Of a DNA stretch of 64,000 bases, positions 1-64,000 are shown one piece after another. A program made the position numbers and the translations under genes. The DNA lies in the NCBI GenBank assembly GCA_900315315.1, contig OMYT01000014.1:2656-66655 (forward strand), read 5' to 3'. The notes under the pieces are model-generated. The model was not told the DNA's origin and searched no databases. It was given only the letters and a program-made list of their open reading frames with translations. Position 1 is the first letter of the stretch. Each line of letters begins with the position of its first letter. This DNA comes from an uncultured Eubacteriales bacterium (GTDB lineage: Bacteria; Bacillota; Clostridia; Christensenellales; Aristaeellaceae).

Positions 1-2022
1 AGAGCGGATCTGCCCGGCCGGATCCGTCCCGTTGCCCGTGTAGATCCGAAAGCCCTCTCCGGCAGAGGAGTTTCTTTTTCCCACAACCTTTCCCCAGGTC
101 TGCAGGAACTGCCGGATTTCCTCATCGGACGAAGCAGCGGGAACCAGAGCCGGCCTGCGCATGAGTTCCCGAAGGCCCGGACGCAGGAACATATTGATTT
201 TATCCATCAGAAAGGCCTTCATGCTCATATCGTTGAGATCCATCGCGCGGTCCAGATACTCTTCCATGGAGATTCGGGTTTCCGGCACGCAACCCTCCGA
301 GCCTGGATGACCCGCAGGCTGACTGCAGGCCGCGCCGGGAGCGGCCGGCTGGTCAACCTTCTTCACCTCCCGTAGCACCTCCGCGATAACGCTTTCCCTG
401 TGCTCCTGATCCAGCGGCAGGATTTCCTCGGCCAGTCCGGTGTTTTCCAGAACAATCCCGGCGTGAAACCGCATCGCCTTTTCCCGGATCCCGGCGTCTC
501 CAGTATACACGTAGAAGATGAGATCCCCGTCAGGGAAAAAGACATTCTCATCCCTGAGCCTTCTTTTTCTTATCCTGATCGGGACCAACCGCGCGAGCTG
601 CTCTTCGCGGTTCTCCCCGTCAAAGCAGAGATCGCTCCGGGAATCCAGGAAAATGACGATATCCTCCTCCCCGAGCGCGTCCAGGAAGCCGCTTACGGTA
701 AGTGCGTTCGCCTGTTTCTCCGGCTGCTCCGGCAAGCCGGCTCCGGGAAGGTCTGCCGTTTCCCGTGCAGTATCCGGCTCCGGCGTTTTGACGCCCTTCA
801 CTTCCACTCTGCGGTACGCAAACGAAAGCGCCTTTTCCTTTGTCTGAAAATAATCGCTTTTAAAAGCGCGGTCATCGATGAGCCAAACCTGGCGGTCGGC
901 TGTTTCCTTTTTCAGCGCAGTCTCATGGATAAAGGGGAGCGTGACCTTCAAAGAATACTCGGCGAGCGCTTCAAGAAGGGTAACGTCCACGCCGAAGGTA
1001 TGAACGGGGCGCAGATCCGTCTCTTCCAGCTCCGAAAGCAGTTTCACAGCAAAATAGTACCGGTCGCACGCCCGGAAGGTGTTCGGAAAATCATAGCCGC
1101 AGACAATATTCTTCCTGAAGATACCCCGAAGATTGCGGACAGAGGAGGAGGAAACCGTGAAGGAAGTATCCGGAATCCGGTCCAGCAGAACTGTCATCAG
1201 CTCCGCGGGGAACCTCCCGCGAATCGTTCTCGCCTCCGGGAAGAAGCGGGCGTAATCCACGGTATCGTCCGGGTGAGACTTGAAGATCAGAGAACGGTCC
1301 CGGAGGAAAAAGTCGGCGCAGACCTGGTAAATGGCGATCTGATCCTCCAGCGTCGTGGTATACAGATTTGAGAACTGCTGCGTAAAAACCAGCACCGCGT
1401 CTTCCGGAATGCCCCGGATGGGCTCCAGCCGGTAAAAACGCATGACGGCGCAGATTGTCTCCGGGTTGAGGTGCGTGATTTCTGATGCCGGATCAAAATC
1501 CTTCCATTTCGGATCGCCGGAGATAAAACTCTGGGCGGAGAAGTTGCAGATGGCGTCACGGATATATTCGTTTCTTCCGTCCAGAAGCCCGTAGGTCTGG
1601 GCAATATCCGCTATAACGGGTGTGACGTCCCTGATGATGTCGTACAGTATTTTCGGTTTGGAAAGCATCCCTCCGCCGTCTTCAAACATGTGGAAGGAAA
1701 CGCCGTTCGAGATCAGGTACAGGGAAAAACTGTAGTAAGCGGCGGCAACGTAAATATGTTCGAACTTCGTGATCCCATAAGGCACACTGTCCCTGTACGC
1801 TTGCTCCGTCTCTTCCAGGATAGTCTCCGGGTCGTTGGAGACCAATCGGTAAGGGAACAGCAGGACTTCATCGAAAAACGCCTCCAGTTCCCTGTAGTCA
1901 TGGTATTTCTTCGCTGAGAAATCCGCCAGCAGCAGGATACAGCGCTCCTCCGCATGAACCCTTTCCCGGTGAATGATCGCTTCCAGTACCTGGTACATCG
2001 TTGCGCAATGGTATAAAATCAA
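1..2022 (-). CDS. Sialyl/Kdo-transferase-like glycosyltransferase (GT38/GT52/GT80-type motifs) with long C-terminal extension; partial, runs off the left edge
   Basis: Hand-translated and open from TTG 2022 (GGAGGAGG RBS upstream) to base 1 with no stop, which is why it is absent from the ORF track. Starts MILYHCATMYQVLEA; motifs FEDG, IFKSHPDD, FPAEL, TVSSSS occur in the canonical order. Confidence 0.75.
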   Translation of the reverse strand, partial: MILYHCATMYQVLEAIIHRERVHAEERCILLLADFSAKKYHDYRELEAFFDEVLLFPYRLVSNDPETILEETEQAYRDSVPYGITKFEHIYVAAAYYSFSLYLISNGVSFHMFEDGGGMLSKPKILYDIIRDVTPVIADIAQTYGLLDGRNEYIRDAICNFSAQSFISGDPKWKDFDPASEITHLNPETICAVMRFYRLEPIRGIPEDAVLVFTQQFSNLYTTTLEDQIAIYQVCADFFLRDRSLIFKSHPDDTVDYARFFPEARTIRGRFPAELMTVLLDRIPDTSFTVSSSSVRNLRGIFRKNIVCGYDFPNTFRACDRYYFAVKLLSELEETDLRPVHTFGVDVTLLEALAEYSLKVTLPFIHETALKKETADRQVWLIDDRAFKSDYFQTKEKALSFAYRRVEVKGVKTPEPDTARETADLPGAGLPEQPEKQANALTVSGFLDALGEEDIVIFLDSRSDLCFDGENREEQLARLVPIRIRKRRLRDENVFFPDGDLIFYVYTGDAGIREKAMRFHAGIVLENTGLAEEILPLDQEHRESVIAEVLREVKKVDQPAAPGAACSQPAGHPGSEGCVPETRISMEEYLDRAMDLNDMSMKAFLMDKINMFLRPGLRELMRRPALVPAASSDEEIRQFLQTWGKVVGKRNSSAGEGFRIYTGNGTDPAGQIRS

Positions 2023-2051
2023 ACCGGTCTTCCTCCTCCGGAACGCTGTTT

Positions 2052-3458
2052 CTATCGCTTCCCGCCGTCCCTGTCCGGGACCGGGAGCTTTCTCTTCGCG
2101 ATCTTCCCGTTCGCCTCTCGGGGAATGCTGTCTACCTTCATAAAACAGGCCGGGATCATATAGGATGGAAGCCGCCCGGCGGTAAGCCTTTCAGCCTCCT
2201 CGACGGATCTCTTCGGCTCCTGCGCATAGTACGCGCAGAGATAGGGGTGCCCCTGGTCAAAGATGCCTCTGACCCCAACCCAGTCGACCTCCAGGAGCTC
2301 CCGGAAGACCGATTCAATCTCAGCGGGTTCGATGCGATTTCCCCGGATTTTGATCATTTCATCGGCTCTGCCGATAATCACGATACTCCCGTCCGCCTGG
2401 ATCGATCCTCGGTCTCCCGAGCGGATATAACCATTCAGCCGGACCTGCTCCGTGAGTTCAGGCAAGCCGATATAGCCCCGGAAATATGGCGCCCGATAAC
2501 AGAGATTTCCCGTTTCTCCGTCCGGAAGCACGTTTCCGCTGTCGTCCATGATACAGATCTCCGATTTATGCTCCCCGGTCCTGCCGACCGGCGTGACATC
2601 ATATTCCCGGTCAATCAGAAACGTCGAAATATTGAAGCCGGATTCCGACTGGCCGTAGCCGCAGAAGATCTCCACCCGGTCGTTGAAGATCTTCCTTGCC
2701 GGTTCTCCTCCGACAACGATCTTGGTCAGGGAAGCGGGGATCCGCTTCAGATGCTTCAGCATGGAGGGAACGATAAAGAGGTTCGTGAGCTGCAGGTTCT
2801 CGATGTATTCAGGTAAACGGTCCGGATCCCTGACGACGTCCTTCGGGACCACGGCCAGCGCTTGCGCGTTATAGAGAATCGGCGGTATGATGAGCATGCT
2901 GACCACAAAATAGAGCGGAGTGATCAGGGCAAACCTGCCGTCGATCACCGGACGCTCTCCGCAAAAATGCAGCCTGATGCACATTTCCAGGGTGCCAAAT
3001 TCCTGCATCACGCCCTTGGGGTTTCCCGTCGTCCCGGAGGTATAGATCAGATAGGCGAGGTCGTGGAGGGAAGTTTCCTCATATCCCTCCAGGGCGCTGC
3101 CGGCCATGATCCCGGAAAACAGCACCTCGTCGATTTTCAGCACGCAGCCCGCGTCCTGCTGAATGTACTCCATCCTTTCAGGCTCGTAATCCGCCTCCAG
3201 CATGACGGCCGCGGCGCCCGCGCGCCAGATACCGATCAGGGCGACGACCGCGTCGTTCCCCCTCGGAAGCGCGATCATCACCGCGTTTTCCTTCCCGATT
3301 CCTTTCTGTCTGAGAAAACGGTAAACACGGCCGGAGCATTCCCACAGCCTGGCATAGGTCATGCTTTTTCCGGCTTCCGCCGAGATCAGCGCGACGTCAT
3401 CCGGGTGACAGGCGCAGTTTTTCTCCAGCTTTTCAATAAAACGCAAATCTGTACTCAT
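2052..3458 (-). CDS. Stand-alone NRPS-type adenylation (AMP-binding) enzyme
   Basis: LAYLIYTSGTTGNPKGV, YGQSE, RSGD, GRADEMIKIRGNRIE and NGK core motifs; no carrier domain follows. Confidence 0.9.
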   Translation of the reverse strand: MSTDLRFIEKLEKNCACHPDDVALISAEAGKSMTYARLWECSGRVYRFLRQKGIGKENAVMIALPRGNDAVVALIGIWRAGAAAVMLEADYEPERMEYIQQDAGCVLKIDEVLFSGIMAGSALEGYEETSLHDLAYLIYTSGTTGNPKGVMQEFGTLEMCIRLHFCGERPVIDGRFALITPLYFVVSMLIIPPILYNAQALAVVPKDVVRDPDRLPEYIENLQLTNLFIVPSMLKHLKRIPASLTKIVVGGEPARKIFNDRVEIFCGYGQSESGFNISTFLIDREYDVTPVGRTGEHKSEICIMDDSGNVLPDGETGNLCYRAPYFRGYIGLPELTEQVRLNGYIRSGDRGSIQADGSIVIIGRADEMIKIRGNRIEPAEIESVFRELLEVDWVGVRGIFDQGHPYLCAYYAQEPKRSVEEAERLTAGRLPSYMIPACFMKVDSIPREANGKIAKRKLPVPDRDGGKR

Positions 3459-4564
3459 TTTCTCAGCAAGTCTCCATACGCGCCTTCACTATCCTCGACA
3501 GCGATGACGTCCGCGACTTTTTCAACGACCCTTCTCTCCGCCGGGGAGACAGAGCCGCTGACCGCATATCTAAAACCCTGATCCTTCAGATAGCGGAAGG
3601 ACTTTTGAACCAGCAGCGTGTTGATCCCGAGGCCTCGGGCTTCAGGAAGGGTGCCGCCCGGCCCGGCATAATCCGGGGCAATGGCGCCCACGCAGCCGAA
3701 GGCGAGAATCCGGCCCTCGCGTACAGCTGTGTAACAGACCCCGTTCATCATCGCAGCGAGGGCTTCGTCGGCCCAGGACTGCGCGAAGTTATCTCTGATA
3801 AACTCATAAACCCGCGTGAAGTCGGGCGGCATCACCCGTTTGACCCGGATCCCCTTCGCCGCCAGAGAAGCTTCCAGCGAGGGGTCCTCACGCAGGGTAT
3901 AGAGCTTTGCGATCAGATCCGGATTATAGCCAATCTTTCGCGCGTCCACCTTCAGATAGCACTCGGCGTATTTGCATTTCGGATCCGAAAGCATCTGCGT
4001 GCCGCGAAGAAGATTCAGCGTCAGATTGATCTCCTCCTGCTCGCTCTGATCCGCGTGAAAACGGATCAGCCGCCGCTTTTCTTCCAGAAGCCCCGTGATG
4101 TCGATGCAGTGCGTCGGCCGGTAAAACGGTGTAACGATCTCATACATAAAGCATTCCGCTTGTGTCTTCTGGCGTCGGATCGCCTTGCAGCACATCAGCG
4201 CCGCGGCCTTGTGATCCGGATGGGGACTCTCATGCCAGGGAAGAAAGATCTTCGTGTACGGAGTAAAATCGATTCGGTCGGCGGCATCCCCATGCTTCGT
4301 AAGGGTTGTGTCCTCGATACCGAACCATTCCCAGGAACGCGGGTTCACCACCTCCATTTCGGCCTCGAACTGAAGCCGGCGGATCTTTGCCTCTTCCGCA
4401 ATGCTGATCTCCGGGTTCCCGTGGCTTCCGTCTGTGAGCACGAAGACGTCGGTCCGGTCGGGCGCAAGGATCAGGGGGGCAGCCGCGCCAAGGCATTCGT
4501 CGTCAGGATGCGGAGCAATCACGGCAATCCGGTCATTTTTTTCAAAGACGATTCTCTCTCTCAT
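3455..4564 (-). CDS. PIG-L family deacetylase fused to a C-terminal GNAT acyltransferase
   Basis: APHPDDE and HPDH PIG-L motifs; PEARGLGI acetyl-CoA-binding motif in the C-terminal half. Confidence 0.85.
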   Translation of the reverse strand: MRERIVFEKNDRIAVIAPHPDDECLGAAAPLILAPDRTDVFVLTDGSHGNPEISIAEEAKIRRLQFEAEMEVVNPRSWEWFGIEDTTLTKHGDAADRIDFTPYTKIFLPWHESPHPDHKAAALMCCKAIRRQKTQAECFMYEIVTPFYRPTHCIDITGLLEEKRRLIRFHADQSEQEEINLTLNLLRGTQMLSDPKCKYAECYLKVDARKIGYNPDLIAKLYTLREDPSLEASLAAKGIRVKRVMPPDFTRVYEFIRDNFAQSWADEALAAMMNGVCYTAVREGRILAFGCVGAIAPDYAGPGGTLPEARGLGINTLLVQKSFRYLKDQGFRYAVSGSVSPAERRVVEKVADVIAVEDSEGAYGDLLRK

Positions 4565-4600
4565 GGCATTCTCCAGGCGTTTTTTTATTCTTCAGTTGGA

Positions 4601-5338
4601 TCACCTGCGATCCAACTGATTGCCTATTATGGATCTGACAATTTCAAGATCCTTGGGCGTGTCTACAGATACAGTTTTGCAGGTCACTTCCACCATCCTC
4701 ACAGGTATCTCCTGATCAATGAATCTAATCAAATCGCATCCTTCAAGTATTTCCAGTTTGCTTTTAGGGGCTTCATTGTACAGTGTTAATGCTTTTGATG
4801 AATAAGCCGCTATACCCACGAACTTCATATAGTCAAAATCCAGTCCTCCCTTTGGATAAGGAAGCGGGCTTCTTGTTGTGATAATCAGATTTCCTTTTGT
4901 GTTTGTAACTACTTTAAGATTTGTAACGTCTATGACTTCCGGAGCTGACTTTATGATTGTCATAGCGTTCACACAGTCCATACCGGTTCTCTTTGCTTCT
5001 TCGGTAACGGCATCAATGGCGTCCGGTTCGATTAAAGGTTCGTCACCGCCGATAAATACATAGTAATCATAACGCATCTTCGTCGCAACTTCATACATTC
5101 TCGAGGTAGGCGAATCATGATCCGGAGACGTCATGATATACTTCATGCTGTATTTCTTGCACGCTTCAGCTATACGCTGATCGTCTGTCGCAACGATAAG
5201 ATCATCCAATGAGCTTGCCTTTAACGCTTGCTGATATACCCACCAGATCATAGGTTTGCCGCACAGATCCGCAAGCGGCTTGCCCGGAAACCTGCTTGAC
5301 TGATATCTTGAAGGTATGATTCCTAAAAACGTTTTCAT
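4601..5338 (-). CDS. kdsB: 3-deoxy-manno-octulosonate cytidylyltransferase-like (CMP-Kdo synthetase family)
   Basis: IIPSRYQSSRFPGKPLA, GDEPLI and VDTPKDL motifs; AGGAGG RBS; visibly more AT-rich than neighbouring genes. Confidence 0.85.
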   Translation of the reverse strand: MKTFLGIIPSRYQSSRFPGKPLADLCGKPMIWWVYQQALKASSLDDLIVATDDQRIAEACKKYSMKYIMTSPDHDSPTSRMYEVATKMRYDYYVFIGGDEPLIEPDAIDAVTEEAKRTGMDCVNAMTIIKSAPEVIDVTNLKVVTNTKGNLIITTRSPLPYPKGGLDFDYMKFVGIAAYSSKALTLYNEAPKSKLEILEGCDLIRFIDQEIPVRMVEVTCKTVSVDTPKDLEIVRSIIGNQLDRR

Positions 5339-5728
5339 TCAATTCTTTCCTCCTGTTCACCGGTGGGTTGACGTTTTCTCCGATTCTGACAGACAGCATC
5401 CTGTGCGTCAGGGCTTCCCTCCATCATACGGATTCTCCGCTGTCCAGGATAAACTCCCGCATAAAGGCCGCCCCTGCAACTTCATCAATGCTTTTCATGT
5501 CGCAAACGGAAAAAATGTCATGTTATATTTATTTCATAAATAAATATAAACTCTGTAATTGATTTAGTCAACTGTGACCATGACAGCTCCTCGCGAAAAG
5601 CTATGTCAACTGCGCCTGCGCCCAACGTCCATCACTCCGTCTGTTTTCCGATATACCGCCCTGTTATATGCGATTTTTCGCGTAAAGCAAACAGGGACAG
5701 ACCGGAATGTCGAATTGACATAATGTTA

Positions 5729-5798
5729 GCGTCGGGTGAAAAGGGCCATTTTGCGTCGGGAATAAAAGGCCGTTTTCAGTCGTATTTAAAGGGCCAAT
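5729..5798. repeat. Three imperfect ~24-bp tandem direct repeats
   Basis: gcgtcgggtgaaaagggccatttt / gcgtcgggaataaaaggccgtttt / cagtcgtatttaaagggccaat. Confidence 0.6.
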
Positions 5799-5801
5799 CG
5801 T

Positions 5802-5831
5802 AAAAAACCTGACGGATTCATGTCCGCCAGG
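5802..5831 (-). terminator. Intrinsic terminator
   Basis: cctggcgga/tccgtcagg stem followed by T6, downstream of ORF 5851-6126. Confidence 0.75.
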
Positions 5832-5850
5832 CCTTTTTTGTATTGGTGCA

Positions 5851-6126
5851 TCAGAATGGCAAGTCATCAGCAGATGAACCAGAAGGGGGATTCACGTTCT
5901 CCGGCTGTTCATCCGGACAGCCCTGGTATCCTTCCGGATCTTTCAGAAATTCCTGGTATTCATCCTCCAGGAAACGCAGAGCGTTAATGAAATCCATAGG
6001 TCCGCCGGATTCATCAGCAATGTACCAACCATTTTCGTAAGGACTGCGCCCTTTTCTCACCCAGCTTCGAAGAGCTTTTTTCTCATCCGGGGTGACGTCG
6101 GGAAACCGCTTCAGATAGCTCCGCAT
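5851..6126 (-). CDS. Hypothetical protein (possibly the 3' part of a frameshifted gene starting at 6244)
   Basis: ORF followed by a terminator; plausible protein composition. Confidence 0.6.
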   Translation of the reverse strand: MRSYLKRFPDVTPDEKKALRSWVRKGRSPYENGWYIADESGGPMDFINALRFLEDEYQEFLKDPEGYQGCPDEQPENVNPPSGSSADDLPF

Positions 6127-6127
6127 A

Positions 6128-6244
6128 TCACGCAGGTTTTTTCCGACGAAATTCCTCTTCCCATTCCATCAGGGTTTCGGGATCGATGTTGTTGTAGTCG
6201 AAATCATTGTATTCGGTTTCCCAAGGGTTGGTTTGCTTGCTCAT
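6128..6244 (-). CDS. 38-aa ORF MSKQTNPWETEYNDFDYNNIDPETLMEWEEEFRRKKPA
   Basis: Its ATG overlaps the upstream stop (ATGA); its stop lies 1 nt before the next ATG. Confidence 0.45.
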   Translation of the reverse strand: MSKQTNPWETEYNDFDYNNIDPETLMEWEEEFRRKKPA

Positions 6245-6555
6245 AAGCTTACCCCCTTGTCATTGGTAACGTTCACATCCTGTTCTGCGCTCCACCGGAA
6301 CGATTCCATAATGTCAGCAGCATCGAGATACTCATCCCGTGCTTTATTCCGGATTTCCTCAGAAGCGCCTGCTTTGTACAGAGTATAAAGCACGTGCCTC
6401 ATTAGAGCATTAAGTTTTTTCTTCACCGCCATCGTGATTCTTTTGTACTGCAAATCATCCGGTTCGGCGTGGCGGGCAGAGTAAACATACAGATCCTCAA
6501 AGAGATCAAAATCAATCTGAATAGTCTTTGGTTTGTGTGTCAGCATTGTATCCAC
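6241..6555 (-). CDS. Small hypothetical protein of a type found on clostridial mobile elements
   Basis: IQI..LF, KKLNAL, KARDEYLD..SFRW pattern recalled from such elements; not verified by search. Confidence 0.6.
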   Translation of the reverse strand: MDTMLTHKPKTIQIDFDLFEDLYVYSARHAEPDDLQYKRITMAVKKKLNALMRHVLYTLYKAGASEEIRNKARDEYLDAADIMESFRWSAEQDVNVTNDKGVSL

Positions 6556-6686
6556 CTCTCATATTGGCAGGGACAGACGCCGCCGTAAACACGTCGGCGT
6601 ATTTTACGGCGAAGGGAAATCATCTGGATTCTGCGCTGAATATTCTGTATGAGCCATTGGTTACCATGCAGCCACAAGATTCCGTC

Positions 6687-6716
6687 TTGACATCGTGATA
6701 ACAATTGTGTTATCAT
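6687..6716 (+). promoter_or_regulatory. TA promoter with palindromic operator
   Basis: TTGACA-18-TATCAT; inverted repeat TGATAACA-attg-TGTTATCA (6696-6715) overlaps the -10. Confidence 0.75.
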
Positions 6717-6738
6717 GCTTGCACAGGAGAAATACTTG

Positions 6739-7107
6739 ATGCATCAGATTATCCTGTATGAAGATCGCAACGGTGTGAAACCTGTTGATGAGTACCTGAA
6801 GGAACTGGATTCGCAAAACACAAAGGACGCCAGAATCCGCCGGGAAAAGATCCGCGCATACGTCAAAATCCTGAAAGAACGTGGATTGCCGCTTCCTGAA
6901 CCGATATGCAAGCATATGGTTGATAAGATCTACGAGCTTCGCCCAATCGGTGATCGTGTCTTCTTCGCCGGCTGGATTGATAGTGCATACGTACTTCTGC
7001 ACTGCTATAAGAAACAGGGGCAGAAGGCTCCCCCGCGGGAACTGAAGAAGGCACAGGATGAATTTGCCGACTTTCTGGAAAGGTGGAATCAGAATGGCAA
7101 AGCTTAA
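6739..7107 (+). CDS. Type II toxin, RelE/HigB (Gp49-like) family
   Basis: YEDRNG.KPV.EYL, IYELRP, VLLHCYKKQGQKAPPREL; AGGAG RBS before ATG 6739. Confidence 0.85.
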   Translation: MHQIILYEDRNGVKPVDEYLKELDSQNTKDARIRREKIRAYVKILKERGLPLPEPICKHMVDKIYELRPIGDRVFFAGWIDSAYVLLHCYKKQGQKAPPRELKKAQDEFADFLERWNQNGKA

Positions 7108-7393
7108 TGGATTTACTGTCTGGGATGAAGAATATGATACCCAGCACTTTACCCCTGAAGAGATCGCGGAAAGCGATCTCGAAGCGGAACTGATTATGGC
7201 ACTGATCGATGCCAGAGAAAGCCAGGGTGTCAGCCAGCGTTCACTTGAAGGGATGAGCGGTATTAAACAACCGGCCATTGCCCGAATTGAAAAAGGAGTA
7301 AACAGCCCGACTGTCGAAACGCTGATCCGGTTGCTTGCGCCGCTTGGGAAAAAGCTTGCTGTTGTACCAATGAATCCCTCAGCAAACGAGTAA
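7094..7393 (+). CDS. XRE/HTH antitoxin (HigA-like)
   Basis: SQRSLEGMSGIKQPAIARIEKG HTH; overlaps the toxin stop; toxin-first gene order. Confidence 0.85.
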   Translation: MAKLNGFTVWDEEYDTQHFTPEEIAESDLEAELIMALIDARESQGVSQRSLEGMSGIKQPAIARIEKGVNSPTVETLIRLLAPLGKKLAVVPMNPSANE

Positions 7394-7547
7394 GCTTTTC
7401 CCGTAACTGTGGCAACATTTTGGCAACAGAAAACCTGATAGCCCATGCTTTATGGAAAATAAGTGAAATCAGAATACCAGGAGCCACCAAGCATAATCAA
7501 AAATGTTTAAGATTGGTTTGGCAGGAGCAAATGGGAATGATGGCAAG

Positions 7548-7585
7548 AAACCCGGGCCGCCCTTTTTCAATGGCTCCCGGGTTTT
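7548..7585. terminator. Probable bidirectional terminator
   Basis: aaacccggg...cccgggtttt between convergent units. Confidence 0.55.
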
Positions 7586-7704
7586 CATTTTGTCTCATAA
7601 CCAAGTTTCGACATATACAGCGATGTAGGACAATGAAAAGTTATCACTTTACATGAACAAGACAGCAATGAGCGCTGAATATTATCATTTCTTTTAGGCT
7701 TCTG

Positions 7705-8151
7705 TCAGATAATATACAAATCCCATTCTCCGGAAAGACGGTCCCTGCATTCCTGGATGAATTCGGAAAGCTTTTTGTTCTTTGCAAAATCCAGCAGCAG
7801 GCCGTTCATTCTTTCCCAGAGACAGGTATTGACTGCGCTTCGCAGGCTTCGTCCGGTTTCACCTTCAGCAATACTGAGCTCTTCCAGAATGCTGTTGTCC
7901 AGTGCATTCAGAATCTCCGCAATGCTGATTTTGTCCGGTTCCCGGGATAGTGCATATCCTCCGCGCAGCCCTTTCTGAGCACGGATCAGTCCGGCCTGCC
8001 TCAGCTGCGTCAGGATCTGTTCCAGATATTTCTGGGAAATATTCTGCCTTTCCGCAATATCCGGTGCGGATACGCTGGTTCCGTTTTCCGCGTACAGCGC
8101 GATATCTGCCAGCGCCAGCATTCCGTATTCAACCCTGGTAGAAATCTTCAT
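7705..8151 (-). CDS. Rrf2 family regulator, CymR-like
   Basis: MKISTRVEYG, ISQKYLEQIL, GLRGGYAL; lacks the IscR three-Cys cluster motif. Confidence 0.9.
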   Translation of the reverse strand: MKISTRVEYGMLALADIALYAENGTSVSAPDIAERQNISQKYLEQILTQLRQAGLIRAQKGLRGGYALSREPDKISIAEILNALDNSILEELSIAEGETGRSLRSAVNTCLWERMNGLLLDFAKNKKLSEFIQECRDRLSGEWDLYII

Positions 8152-8226
8152 TCCGGACAGATCCTTTCAAAAATGTTTCATTCGTTTCCCGCAAATGCGG
8201 CGTCGTTCCGCCGCTTCTTCCCGGGT

Positions 8227-8862
8227 TCATGCGCTGCGCATCAGGGACTCCGTCAGAACCCGGCAGACCGCATCAGCCAGGACCTCGTGCCCTTCGGCAT
8301 TCAGATGCTCATCGTCAAATCCGCACGGACTCACATAGTCCGAAGCCGCCAGAAACAGATGGCCCCTCTTCCGCGCCAGTTTTGCATAAACCGCTTCCAG
8401 CCCGGCGGAGACGAGGACAGAGCGCTGATCGAACTCCGGATCCTTTTCCGGCCTCCAGACATCCTTCCCAAGAACGACCGGCGAAATCACAAGAATCCGC
8501 TCCGGACTGATCCGCTTCTCCAGGGCATCCAGACAGCGTTCCATCCCCGCTCCGATCTCTTCGGCGGAAGCGTGAAACGCCTTCTTGCAGTCATTGGTTC
8601 CGAGCATGATGATTGCGGCGGATGCCCGCGGATTCCTGACAAGAATCCGCGGAACATCCTCCAGGCCTTTCAGCCCCGTACGGCCCGGATCCTCAAACAC
8701 CGTTGTCCGGCCGCAAAGTCCTTCTTCGGTCAAAAGGAACCCGTGACGGGAAAGCCGGTTCCGCAGGATCCCGGTCCATCTGGTATGCTCCGGATAACGG
8801 TTCTTCAGCACCGGATTCAGTCCCCAGGTATTGGAGTCACCGAATGCAATCACCTGTTCCAT
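8227..8862 (-). CDS. SGNH/GDSL esterase
   Basis: FGDSNTWG, MLGTND and DDEH motifs. Confidence 0.9.
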   Translation of the reverse strand: MEQVIAFGDSNTWGLNPVLKNRYPEHTRWTGILRNRLSRHGFLLTEEGLCGRTTVFEDPGRTGLKGLEDVPRILVRNPRASAAIIMLGTNDCKKAFHASAEEIGAGMERCLDALEKRISPERILVISPVVLGKDVWRPEKDPEFDQRSVLVSAGLEAVYAKLARKRGHLFLAASDYVSPCGFDDEHLNAEGHEVLADAVCRVLTESLMRSA

Positions 8863-8923
8863 GGATCCGTTCCCTCCTTCCGTCCGGCATTTTCCCGTCC
8901 TTCTTCCCCGTTTATGTATGGTC

Positions 8924-9775
8924 TTACTCCGTCAGGCCGCCGCCTTCGAGTACCAGGCTTTCCTCATAGTCCAGGCCGTAGGTATCCACCAGCGTAGCCT
9001 CATAGTCCTTGTGGAAGAAGTTCTCCGCCGCCAGCGTCTTGATCTCGTCGTTGATCCAGTTCAACAGTGTTTCATTGCCCTTGCTGACGGCCGGCGCGAT
9101 GGTGTCCTGGCTGCCGAGGGAAGGAATGCCCACCGTGTAGCCCGGATTTTCCAGCGCGTAGGCGATCACTTCCGTATTGTCGTTCGCCCAGGCCACAGCA
9201 TTGCCGTTCTCCAGCGCGTTCTTGGCGTTGGCATAGGTATCATACTTCTGCAGGGAGATTTCCGGATTATTCTTGATCAGGTAGTCCTCCGCCGTCGTAC
9301 CGGAAATGACGATCACCTGATCCCCTTCCTTGATCTCGCTCAGGTCCTTGATCACCCGACTGTCGGGAGAAACAACGCCCAGCGCGACGTTCATATAGGG
9401 CAGCGCAAAGTCAACCTTTTCCGCCCGCTCAGCCGTCACCGTGAAGTTCGCCAGGATGATATCCACCTTGCCGGTCTCCAGGTATTCCACGCGGTTCGCC
9501 GCCTCGGTGGAAACATAGTTGACCGTCAGTCCCAGATCCTCGCCGATCCTCTTGGCAAAATAAACGTCGTAACCCTGATAGTCACCGTTCTCATCCACAT
9601 AGCCGAAGGGATTCTTGTCGGAAAATACGCCGATATTGATCGTGCCGCTCGCCTTGATCTCATCCAGCGTCCTGTAAACCTTTCCGCTTTCGGCATTCAC
9701 CGCCGCCAGGGAAAGAACCAGAGTCAGAAGAACCAGAACCGCTGTTATCTTTTTCACTGTGTTATTCATAATCAT
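8924..9775 (-). CDS. Amino-acid (probably cysteine) ABC transporter substrate-binding protein
   Basis: Signal peptide; family-3 SBP motifs VFSDKNPFGY and ANFTVTAERAEKVDF; operon context. Confidence 0.9.
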   Translation of the reverse strand: MIMNNTVKKITAVLVLLTLVLSLAAVNAESGKVYRTLDEIKASGTINIGVFSDKNPFGYVDENGDYQGYDVYFAKRIGEDLGLTVNYVSTEAANRVEYLETGKVDIILANFTVTAERAEKVDFALPYMNVALGVVSPDSRVIKDLSEIKEGDQVIVISGTTAEDYLIKNNPEISLQKYDTYANAKNALENGNAVAWANDNTEVIAYALENPGYTVGIPSLGSQDTIAPAVSKGNETLLNWINDEIKTLAAENFFHKDYEATLVDTYGLDYEESLVLEGGGLTE

Positions 9776-9825
9776 AATCTCCTTTTTGGGCTTTGCCCTT
9801 TTTTTATGTGTTCACCAATCAACTA

Positions 9826-10632
9826 TTATGAGTATTGGGCCGAAGGGATCCGGGGACGATCGGAAAGTCCCTGGTTATCTCCCTTGGATGTTCTTGAGTA
9901 TTCAAATGACTGCAGGAATCTTCGGGCCAGTTCGGTCTTCGGATGGTCGAAGAATTCCTCCGGGGTCGTGTCGTCCCGGATTTTTCCCTCCTCCAGCAGG
10001 ATAATCCGGTCCGCAACCGCTCTGGCAAACTGCATCTCATGCGTCACAATGAGCATGGTCTTGTTCTGATCCGCCAGCTGCAAAATGACTTCCAGCACCT
10101 CCCGGACCATCTCCGGGTCCAGTGCCGCCGTCACCTCGTCAAACAGCAGGATCTCGGGGTGCATACACAACGCTCTGACAATCGCCACCCGTTGCTTCTG
10201 CCCGCCGGAAAGCTGTCTTGGATAGCTGTCCGCCTTATCCGCAAGGCCGATACGTGTCAGCAATGTCATCGCTTCTGCTTTCACCTCCTCCTTCTGCCTG
10301 TGCTGCGCCTTCATGGGCGCCAGCAGAATATTGTTCATCACCGTCAGGTGAGGAAACAGCTCATAACTCTGGAAAACCATTCCGATTTTCTGCCGGATCT
10401 GCGGCAGGTCCTTCGCACCGGACCTGATCGGCTGATCACCGAGGCGGATCTCACCGTTCTGGATTTCCTCCAGCGCGTTGATGCAGCGCAGAAGGGTGCT
10501 CTTCCCGCTGCCGCTGGGGCCGACGATGACGATGACTTCCCCCTTGTGCACCTGCAGGCTGACATCATAGAGCACGGTCTGGCTTTCATACTTCTTCATC
10601 ACGTGCTCGATCGTCAATACCGGTTCCGCCAT
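9826..10632 (-). CDS. Amino-acid ABC transporter ATP-binding protein
   Basis: GPSGSGKS, LSGGQ, FDEVTAALD; the C-terminal tail reads through a repeat element. Confidence 0.95.
   Translation of the reverse strand: MAEPVLTIEHVMKKYESQTVLYDVSLQVHKGEVIVIVGPSGSGKSTLLRCINALEEIQNGEIRLGDQPIRSGAKDLPQIRQKIGMVFQSYELFPHLTVMNNILLAPMKAQHRQKEEVKAEAMTLLTRIGLADKADSYPRQLSGGQKQRVAIVRALCMHPEILLFDEVTAALDPEMVREVLEVILQLADQNKTMLIVTHEMQFARAVADRIILLEEGKIRDDTTPEEFFDHPKTELARRFLQSFEYSRTSKGDNQGLSDRPRIPSAQYS
9840..9874. repeat. Stem-loop repeat family copy 1
   Basis: CCGAAGGGAT-CCGGGGAC-GATCGGAAA-GTCCCTGG. Confidence 0.8.
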
Positions 10633-10636
10633 CGTC

Positions 10637-11311
10637 TCACCCCCATCGTTTCTCCAGTTGCCTTGCCAGCAGGCTCACCGGCCAGCAGAGCAGGAAATAA
10701 AGCAGGAATATGGTCAGGTATACACCGAACGCCGCGTTCGGACTGGACTTCCGGTTTGCCTCGATAATCTGCTGGCCCACCTTCAGGATCTCCACCACGC
10801 CGATCATCAGCACCAGGCTGGTCGTTTTGATCATCCGGGTGATCAGGTTAATGGACTGCGGAATCAGCCGCCTGAGCGCCTGTGGCAGGATCACAAAACG
10901 GAATACCTGCGGCCGGCTGAGGCCCAGAGCCATCGCACTCTCGTACTGGATAACCGGGACGCTGGTCACGGCCCCGCGGACCAGGTCGCTCATCTCCGCC
11001 GTTCCCCACAGGGAGAACACGATCACCGAGGACAGTTCACCGGAGAGGTTCCATCCGAATGCCTTTGCCGTTCCGAAGAAAACGATGAACAGCAACACCA
11101 TCTGCGGCATAATGTGGATGAACTCCAGGTAACACCGCATCAGCACCCGGCCGATCCCGTTTTTCCGGCCCACCAGGATCCCCAGCAAGGTTCCGAGCAC
11201 CATGCTGATGGCGATGGAGATCAGGCTGATCTGCAGCGCCGTCCATAGGCCGCCAAGCAGCCGGGCAAAGTTCTTGCCCTTGAACAGCACTTCAAGTCCC
11301 AAACTCTGCAT
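10637..11311 (-). CDS. Amino-acid ABC transporter permease
   Basis: Hydrophobic; EAA-like loop QYESAMALGLS. Confidence 0.92.
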   Translation of the reverse strand: MQSLGLEVLFKGKNFARLLGGLWTALQISLISIAISMVLGTLLGILVGRKNGIGRVLMRCYLEFIHIMPQMVLLFIVFFGTAKAFGWNLSGELSSVIVFSLWGTAEMSDLVRGAVTSVPVIQYESAMALGLSRPQVFRFVILPQALRRLIPQSINLITRMIKTTSLVLMIGVVEILKVGQQIIEANRKSSPNAAFGVYLTIFLLYFLLCWPVSLLARQLEKRWG

Positions 11312-11951
11312 GCCGGACCCTCCTTTCGAGCAGGCTTCCCAGCAGGGAAACCGGAAGCAGAATCAGCAGATAGAACACCACCAGGAGCACCAGGCATTCG
11401 GTCGTTTTATAGTACAGGCCGATCTGGTCCTTCGCGGTGAACATCAGATCCATCAGGCTGATGGCGGAAAACACGCTGGTCTCTTTCAGCAGGAAAATCA
11501 CGTTGGCGGTGATCCCGGGAATACTGATGGCGAATGCCTGGGGCAGGATCACATACCGGAAGGTCTGCAGTCCCGTCAGCCCGAGGCTGAGCGCGCTTTC
11601 ATGCTGAATCTTCCCGACAGCTTCCAGGCCGCTGCGGAACGCCTCCGCCATATAGCTTCCGCCGAGGAAAGCCAGACCCGCGACGCCGCAGGTTTCCGGA
11701 TCGGTTTTGATGCCGATCTTCGGCAGACCGTAATAGATGAAGAACAGCTGCACCAGGAGCGGCGTGTTCCGGCTGAGCTCGATATAGACCGAGGCCAGCT
11801 GTTTCAGCACCGGGATCTTCATCTGCCGGACCACGGAACAAAGCAGGCCGACAAGTATGGCAAAGAGGATACCGAGCACGCCGATCCGGACGGTCAGCAC
11901 CGCCGCCTTCCCGTAAAGCGGCAGGATCTTCGCCACATATTCCCAGTCCAC
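11292..11951 (-). CDS. Amino-acid ABC transporter permease
   Basis: RNTPLLVQLF and QHESALSLGL motifs. Confidence 0.92.
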   Translation of the reverse strand: MDWEYVAKILPLYGKAAVLTVRIGVLGILFAILVGLLCSVVRQMKIPVLKQLASVYIELSRNTPLLVQLFFIYYGLPKIGIKTDPETCGVAGLAFLGGSYMAEAFRSGLEAVGKIQHESALSLGLTGLQTFRYVILPQAFAISIPGITANVIFLLKETSVFSAISLMDLMFTAKDQIGLYYKTTECLVLLVVFYLLILLPVSLLGSLLERRVRHAEFGT

Positions 11952-11968
11952 GCTTATGCCTTCCTTCC

Positions 11969-13258
11969 TTACAGGCTTTTCACCGCATTGAATCCCTTCT
12001 CAAGGTCCCCGATGATATCATCAATGTGCTCGGTGCCGATGGACAGCCGGATCGTGTCCGGGCGTATGCCCTGATCCAGCAGTTCCTCTTCCGACAACTG
12101 GGAATGCGTCGTGGAAGCCGGATGGATCACCAGGCTCTTCACGTCCGCCACATTGGCCAGCAGGGAGAAAATCTCCAGATGGTCGATGAAAGCCCAGGCT
12201 TCCTTCTGCGCGCCTTTTATCTCAAAGGTGAAGATGGAGGCCCCGCCGTTCGGGAAATACCGCTGATATACTGCGTGGTCCGGATGGTCCGGCAGGGAGG
12301 GATGGTTTACCTTCTCCACCAGCGGATGGTTCCGCAGGTATTCGACGACTTTCTTTGTGTTTTCCGCATGCCGGTCCAGCCGGAGGGAGAGCGTTTCAAC
12401 TCCCTGCAGCAGCAGGAAAGCGTTGAAGGGGGAGATGGAAGCGCCGGTATCCCGCAGAAGGATCGCCCGGATATAGGTCACGAACGCCGCCGGTCCCACC
12501 GCGTCATAGAATGAAACCCCGTGATAGCTCGGATTCGGCGCCGCGATGTTCGGATACTTCCCGCTCGCCTTCCAGTCAAACTTGCCGGATTCTACGATCA
12601 CGCCGCCCAGCGTCGTACCGTGGCCGCCGAGGAACTTGGTCGCGGAGTGCACCACGATGTCGGCCCCGTGTTCAATCGGACGGATCCAGTATGGCGTTCC
12701 GAAGGTATTGTCGATTACCAGCGGCAGTCCGTATTTGTGGGCAATCGCCGCAATGGCGTCAATATCCGGAATATCGCTGTTCGGGTTGCCGAGGGTCTCC
12801 AGATAGATCGCCCGGGTGTTCTCTTTGATCGCTCCCTCCACTTCCTGCAGGTTATGAGCATCCACGAAGGTCGTCTCGACACCATACTGCGGAAGCGTGT
12901 GCTCCAGCAAGTTAAAGCTGCCGCCATAGATGGTTTTCTGAGCCACGATATGCCCGCCGTTGGCAGCCAGGGCTTCAATCGTGTAAGTAATGGCTGCCGC
13001 GCCGGAGGCCACCGCCAGCGCCGCGCTGCCGCCTTCCAGGGCCGCGACGCGCTTTTCCAGCACGTCCTGGGTGGAGTTGGTCAGCCGGCCGTAGATATTT
13101 CCGGCATCCGCCAGACCGAAACGGTCCGCCGCGTGCTGACTGTTCCTGAAAACGTAGGATGTCGTCTGATAAATCGGCACCGCACGGGCATCCGTCGCCG
13201 GATCGGGCTGCTCCTGACCTACGTGAAGCTGAAGGGTTTCAAATTTATAATTACTCAT
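11969..13258 (-). CDS. metY: O-acetylhomoserine/O-acetylserine sulfhydrylase
   Basis: PIYQTTSY, IYGRLTN, HSATKFLGGHG (PLP lysine), ANVAD; AAGGAG RBS favours ATG 13258. Confidence 0.92.
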   Translation of the reverse strand: MSNYKFETLQLHVGQEQPDPATDARAVPIYQTTSYVFRNSQHAADRFGLADAGNIYGRLTNSTQDVLEKRVAALEGGSAALAVASGAAAITYTIEALAANGGHIVAQKTIYGGSFNLLEHTLPQYGVETTFVDAHNLQEVEGAIKENTRAIYLETLGNPNSDIPDIDAIAAIAHKYGLPLVIDNTFGTPYWIRPIEHGADIVVHSATKFLGGHGTTLGGVIVESGKFDWKASGKYPNIAAPNPSYHGVSFYDAVGPAAFVTYIRAILLRDTGASISPFNAFLLLQGVETLSLRLDRHAENTKKVVEYLRNHPLVEKVNHPSLPDHPDHAVYQRYFPNGGASIFTFEIKGAQKEAWAFIDHLEIFSLLANVADVKSLVIHPASTTHSQLSEEELLDQGIRPDTIRLSIGTEHIDDIIGDLEKGFNAVKSL

Positions 13259-13297
13259 GGTTGCAATCTCCTTTTCTTTCATTTATTCTTTTCGGGG

Positions 13298-13328
13298 AAA
13301 ACAAAAACCGGGGGCTGAAAGCTCCCGG
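13298..13328 (-). terminator. Attenuator terminator in the metY leader
   Basis: ccgggagct-ttc-agcccccgg followed by TTTTTGTTTT, between promoter and metY. Confidence 0.75.
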
Positions 13329-13365
13329 GCAGAACTCAGACTGAACAATCTGATCCTCCGTATCC

Positions 13366-13476
13366 TCATGAGGCGCAGCAGAACACAGCCGGATACCTCT
13401 TCACGGAGCCTGCCCGGGAGAAAAGCATTCGACAACACATGGTTTTCCGCTCCTTACGGCTGAACCTGGCAGACAT
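13366..13476 (-). CDS. Putative Cys-rich leader peptide MSARFSRKERKTMCCRMLFSRAGSVKRYPAVFCCAS (alternative start 13440)
   Basis: AGGAGG-8nt-ATG at 13476 and AAGGAG-9nt-ATG at 13440, in frame; two Cys-Cys pairs. Confidence 0.65.
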   Translation of the reverse strand: MSARFSRKERKTMCCRMLFSRAGSVKRYPAVFCCAS

Positions 13477-13509
13477 CCCGGGCACCTCCTCTCTCTTTTG
13501 ATTGACTGA

Positions 13510-13546
13510 ATGATATCACCATTCACCTACTATGTCAATAGGGAAA
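13510..13546 (-). promoter_or_regulatory. metY operon sigma-A promoter with 25-bp operator
   Basis: TTGACA-17-TATCAT; imperfect palindrome 13522-13546. Confidence 0.8.
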
Positions 13547-13647
13547 ATGTATTATGATTGTTTTTCCCCTCCAACAGGTTTCAAATCAGCTGAAAAACTC
13601 ACGTTGAAAGACAAGGGGACGCATAAAACACAGGGATGGTCTTCGTT

Positions 13648-14859
13648 TCATGCCATCTGATTAACGCTGCAGCCGTTGAATTTGGCCAGCCGCTGTACCG
13701 CCCGGTCGATCTGTCCGGAGAGCTTCTTTGTGCAGCGGATGCCCGGTTCCAACCAGATGTTCTGAACTGTAAGCGTTTTTGTTTTTCTGTCTGCCTTTGG
13801 TTCGATCCGGCCGATCAGCCGGTCGCCCCACAGCACAGGCAGGACATAATATCCGTATTTACGTTTGACAACCGGCGTATAGATTTCCCATGAATACTGA
13901 TATCCCCAGACGGCTTCGATCAGTTTCCTGTCCCAGAGCATCGGATCCAGGGGAGCGAGGAACTCCAGCCGGGGCCTGAGGGAAACCTGCCCGGCGATGA
14001 CAGACTCCATGAGCGGCAGATCATTTGTATGCATATACAGCGGAAAACGGATGCCTTCGACCTGCGCCGGCATGATTGCGCCGTCCTTTTCCATCCGGTC
14101 AAAGCAGGCGTTCCGCTGCTCTGGAGTCATATGAATTCCCAGCCAGGCGGTTGAGTTGCGGTTCCAGAGCAGGCCGACGGCGCCGATCCGGCGCTTTACG
14201 CGCCAGCACAGCCAGGATGCCTCGTCCGGGCAGGGGTTTGGCGCGGACAGCAGTTCCGCAGGAAGATATTTGTCCGCTAGGTCATAGTATTTCCGGGAAC
14301 CTGTCTTGTGGTGAATCAGGAGCACGCCGTCCGTATAGAGCTGCTCAAGGACGGACCGGGCTGCAAGGGATTCCCTGTCCCAGTGTCCGCTCCAGTGCAT
14401 GGAGGAATGCCAGAAGATTGTCCCCTCGATGGGCAGGGTATCGCTGCTGACCGGGCCATGTTTCCGGATATAAGCGACAGCCTGCTCTTCCAGTTCGGGA
14501 ATGCCGGCGAATTGCTTCCCGTGTTCGATGCTTCTTTCACGGTATGCGGCAAAATACGGCCAATCTTCACTGGGCCAGATGGACAGTTCCTTGTCGGAAT
14601 AGTCCACAAGCAGGCGGTCCCGATAAAGCAGATCGCTCAGGGTTTTTCGGGTAATCCCCTTTACCCTGGACTGGAGGGTCAGTTCCGCATTCCTGCCGCA
14701 GACATCCACCGGATCAAACTGGATACAGCCGGCCTGACGGACATACTGATACGCACCGTTCTTGCCGATAAAACGGTGCTCTCCGAGCAGCCCCTGCCGA
14801 AGCAGGATGAACTGCCTTGCCTGATCCCGGGTAACAGTCAGCATCGACCTTATTCCCAT
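13648..14859 (-). CDS. ycaQ: YcaQ/AlkZ-family (HTH_42) crosslink-repair DNA glycosylase
   Basis: IQFDPV (QxD), LAPLDPMLWDR, WEIYTP..KRKYGYYVLP. Confidence 0.85.
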   Translation of the reverse strand: MGIRSMLTVTRDQARQFILLRQGLLGEHRFIGKNGAYQYVRQAGCIQFDPVDVCGRNAELTLQSRVKGITRKTLSDLLYRDRLLVDYSDKELSIWPSEDWPYFAAYRERSIEHGKQFAGIPELEEQAVAYIRKHGPVSSDTLPIEGTIFWHSSMHWSGHWDRESLAARSVLEQLYTDGVLLIHHKTGSRKYYDLADKYLPAELLSAPNPCPDEASWLCWRVKRRIGAVGLLWNRNSTAWLGIHMTPEQRNACFDRMEKDGAIMPAQVEGIRFPLYMHTNDLPLMESVIAGQVSLRPRLEFLAPLDPMLWDRKLIEAVWGYQYSWEIYTPVVKRKYGYYVLPVLWGDRLIGRIEPKADRKTKTLTVQNIWLEPGIRCTKKLSGQIDRAVQRLAKFNGCSVNQMA

Positions 14860-14865
14860 CTTTGT

Positions 14866-15246
14866 TTATTCGGTTTTTCCCCTGCTGCGCCAGTCTTCCA
14901 GCGCCGCGTGGATCGCTTCTTCCGCCAGCACGGAACAGTGCATCTTATAGGCCGGCAGGCCGTCCAGCGCCTCCGCCACCGCCTGGTTCGTCAGCTTCTC
15001 CGCCTCCGCAACAGGCTTGCCCTTGATCAGTTCCGTCGCCATAGAACTGGAAGCGATCGCGCTGCCGCAGCCGAAGGTTTCGAACTTTACATCCTGTATG
15101 ATATCGTCCTCAATCTTCAGGTACATCTTCATGATGTCCCCGCATTTGGCGTTGCCGACCTCGCCGATGCCGTTCGCATCCTCAATCACGCCGACGTTCC
15201 GCGGGTTCCGAAAATGTTCCATCACCTTTTCACTATATAATGCCAT
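14866..15246 (-). CDS. iscU: Fe-S cluster scaffold IscU/NifU
   Basis: HFRNPRNVG, CGD, FGCGSAIAS, KMHCSVLA. Confidence 0.95.
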   Translation of the reverse strand: MALYSEKVMEHFRNPRNVGVIEDANGIGEVGNAKCGDIMKMYLKIEDDIIQDVKFETFGCGSAIASSSMATELIKGKPVAEAEKLTNQAVAEALDGLPAYKMHCSVLAEEAIHAALEDWRSRGKTE

Positions 15247-15260
15247 AGTTCTTTCTCCTC

Positions 15261-16454
<1,194 letters not shown>

Positions 16455-16477
16455 TCCTTCCGTCGGGATCCTTTCAG

Positions 16478-16514
16478 ATTATAACTCCTTTCGCCTACTG
16501 CGTCAATGGGTGAA
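16478..16514 (-). promoter_or_regulatory. iscS promoter with 25-bp operator
   Basis: TTGACG-17-TATAAT; imperfect palindrome 16490-16514. Confidence 0.8.
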
Positions 16515-16518
16515 TGTG

Positions 16519-16547
16519 AAAACCCGGCGGTGACTCATCGCCGGGTT
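16519..16547 (-). terminator. Intrinsic terminator
   Basis: aacccggcgatg/caccgccgggtt stem with T run, after the PAP2 gene. Confidence 0.7.
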
Positions 16548-16562
16548 CGGTCGTTCCTCCAG

Positions 16563-17510
16563 TTATTCAGCTTTTTTCCGGTCCGTAATCAGTTTGATAA
16601 CCAGCGGCCAGAGCGCCACGCAGTAGAACACGACAATAAAGCTGTAGGTAAAATGTCCCCAGTGGCTGCCAAGCAATCCGTCCAGCGGCGCTTTCATAAA
16701 CTGGATCATCAGTGCCAGCGGGATAAGTCCGACAAGCCCGGCAAGCCATCCCAGTCCTTTCAGTCCCGTGGGCTTGAATTTGATCCAGGTCTTTTCAACA
16801 AATCTCGCAACAGGGAACGCAATCAGCAGACAGATGTCGCCGTACCCGTCGTTCATCATCTTCTGCGGATCAACCAGCAGCTTTCCGTCCACATAGTCCA
16901 TGGGATACGGCTTGAAGGTAATGTAAAGAATACCGATCCAGCCGATGATGAAGCTCGCCAGCAGGAAGATATTCTCCCGCTCCGGGCGTTTCTCAAGATA
17001 CTTGAAAATCTTCGCCGTAAGAAACAGCCAGAGAATGGATTCGAGCGTCCCGACAACCACATCCTGGGGCGTATGCACGCCCAGATAGTTTCTGGAAAAC
17101 CCCGTCAGCAGCGCCAGGAAAATCAGAATGGCGGAGACCCACTTTTTCCATGACCAGGCCGAAACCGCCAGCCCGCCGTAAAGCGGGCCCGCCGAAACCG
17201 TATGCCCGCTGGGAAAAGAGTATCCCGTCGCCGTGGTAATGGCGTCTCCGGCCGGTTTCACCCGCGCGTCCCGGATCCAGGGGCGGTAGATACAGGCCGT
17301 CAGCTTCAGGATCGCGTTAAATCCGCAGCAGAGATAATAGGACACCAGCGTATACAGGCCTTTCCGCTTATCGACGACCCAGTAAACAAAGACCGGGATC
17401 ATGATCAGGAAGGTCACCGCAAAGAGGGAAACCCCCTCCATAAACGGGGTCAGCGCATCGTTAATGCTTTCCCGAAAGCGCTGGAGCAGCAGCAAATAAT
17501 CAATATCCAT
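16563..17510 (-). CDS. PAP2 family membrane phosphatase
   Basis: K..ACIYRP, SFPSGH and SRNYLGVH motifs. Confidence 0.9.
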   Translation of the reverse strand: MDIDYLLLLQRFRESINDALTPFMEGVSLFAVTFLIMIPVFVYWVVDKRKGLYTLVSYYLCCGFNAILKLTACIYRPWIRDARVKPAGDAITTATGYSFPSGHTVSAGPLYGGLAVSAWSWKKWVSAILIFLALLTGFSRNYLGVHTPQDVVVGTLESILWLFLTAKIFKYLEKRPERENIFLLASFIIGWIGILYITFKPYPMDYVDGKLLVDPQKMMNDGYGDICLLIAFPVARFVEKTWIKFKPTGLKGLGWLAGLVGLIPLALMIQFMKAPLDGLLGSHWGHFTYSFIVVFYCVALWPLVIKLITDRKKAE

Positions 17511-17528
17511 AAGTATCCTCCTTTTCCG

Positions 17529-17792
17529 TTACCTGCGTCCCGTCCGGCATGCCGGACAATATTTCGGCCAGTGACGGTCGGCTGAAGAGAAAGTGAAATG
17601 CCGGCCGCATCTCGGACAGACTCTTGTGATCATTTCCGCAGGCTGGATTTTCGCCCTGCACTCCTGGCAGAGGGTCGGCCAGTACTGAACATTCTCCGGA
17701 AGGATGATCGTCTTCCCGCAGTTCCGGCACGTCCTTGTTATTATACCGGTTCGATTCGTCATCGCGCAACACTCACTCAAACATTTTTTCAT
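17529..17792 (-). CDS. Small double zinc-ribbon protein
   Basis: Two CxxCG...WPxxCxxCR repeats; TAATG coupling to the upstream gene. Confidence 0.7.
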   Translation of the reverse strand: MKKCLSECCAMTNRTGIITRTCRNCGKTIILPENVQYWPTLCQECRAKIQPAEMITRVCPRCGRHFTFSSADRHWPKYCPACRTGRR

Positions 17793-19090
17793 TACTTAAG
17801 CTTGCAGAAAGCTTCGATAAAGTCCTTGATGATCGCTGTCCACAGCAGAAAATCACTTACCGCCACATGTTCGTTTGCCTGATGACACTGATCAGTCTGC
17901 CATGGAGCCTGTATGCCGAATGCGATTGTATTGGGGATATGGCGGGCATATGTCCCCACGCCGACCGCCTTCGGCTGCAGATGAAGCTTCCTGTATTCTT
18001 CCTTAAATCCTGTAAACTGATCCATATATCTTTCCCAGATATCCGTCAACACCCTGACTTCCGGGGACTTCCTGTCTTTCAGTAAAGGCGGAAGATGAAG
18101 CGTCACTTCCGTTTCAAGGCCGTATCCTGATGCCATCTCTTTGATTTTATTGATCAGGTCATTGCAGTCCGTCGAAGCAGGCACCCTGAAATCGATCCTG
18201 GCTTCACATCCATCCTGATCGGCATGCAGCATTCCCACATTCAATGTCAGCCTTCCGGCTTCTTCCCCATCCTGTATTCCTTTCGGAAAAGCCTCATGAA
18301 GGTCTTTGACAAATTTCATAACGGGATAGTCTTCCAGGTTAATCCCGTCCTTCTCCATTGCGTCTGCCAGCAGAATAATGGCGTTGATCCCAAGCTCGGG
18401 TTTTGAAGCATGCGCGGCTCTCCCCACGGCACTGAACTCTTTTCCGTTGATAAAACAGCAGGCGCTGTTCGGAACGATATTCACGGCACTGCCGCCGTCG
18501 GCCTTCCAGCCGTTTTGATTCTCTCCGTATACTTTCAGCTGAAGAATCCCTTTTTCACTGTATATGACAGGAAAGACCGAGTCCGGAGTAATCGCAAAAT
18601 CCGGGATTTCGCCATGCGCGGCATAGTACCGGATACAGGAGCAGCTTCGTTCCTCATCCGTTCCGAGAATGAGCCTTACCCGGCAGTTTTCGGGAATTCG
18701 TCCGGTATCCAGGAGTTCCTTCATGGCAAAAAAGCCTGCACAAGCCGGCCCCTTGTCGTCCACGATTCCTCTGGCATACATAACCTCGCCGTCTGTTTCC
18801 TCTTTCACGATTGTCAGTGCAAACGGATTGCTGTTCCAGCCCTCTGAAACCGGCACGACATCCAGGTGGCATATGATACCGATGAGCTTCTTTCCTGTTC
18901 CGAACTCCACCCATCCCGCTCTGTCCCCGACAGTTCCTGTCCTGAATCCCTGTTTGCAGGCCTCTTCAAGGAATGCATCAAGCACCTCTCTGGCTTTTTT
19001 GCCGTAAGGCGCATTTTCTTCCGGTTTCCCTCCGACCGAAGGCACGCTGATAATTTTTTCCAGAAAATTCTTTTGAAACGCTGTCAGCAT
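17792..19090 (-). CDS. M20 family dipeptidase, PepV-like
   Basis: CHLDVVP, ARGIVDDKGP, GTDEE and HQANE motifs. Confidence 0.9.
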   Translation of the reverse strand: MLTAFQKNFLEKIISVPSVGGKPEENAPYGKKAREVLDAFLEEACKQGFRTGTVGDRAGWVEFGTGKKLIGIICHLDVVPVSEGWNSNPFALTIVKEETDGEVMYARGIVDDKGPACAGFFAMKELLDTGRIPENCRVRLILGTDEERSCSCIRYYAAHGEIPDFAITPDSVFPVIYSEKGILQLKVYGENQNGWKADGGSAVNIVPNSACCFINGKEFSAVGRAAHASKPELGINAIILLADAMEKDGINLEDYPVMKFVKDLHEAFPKGIQDGEEAGRLTLNVGMLHADQDGCEARIDFRVPASTDCNDLINKIKEMASGYGLETEVTLHLPPLLKDRKSPEVRVLTDIWERYMDQFTGFKEEYRKLHLQPKAVGVGTYARHIPNTIAFGIQAPWQTDQCHQANEHVAVSDFLLWTAIIKDFIEAFCKLK

Positions 19091-19246
19091 ATTGTCATCC
19101 CTGATCCTTTCGAAAGATTTTGTTTTTCTTCGCTTTTCATCAGCCGGTCACATTGTTTAACCGATGCTGTATGAACTGGCTTTTCTGCGAAGAAAAGATG
19201 AACAATTAAGTGATTGATCCGACATGACAACTTAATCTGTGTTAAA

Positions 19247-20755
19247 TTACACTTTCCCGAACGTCAGGCTGTTGCCGCGTGTTTTTTTGCTGCGGTACAT
19301 TGCCTTGTCCGCGCCGGCATACAGTTCTGCAAAGGATGCCGCGTCTGCTTCCGTGTGAATCACGGCACCTGTGCTGATACTGATCTTCCCCTGCGGGAGC
19401 CCCGGCACCTGAAGATTCCTGATCTTTTCGAAAAGACGGCTGATAATGGCCCGTCCCATATTCCGGTCAATAATGCCAACCGCATATACACCGAATTCAT
19501 CACCGCCCAGCCGGATCATTACATCGTTGGAACGGAATGTGGCGCGAAGGGCGTCCGCGACAGCCAGAATCACCTGGTCTCCCGTCTGATGGCCGTAAGA
19601 ATCGTTGATCGACTTAAACTGATCGATATCAATCTCCAGGAACATGCCTGTATTGCCCGATTTCAGAAGCTCGTCAACCATTCGCTCACCGCTGACACGG
19701 TCAAAAAGAGCCGTCATGCGGTCCGTCTCCGAAAGCGCTTTCCATTTTTCACCCCGGCTTTCTTCCAGGCGGATCCGCATATGAAGCCGCTGCAGCGCCC
19801 GGTTTTTCGCGTACATTTTCAGGAAGAAAAAGACCAGGAAGAACACGATCAGCGCCAGAATAATACAGAAAATGATTATCGCGCGCGTCAGCGGGCGATA
19901 CCAGATATCCGCACTAATCAGACTGATACTGTACCAGTCGCCTTCCAGCTTATCTACATATACGGAGAAGTTGCCTTCAGCCGTCTGAATATCAAACTTC
20001 ATCTGTCTGTCAGTAAGAATCTTCCGGGCAACAGCTCCGCCCAGGCTTTCCGATTCGGTCAGATAGTTCCGGCCCAGCTGGCTTTTATCCGAATGGGCAA
20101 CAACGATTCCGCTGTTATCCATTACAAACGCCTGGCTGCCTTCTGTCGTGGCGGAAACTGCCTCAACAATCTTCTGAATAGGATCCAGACTTACGTCCAT
20201 GGCCAGGACGCTCTCCCCATCGTTCAGGAGATCTGAAACCGTCATCATGATGGTATATGTCTGCAGATCGAGGTACGGTTTGACGAACGTAATCTCATGA
20301 TCCGATTCCATCGTCTCGGTATACCAGGGGCGTTCCGTGGGAACATAGTCGGCATCTGGCACCCAGCCGGCTCCGTCCAGATACTCCCTGCTGATCCACC
20401 CGTAAAGACCGGTTGTGCTCGGATCCAGCGTGGCAACAATGTTATTTGTCTGCTCCGTCAGATATGCTTTGATCTTCTCGTTACCAGAGCCCAAAGCAAG
20501 CATGTTTTCTACCGTACGGCCTACCAGCGTCACGATATTTACACGCGTCAGCAGACAGCGGTCATATTCCATAGCCGCTTCCTTGGCATTGAGTTCGCTC
20601 CGCTGCATCAGGACTTCTTTTTCAGTTTTCAGTAAATGCCTTCCTGCATAAACAGCAATCCCGGCTGCAAGCAAAAAAACAATCAGAGAGATGATAATGG
20701 ATCTGGGGCCGATATATTTCAAAGTGTTCCGAAGTTTTCTGATCAGGTTCCTCAA
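19247..20755 (-). CDS. Cache-sensor diguanylate cyclase
   Basis: Two TM segments flank a Cache-like domain (ERPWY, KPYLD); RLGGDEF. Confidence 0.9.
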   Translation of the reverse strand: MRNLIRKLRNTLKYIGPRSIIISLIVFLLAAGIAVYAGRHLLKTEKEVLMQRSELNAKEAAMEYDRCLLTRVNIVTLVGRTVENMLALGSGNEKIKAYLTEQTNNIVATLDPSTTGLYGWISREYLDGAGWVPDADYVPTERPWYTETMESDHEITFVKPYLDLQTYTIMMTVSDLLNDGESVLAMDVSLDPIQKIVEAVSATTEGSQAFVMDNSGIVVAHSDKSQLGRNYLTESESLGGAVARKILTDRQMKFDIQTAEGNFSVYVDKLEGDWYSISLISADIWYRPLTRAIIIFCIILALIVFFLVFFFLKMYAKNRALQRLHMRIRLEESRGEKWKALSETDRMTALFDRVSGERMVDELLKSGNTGMFLEIDIDQFKSINDSYGHQTGDQVILAVADALRATFRSNDVMIRLGGDEFGVYAVGIIDRNMGRAIISRLFEKIRNLQVPGLPQGKISISTGAVIHTEADAASFAELYAGADKAMYRSKKTRGNSLTFGKV

Positions 20756-20927
20756 ATTTCAGGTCCTCCGCCTGCGATATCTGTATGGGTTGATCCCGGG
20801 TTTCCCCGTCCGCATATAGCTTTGCATAGTAAACCCTGATGGAGAAACCAAATGATTATACCCGATCCTCTTCGTCTCTATCAATAGAATGTTCCGGAAT
20901 GTCACATTTTTTCGCGTATCACCTGTT

Positions 20928-22946
20928 TTACCACTCTACTTTTTTCAGTGCCACGCCGGTCCGGCAGGGCAGATAGAGTTTGATGCCGTAGCCGAATTCG
21001 GTGTCCTGTGCCCAGTAAACATTGTCCATGTTGATCCGGGTCTGTCCGCCGTAGGGCCAGTCATCCGTGGAGAAGATCACCCTGTATCCGCCCGGGCCGG
21101 TGACCCGGCAGTTGATAAACACGCTCTCCTGGCTCCAGGTCGGGTGCAGGTTGAACGCATACAGCAGCCCGCCCCGGGCGAAGATCAGCAGTTTTTTCTC
21201 ATTGTCGATCCACAGGCTTTCCGCCGGACCGGTGCAGTGCACCTTATGGGTATTCATCAGATAGGTCATGCCCCGGTCAAAGTTCGCCAGCCATTCGAAC
21301 TTCGTGTTCCAGTTCTGCACCAGCGACCACTGCCGGCGGGCATAGTGATAGCTCCAGCCGTTCCCTTCCCGCGGGAAATCCACCCATTCCGGGTGGCCGA
21401 ACTCATTGCCGATGAAATTCAGATAGCCATTGCCCGCCAGGGAACAGGTCAGGAAGCGGATCACCTTGTGCATGTCAATCGCGCGGTCCATGCTCAGAGA
21501 ATGGTAATCCTTATTCATGCCGTTGTACATTTCCGCGTCTGCCATCCGAAAGATCAGGGATTTGTCCCCCACCAGCGCCTGGTCGTGGGATTCGGCATAG
21601 CCGATGCTCATTTCCCCGGGCCGGCCCCAGGTCAATTCGTGCCAAAGGGCATGCATGTTCCAGTCTTCCTGCATCTGATCCTTGACCAGTTTGATCCATA
21701 CATCCGGCATTCCCATCGCCAGGCGGTAATCAAAGCCCACACCGGCGTATTCCAGCGGCAGGCACATGCCCGGGAAACAGCTGACGTCCTCCGCGATGGT
21801 CATCGCCTTGGGATTGATCCCGTGGATCAGCTCATTCGCAAGCATCAGATAAATCCGTCCATCCACATTGGTATTCATGGAGAAATAGGAATCATATCCG
21901 TTGAAGGAGCAGTTGCCGTGATTCTCGTACATCATGGAGGTCACGCCGTCAAAGCGGAACCCGTCAAAGTGAAACTCGTCCTGCCAGTACTTCAGGTTGC
22001 TGAGCAGGAAATGGATCACGTCATGCTTGCTGTAATCGAAGATCCGGGTCTTCCAGTTGGGATGCCAGCCCCGGTCTCCCGGCAGGAAATACTGATCGTC
22101 CGTGCCGTCCAGCTGGTTCAGGCCCTCGCCCACGTTCGGACAGGCATGGCTATGCACGATATCCAGCAGCACGGAAATCCCCATGTTGTGCGCTTTATTG
22201 ATCAGATACTTCAGATCCTCCGGCGTCCCGTACCGGTGGGAGGGCGCAAAGAAATTCGTCACCTGATAACCGAAGGAGGCATAGTACGGATGTTCCTGGA
22301 TCGCCATCAGCTGAACGGTGTTGTATCCGGCGTATTTGATCCAGCCCAGCGTATTGTCGGCAAACTCCCGGTAGGAGCCGATATGCCCGTGCTCCTGCGC
22401 CATCCCGATGTGCGCCTCATAGATCATCGGGGAATCCGGTCTTTGTCTGCCGTAGAAATTCCCGTCCGTCCACTGGAAGGGCTCGTCCGGCATCCAGATC
22501 TGTCCGCACAGGGTCTCGGTAGCCATATCCATGACGCAGCGGGTGATATAGGCCGGGATCCGCTCAAAACTGACTCCCTGCCGGCCCACCTGCAGTTTGA
22601 TAAACTGCCCGTGCTTCAGCGCATCCCAGCCGTCCAGGGCAATCTCCCAGACGCCTCCGCCGATGTGGTGCAGCGAATCCTTCCATTTGGCCCAGTCATT
22701 GAAGTCCCCGGTCAGCCAGGCGGCGTCCGCCCCCGGAAGCCATTCCCGGAAAACCCAGCCGGTCTCCGTCCGGTGAAAGCCGAAATACCGATGGCCGTTG
22801 GCAAATTCCGAAATCGGATTGTCCCCCGCCAGATGCCAGCGGCGGTCGTTATACCGGTCCATATGCATCCGGATCTCCCCGGAATACGGCGTCAGTCCCG
22901 GATCTTTTTCCATCAGGAACCATAATGCGTCGTCTACATGAATCAC
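20928..22946 (-). CDS. glgB: 1,4-alpha-glucan branching enzyme (GH13)
   Basis: FDGFRFDGVTSM, AEDVS, YAESHDQALVGDK; RBS spacing favours GTG 22946. Confidence 0.92.
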   Translation of the reverse strand: MIHVDDALWFLMEKDPGLTPYSGEIRMHMDRYNDRRWHLAGDNPISEFANGHRYFGFHRTETGWVFREWLPGADAAWLTGDFNDWAKWKDSLHHIGGGVWEIALDGWDALKHGQFIKLQVGRQGVSFERIPAYITRCVMDMATETLCGQIWMPDEPFQWTDGNFYGRQRPDSPMIYEAHIGMAQEHGHIGSYREFADNTLGWIKYAGYNTVQLMAIQEHPYYASFGYQVTNFFAPSHRYGTPEDLKYLINKAHNMGISVLLDIVHSHACPNVGEGLNQLDGTDDQYFLPGDRGWHPNWKTRIFDYSKHDVIHFLLSNLKYWQDEFHFDGFRFDGVTSMMYENHGNCSFNGYDSYFSMNTNVDGRIYLMLANELIHGINPKAMTIAEDVSCFPGMCLPLEYAGVGFDYRLAMGMPDVWIKLVKDQMQEDWNMHALWHELTWGRPGEMSIGYAESHDQALVGDKSLIFRMADAEMYNGMNKDYHSLSMDRAIDMHKVIRFLTCSLAGNGYLNFIGNEFGHPEWVDFPREGNGWSYHYARRQWSLVQNWNTKFEWLANFDRGMTYLMNTHKVHCTGPAESLWIDNEKKLLIFARGGLLYAFNLHPTWSQESVFINCRVTGPGGYRVIFSTDDWPYGGQTRINMDNVYWAQDTEFGYGIKLYLPCRTGVALKKVEW

Positions 22947-23307
22947 GGGCAATCCTCCTTGATCTGTTATGAATTCGATTTGTTCGCACGGACAGCATAC
23001 AGTATATCATACAAATCGCAGCAATGCCATAACACAGATCATACCCATGGCGTATGGATCTCCCGTTTTTTCAAGGGAAAGCGTTTATGGATGCCTTTGG
23101 GGTTTCCTGCTGTTCAATAAAAGTGTGATTTTCCGGAACATTACCCTTTATTATTACGCTTTTGCAACGTTCTGTATGTTATACTGTTATTAATATATTG
23201 CATGTCGGAGTTCCCCTGCGGCAGGGACCGCAGAAACCGACACAGCAGAATATCCCTTCCGTTGCTTCCGAAACGGACAGCTGTGGAACAAAGAAAGGCA
23301 GGAAACC

Positions 23308-23371
23308 ATGAAAAAACTGATCGCCTTATAACCGGAAGACGCTGACGGACTACATCAACAGCCTATACTAA
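23308..23371 (+). pseudogene. Possible deletion scar of a secreted-protein gene
   Basis: RBS-like sequence plus MKKLIAL-stop, abutting out-of-frame YNRKTLTDYINSLY-stop. Confidence 0.35.
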
Positions 23372-23440
23372 GGTACGATACCCGATTCGCAGCAATATGA
23401 TTGATTCATGATTTTCATTACAGAAGAGAGAGGTGCCATT

Positions 23441-24016
23441 ATGGGATTATTTGACAAGCTGTTCAACTACCGCGATGCCGGTGAAAAGCCAAGTGCAAAC
23501 ACTACGGAGAATTTCGGCGAACCGGTTCGTTCGCTGTTCACCTCCACGGGAGCGCTCTCCCTGAAGCAGAACACTGAAATCACGGACGATCAGGGACGTC
23601 TGGCTTACAAAGCCAGTTCAAAAGTCGTCACGCTCAAAGATGAAACCGATGTAACGGATGCCAACGGCAAACCGGTTGCTCATTTCGCGAGTAAAGTTAT
23701 TTCCCTCCATGAACGCCATATCGTTGATATGGCGGACGGTACACATTTTGAACTCTCAAACGAGCTCAGGCACATCGTAAAGGATGTCACCAACATTGAG
23801 GGGCTGGGCTGGCAGCTGCGGGGCAACATCATCGGTCTGGATTTCCAGCTCTACGATGCAAAGGGAGCCATTATCGCCGTGATTTCCCAGAAAGCTGTCT
23901 CTATTAAGGATAAGTACTGCATCGACATTTACCAGCCGCAGTATGAGCCGATTGTTGTAACCATACTCGTTGCACTGCAGCATATGGTCAGGGACCGCGA
24001 GTATGCAGGAGCTTAA
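23441..24016 (+). CDS. LURP-one/Tubby C-terminal-like (scramblase-related) protein
   Basis: I.D..G....K..SK...L repeats, GW.L.GNI...DF; GAGG RBS before ATG 23441. Confidence 0.75.
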   Translation: MGLFDKLFNYRDAGEKPSANTTENFGEPVRSLFTSTGALSLKQNTEITDDQGRLAYKASSKVVTLKDETDVTDANGKPVAHFASKVISLHERHIVDMADGTHFELSNELRHIVKDVTNIEGLGWQLRGNIIGLDFQLYDAKGAIIAVISQKAVSIKDKYCIDIYQPQYEPIVVTILVALQHMVRDREYAGA

Positions 24017-24093
24017 ACAGCAGCCAGACCGAACCGGAAAATACAATTGCTGAAAAGGAAAAAAAGAAATGAAAATACTTTTCAGCATACCAG

Positions 24094-24126
24094 CGCGTCT
24101 CACTGCGGAGTGAGACGCGTTTGTTT
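24094..24126 (+). terminator. Intrinsic terminator
   Basis: cgcgtctcact-gcgg-agtgagacgcg followed by T-rich tail. Confidence 0.8.
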
Positions 24127-24217
24127 ACCGGATTCATCAGGGTTGAACGCCGGATGAAAATGATGTATTTTTATATCAGTACTGAATAAACAAGTCTGGT
24201 TTGTGACGGAGGTAAAA

Positions 24218-26035
24218 ATGATGCTGAAAGCGGTTCACGGAAAAGACGTTCATATGCTGCCGGGGCTTTTCCAAAGGCGGATGAAACTGAACGAGGATTA
24301 CCTGATGGAATTGGATCCCGCCTGCCTGCTGCAGAATTTTTATCTGGAAGCCGGGATCATCCCGGACGGCTGCCAGGTGCTGCCGGATCCGGAAAAGGCG
24401 AAGATGCACTGGGGCTGGGAAGCGCCGAGCTGCCAGCTGCGGGGGCACTTCCTCGGCCACTGGCTGTCGGCTGCCGCCGTGCTGTGTTCCGGCGGAAAGA
24501 AACCCGAGCTGAAAGCCCGGGCGGATCATATCGTGGATGAACTGGCCCGCTGCCAGCAGCTGAACGGCGGGGAATGGGTCGGCTCCATCCCAGAAAAATA
24601 CTTTGCCATGATGGTACCCGGCCGCTATATCTGGTCCCCTCAGTATACGATGCACAAGACCATCATGGGTCTGAAGGACATCTATGACCGTCTCGGCAAC
24701 GAAACGGCCCTTGAGATTCTGGATCATCTGGCTGACTGGTACGTCCGGTGGGTCACGGACGTGGAGGAAACAAACCCTGCCGCCGTGTTCAGCGGAGAGC
24801 AGGCCGGCATGCTGGAGGTCTGGGCGGATCTGTATGCCCTGACCCGAAAGGAGAAATACCTCTTCCTCGTCCGCGCGTATGAAAGCAACGCGCTCTTTGA
24901 CCGCCTGGATACCGGCAGCGACGCGCTGAGCGATTTCCATGCCAACGCATCCATTCCCGTGTCCCACGGCGCAGGGCGGCTGTATGAGATCACCGGGGAC
25001 AGCAAATGGATGCGCCGCATGGAGGCCTTCTGGAAAACGGCCGTGACCGACCGGGGCATGTTCGCAACCACAGGCTGCAATGCCGGCGAGTTCTGGATTC
25101 CGCCGCACAGCCAGGGACGCTTCATCGGCCGGGAAACCCAGGAATTCTGCACGGTATACAACATGGTCCGCACGGCGGAATACCTGTACCGCTGGACCGG
25201 GGACACGCGCTATGCGGATTATATCGAGCAGGCGATTTACAACGGTTTCCTCGCCCAGCAGAACAAGGACACCGGCATGCCGACCTACTTCCTGCCCATG
25301 GCGCCGGGAAGCCGGAAAAAATGGGGGTCCCGAACCCGGGACTTCTGGTGCTGTTTCGGAACGATGGTTCAGGCCCAGACGATTTATCCCGAGCTGGTGT
25401 GGTATACCGCGGAAGACGGCGTGACCGTCAGTCAGTATATCCCCTCGGAAGCGGAAGTGACCCTCCCAGGCGGAAAAGTCCGCCTGGAGCAGGCTATTCA
25501 CATGAAGAATTACGGGGAACAGGTGCTCTTTGATGACCAGGCCGGCGGAAGGGTCTCCCGCTGGAGCCTGCGTTTCACCGTCCGTTCCGAAACTGAGGAA
25601 GCCTGGTCGCTGCGCCTTCGCGTTCCCGGATGGTGCGCCGGGGAGCCGGTGGTCAGTCTGAACGGGAAGCCCATAACACCGGAAAAGCGCAACTGTTATC
25701 TGGAAATTCGACGCGCGTGGGGCGCGGAAGACCAACTGGACGTGTTCTTCCCGAGCCAAATCGTCTTCGTACCGCTGGACGGTGCAGATGAACTGGTCTG
25801 CGCGATGGACGGGCCGATCGTCCTGGCCGGGCTGACGGAACACGATGCCGGGCTGCGTGGTGATCTCAGCCATCCGGAAAGCCTGCTTCTGCCCGATCAG
25901 GCACATACCTACGGCGCCTTTGTCTGGACGCAGAACGAATATCTGACCCGGGGGCAGGACAGCAACTTCCGGATGGTTCCGCTGTACGAAGTGCAGGATG
26001 AACCCTATACAGTGTATTTTACGAGAAAAGCATGA
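24218..26035 (+). CDS. GH127/GH146 beta-L-arabinofuranosidase-like glycoside hydrolase
   Basis: GWE...CQLRGHFLGHWLSA, HANASIP, EFCTVYNM, FWCCFGT. Confidence 0.88.
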   Translation: MMLKAVHGKDVHMLPGLFQRRMKLNEDYLMELDPACLLQNFYLEAGIIPDGCQVLPDPEKAKMHWGWEAPSCQLRGHFLGHWLSAAAVLCSGGKKPELKARADHIVDELARCQQLNGGEWVGSIPEKYFAMMVPGRYIWSPQYTMHKTIMGLKDIYDRLGNETALEILDHLADWYVRWVTDVEETNPAAVFSGEQAGMLEVWADLYALTRKEKYLFLVRAYESNALFDRLDTGSDALSDFHANASIPVSHGAGRLYEITGDSKWMRRMEAFWKTAVTDRGMFATTGCNAGEFWIPPHSQGRFIGRETQEFCTVYNMVRTAEYLYRWTGDTRYADYIEQAIYNGFLAQQNKDTGMPTYFLPMAPGSRKKWGSRTRDFWCCFGTMVQAQTIYPELVWYTAEDGVTVSQYIPSEAEVTLPGGKVRLEQAIHMKNYGEQVLFDDQAGGRVSRWSLRFTVRSETEEAWSLRLRVPGWCAGEPVVSLNGKPITPEKRNCYLEIRRAWGAEDQLDVFFPSQIVFVPLDGADELVCAMDGPIVLAGLTEHDAGLRGDLSHPESLLLPDQAHTYGAFVWTQNEYLTRGQDSNFRMVPLYEVQDEPYTVYFTRKA

Positions 26036-26059
26036 TCAATGGAGGGGATGTGAAAGACG

Positions 26060-27313
26060 GTGCAGATCTACCATGCGAATATCGTCTGGTCCGAAAACCG
26101 AGACAAATTTGCTGTCCGCAGGGACAGCTATATTGCCGTAGAAAACGGCATAGTGGAAGGAATCTACGGGAAACTGCCGGAGAAATATACCGGTGCGCCG
26201 CTGACAGACTACGGTAACAATGTGATGATCCCCGCGTTCTCGGACCTGCACGTCCACGCGCCGCAGTATCCGCAGCGGGGCCTGGGCATGGATCTTCTGC
26301 TCTCGGACTGGCTGAACACCTATACCTTCCCCCAGGAGGCGCGCTGCGCGGATCCCGAATACGCCGATGCGGTATACGAAGCCTTCCTGAAAAGCCTGAT
26401 CGAAAACGGCACCTTCCACGCCTGCGTGTACGGAACGATCCACCGGGAAGCAACATCCGGGCTGCTGGAGAAAATGGAAGCACTGAACCTCCGCGCCTAT
26501 GTGGGCAAGGTCAACATGGATATCCAGTCCCCGGAATACCTGTGCGAAACCATGGAGGAATCCCTGCGGGAAACGGAGATCTTTCTGGAAACATACGCCG
26601 GAAACCAATACGCGAAGCCGATCATCACCCCGCGGTTCGCCCCAACCTGCAGTTTTGAACTGCTGAAAGGATTAGGCAGGCTCGGAAAGAAGTATCAGGC
26701 CGGCATGCAGACGCACCTGGTAGAATCCAGATGGGAGGCTGCCGAATCCGTTCGCCTGAATCCGGAATGCTCCTGTGATACACAGATCTACGAAAAAGCC
26801 GGCCTGCTGGAAAACGGGCCGGTCATCGCAGCACACTTCATCTTCCCAAGCGATGAAGATATCCGGTTATTAAAGAAATGCAGCGGGTACGCGGTTCAGT
26901 GCCCGGACGCCACGGTGAACGTAATTGCGGGAATTATGCAGACTGCGTCGCTGGCGGATCAGGGCATCAGGCTTGCGCTCGGCAGCGACATCGCCGGCGG
27001 GCACCTGCCGGGGATCTACACACAGGCTTCCCGCTCCGTGCAGCTTTCCAAGCTGAAGGCATTCTATGAGCCGGAAGCAAACCGGGCCATTCCGTTCGAA
27101 AACGCGTTCTTCATGGCAACCAAAGAAGGCGGCGCGCTGTTCGGAAAGGTCGGCAGCCTGGAACCCGGTTATGAATTCGACGCGCTGGTGATCCGCGATT
27201 TCTCGGATCCCTTCCGGGAAATCAGGCCGGAGGAAACCGTGGAGCGGTTCTGCTATACCGGCAATCCGGCGGACATCCTGGCCGGGTTCATCCATGGAAA
27301 AGCCGTGATCTGA
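26060..27313 (+). CDS. guaD: Guanine deaminase-like amidohydrolase
   Basis: DLHVHAPQY, ITPRFAPTCS, QTHL and GSDIAGG motifs. Confidence 0.85.
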   Translation: MQIYHANIVWSENRDKFAVRRDSYIAVENGIVEGIYGKLPEKYTGAPLTDYGNNVMIPAFSDLHVHAPQYPQRGLGMDLLLSDWLNTYTFPQEARCADPEYADAVYEAFLKSLIENGTFHACVYGTIHREATSGLLEKMEALNLRAYVGKVNMDIQSPEYLCETMEESLRETEIFLETYAGNQYAKPIITPRFAPTCSFELLKGLGRLGKKYQAGMQTHLVESRWEAAESVRLNPECSCDTQIYEKAGLLENGPVIAAHFIFPSDEDIRLLKKCSGYAVQCPDATVNVIAGIMQTASLADQGIRLALGSDIAGGHLPGIYTQASRSVQLSKLKAFYEPEANRAIPFENAFFMATKEGGALFGKVGSLEPGYEFDALVIRDFSDPFREIRPEETVERFCYTGNPADILAGFIHGKAVI

Positions 27314-27318
27314 TCCGC

Positions 27319-28560
27319 TTATTCCTCGCGGTGGTCGAACACGCGGCGGGTCTTCTTTTCGGATCTGGGCAGCGTGTTCAGGGCAATTACGGCAACCTTC
27401 GGCGTCACGTTCAGTCTGGACTTGAAGAGCTGCCTGATCGTTTCTCCTGTGGCATTGAAATCCACCCGGCCTTCCGCTTCCACGGTGACCATGATGATAT
27501 CCCGGTTGTTGGCGTCGTCATGGGCGATATCGATTTTGTATTCGCTGCTGACGCCATCCACCATGCCGAGGATTTCCTCCACCTGGCTGGGGAACATATT
27601 GACCCCGTGGACCTTGAACATATCGTCGCTCCGACCCTTGATGATGTCCAGGCGGGGGTATTTCCGGCCGCAGCGGCACTCCCCGGGCAGGATCCTCGAA
27701 AGATCATGGGTCCGGAAACGGATCAGCGGTGCGCCTTCCTTGACGAGAGTTGTGATGACGATCTCACCCTCCTCGCCGTCCGGAAGCACCTCGCCCGTCT
27801 GCGGGTCAATGATCTCCGTATAGAGATAATCGTCGAAGATATGCATACCATACTCACCCAGGCAGTTGATGCCGATGCCGGGTCCGTAGATCTCCGTAAG
27901 GCCGTAGATATCGTACAGTTCGATCCCGAGAGCCTCGCCGATATACTTCCGTTTGGCCTCGCTCCAGCGTTCGGAGCCGATGACGCCTTTCTTCAGTTTA
28001 ATCTTATCCTTCAGGCCGCGCCGGTTGATTTCCTCCGCCAGCAGCAGCGCATAGGAAGAGGTGGCGCAGATGACCGTGGACTCCAGATCAATCATCATCT
28101 GCAGCTGCTTGTCCGTGTTGCCGGGACCCATGGGGATCGCCATGGCGCCCAGTTTCTCACAGCCGACCTGGAAGCCGATGCCGGCCGTCCACAGGCCGTA
28201 ACCGGGTGTGATCTGGATACGGTCTTTTTTCGTGATACCGGCAATCTCATAGCAGCGGGCAAACATCGTGGCCCAGTCATCCACATCCTTTGCGGTATAA
28301 GGAATGATGACCGGTTTCCCCGTGGTACCGGAGGAAGAATGGATCCGCACGACCTCCTCATCCGGAACCGCCTGTATGCCCAGGGGATAGGCATTGCGCA
28401 GGTCCGCCTTGTCAGTGAAGGGGATCTTCAGGAAATCCTCGGGGCTGCTGACGCCGGTAATTCCCGCCTTTTGATACACTTTGCTGTAATAGTTCCCGCT
28501 GGCCAGAATCCGTTTGATCTGTTTGTCCACCAATGCCAGCTGCGCATCGTTGATCTTCAT
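27319..28560 (-). CDS. paaK: Phenylacetate-CoA ligase family
   Basis: RIHSSSGTTGKP, DIYGLTE, GRSDDM, GVNMFPSQ. Confidence 0.9.
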   Translation of the reverse strand: MKINDAQLALVDKQIKRILASGNYYSKVYQKAGITGVSSPEDFLKIPFTDKADLRNAYPLGIQAVPDEEVVRIHSSSGTTGKPVIIPYTAKDVDDWATMFARCYEIAGITKKDRIQITPGYGLWTAGIGFQVGCEKLGAMAIPMGPGNTDKQLQMMIDLESTVICATSSYALLLAEEINRRGLKDKIKLKKGVIGSERWSEAKRKYIGEALGIELYDIYGLTEIYGPGIGINCLGEYGMHIFDDYLYTEIIDPQTGEVLPDGEEGEIVITTLVKEGAPLIRFRTHDLSRILPGECRCGRKYPRLDIIKGRSDDMFKVHGVNMFPSQVEEILGMVDGVSSEYKIDIAHDDANNRDIIMVTVEAEGRVDFNATGETIRQLFKSRLNVTPKVAVIALNTLPRSEKKTRRVFDHREE

Positions 28561-28561
28561 G

Positions 28562-29173
28562 TCATCTTTCTCCTTTCAGGTTTGCATTCGCCTGTCCGGC
28601 GATTTCAATCCCGGCGTTGAACGCCCGGATGTTCACATCCAGGAACCTGGCCGGTACATTTTTTTCAATCTGTTTCAGCAGGGTTTCCCTGCTCAGGCCC
28701 AGATGACCGGAACCGGCCGCCACCCCGAGCATAATGATGTTGAAGAACTTCGAGGACCCAAAGGGTGCGCACACTTCTTCCGCATTGACAAAGATACAGT
28801 CACACTTTTTTCCAAGATACGCCGTCATTTCGCTGCCGTCGTACCCGGTGCCCTTCAGGCTCTCGGTCACCGGCTTCACAGCAGCGGTATTCACCACGGC
28901 GGTCCCGCCCCTGCGGAGGTACCGCAGGTTCCGGACAGCCTCCCCCGGCTCGAAAGCCAGGATCATATCCGCTGCCCCGAAGGGAATCATGGGAGAGTAT
29001 GCCTCCCCGCCGATGCGCACATGGCTGGTTACAGAGCCGCCGCGCTGCGCCATGCCGATGGTTTCGGCGGAATGCACGGGGCTTCCCTCGTCCATGGCCG
29101 CCGCAGCGATGATCCGGGAAGCCAGCACAGTGCCCTGGCCGCCGACACCGCAGACCAGGATATCCTTGTTCAT
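28562..29173 (-). CDS. iorB: Indolepyruvate:ferredoxin oxidoreductase beta subunit
   Basis: GVGGQG and GMAQRGGSVTSHVR; ATGA overlap with iorA. Confidence 0.92.
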   Translation of the reverse strand: MNKDILVCGVGGQGTVLASRIIAAAAMDEGSPVHSAETIGMAQRGGSVTSHVRIGGEAYSPMIPFGAADMILAFEPGEAVRNLRYLRRGGTAVVNTAAVKPVTESLKGTGYDGSEMTAYLGKKCDCIFVNAEEVCAPFGSSKFFNIIMLGVAAGSGHLGLSRETLLKQIEKNVPARFLDVNIRAFNAGIEIAGQANANLKGER

Positions 29174-30969
29174 GTTTCTCCCTCCTTCCCGATCGCCTTG
29201 ACCGGACACACGCAGCCACACAGTCCGCAGCCCGTACACAGGTTCCGGTCAACGGTCACCTGTCCGTCTGAAACGATCAGTGCCGGGCAGCCGATCTCCC
29301 GGATACACTTTTTGCAATTTACGCATTTGCCCGCGTCGATCGCACACTTGCCTTCCGGCTTGGTCAGCGCGACACAGGGCGAACGGAAGACGATCGCGCA
29401 GACTCCCTTCTCCCCGGCGCATTCCCGGACCGCCCGTACGCTCTCCTCCAGGTTCAGCGGATCCACGGTGAGAACCTTTTTCACCCCGATCCCTTCCAGC
29501 ACCTTTTCAATGCTGACCTTCTCCACCACATTGCCCATCATGTTCCGGCCCGTTCCCGGATGCGGCTGGTGACCGGTCATGGCAGTGGTGGAATTGTCCA
29601 GCACGCAGAGGATGATATCCGCCTCGTTATAGACCGCGTTCACGACACCGGTCATGCCGGAAGCAAAGAAGGTGGAATCCCCCACGAAGGCAAAGCATAC
29701 CGTGTCCGGATTCATGTGGCTCAGCCCCTGGGCCATGGTGATCCCCGCCCCCATACACAGGCAGGTGTCCACCATATCCAGCGGCATGGCGTTGCCCAGT
29801 GTGTAGCATCCGATATCGCCGCAGAAGACAGCCTTCTTCCCCTTCATCGCCTGCTTGACGGCATAGAAGGACGCCCGGTGGGGACAGCCCGCACACAGTA
29901 CCGGCGGGCGGACCGGCAGCGCCGGCGCGTCAGACAGGTCCGTCTGCTCCCTGCCGGTCCGGATTCCAAGGAACCGGTCCAGGATCCCGGAGCACAGTTC
30001 CACGCTGTTCTCGCCGTTATGAGGCACGGAACCGTCCAGCTTTCCGGAAACCCGGAGGGGCAGATGATGCTTCCCGGCGGTTTTGAGGGTCTGCTCTTCG
30101 ATATACGGGCTGAGTTCCTCCACGCACAGGACTTCCTCTACACCGTTGAGTGCTTTCAGAATAAATTCCTCCGGGAAGGGGAAGGCGGTGGCAACCCGGA
30201 TCAACCGGATATCGTCACGACCCTTCAGGCATTCCTTCACATAGGTATAGCTGACGCCGGAAGCAATGACCGCCTTTCCGGTTTCTTTTCCTTCAACCGT
30301 GTTGAAGCGGAAGGAAGAAAAGTCTTTGCCAATCTCTTCATTGCGTTTCTCGATCTTTCCGTGATTGAGATAAGACAGACGGGGGAAAATGACCCAGCGT
30401 GAGGGATCCCGCTCAAAGCCGTCGTATGCCCCCGGCGTGAAAGCATCCGGCGTCTCGATGGAAGCGTAGGCGTGACAGACCCGCGTGGTGGGCCTGAACA
30501 ACACAGGTGTACTGTATTTCTCGGAATACTCAAAAGCCTCCCGGATCATCTCATAGGCTTCCTCCGGGGAGGAAGGATCGAAAACCGGGATCCGGCAGAA
30601 GTCCGCAAACCGGCGGGTGTCCTGCTCCGTCTGGGAAGAGATGGGACCGGGATCGTCCGCGCTGACGATGACCAGGCCGCCCTTCACGCCGATATACGCC
30701 ACGGACATCAGGGGATCGGAAGCAACATTCAGCCCCATCTGTTTCATGGTCACCATGGCCCGGGCCCCGCTGTACGCGGCAGCCGCGGCAACCTCCAGGG
30801 CTGCCTTCTCGTTGACCGACCATTCCAGGTGGACGCCCTCATGCGGAACCTTTGACACCGTCTCAATAATTTCGGAGGACGGCGTTCCCGGATAACCCGC
30901 CACCAGGCGAACGCCGGCGGAGAGTGCCCCCAGTGCGATGGCTCCGTTTCCCATTACATATCGTTTCAT
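29170..30969 (-). CDS. iorA: Indolepyruvate:ferredoxin oxidoreductase alpha subunit
   Basis: YPGTPSSE, LCAGCPHR, GDIGCY, GDSTF; C-terminal 4Fe-4S motifs. Confidence 0.95.
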   Translation of the reverse strand: MKRYVMGNGAIALGALSAGVRLVAGYPGTPSSEIIETVSKVPHEGVHLEWSVNEKAALEVAAAAAYSGARAMVTMKQMGLNVASDPLMSVAYIGVKGGLVIVSADDPGPISSQTEQDTRRFADFCRIPVFDPSSPEEAYEMIREAFEYSEKYSTPVLFRPTTRVCHAYASIETPDAFTPGAYDGFERDPSRWVIFPRLSYLNHGKIEKRNEEIGKDFSSFRFNTVEGKETGKAVIASGVSYTYVKECLKGRDDIRLIRVATAFPFPEEFILKALNGVEEVLCVEELSPYIEEQTLKTAGKHHLPLRVSGKLDGSVPHNGENSVELCSGILDRFLGIRTGREQTDLSDAPALPVRPPVLCAGCPHRASFYAVKQAMKGKKAVFCGDIGCYTLGNAMPLDMVDTCLCMGAGITMAQGLSHMNPDTVCFAFVGDSTFFASGMTGVVNAVYNEADIILCVLDNSTTAMTGHQPHPGTGRNMMGNVVEKVSIEKVLEGIGVKKVLTVDPLNLEESVRAVRECAGEKGVCAIVFRSPCVALTKPEGKCAIDAGKCVNCKKCIREIGCPALIVSDGQVTVDRNLCTGCGLCGCVCPVKAIGKEGET

Positions 30970-31068
30970 GTACTCACCTCGGGTTTTTCTGATTCACCAT
31001 ATCCAGTACTATATCATACTTCGGATCGTTCCGGCTGTTCATTTTCTGTCGTCCCGTCCGATCCTCGC

Positions 31069-31106
31069 AAAAAAGAAGGCCGTCGGGCAAAACGCCCGAC
31101 AGTCTC
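31069..31106 (-). terminator. Intrinsic terminator
   Basis: gtcgggc/gcccgac stem with downstream T tract. Confidence 0.7.
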
Positions 31107-31143
31107 CATATGGTTTTCGCTAAACCGCAGGTCTGTCCGTGCC

Positions 31144-32039
31144 TCACCGGGTCAGGAAGTCCAGCATCCGCTCCTTATAGTCCGGCGCCAGATCATATAC
31201 CGCGTGTCCGTAACCGTCGTACATATACAGTTCACAGTCAGCCCGGCCTTTGAGCTGCTCCGCGATCTTTCCGGACGCTTCTCCGCCCAGCACATGATCG
31301 TCCAGGGAGCCGATCACCAGCACAGGGCATGAAATCTTTCCCAGCTGATCCGTGACGTCAAAGCCGCGTATCCCCTCCGCCAGAATCACAAAACGGCTGA
31401 GATCTTCTTCCGTTACGCCTCTGGCGCTTTCGGTCAGCAGCACTTTCGCCTGCTCAAACACCTGCTGCGGATAGATTGCTTCCCCGAAAACCAGATACAG
31501 GTCTTCCGTCCTGCCGGCCTTTGCCAGCTGAATCCATCCGTCAATCACCCGGAACTGTTCGTCCGTGACATGAGAGGAGGTGGAGCCGAGAATCAGTCTG
31601 CTGACCAGGTCCGGCTGTTCAATCGCAATGCACATGGCGATCATACCGCCCTGGGACGCGCCGAACAGGCAGACCCTGTCAAAGCCCAGCGCCCGGATTG
31701 CCGCTGCCGTATCCCGCGCGATATCCCGGTTGGTATACACCGGGGGCAGTTCCTTCCGCCGGTCGAACACATAAACCGTAAACCGATCTTCGAAGGAAGC
31801 GTATGCCGGCGCCACGGTATCCGCGAATTTCATGACGCTTTCCACGCTGAGTCCGGGCAGGATCACGAGCGTCTGATCCCCGTGGCCGAAGCGGAAATAA
31901 TCCATCGTGAAATCATCTGCCGCCACCGTTTCAATCCTGATCTTTCCGGTCATCTTCTGCTTCTCCTCCGCCCGGGCAGCCGCACCGATAACACACACAA
32001 GCACGACAGTAAGGATAAAAGGATGATCCGCCTTCTCAT
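31144..32039 (-). CDS. Alpha/beta hydrolase; signal-peptide region apparently frameshifted
   Basis: GASQGG nucleophile elbow and GH motif; ATG 32039 is coupled to the cstA stop but 1 nt out of frame; internal ATG at 31953 is in frame. Confidence 0.8.
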
Positions 32040-33481
32040 GCGGCAAGGGGCTTCTTCACTTTGTGATACGCGTAAACATACACACCGAACAGCACCGCCG
32101 CGAACACGATACCGGCCGGATACGCGATGGAAGAAGACAGTCTGAAGCCCTCGCTGGCCATCAGGATATAGGTCAGGCTGACGGCGGACATGAACGTCGC
32201 CGGCAGGGCCGTGATCAGGGTTCCGTATTTCCTAGTTCCGGTTTTCACCAGATAGGCGGTTGCCACCCACAGGGAAATCATCGCCAGGGTCTGGTTGCTC
32301 CAGGAGAAGTAGCGCCACAGGACGTTGAAATCCAGCTGGGTCAGGACCGCGCCGACGGCGAGCAGCGGCAGTGTGATAATCAGCCGGTTCCGGATCTTCT
32401 TCTGGTCCAGGCCGGTAATTTCAGCCACGATCAGCCGCGCGCTGCGGAAGGCCGTGTCTCCGGAGGTAATGGGGCAAACCACCACGCCGATCACTGCCAG
32501 GACGCTTCCCACAGTGCCCAGCATGGTTTTTGAAATCTCATAAACTGTTCCGGACTGCTTAAGATTGGTGAGCGCGTCGTTCAGCATCTGCGTTGTGCCA
32601 TAGAAGGCCACACCGGCAGCCGCCCAGATCAGGGCAATCACGGCTTCCGCAATCATTGCGCCGTAGAAGATGCTGCGTCCCTGCTTTTCATGTGTGATGC
32701 ACTTGGCAACCATCGGAGACTGGGTCGCGTGGAACCCGGAGATCGCGCCGCAGGCCACCGTGATGAACATAAATGGCCAGATCGGCAGGCCCTGGGGATG
32801 CAGATCCTCCAGGGTAAGCTCCGGAATCTTATATCCACCGAACAGCGTGCCGCCCAGCACGCTCACCGCCATGACAATCAGGATCACGCCGAAAACGGGA
32901 TACAGCTTACCGATCACCTTGTCGATCGGCAGCAGTGTTGCCAGTACATAATACAGTAAAATAATGACAATCCAGAATTTTATATCCAGGAAAATCGGAG
33001 CAACATAGGAATTCATGTTTTCAAACAACGTGACAATCAGCGCCGCCGGGCTGTTTACGAACACCGTGCCCGTCAGCACCAGCAGGACGATGGAGAAGAT
33101 CCGCATGACCCACCGGGCCGCATTGCCCAGATAGATTCCGCTCAGCTCCGCGATGGAACTTCCGCCGTGGCGGCTGGAGATCATGCCGCTCATAAAGTCA
33201 TGCACCGCGCCGCCGAGGATCGAACCGAATACAATCCACAGGAAGACCACCGGGCCGAAGCAGGCGCCCATGAGCGCGCCGAAGATCGGACCGGTGCCAG
33301 CAATGTTCAGCAGCTGAACCAGGAAAGCCCTCCAGGGCTTCATAGGCACGCAGTCCACGCCGTCGTTAATCGCAATGGCCGGCGTCTGCCGGTCATCCGG
33401 CGCAAAAACCTTTTCCACTACCCGGCTGTAAACCAGGTACCCGACCAGAAGAACAGCAAGGGAGATAATCAGTGAAATCAT
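32036..33481 (-). CDS. cstA: Carbon starvation protein A family transporter
   Basis: NIAGTGPIFG, ITVACGAISGFHATQ, PITSGDTAFRSAR; AAGGAG RBS before ATG 33481. Confidence 0.92.
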   Translation of the reverse strand: MISLIISLAVLLVGYLVYSRVVEKVFAPDDRQTPAIAINDGVDCVPMKPWRAFLVQLLNIAGTGPIFGALMGACFGPVVFLWIVFGSILGGAVHDFMSGMISSRHGGSSIAELSGIYLGNAARWVMRIFSIVLLVLTGTVFVNSPAALIVTLFENMNSYVAPIFLDIKFWIVIILLYYVLATLLPIDKVIGKLYPVFGVILIVMAVSVLGGTLFGGYKIPELTLEDLHPQGLPIWPFMFITVACGAISGFHATQSPMVAKCITHEKQGRSIFYGAMIAEAVIALIWAAAGVAFYGTTQMLNDALTNLKQSGTVYEISKTMLGTVGSVLAVIGVVVCPITSGDTAFRSARLIVAEITGLDQKKIRNRLIITLPLLAVGAVLTQLDFNVLWRYFSWSNQTLAMISLWVATAYLVKTGTRKYGTLITALPATFMSAVSLTYILMASEGFRLSSSIAYPAGIVFAAVLFGVYVYAYHKVKKPLAA

Positions 33482-33595
33482 GCAAATTCTCCTTCCGAGA
33501 CACATTTTGCGAAAAGCACGATTTTCATGTCAGGCCTTTCCGAACGATAATAATACTTCACAAGACTGAAAAAATCAAAAGATTTTTTGCTCCCG

Positions 33596-35896
33596 TCACG
33601 TTTTCGGAACAATGCAGAATACATTGGACTGGAAATCGCCCTGTACGCGCAGGGAAGCATCGTAGCCGGTGCCGGTAAACCGTTTGCCGAGCGGAATCCC
33701 CGACTGCAGCGCCGCGCCGGAGCATTCCGCGGAGAACCCGCCGTCCCGCATCTGATAATGGCGGTCGGCAAGGCGTATAATCGTTCCTTCGGTATCCAGC
33801 GGAACAGGCGTGGCAAACCTGAGCAGGCTTCCGTAAGCCCCTACCCGCAGCAGCTGAGACCGTGCCTCCACATGCCATGTCCTGTCCGGATCAAGACCGT
33901 TCACCCGGAGCCACTCGATTTCGGGCCCCGCGGGAATCAGCTTATGGAACAGCCCGCAGAACGTCTTCTCCCCGTCTGACACCTGCCAGCACAGGGTCCC
34001 TTCCTCCGTGCCGTTCCGGCTGAAACGCCCGAACTGGAACGTCTTCCGATGCTGCTTATAATACGCAATGGTTTCCTTCAGTTCCGCTTCATCCACCGGT
34101 TTCATGCTGTCGAGGTCAAACTCCACGCCGAAGTCCCCGAAGAAAGCTACGTTGGACCGGGTGGACATGGGCGTGGCCCGGAGCGTCACGCCGTGGGGCG
34201 CGGCAGAAACATGCGCACCGATGGTACTCTGGGGATAAAGATAATACAATCCGTTCTGGATATCCAGGCGTTCGACGGGATCGGTATCATCCGACGCCCA
34301 GATCTGCGGGGAAAAGCAAAGCATGCCAAGGTCAAACCGGTTTCCGCCGGACGCGCAGCTTTCCAGAAGAATCCGTGGACGCGAATCGAAAATCCGGTGG
34401 AGTACATCGTAAAGCCCGAGGATATATTCATAGGCTTTGTTCCCGCTGACCGGGGAATTCCGGTTCATGTCCCATTTCACATATTGGATGTCCGCTTTGT
34501 CCAGGATCGCGGACACGGATTCGACAATATAGTCCCGCACTTCCGGCTTTGTCAGGTCCAGCAGGAGCTCATTCCGGGCGTAAAAAGGACCTGTTCCGGG
34601 GGAAGAGAGCACCCAGTCCGGATGCTGCCGGAAGCAGTCGGAATCCGGATTCACCGCTTCCGGCTCAAACCAGAGGCCGAACTGCATGCCGAGATCGTGA
34701 ATCTTTTTCGAAAGCCCTTCGAGGCCGTTCGGCAGTTTCCGCCTGTTGACGCTGTAGTCTCCCAGGCCCGCTTGATCGTTGTCCCGTTCCCCGAACCAGC
34801 CGTCGTCAAGCACAAAGAGCTCGCAGCCGATCTTCTTTGCCTTTTTAGCCAGGGACAGGAGCTTGCCCTCATTAAACTTAAACATGCATCCTTCCCAGTT
34901 GTTATACAGCACCGGGCGTTCCTGATATCTCCAGGCCTCGGGAATGACGGATTCATTCACAAAGCGGTGCATGTTTTCCATCAGGCCGTTATATCCGCGG
35001 CCGGACCAGGCCGCAACGGCCTCCGGCGTTTCAATCCGGCCCCCGGGAAGCAGGTCCAGGCAAAGCCCGTCCGGGCTGATTCCCTGCAATACTCTGGTAA
35101 ACCCGACGGAGGAACGCTGGACAGAGGAATAGTGGTTTCCCGACCAGAGCAGATTGAACCCGTATACTTCGCCGGCGTCGTCTGAAACGCCGGGCCGGGA
35201 AAGGAGAAAACCCGGATTATGCCGGTTGGAGGAGAAACCGCCAGCGCTCCCGTTGGCCACCCGGGACCGGGTGACGGGAACAGTGTGGATGTGCGCCTCC
35301 CGGATCCATCCCCCGTCAAAGGTGCTGACCATGAAGCTGCCCTGCAGATCGGCGCACGCGCTCATCAGCTTCATGACTTTGAGCGGCTTGTCCGACCGGT
35401 TGATCAGCACCGCCTGCCGGACCAGCGCCGTTTCGAACAGGGAAAACCGGAGCTCCAGGGTCAGGCCTTCCAGAAGCCTGTTCGAGGAGGTGAAAACCAG
35501 CTTTACCGTCTCCTGCGCACCCCGGGCGTGCGGGAGCACGGCGTCATATTCTTCCGTATTGACCTCACCTGCGGAAGACCAGACGAAGTCCGGGCAGATC
35601 TCCGTACCTTCATACAGCAGCCCAACCGGCGTCTCCCGGTAATCTCCGGTTCCGCGCTCCGACCAGGCCAGCGGAAGTTCATCCAGGCAGGACCGTGTAT
35701 CCCCCTCACGATAAAGCACGCCCGGCTCCCAGCCCAGCACGGTCTCACAGCAGAGCGCCTCACAGTCGTCCTCGCTCAGGGGTGCCCCGAGATGAAGAAG
35801 TTGTGCTTTCCCGTAAGCAATCTTCAGCATGCAGCAAACAGCTCCGTTGCCGATATAAAAGTATTGCCCACCGCTCTTCTTAATCTGTCTGATCAT
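33596..35896 (-). CDS. Alpha-galactosidase, GH36
   Basis: FVLDDGWFG, GLWFEPE, KWDMNR and CASGGNRFD motifs. Confidence 0.93.
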   Translation of the reverse strand: MIRQIKKSGGQYFYIGNGAVCCMLKIAYGKAQLLHLGAPLSEDDCEALCCETVLGWEPGVLYREGDTRSCLDELPLAWSERGTGDYRETPVGLLYEGTEICPDFVWSSAGEVNTEEYDAVLPHARGAQETVKLVFTSSNRLLEGLTLELRFSLFETALVRQAVLINRSDKPLKVMKLMSACADLQGSFMVSTFDGGWIREAHIHTVPVTRSRVANGSAGGFSSNRHNPGFLLSRPGVSDDAGEVYGFNLLWSGNHYSSVQRSSVGFTRVLQGISPDGLCLDLLPGGRIETPEAVAAWSGRGYNGLMENMHRFVNESVIPEAWRYQERPVLYNNWEGCMFKFNEGKLLSLAKKAKKIGCELFVLDDGWFGERDNDQAGLGDYSVNRRKLPNGLEGLSKKIHDLGMQFGLWFEPEAVNPDSDCFRQHPDWVLSSPGTGPFYARNELLLDLTKPEVRDYIVESVSAILDKADIQYVKWDMNRNSPVSGNKAYEYILGLYDVLHRIFDSRPRILLESCASGGNRFDLGMLCFSPQIWASDDTDPVERLDIQNGLYYLYPQSTIGAHVSAAPHGVTLRATPMSTRSNVAFFGDFGVEFDLDSMKPVDEAELKETIAYYKQHRKTFQFGRFSRNGTEEGTLCWQVSDGEKTFCGLFHKLIPAGPEIEWLRVNGLDPDRTWHVEARSQLLRVGAYGSLLRFATPVPLDTEGTIIRLADRHYQMRDGGFSAECSGAALQSGIPLGKRFTGTGYDASLRVQGDFQSNVFCIVPKT

Positions 35897-35991
35897 GCCG
35901 CTCCCCCATACTTATCAATGTTTCCGTGGTTGGTTCCCCCAAAGAATGCCGGCTCACTTATTCGTCATTTCGGATCTCCCGCCCGTGCGTT

Positions 35992-36609
35992 TTAACGTTC
36001 CGCAGCGTAAATGCCCGCGGCACGATTGGCCTCAGCCTCGGCAACCAGCGCATCGTAATCCGCGAGATTGTAGCTCACATCATACGGTGTCACCAGCAGT
36101 CCTTCGTTGATATAGGCGATGATCTCCGCCCTGCGCGGGTCATCCTTTGACAAATCGACTCCGGTAATCCGCCAGTTGTGATCCGTTTCCGGTGCCACCG
36201 GTGAACACGTGCGGAAATATTCCACAATCATGCCCCGGATGGAATTGGAAGACTCCCAGTCACGCTTGCCCGCCGCAAGGTTTTTCGCTTTGATAGAGGC
36301 ACTATAACGGAAATTATTAACCGCCAGCTTCAGCACCTGGTCGTCCTGCAGCGGTTCCCCTTTGAACATTACGTTCTCAATACGCTCCCCTTTGGGTTTG
36401 GAGAGGTTGATCTCATACTCAACCCCGCCGAACATATCATGCAGGTAGCCCGGGTATTCCGGATCAAAGGAAATGTTGATATCGCCCGGCTGCTGCGTTT
36501 TGCCCTTATATTCCAGGCATAGCATGGTCAGATCATCAAACTGTTCCGCGTCTCTCACAAAATCATCCACATTGTCATCTATGATTAATATGAACAGCAA
36601 CAATCCCAC
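35992..36609 (-). pseudogene. Chimeric fragment: PP2C/SpoIIE C-terminal tail joined to a 5'-nucleotidase C-terminal domain
   Basis: FVRDAEQFDDLTMLCLEYKG followed by DMFGGVEYEINLSKPKGERI..LAVNNFR; both N-terminal catalytic parts missing. Confidence 0.65.
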
Positions 36610-36714
36610 ATTATAAAAGATTATACATCATCCGGAACAGAAAAGCACCTTCTTTTGCACTGTTTTTCACCAAAAACAGTCGAAATCAACGTCACTCACA
36701 TGTAATTCCGGCGC

Positions 36715-36743
36715 TTGATGATTGCCGCAGTTCAGTGTATAGT
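36715..36743 (+). promoter_or_regulatory. Putative Moco operon promoter
   Basis: TTGATG-17-TATAGT. Confidence 0.5.
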
Positions 36744-36809
36744 ATCTGTAATTCGATTTCAATGTGATTGTCACATGTGAAGAATAAACCCGAAGGCAGT
36801 GAATCCATT

Positions 36810-38090
36810 ATGATCAGCAAACCGGGAAAAGCAGCAGTCACGCATGATGGGCAGGTACAAAGGGCGGCCCCGTCTGCCCTGACAAACGTGTCCTGGATGG
36901 AAGCCAGGGATTTGCTGCTTGATCATGCTTCCCCCGTGGAAACCGAATCCGTTCCCCTGGCCGCCTGCGCCGGGTGCGTACTGGCCTTTGATCTGCAGGC
37001 CGGTTCGGATGTTCCACCGTTTGACCGGTCCGCCTATGACGGGTATGCCCTGCGGTCCGCCGATGTGGCGCAGGCTTCGCCGGAACACCCGGTCACACTC
37101 TCTGTGACCGAAACAATCCCGGCCGGAAAGGTTGCCGCCCTTCCCGTCACCCCGGGGCACGCGGCGCACCTGATGACCGGAGCAACGATTCCCGACGGTG
37201 CGGACTGCGTCATCATGTTTGAAAAAACGCGCTTCACGGAAACAAGCGTTACCCTCTCCGAACCGCTCAGTCCCGGGGATAATATCGTCAGACGCGGTGA
37301 GGATGTCAGGGCGGGAAGCCTGCTGGCCCCGTGCGGCACATGCATCGACGCGGGACTGGCGGGGACGCTGGCCGCCCAGGGAGTCGAGCAGGTCCGGGTT
37401 TACCGGAAACCCGTAATCGGCCTGATTTCCACCGGCAGCGAGGTGACGGAGGTCGGAAAACCGCTGGAAGCCGGGAATATATATAATGCCAACCGTGCCA
37501 GCCTGACCGCGCTGATGGAGCAGGAGGGCTGCCGCGTCCGCTACCTGGGCCTGGCCGGAGATGAAGCCGCCGCCATCAGCGAACTGATTACGCAGGGCAT
37601 CCGGGAATGCGACGCCGTTATCCTGACCGGCGGCGTCTCGGTCGGCGACTGGGATGTGACCCCCGAGGCTATGACCCGCTCCGGCGTCACGCTGCTGGTG
37701 CGCGGGGTATCCATGAAACCGGGAATGGCCTGTGCCTACGGAACAGCCGGAGGCAGGCCGGTGATCGGCCTTTCCGGCAATCCGGCCTCAGCCGTGACCA
37801 ATTTCTGTGCCTGTGTCCTTCCGGCGGTCCGCAGGCTCTGCGGCAGGAAGGATGTCCTTCCGCAGCCTGTCATGGCTTCGCTGATCCGCGGTTTCCGCAA
37901 GGCAAGCCCTGCCGACCGCTTCCTGCGGGGGCAGCTGATGCTCGAGGACGGTACCGTTCGGTTTGCCGCCGCGCCGGATCAGGGTAATGTAGTCCTTTCC
38001 GGCACCATCGGCTGCCGTGCCTTCCTGCTGATTCCGGCCGGCAGTCAGCCTCTCACCGCAGGCGCAGCCCTTTCAGGTTTTTTGATTTGA
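36810..38090 (+). CDS. moeA: Molybdopterin molybdenumtransferase (start uncertain)
   Basis: PPFDRSAYDGYA, MTGATIP, STGSE, TGGVSVGD, LSGNP. Confidence 0.92.
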   Translation: MISKPGKAAVTHDGQVQRAAPSALTNVSWMEARDLLLDHASPVETESVPLAACAGCVLAFDLQAGSDVPPFDRSAYDGYALRSADVAQASPEHPVTLSVTETIPAGKVAALPVTPGHAAHLMTGATIPDGADCVIMFEKTRFTETSVTLSEPLSPGDNIVRRGEDVRAGSLLAPCGTCIDAGLAGTLAAQGVEQVRVYRKPVIGLISTGSEVTEVGKPLEAGNIYNANRASLTALMEQEGCRVRYLGLAGDEAAAISELITQGIRECDAVILTGGVSVGDWDVTPEAMTRSGVTLLVRGVSMKPGMACAYGTAGGRPVIGLSGNPASAVTNFCACVLPAVRRLCGRKDVLPQPVMASLIRGFRKASPADRFLRGQLMLEDGTVRFAAAPDQGNVVLSGTIGCRAFLLIPAGSQPLTAGAALSGFLI

Positions 38091-38101
38091 GGTGATCATC
38101 C

Positions 38102-39118
38102 ATGAAAAAAGTTCGGGTAGAAGATGCTGTCGGCATGACCCTGTGCCATGATCTGACGGAAATGCGGGACGGCTTCAAAGGTGCCGCGTTCCGGCGCGGC
38201 CACGTCATCACCCCGGAGGACATTCCTCATATGCTGGATATCGGCAAGCGCACTGTGTTCGTCTGGGAGGAAAGCGCCGGAGAAATCCATGAGGAGGATG
38301 CTGCGCTGCGGATGGCCGCGATGGCGCCCGTTCCCGGTGCACATTACACCGATCCCGCCGAGGGTAAAGTGCTCCTGCTCTCCGACGCGCCGGGTATGTT
38401 CCGGGTCGATACGGATCTGCTGCGGACCATCAATGCCATCGGCGATCTGACCATCTCGACCCTTCCGGATCATTATCCGGTCAGGCCGGGGATGCGGCTG
38501 GCCTCCATGCGGATCGTCCCCCTGGTAACGCTGGAAGCGCAGATTCGGGAGGCCGAAGCCCTCTGCACAGGCAAAAAGCTGCTGGACCTGCTGCCCTACC
38601 GGCCGCTGACAGCGGGGATCATCATCACGGGCAGCGAGATCTTTCACGGCCGTATCCAGGACAAATTCGAGGCTGTCGCCCGGAAAAAGCTCTCCGCTTA
38701 TCCCGGCACGGTTCTCGGCGTCATGGTCTGCGATGATGAGCCGGACATGCTGACCGGAGCCGCCCGCGATTTGCTGGATCAGGGCGCGGATTTCCTGATT
38801 TTCTCCGGCGGCATGTCGGTGGACCCGGACGACGTGACGCCCGCCGCCATCCGCCGCCTGGGCTGTGACGTGATCAGCCACGGGGTTCCCAGCCAGCCGG
38901 GCAACATGACCCTGGTGGCGTATCTGGGTGATATCCCTGTGCTGGGGGTACCGGGCGCGGCAATCAGCCTGCCTACCACCATCTTCGACGTCATGCTCCC
39001 CCAGATCTATGCGGGAGTCCGGTTCACCAGAGAAGACCTGATCGCCCTGGGGGACGGCGGCCTGTGCCAGCTGTGTCCCGCGTGTCATTTCCCCAACTGT
39101 ACTTTCGGCAGGTATTAG
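38102..39118 (+). CDS. MoeA-related molybdopterin-binding protein
   Basis: HDLTE, TGSE, GGMSVDPDD, GLCQLC..CHFPNC.FG. Confidence 0.85.
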   Translation: MKKVRVEDAVGMTLCHDLTEMRDGFKGAAFRRGHVITPEDIPHMLDIGKRTVFVWEESAGEIHEEDAALRMAAMAPVPGAHYTDPAEGKVLLLSDAPGMFRVDTDLLRTINAIGDLTISTLPDHYPVRPGMRLASMRIVPLVTLEAQIREAEALCTGKKLLDLLPYRPLTAGIIITGSEIFHGRIQDKFEAVARKKLSAYPGTVLGVMVCDDEPDMLTGAARDLLDQGADFLIFSGGMSVDPDDVTPAAIRRLGCDVISHGVPSQPGNMTLVAYLGDIPVLGVPGAAISLPTTIFDVMLPQIYAGVRFTREDLIALGDGGLCQLCPACHFPNCTFGRY

Positions 39119-39121
39119 ACA

Positions 39122-40075
39122 ATGATCGACAGATACGGACGCGATATATATTATCTGCGCCTCTCGGTGACGGAGCTGTGCAATCTGCGCTGCCGCTACT
39201 GCATGCCTGCGGAAGGCGTCTGCAAACTGCGGCATGATGAAATGCTCACGGAAGACGAGATCATCCGCGCGGTACGGGCGGCAGCTTCCCTGGGGATGTA
39301 TAAGGTGCGCATCACCGGCGGGGAGCCGCTGGTCAAGCCGAACATCCTTTCCATCTGCCGCCGCGTGGCTGAGGTTGACGGGGTTACAGAAACCGTCATG
39401 ACCACCAACGCAACCCGCCTGGCGGCATTAGCCCGCCCACTGCGGGAAGCGGGCATCGGGCGGGTGAATATCAGCCTTGATACCCTGAACGCGGAAAAAT
39501 ACGCCTTCATGACCCGGGGCGGAACGCTGGCGGATGCGACGAACGGGATCGAAGCTGCCCTGGAGGCCGGATTTGAGAAGGTGAAAATCAACGCGGTGCT
39601 GATCGGCGGCTTCAATGATGACGAAATTCCTGCCCTGTCGGCCCTGACCCTGCGCTGGCCGGTGGACATGCGCTTCATTGAGCTGATGCCCATGCCCGGA
39701 GATACCCTGTTCGGCGAGCAGGCTTATATCCCCGTCAGCCGGGTGCTGGAAATCCTGCCGGAGGCAGTTCCCGCGGCAGTTCATGATGGGGTGGCGCGGA
39801 TGTACCGCCTGCCCGGCGGTCTGGGCAATATCGGCCTGATCAGCCCGCTGTCCAACCATTTCTGCGGGAACTGTAACCGTCTGCGCCTGACGGCGGACGG
39901 CCATCTGAAGCCCTGCCTGCACTCCCGGGAGGAAATCTGCATCAGGGGCATGAATGAGGAGCAGATGGCGGAGGCAATCCGTCAGGCCGCGTTCCTGAAA
40001 CCACAGCAGCACGATCCCCTCTCCCGGAGCGCGCGCAGCCACGCCGCCCGGCCCATGAACCAGATCGGAGGATAG
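39122..40075 (+). CDS. moaA: GTP 3',8-cyclase (radical SAM)
   Basis: CNLRCRYC, FCGNCNRLRLT, terminal MNQIGG. Confidence 0.96.
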   Translation: MIDRYGRDIYYLRLSVTELCNLRCRYCMPAEGVCKLRHDEMLTEDEIIRAVRAAASLGMYKVRITGGEPLVKPNILSICRRVAEVDGVTETVMTTNATRLAALARPLREAGIGRVNISLDTLNAEKYAFMTRGGTLADATNGIEAALEAGFEKVKINAVLIGGFNDDEIPALSALTLRWPVDMRFIELMPMPGDTLFGEQAYIPVSRVLEILPEAVPAAVHDGVARMYRLPGGLGNIGLISPLSNHFCGNCNRLRLTADGHLKPCLHSREEICIRGMNEEQMAEAIRQAAFLKPQQHDPLSRSARSHAARPMNQIGG

Positions 40076-40078
40076 CGC

Positions 40079-41050
40079 ATGGCAACACCGGTAATTGGGT
40101 TTTCCGCTTATTCAGGCACCGGCAAAACCACTGCCATGGAAAGCCTGGTCCGCCTGCTGACGGAGCGCGGCGTCCGTGTCGGCGTCGTGAAACATGACTG
40201 CCACGGGTTTGAAATAGATCATCCCGGAAAGGATTCCTTCCGGCATGCCCAAGCCGGGGCGACGGCAGTGGTGATCACCTCGTCCGAAAAAACCGCGGAA
40301 ATCCGGCAGCGGGCTGAAAGTCTTGAAGACTGCCTCCGTCGGATCGGGGACGTGGACCTGATCCTGGTGGAAGGTTTTAAACATGCAGATATCCCCCGCA
40401 TCGGCCTGTGCCGAAAAGCTTCCGGAAAAGGCTTCACCGAACCGCCGGACCGGTTTGCCGCCGTCATTACAGACGATGAAACGGTTCAGACGTCCGTGCC
40501 GCGGTTCAGTTTTGAAGATACCGCCGGACTGGCGGATTTTATCCTGAAGGAGATGCTGAACATGCCCGACAGGGATTTCACCCATTTTAACGATCAGGGA
40601 CGCGCACGCATGGTGAATGTCGGAGACAAGGAACCCACCCGCCGCACGGCGGTCGCCGCCGGCCGCGTGCTGGTCAGCCGGGAAACCTTTGCGCTGATCC
40701 GCTCCGGTGGTATGAAAAAAGGCGACGTCCTGACCGTCGCCCAGATTGCCGGAATCATGGCGGCAAAGCATACGCCGGACTGGATTCCCATGTGTCATCC
40801 GGTTCCCCTCACCGGGATCGATCTCAGGCTGTGGCTGGACGAAGAGCGCCTGTCCGTTGAAATCGAAGCAACCGCCCGCTGCGACGGGAAAACAGGCGTG
40901 GAAATGGAAGCCCTGACAGCGGTCAGCGGAGCAGCCCTGACGGTATATGATATGTGCAAAGCCGTCCAGCGGGACATGGTAATCGACGGGATCTGCCTGC
41001 TGAGCAAAACGGGCGGCGTTCACGGAGACTATTACAGGGAGGAAACCTGA
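40079..41050 (+). CDS. moaC: MobB-MoaC fusion
   Basis: N-terminal SGTGKTT, KHDCH and LVEGFK (MobB); C-terminal PMCHP, TGVEMEALT, YDMCKA (MoaC). Confidence 0.9.
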   Translation: MATPVIGFSAYSGTGKTTAMESLVRLLTERGVRVGVVKHDCHGFEIDHPGKDSFRHAQAGATAVVITSSEKTAEIRQRAESLEDCLRRIGDVDLILVEGFKHADIPRIGLCRKASGKGFTEPPDRFAAVITDDETVQTSVPRFSFEDTAGLADFILKEMLNMPDRDFTHFNDQGRARMVNVGDKEPTRRTAVAAGRVLVSRETFALIRSGGMKKGDVLTVAQIAGIMAAKHTPDWIPMCHPVPLTGIDLRLWLDEERLSVEIEATARCDGKTGVEMEALTAVSGAALTVYDMCKAVQRDMVIDGICLLSKTGGVHGDYYREET

Positions 41051-41968
41051 ATGAGCGATACACTTTATACCGCTGCCGTCATCACGGTCAGCGACAAAGG
41101 ATTCCGCGGCGAGCGGGAGGATACCAGCGGCCCCGCCCTGTGCGAAATGCTGCGGTCTCAGGGGTGGCAGATCATTCATACCGCCGTCGTTCCGGATGAA
41201 AAGGATTTGATCTGCCGGGAACTGACCGACTGCACGGATCACCGGCAGGCCACGCTGGTGCTGACCACCGGCGGCACCGGTTTCTCCCCGCGGGATATCA
41301 CGCCCGAAGCCACCCTCTCCGTGGTGGAACGGGTATGCCCCGGCATTCCGGAAGCCATGCGAGCGGAAAGTATGAAAATTACGCCCCACGGCTGCCTGTC
41401 CCGGGAAACAGCCGGCATCCGGGGACGCACACTGATCATCAACCTTCCGGGCAGCAAAAAAGCCAGCTGTGAAAACCTGTCGGCCGTCCTGAAGCCGATC
41501 CGCCACGGCGTGGAAATGCTGCAGTCCGCCGGTTCCGCCGACTGCGCCGCGCCGGAAGGCGTGATGCCGCCGGCAAATGAAAGGCCTTCCGTCGATACCT
41601 GGCTCAGGGAAGCAAAAGCGCATCCGGACTCGGATAAAGTCGGCATGTATCTGACCCATAACGGCATCGTGCGGAGCACGGCCCGCAAAGCCGTACGCGG
41701 AAACGACCATTCTGCCGGCCAGGTCACCGGCATGGACTTTTCCTGTGACCGGGAAAAGGTTCAGGCGGCCGTTGCCGAAGCGCAGGCCATGGAAGGTGTG
41801 TATTATGTCCGTGTCTGGGTCAACGAGGGCCTGCTCCGGGTGGGGGATGATATTATGCTCGTCCTCATCGGGGCGGACATCCGGCCGCATGCCGTCGACG
41901 CGCTGCAGGCGCTGGTCGGCAAGCTGAAAAACGAATGCGTGACGGAGCGCGAAATCTTCTCGGAATAA
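41051..41968 (+). CDS. MogA/MoaB-MoaE fusion
   Basis: TVSD, TTGGTGFSPRDITPEA, NLPGS; C-terminal HNGIVR..GADIR MoaE-like domain. Confidence 0.88.
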   Translation: MSDTLYTAAVITVSDKGFRGEREDTSGPALCEMLRSQGWQIIHTAVVPDEKDLICRELTDCTDHRQATLVLTTGGTGFSPRDITPEATLSVVERVCPGIPEAMRAESMKITPHGCLSRETAGIRGRTLIINLPGSKKASCENLSAVLKPIRHGVEMLQSAGSADCAAPEGVMPPANERPSVDTWLREAKAHPDSDKVGMYLTHNGIVRSTARKAVRGNDHSAGQVTGMDFSCDREKVQAAVAEAQAMEGVYYVRVWVNEGLLRVGDDIMLVLIGADIRPHAVDALQALVGKLKNECVTEREIFSE

Positions 41969-42081
41969 AAAAATCCGGAATATTCCCGGTTATTCATTGC
42001 GGATCCGCTGGGTTTTGTGTAAAATAGGATCAGTAAGCTGTTCGTTCAGCATATAGCATATTAAGGAGGAACTATCAAATC

Positions 42082-42561
42082 ATGAGTTACAAAGCGATCG
42101 TGATCATCCTGTCGGAAGTGAAGGCAAAGGGAGTAGAAGAGAAAAAGGAAGCTCCGGACGCGCTGATCCGGGCGATGCTCCCCGCGGAAGAATATGAAAT
42201 TGAAACGCTGAACATGGCCGGCTGCCCGGCGGAAGAGCTGAAAAAGACGCTCATCGACCTCTGTGACAACAAAAAGGCGAACCTGATCCTGACGACAGGC
42301 GGTTCCGGCCTGACCAAGCGGGACAGCGCGCCGGAAGCCACCCAGGCGGTGCTCGAGCATCAGCTTCCCGGCATTGTCGAAGCCATCCGCGCCGAGTCCA
42401 TGAAGCAGACGCCCAGAGGAATGCTGTACCGCGGCGTCAGCGGAACCCGGGGTGAAACGCTGATCGTGAACCTGCCCGGTAAATCATGGGCCGTCAAGGA
42501 ATCCTTCGAAGTCATCTTCCCCGTGGTAACCCGCATCGTCGAATTCCTCGCCCAGGGCTGA
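42082..42561 (+). CDS. Second, divergent MogA/MoaB paralogue
   Basis: TTGGSG..RD.APEAT, NLPG; AAGGAGG RBS. Confidence 0.85.
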   Translation: MSYKAIVIILSEVKAKGVEEKKEAPDALIRAMLPAEEYEIETLNMAGCPAEELKKTLIDLCDNKKANLILTTGGSGLTKRDSAPEATQAVLEHQLPGIVEAIRAESMKQTPRGMLYRGVSGTRGETLIVNLPGKSWAVKESFEVIFPVVTRIVEFLAQG

Positions 42562-42591
42562 TCAGATCAGACCGTCAGAAAGACCTGATGC

Positions 42592-42622
42592 ACCGGCGGA
42601 AAGCACTCAGCTTTCCGCCGGT
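42592..42622. terminator. Hairpin/terminator between convergent genes
   Basis: 13-bp perfect stem accggcggaaagc/gctttccgccggt overlapping the ABC gene stop. Confidence 0.75.
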
Positions 42623-44712
42623 TCTGTTTTCTCCATGGCAGCCAGCGTGCGGTATTCCTCGCAGCTGCGCATCAGTTCCTCATGTGTCCCCTCCGCCAGG
42701 ATCCTGCCGTCCTGCATATAGAGGATCCGGTCGGCATTCATGATCGTGGAAAGCCGGTGTGCAATAATCACCACGGTCCGGTCCCGGCGCATATTGTCGA
42801 TGGCCTGCTGGATCCGGGCCTGCGTCGTGTTGTCCAGGGCAGATGTCGCTTCATCAAAAAGAATAATTTTACTGTCCCGCAGCATGCTGCGCGCGATAGC
42901 CAGCCTCTGCCGCTGACCGCCGGACAGGTTGACCCCGCCCTCGCCAATGAGCGTGTCATATCCCTCCGGCATGTTCAGGATATCCTCGTCGATGCAGGCC
43001 AGTCGGCAGACTTCCTTCATTTCCTCGTCCGTCAAGTCCGGTTTGACCAGTTTCAGATTGTCCCATACGGACATCCGGAAGATATAGGGATTCTGAGTCA
43101 CCACCGTCATGTTGGCGCGGACAGACTCCCGGGTCAGGTCCTGCAGATCAACCCCGTCAAAAAGAATGCGGCCGCCTGTCGGGTTATACAGCCGGGAAAG
43201 AAGGTTGAACGTTGTGCTTTTTCCGCAGCCGCTTCTTCCCACCAGACCGACCATCTCTCCGGGACGAACCGTAAAACACATATCATCCAGCACATTCCGG
43301 GTTTTCCTGCCCTTCGGATGATAGGAGAAAAACACATGGTCAAAGGTAATCTCTCCCCGCGGAGACGCCAGTTCCTGCGTTCCGAAATGTTCCTTGGGAA
43401 ACTCGGGACTATTCAGCAGGGCATGTACGCGCTCGTTGGAAATATTGAAATCCGCGATGGAATCCATGAAATTGCCGATCACCTTGATAGCGTTGGGGCC
43501 CAGGTCCGCATAGTAGTTATAGATCACCAGCGCCGTTGAGGGGAGCAGTTTGCCGGTGGCAATCAGCCAGGACAGCAGGGCAATCAGGACAAATGTGCCG
43601 GCTTCTCCGAACTCCCACCGGAAAAGCTTGGCCCGCCAGGATCGCGCCTGCATGGTCAGGCGTTTTTTATTGGCGTCATTGATGTGTTCGTCCAGTTCTT
43701 CAATAAACCGCTCTTCGCTGTTCAGCAGCTTCACGTCCTTCGCGCCACGCACCATCTCCCCCACCAGGCCCGAGAAGCGTTCATTGGCAGACCGGTAAAC
43801 CCGGTCATCCTTATACAGGCGCTTAGTACGCCACGCTTCCATCGCATACTGTGAACCCACGATGATGATGACGAACAGGGCCATCAGCGGATGGATCACA
43901 AAAAGGGCACACAGCACACCCACATAGTTCAGCACCTGCGTAATCATATCGGCGATATTCGTGAAGCCGGAAGCAATCCGCTGTGTATCCGTCGTAATTC
44001 GCTGTATAAACAGCCCGCTGCCCTTCTCGTCCATGCACTGGCTTTCCACCTGCATTGCGTTGACCACCAGGTCCTTCTCCAGCAGGGTCAGCGTTTCGCA
44101 ATAGGCTTTGTTGTACCCCTGGTTTCCGAGTACAAGAAACAGATTGCGCAGCAACTGAACGACCAGCAGGGCCAGTGCGATCAGGAGCACGTGTTCCCCC
44201 TCGTCTTTGGTATAGGCGACAATGATCTTCGAACTGACAATCGGGGCCAGCACGCTCAGCCCGGCGCTGATCAACTGGCTGCATACGGAAAGCGCCAGTG
44301 TTTTACGGCTGTTGACCGTATACTTCCAGGAAAATTGGATGTTTTTCCATGTTGTGTTGTACAGCGTGAAAAGAAACCTGATCTGGTTCCGTTTTTGCTG
44401 ATAGTTCCATTCAGGTGTATTCCTGAAGTTCTCCAGAAGCCGGTCCAGCATCTCATTTTCCCCGTCAAAGGGATTGAAGGATTCGCCGGCAACGGTCAGC
44501 AGGATTTTCAGGTTCCCGCGCCATTTCCGAAACCGGACCGAGAAGGGAGCTTCTTCCCCGAAACGTTCCTTGTATTTCAGCAGCAGTTCTTCAAGCGTAA
44601 GGCGAAAAGTCAGGACGAGTTTTTCCTCAATCCCTGCCCTCTCAGCTTCCGTTCCGGCCTTCCCGATGATCCGGGTAATATCGCTGTTTGTCAGTTTTCC
44701 GCTGTATTTCAT
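42607..44712 (-). CDS. ABC exporter (TMD+NBD) with extra N-terminal HATPase/anti-sigma-like domain
   Basis: GRSGCGKS, LSGGQ, DEATSALD; N-terminal RLTLEELL...GESFNPF. Confidence 0.88.
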   Translation of the reverse strand: MKYSGKLTNSDITRIIGKAGTEAERAGIEEKLVLTFRLTLEELLLKYKERFGEEAPFSVRFRKWRGNLKILLTVAGESFNPFDGENEMLDRLLENFRNTPEWNYQQKRNQIRFLFTLYNTTWKNIQFSWKYTVNSRKTLALSVCSQLISAGLSVLAPIVSSKIIVAYTKDEGEHVLLIALALLVVQLLRNLFLVLGNQGYNKAYCETLTLLEKDLVVNAMQVESQCMDEKGSGLFIQRITTDTQRIASGFTNIADMITQVLNYVGVLCALFVIHPLMALFVIIIVGSQYAMEAWRTKRLYKDDRVYRSANERFSGLVGEMVRGAKDVKLLNSEERFIEELDEHINDANKKRLTMQARSWRAKLFRWEFGEAGTFVLIALLSWLIATGKLLPSTALVIYNYYADLGPNAIKVIGNFMDSIADFNISNERVHALLNSPEFPKEHFGTQELASPRGEITFDHVFFSYHPKGRKTRNVLDDMCFTVRPGEMVGLVGRSGCGKSTTFNLLSRLYNPTGGRILFDGVDLQDLTRESVRANMTVVTQNPYIFRMSVWDNLKLVKPDLTDEEMKEVCRLACIDEDILNMPEGYDTLIGEGGVNLSGGQRQRLAIARSMLRDSKIILFDEATSALDNTTQARIQQAIDNMRRDRTVVIIAHRLSTIMNADRILYMQDGRILAEGTHEELMRSCEEYRTLAAMEKTEPAES

Positions 44713-44777
44713 GCGCCGTCCTTCGGCTCCTTCCCCGTTCTGCAAACCGTATCCGCTTTAGTTAATTCTGATGTGCA

Positions 44778-45389
44778 TCACCGCACTCTCAGATTCTTAA
44801 TTCTGAATTCTTCCTTCTCTCTCAGCTCAGCGTACTCTTCCGGCGTGTTGATATTGCTTAGCACTTCCATGCCGAATCCGCCGGCGCTGATATCCACATA
44901 CTTCGTCCTGACCCGCGACAACAGTTCCATCAGGCGGTGCCTGTCCTCTGCAATCATCTGCTGCGCGGCGGGCAGCACTCTCCGGCTGTAAATCCCGCAC
45001 ATGGGATGAACCCGCTCCTCATCCCGAAACACCCAGGCATCCTCATCGACGCAGACAAATTCCGCCAGGTACTCAATCATCTCCCTGCGCACAAACGGCA
45101 TGTCGTACGCGCAGATAAACACATTCTCCGTTTCCGCGTGACGCAGAGCCTGGCGGATACCCTCGACGGGGCCGAAATCCGGAATTTCATCAGGAACCGT
45201 CTTCAGGCCGTAATCGGGATACTCCGTTTTGATCACCGATGTGATGAATACCTCCCGGCATCCGGATAATTCCCGGATCAGATGTTCGATAAAAGTCTGC
45301 CGATTGAACACAAGCAGTGCTTTGTCCCGCCCCATGCGCGTGGAACGCCCGACCAGGATCGCCGCGGAAAGGTCCGTCTTTATATTCAT
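44778..45389 (-). CDS. mobA: Molybdenum cofactor guanylyltransferase
   Basis: STRMGRDKALL, GPVEGI, DMPF and NINTPEE motifs; AAGGAG RBS. Confidence 0.85.
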   Translation of the reverse strand: MNIKTDLSAAILVGRSTRMGRDKALLVFNRQTFIEHLIRELSGCREVFITSVIKTEYPDYGLKTVPDEIPDFGPVEGIRQALRHAETENVFICAYDMPFVRREMIEYLAEFVCVDEDAWVFRDEERVHPMCGIYSRRVLPAAQQMIAEDRHRLMELLSRVRTKYVDISAGGFGMEVLSNINTPEEYAELREKEEFRIKNLRVR

Positions 45390-45450
45390 ACCGGTGTTCT
45401 CCTTCCGGATCATCAGCGGGTCTGGCACACCTGATGCAATCCTTACCCGA

Positions 45451-48399
45451 TCACATAATCGGAATATTGTTTTCATCAAACAGCATCGCCAGGGCATGGT
45501 TCAGCTCATGCTTTACATAGCGGTAATCATGCTCGCTGCATTCAGCAATGATCTGGATTTTCACAACACTCTTGCCGGCGGAAAAAGCAAAAGATTCAAT
45601 GCCCTTGTAATGCGGTCCGCTGACAATCTCAGGAATCTTCTTCCCGATTTCCGGCAGTCCTTTCAGCAGCATTGCCTCCATCTCTTTAATCTGCTCAAAC
45701 GGAACGCTGAATTCAGCCGCATACCAGGAGTTCTTCCGCGTCTTGTTGACCACGTTGTTGATATCCCGGTTCCCGATGATTTTGATGTTGCCGCCCAGGC
45801 CTTCCAGTTTCGTCGTCCGAACGCCGATCTCCAGCACCCTGCCCCAGTATCCGTTGATTTCGATGATATCGCCAACCTGGAAATTGCCCTCGAAGATAAT
45901 CGAGATGCCGGCCAGAATATCCGTCACCAGGTCCTTTGCGCCGAGGGAAATAGCAAAAGTCAGCAATCCGAGAGATGCAAGGAGCGTCGTCATGTCAATA
46001 CCCATATACTGCAGCGCGAAGAACAGGAATACAATGGCCGCGATGTAGTTCGCCAGATTCAGCAGCAGCCTGCAGATCGTCTCCCCCCGGGTGCCGCTCA
46101 GGGTGCTGATGATCCGGATGATCAATTTCACCAGAATCAGCACCGCGATCACATGCAGCAGCAGGATCACGATACTGGTAACGGCAAAGAGATTGATGCC
46201 TCTCGCCCATTGTCCGGTAAGAATGTAGGTGAAAAGCGGCATCCTGGTTCTGCGAACAGGCGCAAACAGCAGCACCCCGGTCAAGAGCGCCCCGAAAGCG
46301 AGAATGATCTGCACTGCGATCAGGGCGTTGCGGATCGGCGTCCGGTCCCCGTAATCCGAGAACGCCGGCAGCCATCTCTTCGACGGATCCACGGACCATT
46401 TCCGCTTTCCGTTCGCCAGGTCAATCTCGTTTGTCATATCCTTAAGGTTGTCGCCGAGGACCGAATAAACCGTAAAATCCTTCTTGTATCCGTTCACCGC
46501 GTAAAGGGCCAGCACGGCCATGAACAGCATGGCAAACCCGGTGCAGATCAGGGCGTACACCGTCACATTGCTGTACATGCCGCTCTTTTCCGCCGCGCAG
46601 AAGTAGAGCTGCCCGTCATCCCCCGTCTGCGCTTCGCAGTAATACTGCACGCCGTTGATCGTCAGAAAGTCCATCAGGTCGTCGTGATGATAGGACGGCG
46701 GAATTCCTTCATGGACCGCGCTTTCCCCGATCATCTCCTTCCAGCTGGACGCCGTGATTTTCTGGCTCTGCGGATCCATGGAGAAGATCAGCATGGAATC
46801 CGTCGCAATCTCCGTCATGATATCGCTGGCGGTCTGCGGGTCGCTCTCGGCAATCAGTTTCGCCGGAACCGCCATCAGGATCGCCTGATAAGGCCCCTCC
46901 GCTTCGTCCTCCACGGTAATCCTGGCCCCGACCATCATACGGTCGATTCCACTCAGCGAATCGGTCTCCACGTCGTGGGAAATTACCGGGACCCCGGCGA
47001 GCAGCCGTCTGAAGTCATAGGAGGAATCGTATTGGTTCCTGCTCAGGGAAAGCCCTCTGTATTCGGAGTTCGTCACGATCTCCCTGCCGTCTTTGTCAAA
47101 GAGCATCAGATATTCCGTCCCGAGAATATCGCAATATACCTGAAACTGTTCGGACGTTTTCAGTTCCGGATGCTCGCTCAGCAGCTCCGCAATCGATTCG
47201 GTACACTTTTCATAGGTTTTGCGTCTTGACTCCTCGGCGGTGACTTTCTGGATTTCATATTCCCCGATCTTTCGCTGCAGCACGTCAATCGTGTCGCCCA
47301 CCTGCTCATATTTGTCGTAGAGCCTGAACAGGCACTGGCTCAGGATCGCGGCTGCAAGCACCACGATCCCTCCGATGATCACAAAAGATCTTGAAACCCG
47401 CTTTACCCGCTTCGGGCTGAATTCGGCCTTCTGCCCGTCACTCAGCGTATGATTCCGGACAATCCACAGCACGGAGAGGAACCAAACCAGGAACACCGTG
47501 CAGATGAACAGGAATACAACCATCAGGAATCCTGTCTGCTCCGTCACCGCCCAATCAGTCTGCGCAAGCGGGAACAGGTATGCAATCGCCACGTGTAGCG
47601 CGTCGTTCTGCTGAATATACAGGCGATAGGAAACTTTCCCGAGCTCCAGCACGTTCGGAGCCTCCGGGTCGTATCCTGCTCCGCTGTTTTTCAACAGGTC
47701 CGCGATCTTTTTTTCCAGTTCGGCAACGTAAGGCTTCAGTTCACTGGAAGAATATTTGCAGTTCAGGCCCAGCTTTTCGATTTCCGAAATATCGAACAGG
47801 ATAAAGTCGGCATTGTAGATTTCTTCAATCCCGGCCAGGCTGTCATAGATGTCGAACCGGCTCAGTTTCCGCAGTCTGTTTGCTTCTTCGTCTTCCCACT
47901 CGATATAGTAATACGGTCCTCTGATCTGGCTGTAATAAACCGAAAAGTGTCCTGAAGCGCCGCCGTCCGTCTCTTTTGATTCCCCATGTCCGGAGACGGC
48001 AATGCCGGACGGTTCGGTAAACATACCGGCGTCAAGCATCACATCCCCGGGGAAGCCGTCCGGCACGTCCACCTTTCCGCCCTCAACCCTAATCACCGCT
48101 CCGCTCTGCAGCATCAGCGGTTTCTCATCGTAGCCGCCGCCCGGGTGATTCCGGTAGGTTGCCGCCGTCAACTCGGTCTTCGCCTGATATGTCCTGTCCA
48201 CGGATTCACTGGCCTGCCGGTAGAGATTCAGTGCTTTGTCGGCGGTCCTTTGGATCGCCCGGATGTCCGCCCGGTTTTCTTCGCTGTTTCTGGATTGATT
48301 GATTGCCTGATATGTTTGGAAAAGGAGGAACCCGAAAACCCCGGTGAGAATCAGGAGGATAACAATACTTCCGATGATCTTTCTCTTTAGATGTTTCAT
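45451..48399 (-). CDS. MscS-family channel with large N-terminal extracytoplasmic domains
   Basis: C-terminal SLGAKDLVTDILAG, FQVGD, GRVLEIGVRTT; two TM-bounded soluble domains upstream. Confidence 0.85.
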   Translation of the reverse strand: MKHLKRKIIGSIVILLILTGVFGFLLFQTYQAINQSRNSEENRADIRAIQRTADKALNLYRQASESVDRTYQAKTELTAATYRNHPGGGYDEKPLMLQSGAVIRVEGGKVDVPDGFPGDVMLDAGMFTEPSGIAVSGHGESKETDGGASGHFSVYYSQIRGPYYYIEWEDEEANRLRKLSRFDIYDSLAGIEEIYNADFILFDISEIEKLGLNCKYSSSELKPYVAELEKKIADLLKNSGAGYDPEAPNVLELGKVSYRLYIQQNDALHVAIAYLFPLAQTDWAVTEQTGFLMVVFLFICTVFLVWFLSVLWIVRNHTLSDGQKAEFSPKRVKRVSRSFVIIGGIVVLAAAILSQCLFRLYDKYEQVGDTIDVLQRKIGEYEIQKVTAEESRRKTYEKCTESIAELLSEHPELKTSEQFQVYCDILGTEYLMLFDKDGREIVTNSEYRGLSLSRNQYDSSYDFRRLLAGVPVISHDVETDSLSGIDRMMVGARITVEDEAEGPYQAILMAVPAKLIAESDPQTASDIMTEIATDSMLIFSMDPQSQKITASSWKEMIGESAVHEGIPPSYHHDDLMDFLTINGVQYYCEAQTGDDGQLYFCAAEKSGMYSNVTVYALICTGFAMLFMAVLALYAVNGYKKDFTVYSVLGDNLKDMTNEIDLANGKRKWSVDPSKRWLPAFSDYGDRTPIRNALIAVQIILAFGALLTGVLLFAPVRRTRMPLFTYILTGQWARGINLFAVTSIVILLLHVIAVLILVKLIIRIISTLSGTRGETICRLLLNLANYIAAIVFLFFALQYMGIDMTTLLASLGLLTFAISLGAKDLVTDILAGISIIFEGNFQVGDIIEINGYWGRVLEIGVRTTKLEGLGGNIKIIGNRDINNVVNKTRKNSWYAAEFSVPFEQIKEMEAMLLKGLPEIGKKIPEIVSGPHYKGIESFAFSAGKSVVKIQIIAECSEHDYRYVKHELNHALAMLFDENNIPIM

Positions 48400-49307
48400 G
48401 CCGGATCTTCCTCCGTCCTTATGATTTTGATCTCAACCTTTTCCTGTTGGATGCGGAGGCCGCTCCGGTCCGATGCCGTCTTCCTGCAGTATTCAAGTGT
48501 CTTCAGAATCTTTTCCGCAATTTCCTCAACCAGGGGAATAAACCGAGGTTCCTTCGGCAGCACATGCAGGATGATCCGGTCCTCCCGCACCTCCACAGTC
48601 CGAATCGATTCATGTACCCCGAAATTGTCAATATCTTTCTGCTCTGTCAGCCCGGACAAATCAAACAGCAGTTCCGGATTTCTGTCCGAACCCATGTCGA
48701 TTTCATCCGCCAGGCGCAGTACGGCAGCAAGATATGCCGTCCGGATGACACCGTCGGGCACCTGAAGATCCGGATAAGCCGCCGGTTCTAATAGATCCGT
48801 TTTCCTGTGACCCCGCGAAACCTGCACAATGGCGAAAACCAGATCCTCATCGGGGATCTCAAGCACATCCGCGTATTTCCGGATCAGGAAACCGCTGAAA
48901 TCCTGATGATAATCCCGGATAAACTGTGCTTCATCCCTTTCCGGATGTTCCGCATGCCATCCGGGCCAATCCAGCTGATCGCGGAAAAACAGATAATCCT
49001 TCTCGCTGATACCCATCCCGATATCATGAAGATAGCAGCTCATGATCAGCACGTAGCATTCCTGCGGACTCAATTTCTCCGCCTGATCCCCCAGAATCCG
49101 GTTGCAGAATTCCAGCACATCCATGCTGTGCAGCACAGAGTGATCCGTAAAGAAGGGAAACCAGGTCTCATAGGATTTCAGCGTCTGCTTCAGCACCGTC
49201 ACGCAGTCCGCCACCCGCCGGTGCAGGTCCGGTGCTTCCGTCCTCAGCCGTTTTTCAAGCAGGAAGTCGTTCCCCCGTCCCCCGCCGTTTTGCTTATTGC
49301 TTTCCAC
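48396..49307 (-). CDS. HD-domain protein
   Basis: FTDHSVLHS, LHDIGM, RDYH, RGH and LRLADEID motifs. Confidence 0.85.
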   Translation of the reverse strand: MESNKQNGGGRGNDFLLEKRLRTEAPDLHRRVADCVTVLKQTLKSYETWFPFFTDHSVLHSMDVLEFCNRILGDQAEKLSPQECYVLIMSCYLHDIGMGISEKDYLFFRDQLDWPGWHAEHPERDEAQFIRDYHQDFSGFLIRKYADVLEIPDEDLVFAIVQVSRGHRKTDLLEPAAYPDLQVPDGVIRTAYLAAVLRLADEIDMGSDRNPELLFDLSGLTEQKDIDNFGVHESIRTVEVREDRIILHVLPKEPRFIPLVEEIAEKILKTLEYCRKTASDRSGLRIQQEKVEIKIIRTEEDPA

Positions 49308-49343
49308 TCTCCACTCTCCACTCTTTACTCTTCACTCTTCACT
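49302..49343. repeat. Six tandem heptamers (YTYYACT)
   Basis: ttccact ctccact ctccact ctttact cttcact cttcact. Confidence 0.85.
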
Positions 49344-49351
49344 CCAAAAAA

Positions 49352-49663
49352 TCACTTATCACTGACAACGGTGAACGCATTCAGCAGCCCGGTCATGTCC
49401 AGGATCTCCAGAAAATACGGGCCTGCATGAATGATCTTCATGCATCCTCCCCGCTTTTCCATCGCCTGGTCTGTAGCGACCAGAACCCGGAGTCCGGCGG
49501 AAGAAATATACTCCACTTTTGCCAGATCGAGAATGACTTCGTTCATCCCCTCGATCTGTGGAACCATCTGTTCGTCCAGTTCCGGGGCTGTCACCGAGTC
49601 AAGGCTACCTTCCGGCCTGACAGTCAGTGTCGTTCCGTCCTTTTCAAAATCAATAGTCATCAT
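49352..49663 (-). CDS. STAS domain anti-sigma-factor antagonist
   Basis: GSLDSVTAPEL and EYISSAGLR motifs. Confidence 0.92.
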   Translation of the reverse strand: MMTIDFEKDGTTLTVRPEGSLDSVTAPELDEQMVPQIEGMNEVILDLAKVEYISSAGLRVLVATDQAMEKRGGCMKIIHAGPYFLEILDMTGLLNAFTVVSDK

Positions 49664-49759
49664 CCTGTTTCCCTTTCGGCTTCCGAATCATCGGTATGGA
49701 TCGCTTTTCCATCGCAGCAGTGGATCCGTCTTTAGCAGTCATTTTCTCTCATTGATCAG

Positions 49760-49788
49760 ATTATACCCCAAAGTTGCTGGTTTTACAA
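49760..49788 (-). promoter_or_regulatory. Promoter of the STAS operon
   Basis: TTGTAA-17-TATAAT. Confidence 0.6.
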
Positions 49789-49790
49789 TG

Positions 49791-49828
49791 AAAACACGCC
49801 TTTCCGTGCCGGGCACGGAAAAACGGCG
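49791..49828 (-). terminator. gdhA terminator
   Basis: tttccgtgc/gcacggaaa stem extended by cgcc/ggcg; T tail. Confidence 0.7.
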
Positions 49829-49869
49829 CAGCCTTCACTGCGCCGTCCGTATATCGGGTGATCAATGGA

Positions 49870-51225
<1,356 letters not shown>

Positions 51226-51232
51226 TCAATAT

Positions 51233-51281
51233 TAAAGAATAAGACGCCTTTAACACATGCTTGTTAAAGACGCCCTTGTCT
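51233..51281 (-). promoter_or_regulatory. Leader terminator overlapped by a small hexaloop hairpin (ANTAR-like)
   Basis: agac-AAGGGC-gtct overlaps the 5' arm of a 14-bp stem followed by TATTCTTT. Confidence 0.5.
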
Positions 51282-51362
51282 TAACGGAAAAGAGTTTATT
51301 CCTGCAGGCCTGCTTTTGTCAATGCATCCTGTATACAATTTCCGTATTCTTTCTGTTTTTTG

Positions 51363-53072
51363 TCATTCACCCGTGCCGTACTGCCCGTCCATCCATACCG
51401 TCCGCTCCGCAATCCAGTTTTTGAGGTAGCGGAACGCATGGTCAAAACTCCCGCCGGCCTCGCGCACACTCGCGTCGCTGTTAATCCCCCAGCGGGCAAA
51501 GTTCATCGTGGCGGATGCCTCGATCTCCGCCCGGTATTCATCCAGGGGCTTCAGGCAGCCGCCGGTTGTTCCCTCCGTCTCCCCCAGCAGCACTGCTGCA
51601 GCCGGGCGGAAGCTTTCCTTCCAGATCCTGCGCACCTGTTTCATAAAGCTTTCATGACGGCTCAACAGCCACCAGAGGTTGCTCGTCCGCTGCGAAAGCA
51701 CCACATGCCTTCCGCCGGAGGAATATCCCCGGTCTTTCATGTTCCCGAAGCTCAGGTCGTAATCCCAGGAAGGACCGGCGTAGATCAGCGGGTCAATCCG
51801 GTCGGAATCCTTGTACAGGAACTGGCTCCCGCCCACATAGTCGTAGTTCTTGCACCAATCCTCGATCAGAAACCGCTGGGCAAAGGATGTCGTATCCAGG
51901 TATTCTTCATAGCCTTTCCCGGTTTCCGGATGAACCCCGTCCTCCGCGATCAGGGCCTCCTGCATCTCCGTGATCCGCCGGGCCAGATACTCTGCCTGCG
52001 CCTTGCTCGGATATGTCGGTTCCTTGATCTGGATGCTCAGCCCTTTGGCTGTTCTGAACCCCGCGATGACGTAGTCCTTCATCCGGGGATACTTTTCAAC
52101 TGTCGCGATATACCCTCCCGTGATATCCTCCGGATCCTTCAGCGCCGGATAACTCCTGATCAGCGGGAACTCCCCGTTCTTTTCGGTCACAATCGGACCC
52201 GGGTTCAGAGGTGCTTCGTTGACCTTTTCCGTTTCCTTTTCCAGGTTCCTGACCGGGATCCGTTCCTTCCCGATCTGGATCTTTTCCGTCATCAGGTAAA
52301 GGCCCTGGTACAGCCCATTGATCCAGACGTCCGCCGGCACACATTCCACGGCGTTCTTCAGGCCGATCTCCCGGCTCATGTCCAGTACGATCCGGTTTCG
52401 CAGCAAACTGATATCCGTCCAGTTGGCCAGCAGCACCCAGGTTTTCGCCTTCCCCATGCCGCTTAAAGAAGCCTTTTCGCTCAGCTTGAACTGATAAGGC
52501 TTCTTGAGATAGCGGAATGTGTTGTTTCCCCGGCCCTTCAGCTGTGTCAGCCCGCCGTCGTAGGTCACCGTGCCGTCCGCTTCGGTATAAACCGCACGGC
52601 CTTCGGTAATCACGTTCTCCTTGCTCCTGCCGACCGCTTTCAGTTTCTCCCCGTCTGCTTCCAGAAAGAGCGCCGGGATCGGGCTTCCCTGCAGAATCGT
52701 CAGATTCCCGACAAGGACGCCTTTTCCGTCCCGCACCTCGTTTTTCTTCCCGATCAGGTCCGTGATATCAACAGTCTCCCCGGCAGGGATCTCCCGTTTA
52801 TCCTTGCCGATCAGCAGCTTTTCCGATCCGGACACCTCCAGCGTCACCTGCGTCGGATCCCAGAAACCCGGCAGGCTGAGAATAAGCTCGCCCTTGCCCA
52901 TCCGGGACTGCACCGTTTCCCCGCAGCGTGAAGGACACCCCGCCTGCACAGGCCGTTCGCCCGCCGCAAAGGCAGAAGAACACAAGAGCAGCAAACCCAG
53001 GATCCCAAGGAACAAGAGGACGGTTTTTGCCGTTCCGTTTTGTCTGCGTCTCCTGCCCGGCTCCTTGTTCAC
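51363..53072 (-). CDS. CotH kinase family secreted protein
   Basis: Signal peptide; KGRGN, KKPY, WVLLAN, YQGLY and GPSWDYD motifs. Confidence 0.9.
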   Translation of the reverse strand: MNKEPGRRRRQNGTAKTVLLFLGILGLLLLCSSAFAAGERPVQAGCPSRCGETVQSRMGKGELILSLPGFWDPTQVTLEVSGSEKLLIGKDKREIPAGETVDITDLIGKKNEVRDGKGVLVGNLTILQGSPIPALFLEADGEKLKAVGRSKENVITEGRAVYTEADGTVTYDGGLTQLKGRGNNTFRYLKKPYQFKLSEKASLSGMGKAKTWVLLANWTDISLLRNRIVLDMSREIGLKNAVECVPADVWINGLYQGLYLMTEKIQIGKERIPVRNLEKETEKVNEAPLNPGPIVTEKNGEFPLIRSYPALKDPEDITGGYIATVEKYPRMKDYVIAGFRTAKGLSIQIKEPTYPSKAQAEYLARRITEMQEALIAEDGVHPETGKGYEEYLDTTSFAQRFLIEDWCKNYDYVGGSQFLYKDSDRIDPLIYAGPSWDYDLSFGNMKDRGYSSGGRHVVLSQRTSNLWWLLSRHESFMKQVRRIWKESFRPAAAVLLGETEGTTGGCLKPLDEYRAEIEASATMNFARWGINSDASVREAGGSFDHAFRYLKNWIAERTVWMDGQYGTGE

Positions 53073-53131
53073 TTTGCGTCCCTCCTGCTATTGACTATCC
53101 TGAATTCTGACGTCTATATTCTGAAATGCTT

Positions 53132-53166
53132 TTTCACTCTCCACTCTCAACTCTTCACTCTCCATT
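53132..53166. repeat. Five tandem heptamers
   Basis: tttcact ctccact ctcaact cttcact ctccatt. Confidence 0.8.
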
Positions 53167-53901
53167 AGACCGCAGCCGCCTGATAAACTCCCTCGACCTT
53201 GCTTCCTTCGGCGACTCAAAGAATTCCTTCGACGGTCCTTCCTCAATCACCTTCCCGCCTTCCATAAAGATAACCTTGTTTGAAACGCTGCGGGCAAAGT
53301 CCATCTCATGCGTAACCACCAGCATCGTCATTCCGTCCTCCGCCAGCTGCCGCATCACCGAAAGCACTTCGCCGATCAGTTCCGGGTCCAGCGCGCTGGT
53401 CGGTTCATCGAAATAGATAATTTCAGGATCCGTAGCCAGTGCCCGGGCAATCGCCACGCGCTGCTGCTGCCCGCCGGACAGCTGGGACGGATAGCTTTTC
53501 AGCTTATCCGCCATGCCAACCCGTTCCAGTGCCGCGCCGGCAATTCGTTCCGCTTCCTGACGCTTCATTCCGGCGCCGGCCGTCAGTCCCAGCGTCACAT
53601 TTTGCAGGACATTCTTGTTCAGAAACAAATTGTAATTCTGGAAAACAAAAGCCGTCTTTTTTCGGATCGCAGAGATCTCGACGCGACTTGCCTCATGAAG
53701 ATCCACCTTCTGCCCGTCAAAGACGATCGTCCCTTCGTCCGCCCTCTCCAGAAAGTTCAGGCAGCGGAGAAACGTGGTTTTTCCCGAACCGCTCGGCCCG
53801 AGAATTGCGGCCACGTCGCCTTTTTCCACATCCAGGCTGATTCCGTCCAGAACCTGCACGTCATCAAACCTTTTTTTTACATTCCGGATTTCAAGCATCA
53901 T
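53155..53901 (-). CDS. Amino-acid ABC transporter ATP-binding protein
   Basis: GPSGSGKT, LSGGQQQR and DEPTSALD motifs. Confidence 0.95.
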   Translation of the reverse strand: MMLEIRNVKKRFDDVQVLDGISLDVEKGDVAAILGPSGSGKTTFLRCLNFLERADEGTIVFDGQKVDLHEASRVEISAIRKKTAFVFQNYNLFLNKNVLQNVTLGLTAGAGMKRQEAERIAGAALERVGMADKLKSYPSQLSGGQQQRVAIARALATDPEIIYFDEPTSALDPELIGEVLSVMRQLAEDGMTMLVVTHEMDFARSVSNKVIFMEGGKVIEEGPSKEFFESPKEARSREFIRRLRSNGE

Positions 53902-54572
53902 GCGCGAACTCCTCCGTAAGCAGACAGGCGCTTTTCTCCCCACCGCTGTACCCGGGTCAGGATGGTGCAGAACAGCAGATAAATCAGCGCAGCCTCACAA
54001 TACAGCCCCAGGGATTCGTATACCCGGCCGTTGATCACCTGAGCCTGGCGGAACATCTCCATCACCGAGATGGTCGCCGCCATGGAAGTTTCCTTCAGCA
54101 TGGAAATCATACTGTTGCCCAGCGCTGGGAACGCGGTGCGGAACGCCTGGGGCAGCACAATATGCCACATAATCTTCGGAAAACTCAGACCCACGCAGTA
54201 GCCCGCTTCCAGCTGTCCACGGGATACGCTTTCCAGTGCGCCGCGGATGGTCTCCGCCATATACGCGCCTTCGTTAAACCCCAGCACGATCATCGCCGCC
54301 GGGAAAGGATCAAGCTTGATTCCGATTCCGGGCAGGCCGAAAAACACGATATACAGCTGCACAAGCAGCGGCGTACCCCGTACCACCCAAATGTAAAAAC
54401 GGCAGATCTGGCGCAACACCTTCACATTGGCATACTGGATCAGCGCAACGATCAACGCCACCGCAAGGGCGATGGCGTAGGAAAAGATCGTCAGTGGCAC
54501 TGTTACCTTGATCCCGTATTCCAGCAGTTTCGGAAAGCTGTCCACCAAGATGCCCCATAGTCGCTCGTCCAT
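53898..54572 (-). CDS. Amino-acid ABC transporter permease
   Basis: RGTPLLVQL and GQLEAGYCVG motifs. Confidence 0.92.
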   Translation of the reverse strand: MDERLWGILVDSFPKLLEYGIKVTVPLTIFSYAIALAVALIVALIQYANVKVLRQICRFYIWVVRGTPLLVQLYIVFFGLPGIGIKLDPFPAAMIVLGFNEGAYMAETIRGALESVSRGQLEAGYCVGLSFPKIMWHIVLPQAFRTAFPALGNSMISMLKETSMAATISVMEMFRQAQVINGRVYESLGLYCEAALIYLLFCTILTRVQRWGEKRLSAYGGVRA

Positions 54573-54627
54573 GGTTAACCTCATTATTATTCAATCATAC
54601 ATCGCAACAATCCCGTCTAGAAACCGA

Positions 54628-54662
54628 CCGAAGGAGCGCGAGGGCGATCGGAAAGCCCTCGC
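54628..54662. repeat. Stem-loop repeat family copy 2
   Basis: CCGAAGGAGC-GCGAGGGC-GATCGGAAA-GCCCTCGC; half copy at 54673-54689. Confidence 0.85.
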
Positions 54663-54686
54663 ATCTTCTCTAATCGGAAAGCCCCC

Positions 54687-55463
54687 TTATTTAGTCAGAT
54701 CCTGGCCGAAATACTTTTCGGACAGATCCTTCAGCGTCCCGTCCTCCCGGGCCTTCGCCAGAATCTCATTCACCGCGGCAATCAGCGTCTCAGTATCCTC
54801 GCCCTTGCGCACCGGGATGCAAACAGGTTCTCCGGCAACCGTCTGTACGATCTTGATGTTCGCTCCCGGATGTTCCCGCAGATAGTCGTCCACAGATCCC
54901 TTCGCGTTGATCGTTGCGTCCACGCGGCCCTGCTCCAGCATCATCATCGTCTCACCCAGCGTGTCCACATACTGAACAGTCGCACCCAGTTCCTCCGCCA
55001 TCATGGCATAGGTGGAATTGGGAGAATTGCTGGTCGTTTTTCCTTTCAGATCCTCCATCGCGTTGATATCCTTGTTATCCTTCCGGACCACAAGCACCGC
55101 TTCCGTGTAGACATAGGGTTCCGAGAAGGAAAACTTCCCTGCCCGCTCTTCAGTATAACCAACGCCGTTGCAGGCAAGATCAAACCGGTCCTGGTCCACA
55201 CCGGCCAGGATAGACTCCCACGGAACCTCCTGATAATCCGGCTGTACACCGAGACCCTCCGCAATCAGCTTCCCGACCTCGATATCAAATCCGGTCAACA
55301 CTCCGTTGTTGTCGTGATAGGTCCAGGGACTCCAATTGCCTTCTGTGGCAATAATCAGCGTCCCGCGTTCCTTGATCGTATCCAGTTGATCCGCCGATGC
55401 CGTCGCAGCCAGGGAAACCGTCATCAGCATAACCGCCGCCAGCACAGCCAATATCTTCTTCAT
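54687..55463 (-). CDS. Amino-acid (cystine-type, FliY/TcyA-like) ABC substrate-binding protein
   Basis: Signal peptide; TEGNWSPW, GFDIE and FSEPY motifs. Confidence 0.9.
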   Translation of the reverse strand: MKKILAVLAAVMLMTVSLAATASADQLDTIKERGTLIIATEGNWSPWTYHDNNGVLTGFDIEVGKLIAEGLGVQPDYQEVPWESILAGVDQDRFDLACNGVGYTEERAGKFSFSEPYVYTEAVLVVRKDNKDINAMEDLKGKTTSNSPNSTYAMMAEELGATVQYVDTLGETMMMLEQGRVDATINAKGSVDDYLREHPGANIKIVQTVAGEPVCIPVRKGEDTETLIAAVNEILAKAREDGTLKDLSEKYFGQDLTK

Positions 55464-55609
55464 CTTTATATCTCCCTTCAAAGTATGTTTTATACAACAA
55501 ACATGTCTTCATTTTTTTCCTGGACATTTTGTACGTCCCGGAACCAAAGAATCCGAAACCGCCCGGAAAGTCCCCTGGTCTCTCCAAACACTCCACAAAC
55601 TCATCCAGC

Positions 55610-55646
55610 CCGAAGGGGTCCAGGGGGCGACCGGAAAGCCCCCTGG
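55610..55646. repeat. Stem-loop repeat family copy 3
   Basis: CCGAAGGGGT-CCAGGGGGC-GACCGGAAA-GCCCCCTGG; decayed copy at 55544-55578. Confidence 0.85.
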
Positions 55647-55647
55647 G

Positions 55648-56109
55648 TCACTCCATTGCGTCCAGCAGTTTATGCAGCAGCATATACAGCTGATAACTGT
55701 CTTCCTCCGGCAGGGCAACGCACTTTCCAGCCTGTTCCGGCAGATCCTTGACCTTTTCCCGCAGTTCCCATCCCTTCTCAGTCAGGGTCACATAGACCAC
55801 CCGCTCATCCTGCTTGCAGCGGCAGCGTGTGATCCAGCCGTTTTCCTCCATCTTCTTCAGAAGAGGCGTCAGTGTTCCGCAGTCCAGGTAAAGGCTCTTC
55901 CCGAGCTCGCCCACCTTCACTTTTCCGTTTTCCCACAGGGCCAGGAATACAATATACTGGGTGTAGGTCAATCCCAGGGGCTTCAGAAGCGGAGTGTATA
56001 CACAGACCACCTTCCGTGCCGCCGCATAAAGCGGAAAGCATAGTTGCCCTTCCAGCAGCAGCTGCGGATAGTCTTTACGTCCCTGTTCCAGATCCTTCTT
56101 GGTACCCAT
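55648..56109 (-). CDS. ohrR: MarR family regulator, OhrR-like
   Basis: QLCFPLY sensing Cys, LTYTQY, TLTPLLKK and DER motifs. Confidence 0.85.
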   Translation of the reverse strand: MGTKKDLEQGRKDYPQLLLEGQLCFPLYAAARKVVCVYTPLLKPLGLTYTQYIVFLALWENGKVKVGELGKSLYLDCGTLTPLLKKMEENGWITRCRCKQDERVVYVTLTEKGWELREKVKDLPEQAGKCVALPEEDSYQLYMLLHKLLDAME

Positions 56110-56175
56110 GTTGTTCTCCTCCTGCCGTTGATCATTCTGAATTGTTTCTCCACTCTTCACTCTTTTTGAAAGCCC

Positions 56176-56493
56176 TCAGCCCAGGCTCTTCTCGATCCAG
56201 GCAGTAATCTGCGGCCCGGGCATAAAACCTACGGACCGGTCCACAGCCTCTCCGCTTTTCAGTGCGATCAGGCAGGGAATCGACTGAATGCCGTATTTCA
56301 TTGCCAGTTCCGGCACTTCATCAACATCCACGTTGTAGAAATTCACTTTTTCTCCCAATGTTTCGGAGATCTCCTCCAGCACCGGAGCCATCATCCGGCA
56401 GGGCCCACACCAGGTCGCAGAAAAATCCACCACCGCCGCCGGTGCCTTCATCACTTCATTTTCAAATTCCTGTCCATTCACTTTCTTAACCAT
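56176..56493 (-). CDS. trxA: Thioredoxin
   Basis: WCGPC active site. Confidence 0.96.
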   Translation of the reverse strand: MVKKVNGQEFENEVMKAPAAVVDFSATWCGPCRMMAPVLEEISETLGEKVNFYNVDVDEVPELAMKYGIQSIPCLIALKSGEAVDRSVGFMPGPQITAWIEKSLG

Positions 56494-56521
56494 TTTGTTC
56501 TCCTCCTGTCATTGATTATTT

Positions 56522-56566
56522 TGAATTCTGAATTCTTAATTCGGAATTGTCTTTCCACTTTTCACT
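56522..56566. repeat. Heptamer runs (TGAATTC-type x4 and TTYCACT x2)
   Basis: tgaattc tgaattc ttaattc ggaattg ... ttccact tttcact. Confidence 0.7.
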
Positions 56567-57428
56567 CTGACCGACGAAGTCGGTCAACATAAGCCGCCGC
56601 GCTGATCGCTGCCACATTGCCTTCCCCGGCAGCTTTCACATACTGGTAAGGCGTGCCGGTGATATCCCCGCAGGCGAAAACTCCCGGCAGACTTGTTTCC
56701 ATCTTGCGGTTCACTTTCACATGCTGGCCTTCTGTTTCCAGCCCGGGCACCAGCTGCCCCGGCGCCACAGCCTCCCGCAGCACAAACACCCCGTCTGCGA
56801 AATACTCCCCGTCTTCTGTCTTCACAATCCGCCGTCCGTCCGCCTGGGCGATTTCTACCGCTTTTTCCCGGATGATTTCCACGCTCTCAGGCAGAGTCGG
56901 TTCTTCCTTATACATCGGAAAATATATCACCCGGGCGCAGACTTCGTTCAGAAAAACCGCTTCCTTCTCTTCCGAAGGGCTGTATGCGATCACGGCTGTC
57001 GTCTTTCCCCGATACAGTGGTGCGTCGCAGGTGGCGCAGTAGCTCACACCCCTGCCCAGCAGTTCCTCTTCGCCCGGCAGAGGTTTTGCCTGCACGACCC
57101 CGGTCGCAAGGATTACGGCCTCCGCTTCGATCATCTCTTCCCCGGCCTGCAGGGCGAAGTAGTCTCCCATGGCATAAACCGCGCCGACACGTTTCTCCGT
57201 GATTTCAATCCCCATCCGGTCCAGCTGGTCGCGGAAAGCCGCTGCCATGTCCGCTCCGCGAACAAAAGGCAGACCCGGATAGTTCCGGATTTCATGCGCT
57301 TTTGCAACCTTCGCACTCATCTCCCGGCTGCCCAAAAGCATGATCCTTTTATTCCGATTGCAGGCCGTCAGTGCAGCCGAAACCCCGCCGGGGCCTGTTC
57401 CGATGATCGCGATCTCAACCCTCTCCAC
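56562..57428 (-). CDS. trxB: Flavin thioredoxin reductase lacking NADPH-binding motifs
   Basis: GTGPGG, NYPG, GVSYCATCD and FACGD motifs; AGGAGG RBS before GTG 57428. Confidence 0.85.
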   Translation of the reverse strand: MERVEIAIIGTGPGGVSAALTACNRNKRIMLLGSREMSAKVAKAHEIRNYPGLPFVRGADMAAAFRDQLDRMGIEITEKRVGAVYAMGDYFALQAGEEMIEAEAVILATGVVQAKPLPGEEELLGRGVSYCATCDAPLYRGKTTAVIAYSPSEEKEAVFLNEVCARVIYFPMYKEEPTLPESVEIIREKAVEIAQADGRRIVKTEDGEYFADGVFVLREAVAPGQLVPGLETEGQHVKVNRKMETSLPGVFACGDITGTPYQYVKAAGEGNVAAISAAAYVDRLRRSE

Positions 57429-57643
57429 CGGCCTCACCTCCTGTTCTTTCATCATCAATTTCGTCAATATTATTTTATCAAATACTTTTTCCTTGTCAAT
57501 ACCTTTCGCAAAATTATTTTTGTATACAAAATACTCAGATATATGCCTGCTAAAACTCCCTCTCGTTCTCAATAATCCTGAATTTTGAAATTCTCCCGTT
57601 AGATTGTATAATACTCTCATCTTATTCCAAGGAGGGCCCTGCC

Positions 57644-58291
57644 GTGACACACAAAGACACTATGCTGCTTTTCGATCTGGATGGAACACTCTGGGACTCT
57701 GCACCCGCCGTCGCGGAGGCCTGGAATGAGATTTTTCAGAAAGAGGACCCTTCCCTCCCCCTTCTGACCGTTGATGATCTTCACAGCGTCATGGGCATGA
57801 CCATGAAAGAGATCGGCGATTCCCTGTATCCGGAGTATCAGTCTCCCCGCCGTGCTGCCATCTTTGACAGATGCTGCACCTATGAAGTGGAATACCTTTA
57901 TTCCCACTGCGGAACGCTTTACCCGGACTTCCGCCCGACCCTGGAAACCCTAAAAGACCGGGGTTATGACCTGGCAGTCGTCAGCAACTGCCAGCTGGGC
58001 TATGTCAAAGCTTTCCTTTCCTCCTCCGGCGCTGCGGATCTGTTCATCGACTATGAGGAATGGGAACGCACCGGCCTTCCCAAAGGTGAGAACATCAAAC
58101 TGGTCATGGCCCGCAACGGGTATACCAAAGGCATCTATATCGGCGATACGAAAAAAGACCGGGAGGCTGCCCTCCTGGCCGGGATCCCGTTCATTCACGC
58201 TGCGTACGGTTTCGGAGAAGTTCCCGAAGCCGACGCCGTCATCCATTCCCTCTCCGAACTGCCTGAAGCAGTGGAAAAACTGATTAGCTGA
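57644..58291 (+). CDS. HAD family hydrolase
   Basis: FDLDGTLWDS, VSN and YIGD motifs; TTGAAA-16-TATAAT promoter at 57585-57612. Confidence 0.92.
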   Translation: MTHKDTMLLFDLDGTLWDSAPAVAEAWNEIFQKEDPSLPLLTVDDLHSVMGMTMKEIGDSLYPEYQSPRRAAIFDRCCTYEVEYLYSHCGTLYPDFRPTLETLKDRGYDLAVVSNCQLGYVKAFLSSSGAADLFIDYEEWERTGLPKGENIKLVMARNGYTKGIYIGDTKKDREAALLAGIPFIHAAYGFGEVPEADAVIHSLSELPEAVEKLIS

Positions 58292-58322
58292 AAGCCCCCT
58301 TATTCTCAAACAACAATATATA

Positions 58323-58360
58323 CCGAAGGGGTTTAAGGGGGCGATCGGAAAGCCCCCTTA
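58323..58360. repeat. Stem-loop repeat family copy 4
   Basis: CCGAAGGGGTT-TAAGGGGGC-GATCGGAAA-GCCCCCTTA; half copy at 58290-58302. Confidence 0.85.
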
Positions 58361-59302
58361 TCATACGCAATATAAGATATTCAGATTTCTTATATTGCTG
58401 TCTTTTATCCCGTCATTCACCGAATACGCATGCTTCTCCAGGTCGCCGCAGACTGCTTCCGTCAATCCCTGCTCCTGCAACAAATCGATCATGTCCGACG
58501 CGATCCCTTCCATGCAGAAATACTTTTCTTCCGCCAGTGTCCCGCTGTTTTCCGTAGTCAGCAGCCATTCGAGACTCCGTCCCAGTTCCTCCCCGCCGGG
58601 CAGCGCTTTCAGCGCCCGGAAACTCCACTTGTAATATGGCATATAGGTTCTGTTCAGCAGAAATATCGTGGACAATGCATTCCGGACGAACTCTCCGGCT
58701 GCCAGCTGTGCCGCCCCGGTCTCTCCGTGGCTGAGGCACCGACGATAATTATACTGTCCGCTCTGGGCCATCAGCAGCAGATGCCCTGCCAGCCGCTTCC
58801 GGCGGACATCCTCCGGCATCTCCCTCAGGATTTTGCGGCAATCCGTCAGCAGTCCCGCATCATCCCGGAAAACTTCTCCGTTCACAGCCTCCGCCAATGC
58901 GTAGTCCGGCAGGCAAAGCCAGCGTTCCGCCGTCAGTTCTTCCGCCGGACATCCGATCTTCTCCGTAAAGTATTCATCGATCCGGAATACCCCGTGCCGC
59001 TGTCCGCCCACGGGGTTCATCTTTTGCCGCCGGAAGCCTTCAAACTCGGCCGGCAGTTTTGCGTAAGCCCGTTCCAGCTGAAAAGCCGTCCGCCGGTCCA
59101 CGATCTCTTCTCCCGGGATGAACAGGCAGAAACCAGGTTCAAAGTCATGATCCAGGGAAACTTCATCATCAAACCCGTAGCATTCCGATCCGCTGCCCGT
59201 CAGCGCAGCGGCAATGATTTCCCCATACTCCGGGAACTGTTCCCGGATCATCGGAATTCCATATGTCTCCCAGTATGCCCGGGCCAGCTCAATCCCTTTC
59301 AT
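58361..59302 (-). CDS. DUF4037-type protein
   Basis: GSGSECYGFDDEVSLDHD, NGEVF.D and PYYKW motifs. Confidence 0.8.
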   Translation of the reverse strand: MKGIELARAYWETYGIPMIREQFPEYGEIIAAALTGSGSECYGFDDEVSLDHDFEPGFCLFIPGEEIVDRRTAFQLERAYAKLPAEFEGFRRQKMNPVGGQRHGVFRIDEYFTEKIGCPAEELTAERWLCLPDYALAEAVNGEVFRDDAGLLTDCRKILREMPEDVRRKRLAGHLLLMAQSGQYNYRRCLSHGETGAAQLAAGEFVRNALSTIFLLNRTYMPYYKWSFRALKALPGGEELGRSLEWLLTTENSGTLAEEKYFCMEGIASDMIDLLQEQGLTEAVCGDLEKHAYSVNDGIKDSNIRNLNILYCV

Positions 59303-60113
59303 GGATCTCCTTTGCTCTCCTCATCAGTTCCGCTTCCGTTGCAAAATACCCGTAGTGCCCGAACACCGGCGCGCATTTTTCACATACAAAAGCATAATAC
59401 CCGTTCCTTGGCAGGCTTTCCGTGTTCAGCAGTTCCTCCGCCCGGTCCAGATATTCTTCCACCTTTTCCTCCGCGGCTTCCGCTCCGAGTGCCGCCTCCG
59501 CCGCGTCCGCCATGTTCAGCCAGGTGATCGCCTGTTCCGGTTCGCCGTGTTCCTGCTTTTCCATGACTGTGATTGCCCTGCGGAACATGTTTTCCGCCTC
59601 GTCGTACCGGCCGCAGACTGTCAGTGCCAGCGCCATATTGTTGTATAAGCCCCCCAGCCGCACATCGTTTTCCGGCAGGTTCTTCTCATAGTTGGCCCGT
59701 GCCATCTCAAAAAACTCCAGTCCGCCCACCGGATCACTGAAAGCCTCCCGGACCGTGCCGGCATTCACCCAGGTTGTCCCCGCGGTAACCGTGTCCTCCA
59801 TCCCGAGTTTCCTGATCAGTTCCGTCGCGCGGTCCGCATGATAAAAAGCTTCATCCTGCTTTCCCTGCTTCCGGTAATAACCCATCAGCTCGTTGTTCAG
59901 CATCAGCTGGCCACGCTCATCCCGGTTGGCCTCCGCTTCCGCCAGCCAGTATTTCAGATGTCTTTCGACACCCTCCCAGTCATTGCGGTCTTCATACTCC
60001 CGCAGCTTATCCAGAATCCGTCCCACCGGCACGGGTTCCGCGGCCGCCTCTTCTCCCGGTTTCCCGCAAAGCACACAATTCGGCTCAATATAATCTTCTT
60101 TTTCCAGTTTCAT
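59289..60113 (-). CDS. Tetratricopeptide repeat protein
   Basis: Helical repeats (LNNELMG, LYNNMALAL); overlaps the DUF4037 gene. Confidence 0.8.
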   Translation of the reverse strand: MKLEKEDYIEPNCVLCGKPGEEAAAEPVPVGRILDKLREYEDRNDWEGVERHLKYWLAEAEANRDERGQLMLNNELMGYYRKQGKQDEAFYHADRATELIRKLGMEDTVTAGTTWVNAGTVREAFSDPVGGLEFFEMARANYEKNLPENDVRLGGLYNNMALALTVCGRYDEAENMFRRAITVMEKQEHGEPEQAITWLNMADAAEAALGAEAAEEKVEEYLDRAEELLNTESLPRNGYYAFVCEKCAPVFGHYGYFATEAELMRRAKEIHERD

Positions 60114-60125
60114 CGTTTCTCTCCG

Positions 60126-62615
60126 TTATTTCCGCAGATTCCGGTCACAGATCATCGCCGCGCAGATTAGCCGGATCACGCTCTCGTCCAGCTTTGCCTC
60201 GCTCAGGTGCGGCAGCCGTTTCCCTTCCACTGCGTCGATGATCTCCCGGATGTCGCTGTCCTTTCCCGGCATCACCAGGTCGTTCCCCGCCGCGATACAC
60301 TTCGCCGCGTTCGATCCGCCGCCGTTGGTCGTGCTCCAGTCGGTCATGATGTAGCCGCCGAAGTCCCATTCCTCCCGCGCGATCTTTGTACACAGGTCAT
60401 AGTTGTTGGCGGAGTGTACGCCGTTGATCCGGTTATAGCTGGTCATGATCGTCATCGGCCCGGCCGTCTTCACTGCAATCTCAAAGCCCTTCAGGTAGAT
60501 CTCCCGCAGCGTCCGTTCGCTGATGTGCTCGTTCACATGCATCCGGTTGTCTTCCTGGTTGTTGCACGCGAAATGCTTGATGGATACGCCGACGCCCGGT
60601 TCCTTCTGGACGCCCCGCGTCATAGCCGCCGCCATGATCCCGCTGACCAGCGGATCCTCGGAATAATATTCAAAGTTGCGCCCACACAGCGGATTGCGGT
60701 GGATGTTCATTCCCGGCGCCAGCCATACAGCGATGCGGAAGGCGCGCAGTTCGTCCGCCACGGCCTCTCCGACCTCCTGCACCAGGTCCGGGTCAAAGCT
60801 TTGCGCCAGCAGCGTTCCGATCGGAATCGCCGTTGCGATCTGCCATCTCCGCTCCGCCCCTTCGTGCCGGATTTCCTTGCCGAAGAACCGGATCTCCAGC
60901 ATCTCAAACCAGTCCTTCGGCTGGATGATGCTGCCCGTCTCGCCGTCGATCTCATACTCGCGGTTCACCCGCACGCCAGCCGGCCCGTCCGCCAGCACTG
61001 TCCCCGGGATCCCGTAGTTCTCGAATCCGACCGTTTCCCCGGCAGCCCCGGGCACTTTCGTCGCCTGCGATCCGACAATCTCCCCGGCCATGGTACTCCG
61101 CGCGCCGACGACCAGGCAGGCTTTGTCCTTCAGTGTCATCTTTTTCGCGATCTCCGCGGCCTCCCGCACCGTCTCGGCATCCGGCCGGTATCCCGGCGCC
61201 TTTTCCGCCTGCGCTCCGGCCGGTGACTTCGCCGCGTCCGTGATATCGATCTCGCCCGCCGGGAAAACCATTCCCTCCAGATCCATGTCCGGCTTCTCCG
61301 GGCGGATTTCCCTCAGCGCTTCCTTCAGCTCGCATACCGGGCTCAACTGCTCTGCCGCCATCGTCTCTCTCATGCGCAGCCGCGCGGCAGGCTTCACTGC
61401 CAGCGCGTTCTCCCCCGCGAAGATGCCGTATTCGCCCGCCTGCAGGATCCACGCGCTCCGTCCTTCGTCATACGAGTACAGTAGCTTCAGGCTGAAGGAA
61501 AGTTTCAGCGTTTCCGCCTCTCCCGGCTGCAGCACTCCGGTTTTCCCGAAAGCTGTCAGCCGCTTGCGCTCCGTCACCAGTTCGCATGACGGGCATGCTG
61601 CGTACAGCTGGATCACCTGGCGTCCCGCGGTCTTTCCGCTGTTCCGTACCTTCACCGCAACCGTCAGTCCGGTTTTGTCCGCTTCCACGCCGGTGACTTC
61701 GTATTCGAATTCCGTATAACTCAGCCCATAGCCGAAAGGATACCGGGGTATGACCTCAAAGCTGTCGAAATACCGGTACCCCACATAGATACTGTCGGTG
61801 TAGAATTCCTCTTCCAGGTTGCCGTTCCGGTGGCTGAAGGTTTCCGCGGACGGATAGTCCCCGTACTTCCGCGCCCAGGTATCCGTCAGCCTTCCGGAGG
61901 GATTCACCCGCCCGCCCAGGATGTCCGCCGCGGCATTCCCGCCCTCGCTGCCAGCCTGGGACATCAGCAGCAGCGCGTCCACCCGGCATTCATCCAGGAA
62001 GTTCAGGTCGATGATCCCGCCTACGTTCAGCAGCACCGCGAGAGGCTTGCCAAAGCTGCCGAGGATTTCCAGTTCCTTCCTTTCGCGGTCGCTCAGATAA
62101 TAGTCGCCTTTCTCCGCGCGCCGGTCCGCAAATTCTCCCGAAATCCGACTGATCACGTAGATCAGCGCCTCCGCATCCGCTGCATCCTCTGCCGTGATCG
62201 GTATTTCCGGCAATTCCGGCCGAATCGTCGCGTGTGCGTGATACAGTTTCTTCGGGTCCCGGTCGTTCCCGACCTCGGCGTAAACCGCTTCCTTCCATCT
62301 TTTCAGGCTCTCCGCATAGGCTTCGTCATACCTGTCCAGATATACCTTGTTCACGATCCGGTACCCGGCTTCGCGCAGCCCTCCGTCCACCGTCACCGTG
62401 TTGCGGCTGTTCACGTCGCCGCTGCCTGTCCCGCCCTTGATTGTGCGGCGGGCGCCCTGCCCGTACAGGGCAATCTTCGTGCCCGCCTTCAGCGGCAGCA
62501 TGCCCTTGTTCTCCAGGAGCACCATTCCTTCCGCGGCCGCCCTCCGGGCAATCGCGCGCATCTTCACTTCCCGTTCCGTCACCTCAGGCGTCGCCTGCCC
62601 CGGATACCATCTCAT
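60126..62615 (-). CDS. GH3 beta-glucosidase with inverted domain order
   Basis: GMVLLEN and NPSGRL first, then DGPAG, GRNFEYYSEDP, KHF and MTDW. Confidence 0.93.
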   Translation of the reverse strand: MRWYPGQATPEVTEREVKMRAIARRAAAEGMVLLENKGMLPLKAGTKIALYGQGARRTIKGGTGSGDVNSRNTVTVDGGLREAGYRIVNKVYLDRYDEAYAESLKRWKEAVYAEVGNDRDPKKLYHAHATIRPELPEIPITAEDAADAEALIYVISRISGEFADRRAEKGDYYLSDRERKELEILGSFGKPLAVLLNVGGIIDLNFLDECRVDALLLMSQAGSEGGNAAADILGGRVNPSGRLTDTWARKYGDYPSAETFSHRNGNLEEEFYTDSIYVGYRYFDSFEVIPRYPFGYGLSYTEFEYEVTGVEADKTGLTVAVKVRNSGKTAGRQVIQLYAACPSCELVTERKRLTAFGKTGVLQPGEAETLKLSFSLKLLYSYDEGRSAWILQAGEYGIFAGENALAVKPAARLRMRETMAAEQLSPVCELKEALREIRPEKPDMDLEGMVFPAGEIDITDAAKSPAGAQAEKAPGYRPDAETVREAAEIAKKMTLKDKACLVVGARSTMAGEIVGSQATKVPGAAGETVGFENYGIPGTVLADGPAGVRVNREYEIDGETGSIIQPKDWFEMLEIRFFGKEIRHEGAERRWQIATAIPIGTLLAQSFDPDLVQEVGEAVADELRAFRIAVWLAPGMNIHRNPLCGRNFEYYSEDPLVSGIMAAAMTRGVQKEPGVGVSIKHFACNNQEDNRMHVNEHISERTLREIYLKGFEIAVKTAGPMTIMTSYNRINGVHSANNYDLCTKIAREEWDFGGYIMTDWSTTNGGGSNAAKCIAAGNDLVMPGKDSDIREIIDAVEGKRLPHLSEAKLDESVIRLICAAMICDRNLRK

Positions 62616-63064
62616 ACCGTAAACCTCCTCAATATCCCTTTACACCCTTCTTCAATCTGCCTCAGCGCCCCGCGAAAATCCCGGGTATACCATGGATCGT
62701 CAATCTCCATCCCCGGTTCCCCGGCCCAGTTGCGCAGCAGGGAAATCTTCCTGCCCGGATCTCCCCCGTAGATTCTCTTCATGTCATACAGGTTCTCCGT
62801 ATCCATCCCGATCAGAAGGTCATACCGGTCATAGTCCGCCCGGACCGTCTGCCGGGCTGCGTGCGGTTCGCACCGGTAACCCCGTTCCTGAAGGGCCCGT
62901 TTCATCGGCGGATAGATATCGTTACCGATCTCCTCCCGGGTTGCTGCAGCCGAATCAACCTCAATCCCGCTGATCCCTTTCTCCCGGATCATCTGCTTCA
63001 GCACCATTTCTGCCGCCGCGCTTCGACAAATATTGCCGTGGCAGATAAATAAGATTTTGATCAT
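62612..63064 (-). CDS. Low-molecular-weight protein-tyrosine phosphatase
   Basis: FICHGNICRS and DDPWY motifs; GGAGG RBS. Confidence 0.93.
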   Translation of the reverse strand: MIKILFICHGNICRSAAAEMVLKQMIREKGISGIEVDSAAATREEIGNDIYPPMKRALQERGYRCEPHAARQTVRADYDRYDLLIGMDTENLYDMKRIYGGDPGRKISLLRNWAGEPGMEIDDPWYTRDFRGALRQIEEGCKGILRRFTV

Positions 63065-63393
63065 GGGTCTACAATGCCCTCCAATGCCGAGGTTTGCCGC
63101 GTTCTGCGTTCTGGCTAAGACGTCCATTCTTGCCGAAAAACCGGGGTAACTCGGCAAATCGCGGCATATCGCTCCCTTGAATGGTAGTCAAATGGTAGTA
63201 GATATTTGGGGCTCTTACTACCAATTTCATTTGCCGTCATGACATACGAAGGAAAATGAACACATCGCCATGCTTGCTTTGCACAAGCAAAAGTAAATGG
63301 CCCGATCCTTATTTTACCTGCATCCCAGGCGTTTGACAATGGTAAAAGCGAACGTGGAAAGCCAGAAGAAACAGATTAATTGATGCAGCTGCC

Positions 63394-63442
63394 AAAACGA
63401 AAAAGCGGCGCTCCACCATCGCATAGTGAAGCGCCGTTTTTT
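63394..63442. terminator. Bidirectional terminator
   Basis: cggcgct..cac/gtg..agcgccg stem flanked by A and T runs. Confidence 0.7.
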
Positions 63443-63478
63443 GCTATATAATCCAGTTCTTCGAAGACCTCAGCATAA

Positions 63479-63949
63479 TCAGATCATAAGGCATTGGTTT
63501 TTATATTCGCATATCGCTTTTTTGTTGCTCAAGATACTGGTTGAGGCCTGCCACAGACGGTTTTTCAAAGGTGTTGCAGAACAGTTGAGGATCCCAACGA
63601 TATATTTCCCGAAAAGATGAAATATGAACTCTTTCTGTTTGACGTATCCTGCTGCAATATTCGCCACCTTTATGATCGCGATGATGGCAATCCATATATA
63701 GAGCCAAAGCGGAACAGGCAGTACAGGCAATAATTTCATCAGGCATACCACCGCAAACACAATATCCGCAAACGTATCCAGCCTTGAGCCAAACTCGCTA
63801 ACGGTTCCTGTTCTCCTTGCCACAACACCGTCGATCATATCGGAGAGGCCGCCGGCAACGTAAAGCACAAAGAATGCCGGAGACAATGCCGGAAAGAACA
63901 GCAAAGCGACGCTGAGCACGATTCTGATCCCAGTTATGATATTCGCCAT
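63479..63949 (-). pseudogene. CDP-alcohol phosphatidyltransferase, apparently truncated with an unrelated tail
   Basis: ANIITGIR and DMIDG.VAR...SEFGSRLD..AD; membrane-protein character is lost after KQKEF. Confidence 0.65.
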
Positions 63950-64000
63950 TCTACATCGGTGTTCCAACTTCTATCAGATTCCCGTCCGGATCATAAAAGC

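Follow-up and report, generated by a model that had tools for sequence, protein, structure and literature searches.

Textbooks place the sulfur amino-acid genes of Firmicutes under S-box, T-box or CymR control, and describe leader-peptide attenuation as chiefly a proteobacterial and actinobacterial device. The usual reason given for that distribution is that RNA polymerase outruns the ribosome in Bacillota (PMC13323073; PMC2965389). In the 64,000-nucleotide stretch of DNA analysed here (hereafter the window), a metY operon is preceded by a leader containing a small ORF with tandem Cys codons, and the original prediction read this leader as a cysteine-sensing attenuator. The locus raises the question of whether a ribosome translating cysteine codons could decide, in a clostridial lineage, if transcription proceeds into a sulfur operon. 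Our analysis favours this reading: the element is probably a cysteine-sensing, ribosome-mediated transcription attenuator, which possibly reads methionine too.

Layout of the metY leader

The leader lies on the minus strand, as do all features described below. The first gene after it is metY (11969–13258; Pfam PF01053; TIGR01326, 621 bits), which encodes an O-acetylhomoserine/O-acetylserine sulfhydrylase and is followed directly on its 3' side, on the same strand, by genes for two permeases, an ATPase and a binding protein that make up a polar amino-acid ABC transporter (8924–11951). A sigma-70-type promoter, TTGACA-17-TATCAT with an extended -10 TG (13510–13538; 11/12 matches), is kept in relatives, and transcription would start at about 13503. 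Between this promoter and the metY start at 13258 the leader spans approximately 245 nt. A Shine-Dalgarno (SD) sequence, AGGAGG (13485–13490), lies within a block that we call box A, 8 nt 5' of the AUG at 13476 that opens a leader ORF of 36 codons plus stop (13366–13476, stop at 13368–13366), whose frame is kept in relatives. An internal AAGGAG (13454–13449) lies 9 nt 5' of an AUG at 13440, a possible second start found in this window only. The candidate regulatory codons are a UGU UGU Cys-Cys pair (13432–13437) with a Met codon (13440–13438) just before it. Box B (13425–13433), the 5' arm of a putative anti-antiterminator hairpin, starts within the second of these Cys codons, and is followed by segment 2 (13410–13420), the candidate antiterminator strand, whose 10-nt core is near-invariant across the family. 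Box C (13388–13396) would form the 3' arm of the same hairpin; in relatives, its 5' extension can instead pair with box D (13370–13376), which adjoins the stop codon and is complementary both to box A (the SD region) and to the G-rich part of box C. A second Cys-Cys pair, UGC UGC (13375–13380), is found four codons 5' of the stop (the fifth- and sixth-from-last codons, stop counted).

Between the ORF stop and segment 3 (13322–13332), folding places a spacer hairpin (13336–13353), at which position relatives carry hairpins of other sequence. Segment 3 overlaps the 5' arm of a predicted intrinsic terminator (13298–13328; -12.6 kcal/mol), consisting of a stem at 13328–13308 and a U tract at 13307–13298 with the sequence UUUUUGUUUU. 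This terminator was missed by a simple terminator scan because its stem contains an internal mismatch. The promoter, a leader then put at about 250 nt, the small ORF and the terminator were thus located where the original prediction had them, with an SD sequence ahead of each of the AUGs at 13476 and 13440, while the metY SD (13273–13268) falls outside the switch.

An inverted-repeat search bore out the pairing on which that prediction depended: segments 2 and 3 (13410–13420 and 13322–13332) are complementary over 11 nt at 100%, overlapping the terminator 5' arm, with a duplex energy of -25.8 kcal/mol. The same search returned a 9-nt, 100% complement between 13411–13419 in segment 2 and 13476–13484 in the SD-AUG spacer, a strand termed segment 1 (1:2 duplex, -20.0 kcal/mol) and peculiar to this window. 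The spacing claimed between the first Cys-Cys pair and segment 2 was reproduced, at 11 nt from the second Cys codon to the segment 2 start. Shuffling the 221-nt leader 1000 times with dinucleotide composition kept gave an exact inverted repeat of 11 nt in only 3 cases, and the minimum free energy (MFE) of the whole leader is ordinary (z = -0.24); the signal lies in specific complements rather than in overall stability.

Exclusion of the SAM-I and T-box families by Rfam had been proposed as a check, and no family matches. With Rfam 15 the window gave no match at the gathering score, and at E up to 10 the leader gave chance-level matches only. The T-box model (RF00230) has no match in the leader at the gathering score or at E up to 10, and finds four to eight T-boxes elsewhere in the genome, at least four of them above the gathering score, with contigs C168 and C122 among the sites. 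The SAM-I riboswitch model (RF00162) has no match in the window and one elsewhere in the genome (G000 contig C134:68731–68846). Three RNA-based sensing systems, SAM-I, T-box and the candidate Cys leader, are thus found side by side in this genome. The lack of an Rfam match also tells against a different interpretation, in which the leader RNA is a switch that binds a ligand or protein, its near-invariant nucleotides forming the pocket and its A:D pairing a closing P1 helix, with the ORF incidental.

Reading frame and cysteine codons in related leaders

Related leaders were collected into a set of 62 distinct sequences by a strict definition and 76 by a looser one; they share ancestry, and counts over them are not independent. 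Their hosts are rumen and gut Clostridia. A DNA search of 40 related genomes detected leader pieces, namely the promoter, the block of Cys codons and segment 2, and the terminator block, in 20 of the 24 genomes from the same genus, commonly with several loci per genome. A covariance model of the core gave one to three copies in 27 of 41 genomes of the genus, with one in the genome studied here; neither this model nor the pattern revealed a second copy in that genome, which is 89% complete. A pattern scan of the order located the block in 11 of 401 genomes, spread over eight families, with 0 matches in a reversed control. Loci fetched via MetY show the block upstream of metY in many rumen metagenome-assembled genomes (MAGs) labelled Lachnospiraceae or Clostridia, and it is also found upstream of metY in Guopingia tenuis NSJ-63 (Christensenellales; L076). 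MetY itself is 85–97% identical across MAGs labelled Lachnospiraceae, Ruminococcus, Oscillospiraceae, Selenomonadaceae, Veillonellaceae and Treponema, a pattern that suggests horizontal spread of metY among rumen bacteria, with or without the leader, or else binning errors.

Twenty further metY loci without the strict motif gave no Rfam match, and many of them carry divergent members of the family or unrelated Cys/Met-rich leader ORFs. Other SD-led short ORFs, rich in Cys and Met and encoding peptides unrelated to the present family, lie 150–340 nt upstream of metY in L036, L050, L025, L048, L061 (Treponema zioleckii) and L023/L034. The Rfam scan took in the L023, L034, L050 and L061 leaders and matched no family in them (L025, L036 and L048 lay outside it).

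The leader ORF is probably translated, judging by how its frame is preserved. When an SD-preceded ATG was sought regardless of frame, the sole one present was in frame with the Cys codons, with no stop between, in 33 of 35 leaders, and an in-frame search found an SD-led ATG in all 62. The distance from start to Arg codon in these 62 leaders takes nine values (18, 27, 30, 33, 39, 42, 45, 48 and 51 nt), all multiples of 3, and the other two frames contain 18–26 stops over the same span. In every leader, the ORF stop falls 60–90 nt 3' of the Arg codon and 23–40 nt 5' of segment 3. A frame held over nine start spacings, with the SD 5–9 nt 5' of the ATG, is not what an incidental ORF in a binding RNA would lead one to expect. 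The same point is made by L071, L073 and L075, in which box A lacks its GC-rich part: GGAG is retained, with the ATG 5–9 nt downstream. A protein-database search with a 41-residue family member yielded no candidates, and such leader peptides are a class of small ORFs that is absent from gene annotation.

The proposed alignment of leaders for conserved Cys codons gave a clear outcome. At least one Cys codon is present in the two codons preceding Arg-Met in 62 of 62 leaders, and Cys-Cys in 36 of them; in three leaders with a non-Cys codon beside the Arg, the Cys is in the codon before that. Copy number at this site ranges from one to three, several leaders having three, and UGU and UGC exchange synonymously. 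Codons that vary in synonymous form and in number, with one or more Cys always retained, again argue against a binding pocket in RNA and for a codon that is read. A single Cys codon appears to be sufficient in many members. The G and U of such a lone codon also form part of box B, so structure might explain some of its conservation. Across the leaders, segment 2 begins a constant 11 nt after the last Cys codon.

Both of the tandem Cys pairs that had been described are present in the window; the second is not universal among relatives, though a late in-frame Cys is common. Cys makes up 9.4% of the variable C-terminal part in frame against 4.7% off frame (Fisher p = 2e-4, the sequences being non-independent) and 1% of the N-terminal part. 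Within the last four residues, Cys occurs in 23 of 35 relatives and Cys-Cys in 7 of 35. A conserved 12-nt box about 75–90 nt after the first Cys codon (for example in L082, L086, L089 and L107) encodes Arg-Cys-Cys-stop; many leader ORFs close with Arg-Cys-Cys-stop or Arg-Cys-stop, and the second pair in the window fits this. These kept Cys codons near the stop are unaccounted for by the stall model.

Methionine might be read as well as, or instead of, cysteine if Met codons before the Cys and after the Arg also cause regulatory stalls. One or two Met codons occur among the four before the Arg in 50 of 62 leaders, but the remaining 12 have none there, and Cys is never missing. The Met after the Arg is invariant; it also sits in box B, which provides a structural explanation, and a ribosome stalled on it would mask some of segment 2. 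As methionine sensing would predict, metY and metNQ belong to the regulon; for methionine control, however, the genome carries a SAM-I riboswitch at another site. We consider a role for methionine possible but doubtful.

Exclusive pairings and the predicted switch

The 10-bp antiterminator helix between segments 2 and 3 is paired in 98.6% of cells over 35 leaders. Since it shares a strand with the terminator, the two are mutually exclusive, as originally claimed. The recommended covariation check of this helix found compensatory G-C to A-U changes at three pairs over 76 leaders: pair 8 (six sequences), pair 7 (one) and pair 6 (one), the leaders concerned being L017, L052, L079, L091/L116, L138 and L153. 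A hairpin with a U-rich tail comes right after segment 3 in 68 of the 76. The terminators of L017 and L052, both of which carry compensatory changes, are apparently weak or atypical, either the 3' arm or the U tract being poor, and these two leaders may work differently or be decaying.

The compensatory changes bear on whether the peptide, rather than the RNA, is the conserved object. Nascent-peptide arrest on Cys-Arg-Met-x-x-Ser-Arg-Ala, triggered by a small molecule in the exit tunnel as in TnaC or SpeFL and not by Cys-tRNA charging, would explain why this stretch is conserved over 62 leaders and why its Ala codon appears in all four synonymous forms. Its two middle residues, however, are free, and the segment 2 changes replace the amino acid (Ala by Thr; in L052, Arg by Gln) yet restore pairing with segment 3, so that it is the helix on which selection acts. 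A stall at this point would, moreover, cover segment 2 and block the antiterminator. We judge arrest of this type to be very improbable.

In relatives, segment 2 is enclosed in a two-part local hairpin formed by box B with box C and by segment 2 with the strand between them, with base 2 of the last Cys codon as the first position of box B. B:C is 78% paired, or 81% when the inner helix is included, against 29–41% in slid controls. C:D is 84% paired in relatives, and A:D, which joins the SD region to box D, is 73% paired against 34–48% when slid. Two-sided covariation did not exceed that of shuffles in A:D, B:C or the inner helix, and these three appear as conserved complementarity only. In the window the inner helix is degenerate and segment 2 is captured by segment 1, with 1:2 dominating the MFE of the growing transcript. 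The original prediction of segment 1 as a competitor for segment 2 consequently stands in the window, as a 9-nt perfect complement, and fails in relatives, where the local hairpin sequesters segment 2 instead; as a family feature, segment 1 was ruled out by its absence from other leaders. RNAalifold on a MAFFT alignment recovered the 2:3 helix alone; neither the 5' part nor the terminator yielded a consensus, given loops of varying length and an alignment made without regard to structure.

The A:D, B:C and C:D complements outline a compact fold, and near-invariance extends to synonymous positions, in the CGA codon for Arg and in the Ser-Arg-Ala codons of segment 2, which indicates constraint at the RNA level such as a binding RNA would impose. 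The invariant stretches are, however, accounted for by the three-way constraint of segments 2, 3 and 4, segment 4 being the strand with which segment 3 would form the terminator. Taken with the frame and codon evidence above, this makes direct binding of a ligand or protein an unlikely basis for the switch.

The attenuator model can be followed along its default, starved and replete paths. Transcription would start at about 13503 and a ribosome would load at the SD of the leader ORF. Unless a ribosome stalls, an anti-antiterminator would hold segment 2: in the window, the helix of segment 2 with the SD-AUG spacer (1:2) together with a weak local hairpin; in relatives, the two-part local hairpin (B:C plus segment 2 with the intervening strand). 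Segment 3, left unpaired, would then join segment 4 in the terminator, and transcription would end before metY. If Cys-tRNA is scarce, the ribosome would wait with a Cys codon in its A site. Toeprinting places the leading edge of the ribosome 11 nt past the A-site codon, a reach equal to the 11-nt gap between the Cys codon and segment 2, such that a waiting ribosome would cover box B and leave segment 2 just exposed. With a leading edge of about 12 nt, masking would extend over box B and end just 5' of segment 2, which, left single-stranded, would pair with the emerging segment 3 over 10–12 bp; the terminator would be blocked, and metY and the ABC transporter would be transcribed. In replete cells a ribosome at the stop would sit on or near box D, so that box C could re-pair with box B behind it, favouring termination. 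As read from sequence, the ORF, Cys codons, predicted terminator and exclusive antiterminator are those expected of a leader-peptide attenuator.

In constrained folding of 69 leaders, the median antiterminator probability was 0.28 for ribosome-free RNA, rose to 0.89 when a ribosome was placed at the Cys codon and fell to 0.06 when it was placed at the stop. By individual leader, the stalled state exceeded the stop state by at least 0.2 in 29, with the reverse in 6. This modelled direction fits a switch that is on when the cell is starved. When the RNA ends at segment 3, equilibrium folding prefers 2:3 in every ribosome state (medians of approximately 1.0), and termination under replete conditions must therefore rest on the order and speed of folding, that is, on kinetic trapping. 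Stalling, the kinetic folding order and the direction of regulation are our inferences. Bacillota are classed as a runaway-transcription phylum, with RNA polymerase outpacing ribosomes (PMC13323073), which is an a priori argument against ribosome-coupled attenuation.

Regulon and comparison with known systems

Operons behind related leaders begin with MetY (TIGR01326), often followed by CysK (TIGR01139), or encode MetN/MetQ transporters or cystine-like polar amino-acid ABC transporters; an operon for a PepT-like peptidase and CysK is likewise preceded by a related leader. In silico, the leader family thus marks out a sulfur-related regulon.

An imperfect 17-bp palindrome (13526–13542) overlaps the -35 box of the metY promoter, with an exact pattern match in its own genome, where two weaker sites are also found. 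The same 17–18 nt are found, with little change, in the promoters of most related leaders as well as at other loci; in some relatives both arms change together (CCCA...TGGG). A palindrome-like site is also present at about 16494–16510, upstream of iscS. The last gene of the metY operon encodes an Rrf2/CymR-like regulator (7705–8151). Together, palindrome and regulator gene suggest a second layer of control by a transcription factor, with the palindrome as candidate operator.

The leader has no sequence similarity to the proteobacterial trpL, hisL, pheL, leuL, thrL and ilv leaders, and its likeness to them is one of design. All have an SD-led short ORF with codons for the end-product amino acid, an intrinsic terminator, an antiterminator sharing a terminator strand, an upstream pairing that sequesters the antiterminator strand, and regulatory codons positioned (here by prediction) so that a stalled ribosome frees that strand. 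Unlike those leaders, the present one would read cysteine from just one to three codons and belongs to Clostridia; a local anti-antiterminator hairpin encloses segment 2, and the SD region can pair near the end of the ORF. Leader-peptide attenuators are rare in this phylum, in which transcription is thought to outrun translation (PMC2965389, PMC13323073).

Closer in the amino acid read are the mycobacterial polycysteine leaderless sORFs (10.1101/834739) and the actinobacterial Cys leaders (PMC1262725), which likewise have Cys codons upstream of cysteine-metabolism operons, serve several operons in parallel as a regulon and involve stalling, as proposed here. The mycobacterial Cys-reading short ORFs are leaderless and act on translation (10.1101/834739), whereas here an SD separates the end of the -10 box (13510) from the AUG (13476), and a terminator with a U tract is conserved. 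No terminator hairpins were found with the actinobacterial Cys leader peptides (PMC1262725). Within the Firmicutes, Naville and Gautheret described a His leader peptide before hisS/hisZ paralogues in Bacilli, unusual for that group (PMC2965389). Like that leader, the present one would be a regular Firmicutes leader-peptide attenuator where a T-box would be expected; it differs in the amino acid concerned and is unrelated in sequence, and the His leader is restricted to Bacilli (PMC2965389). Target genes and terminator/antiterminator output are shared with the Firmicutes Cys T-box and S-box (SAM-I), whose sensor is an RNA that binds uncharged tRNA or SAM; neither model matches the leader, and both systems are used elsewhere in the genome. 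In the literature on Cys leader peptides in Clostridia or Firmicutes, where coverage of subscription journals was thin, we found actinobacterial cases only and did not find this element described.

We lean, narrowly, towards a broader view in which gut and rumen Clostridia possess a sulfur 'ribulon': dozens to hundreds of leaders with Cys (or Cys and Met) codons and intrinsic terminators that would coordinate cysteine and methionine uptake and synthesis by ribosome position, under a shared palindromic operator. If true, this would imply tight timing between ribosome and RNA polymerase in a phylum thought to transcribe uncoupled from translation. A conserved Cys-codon attenuator with a terminator, serving multiple operons in Clostridia, would be a clear counter-example to the textbook view, and the leader family offers a compact natural system for asking whether ribosomes time termination in Clostridia. 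It would also account for the control of metY, cysK and methionine and cystine transporters in many abundant rumen and gut anaerobes, in which the upstream regions match no Rfam family.
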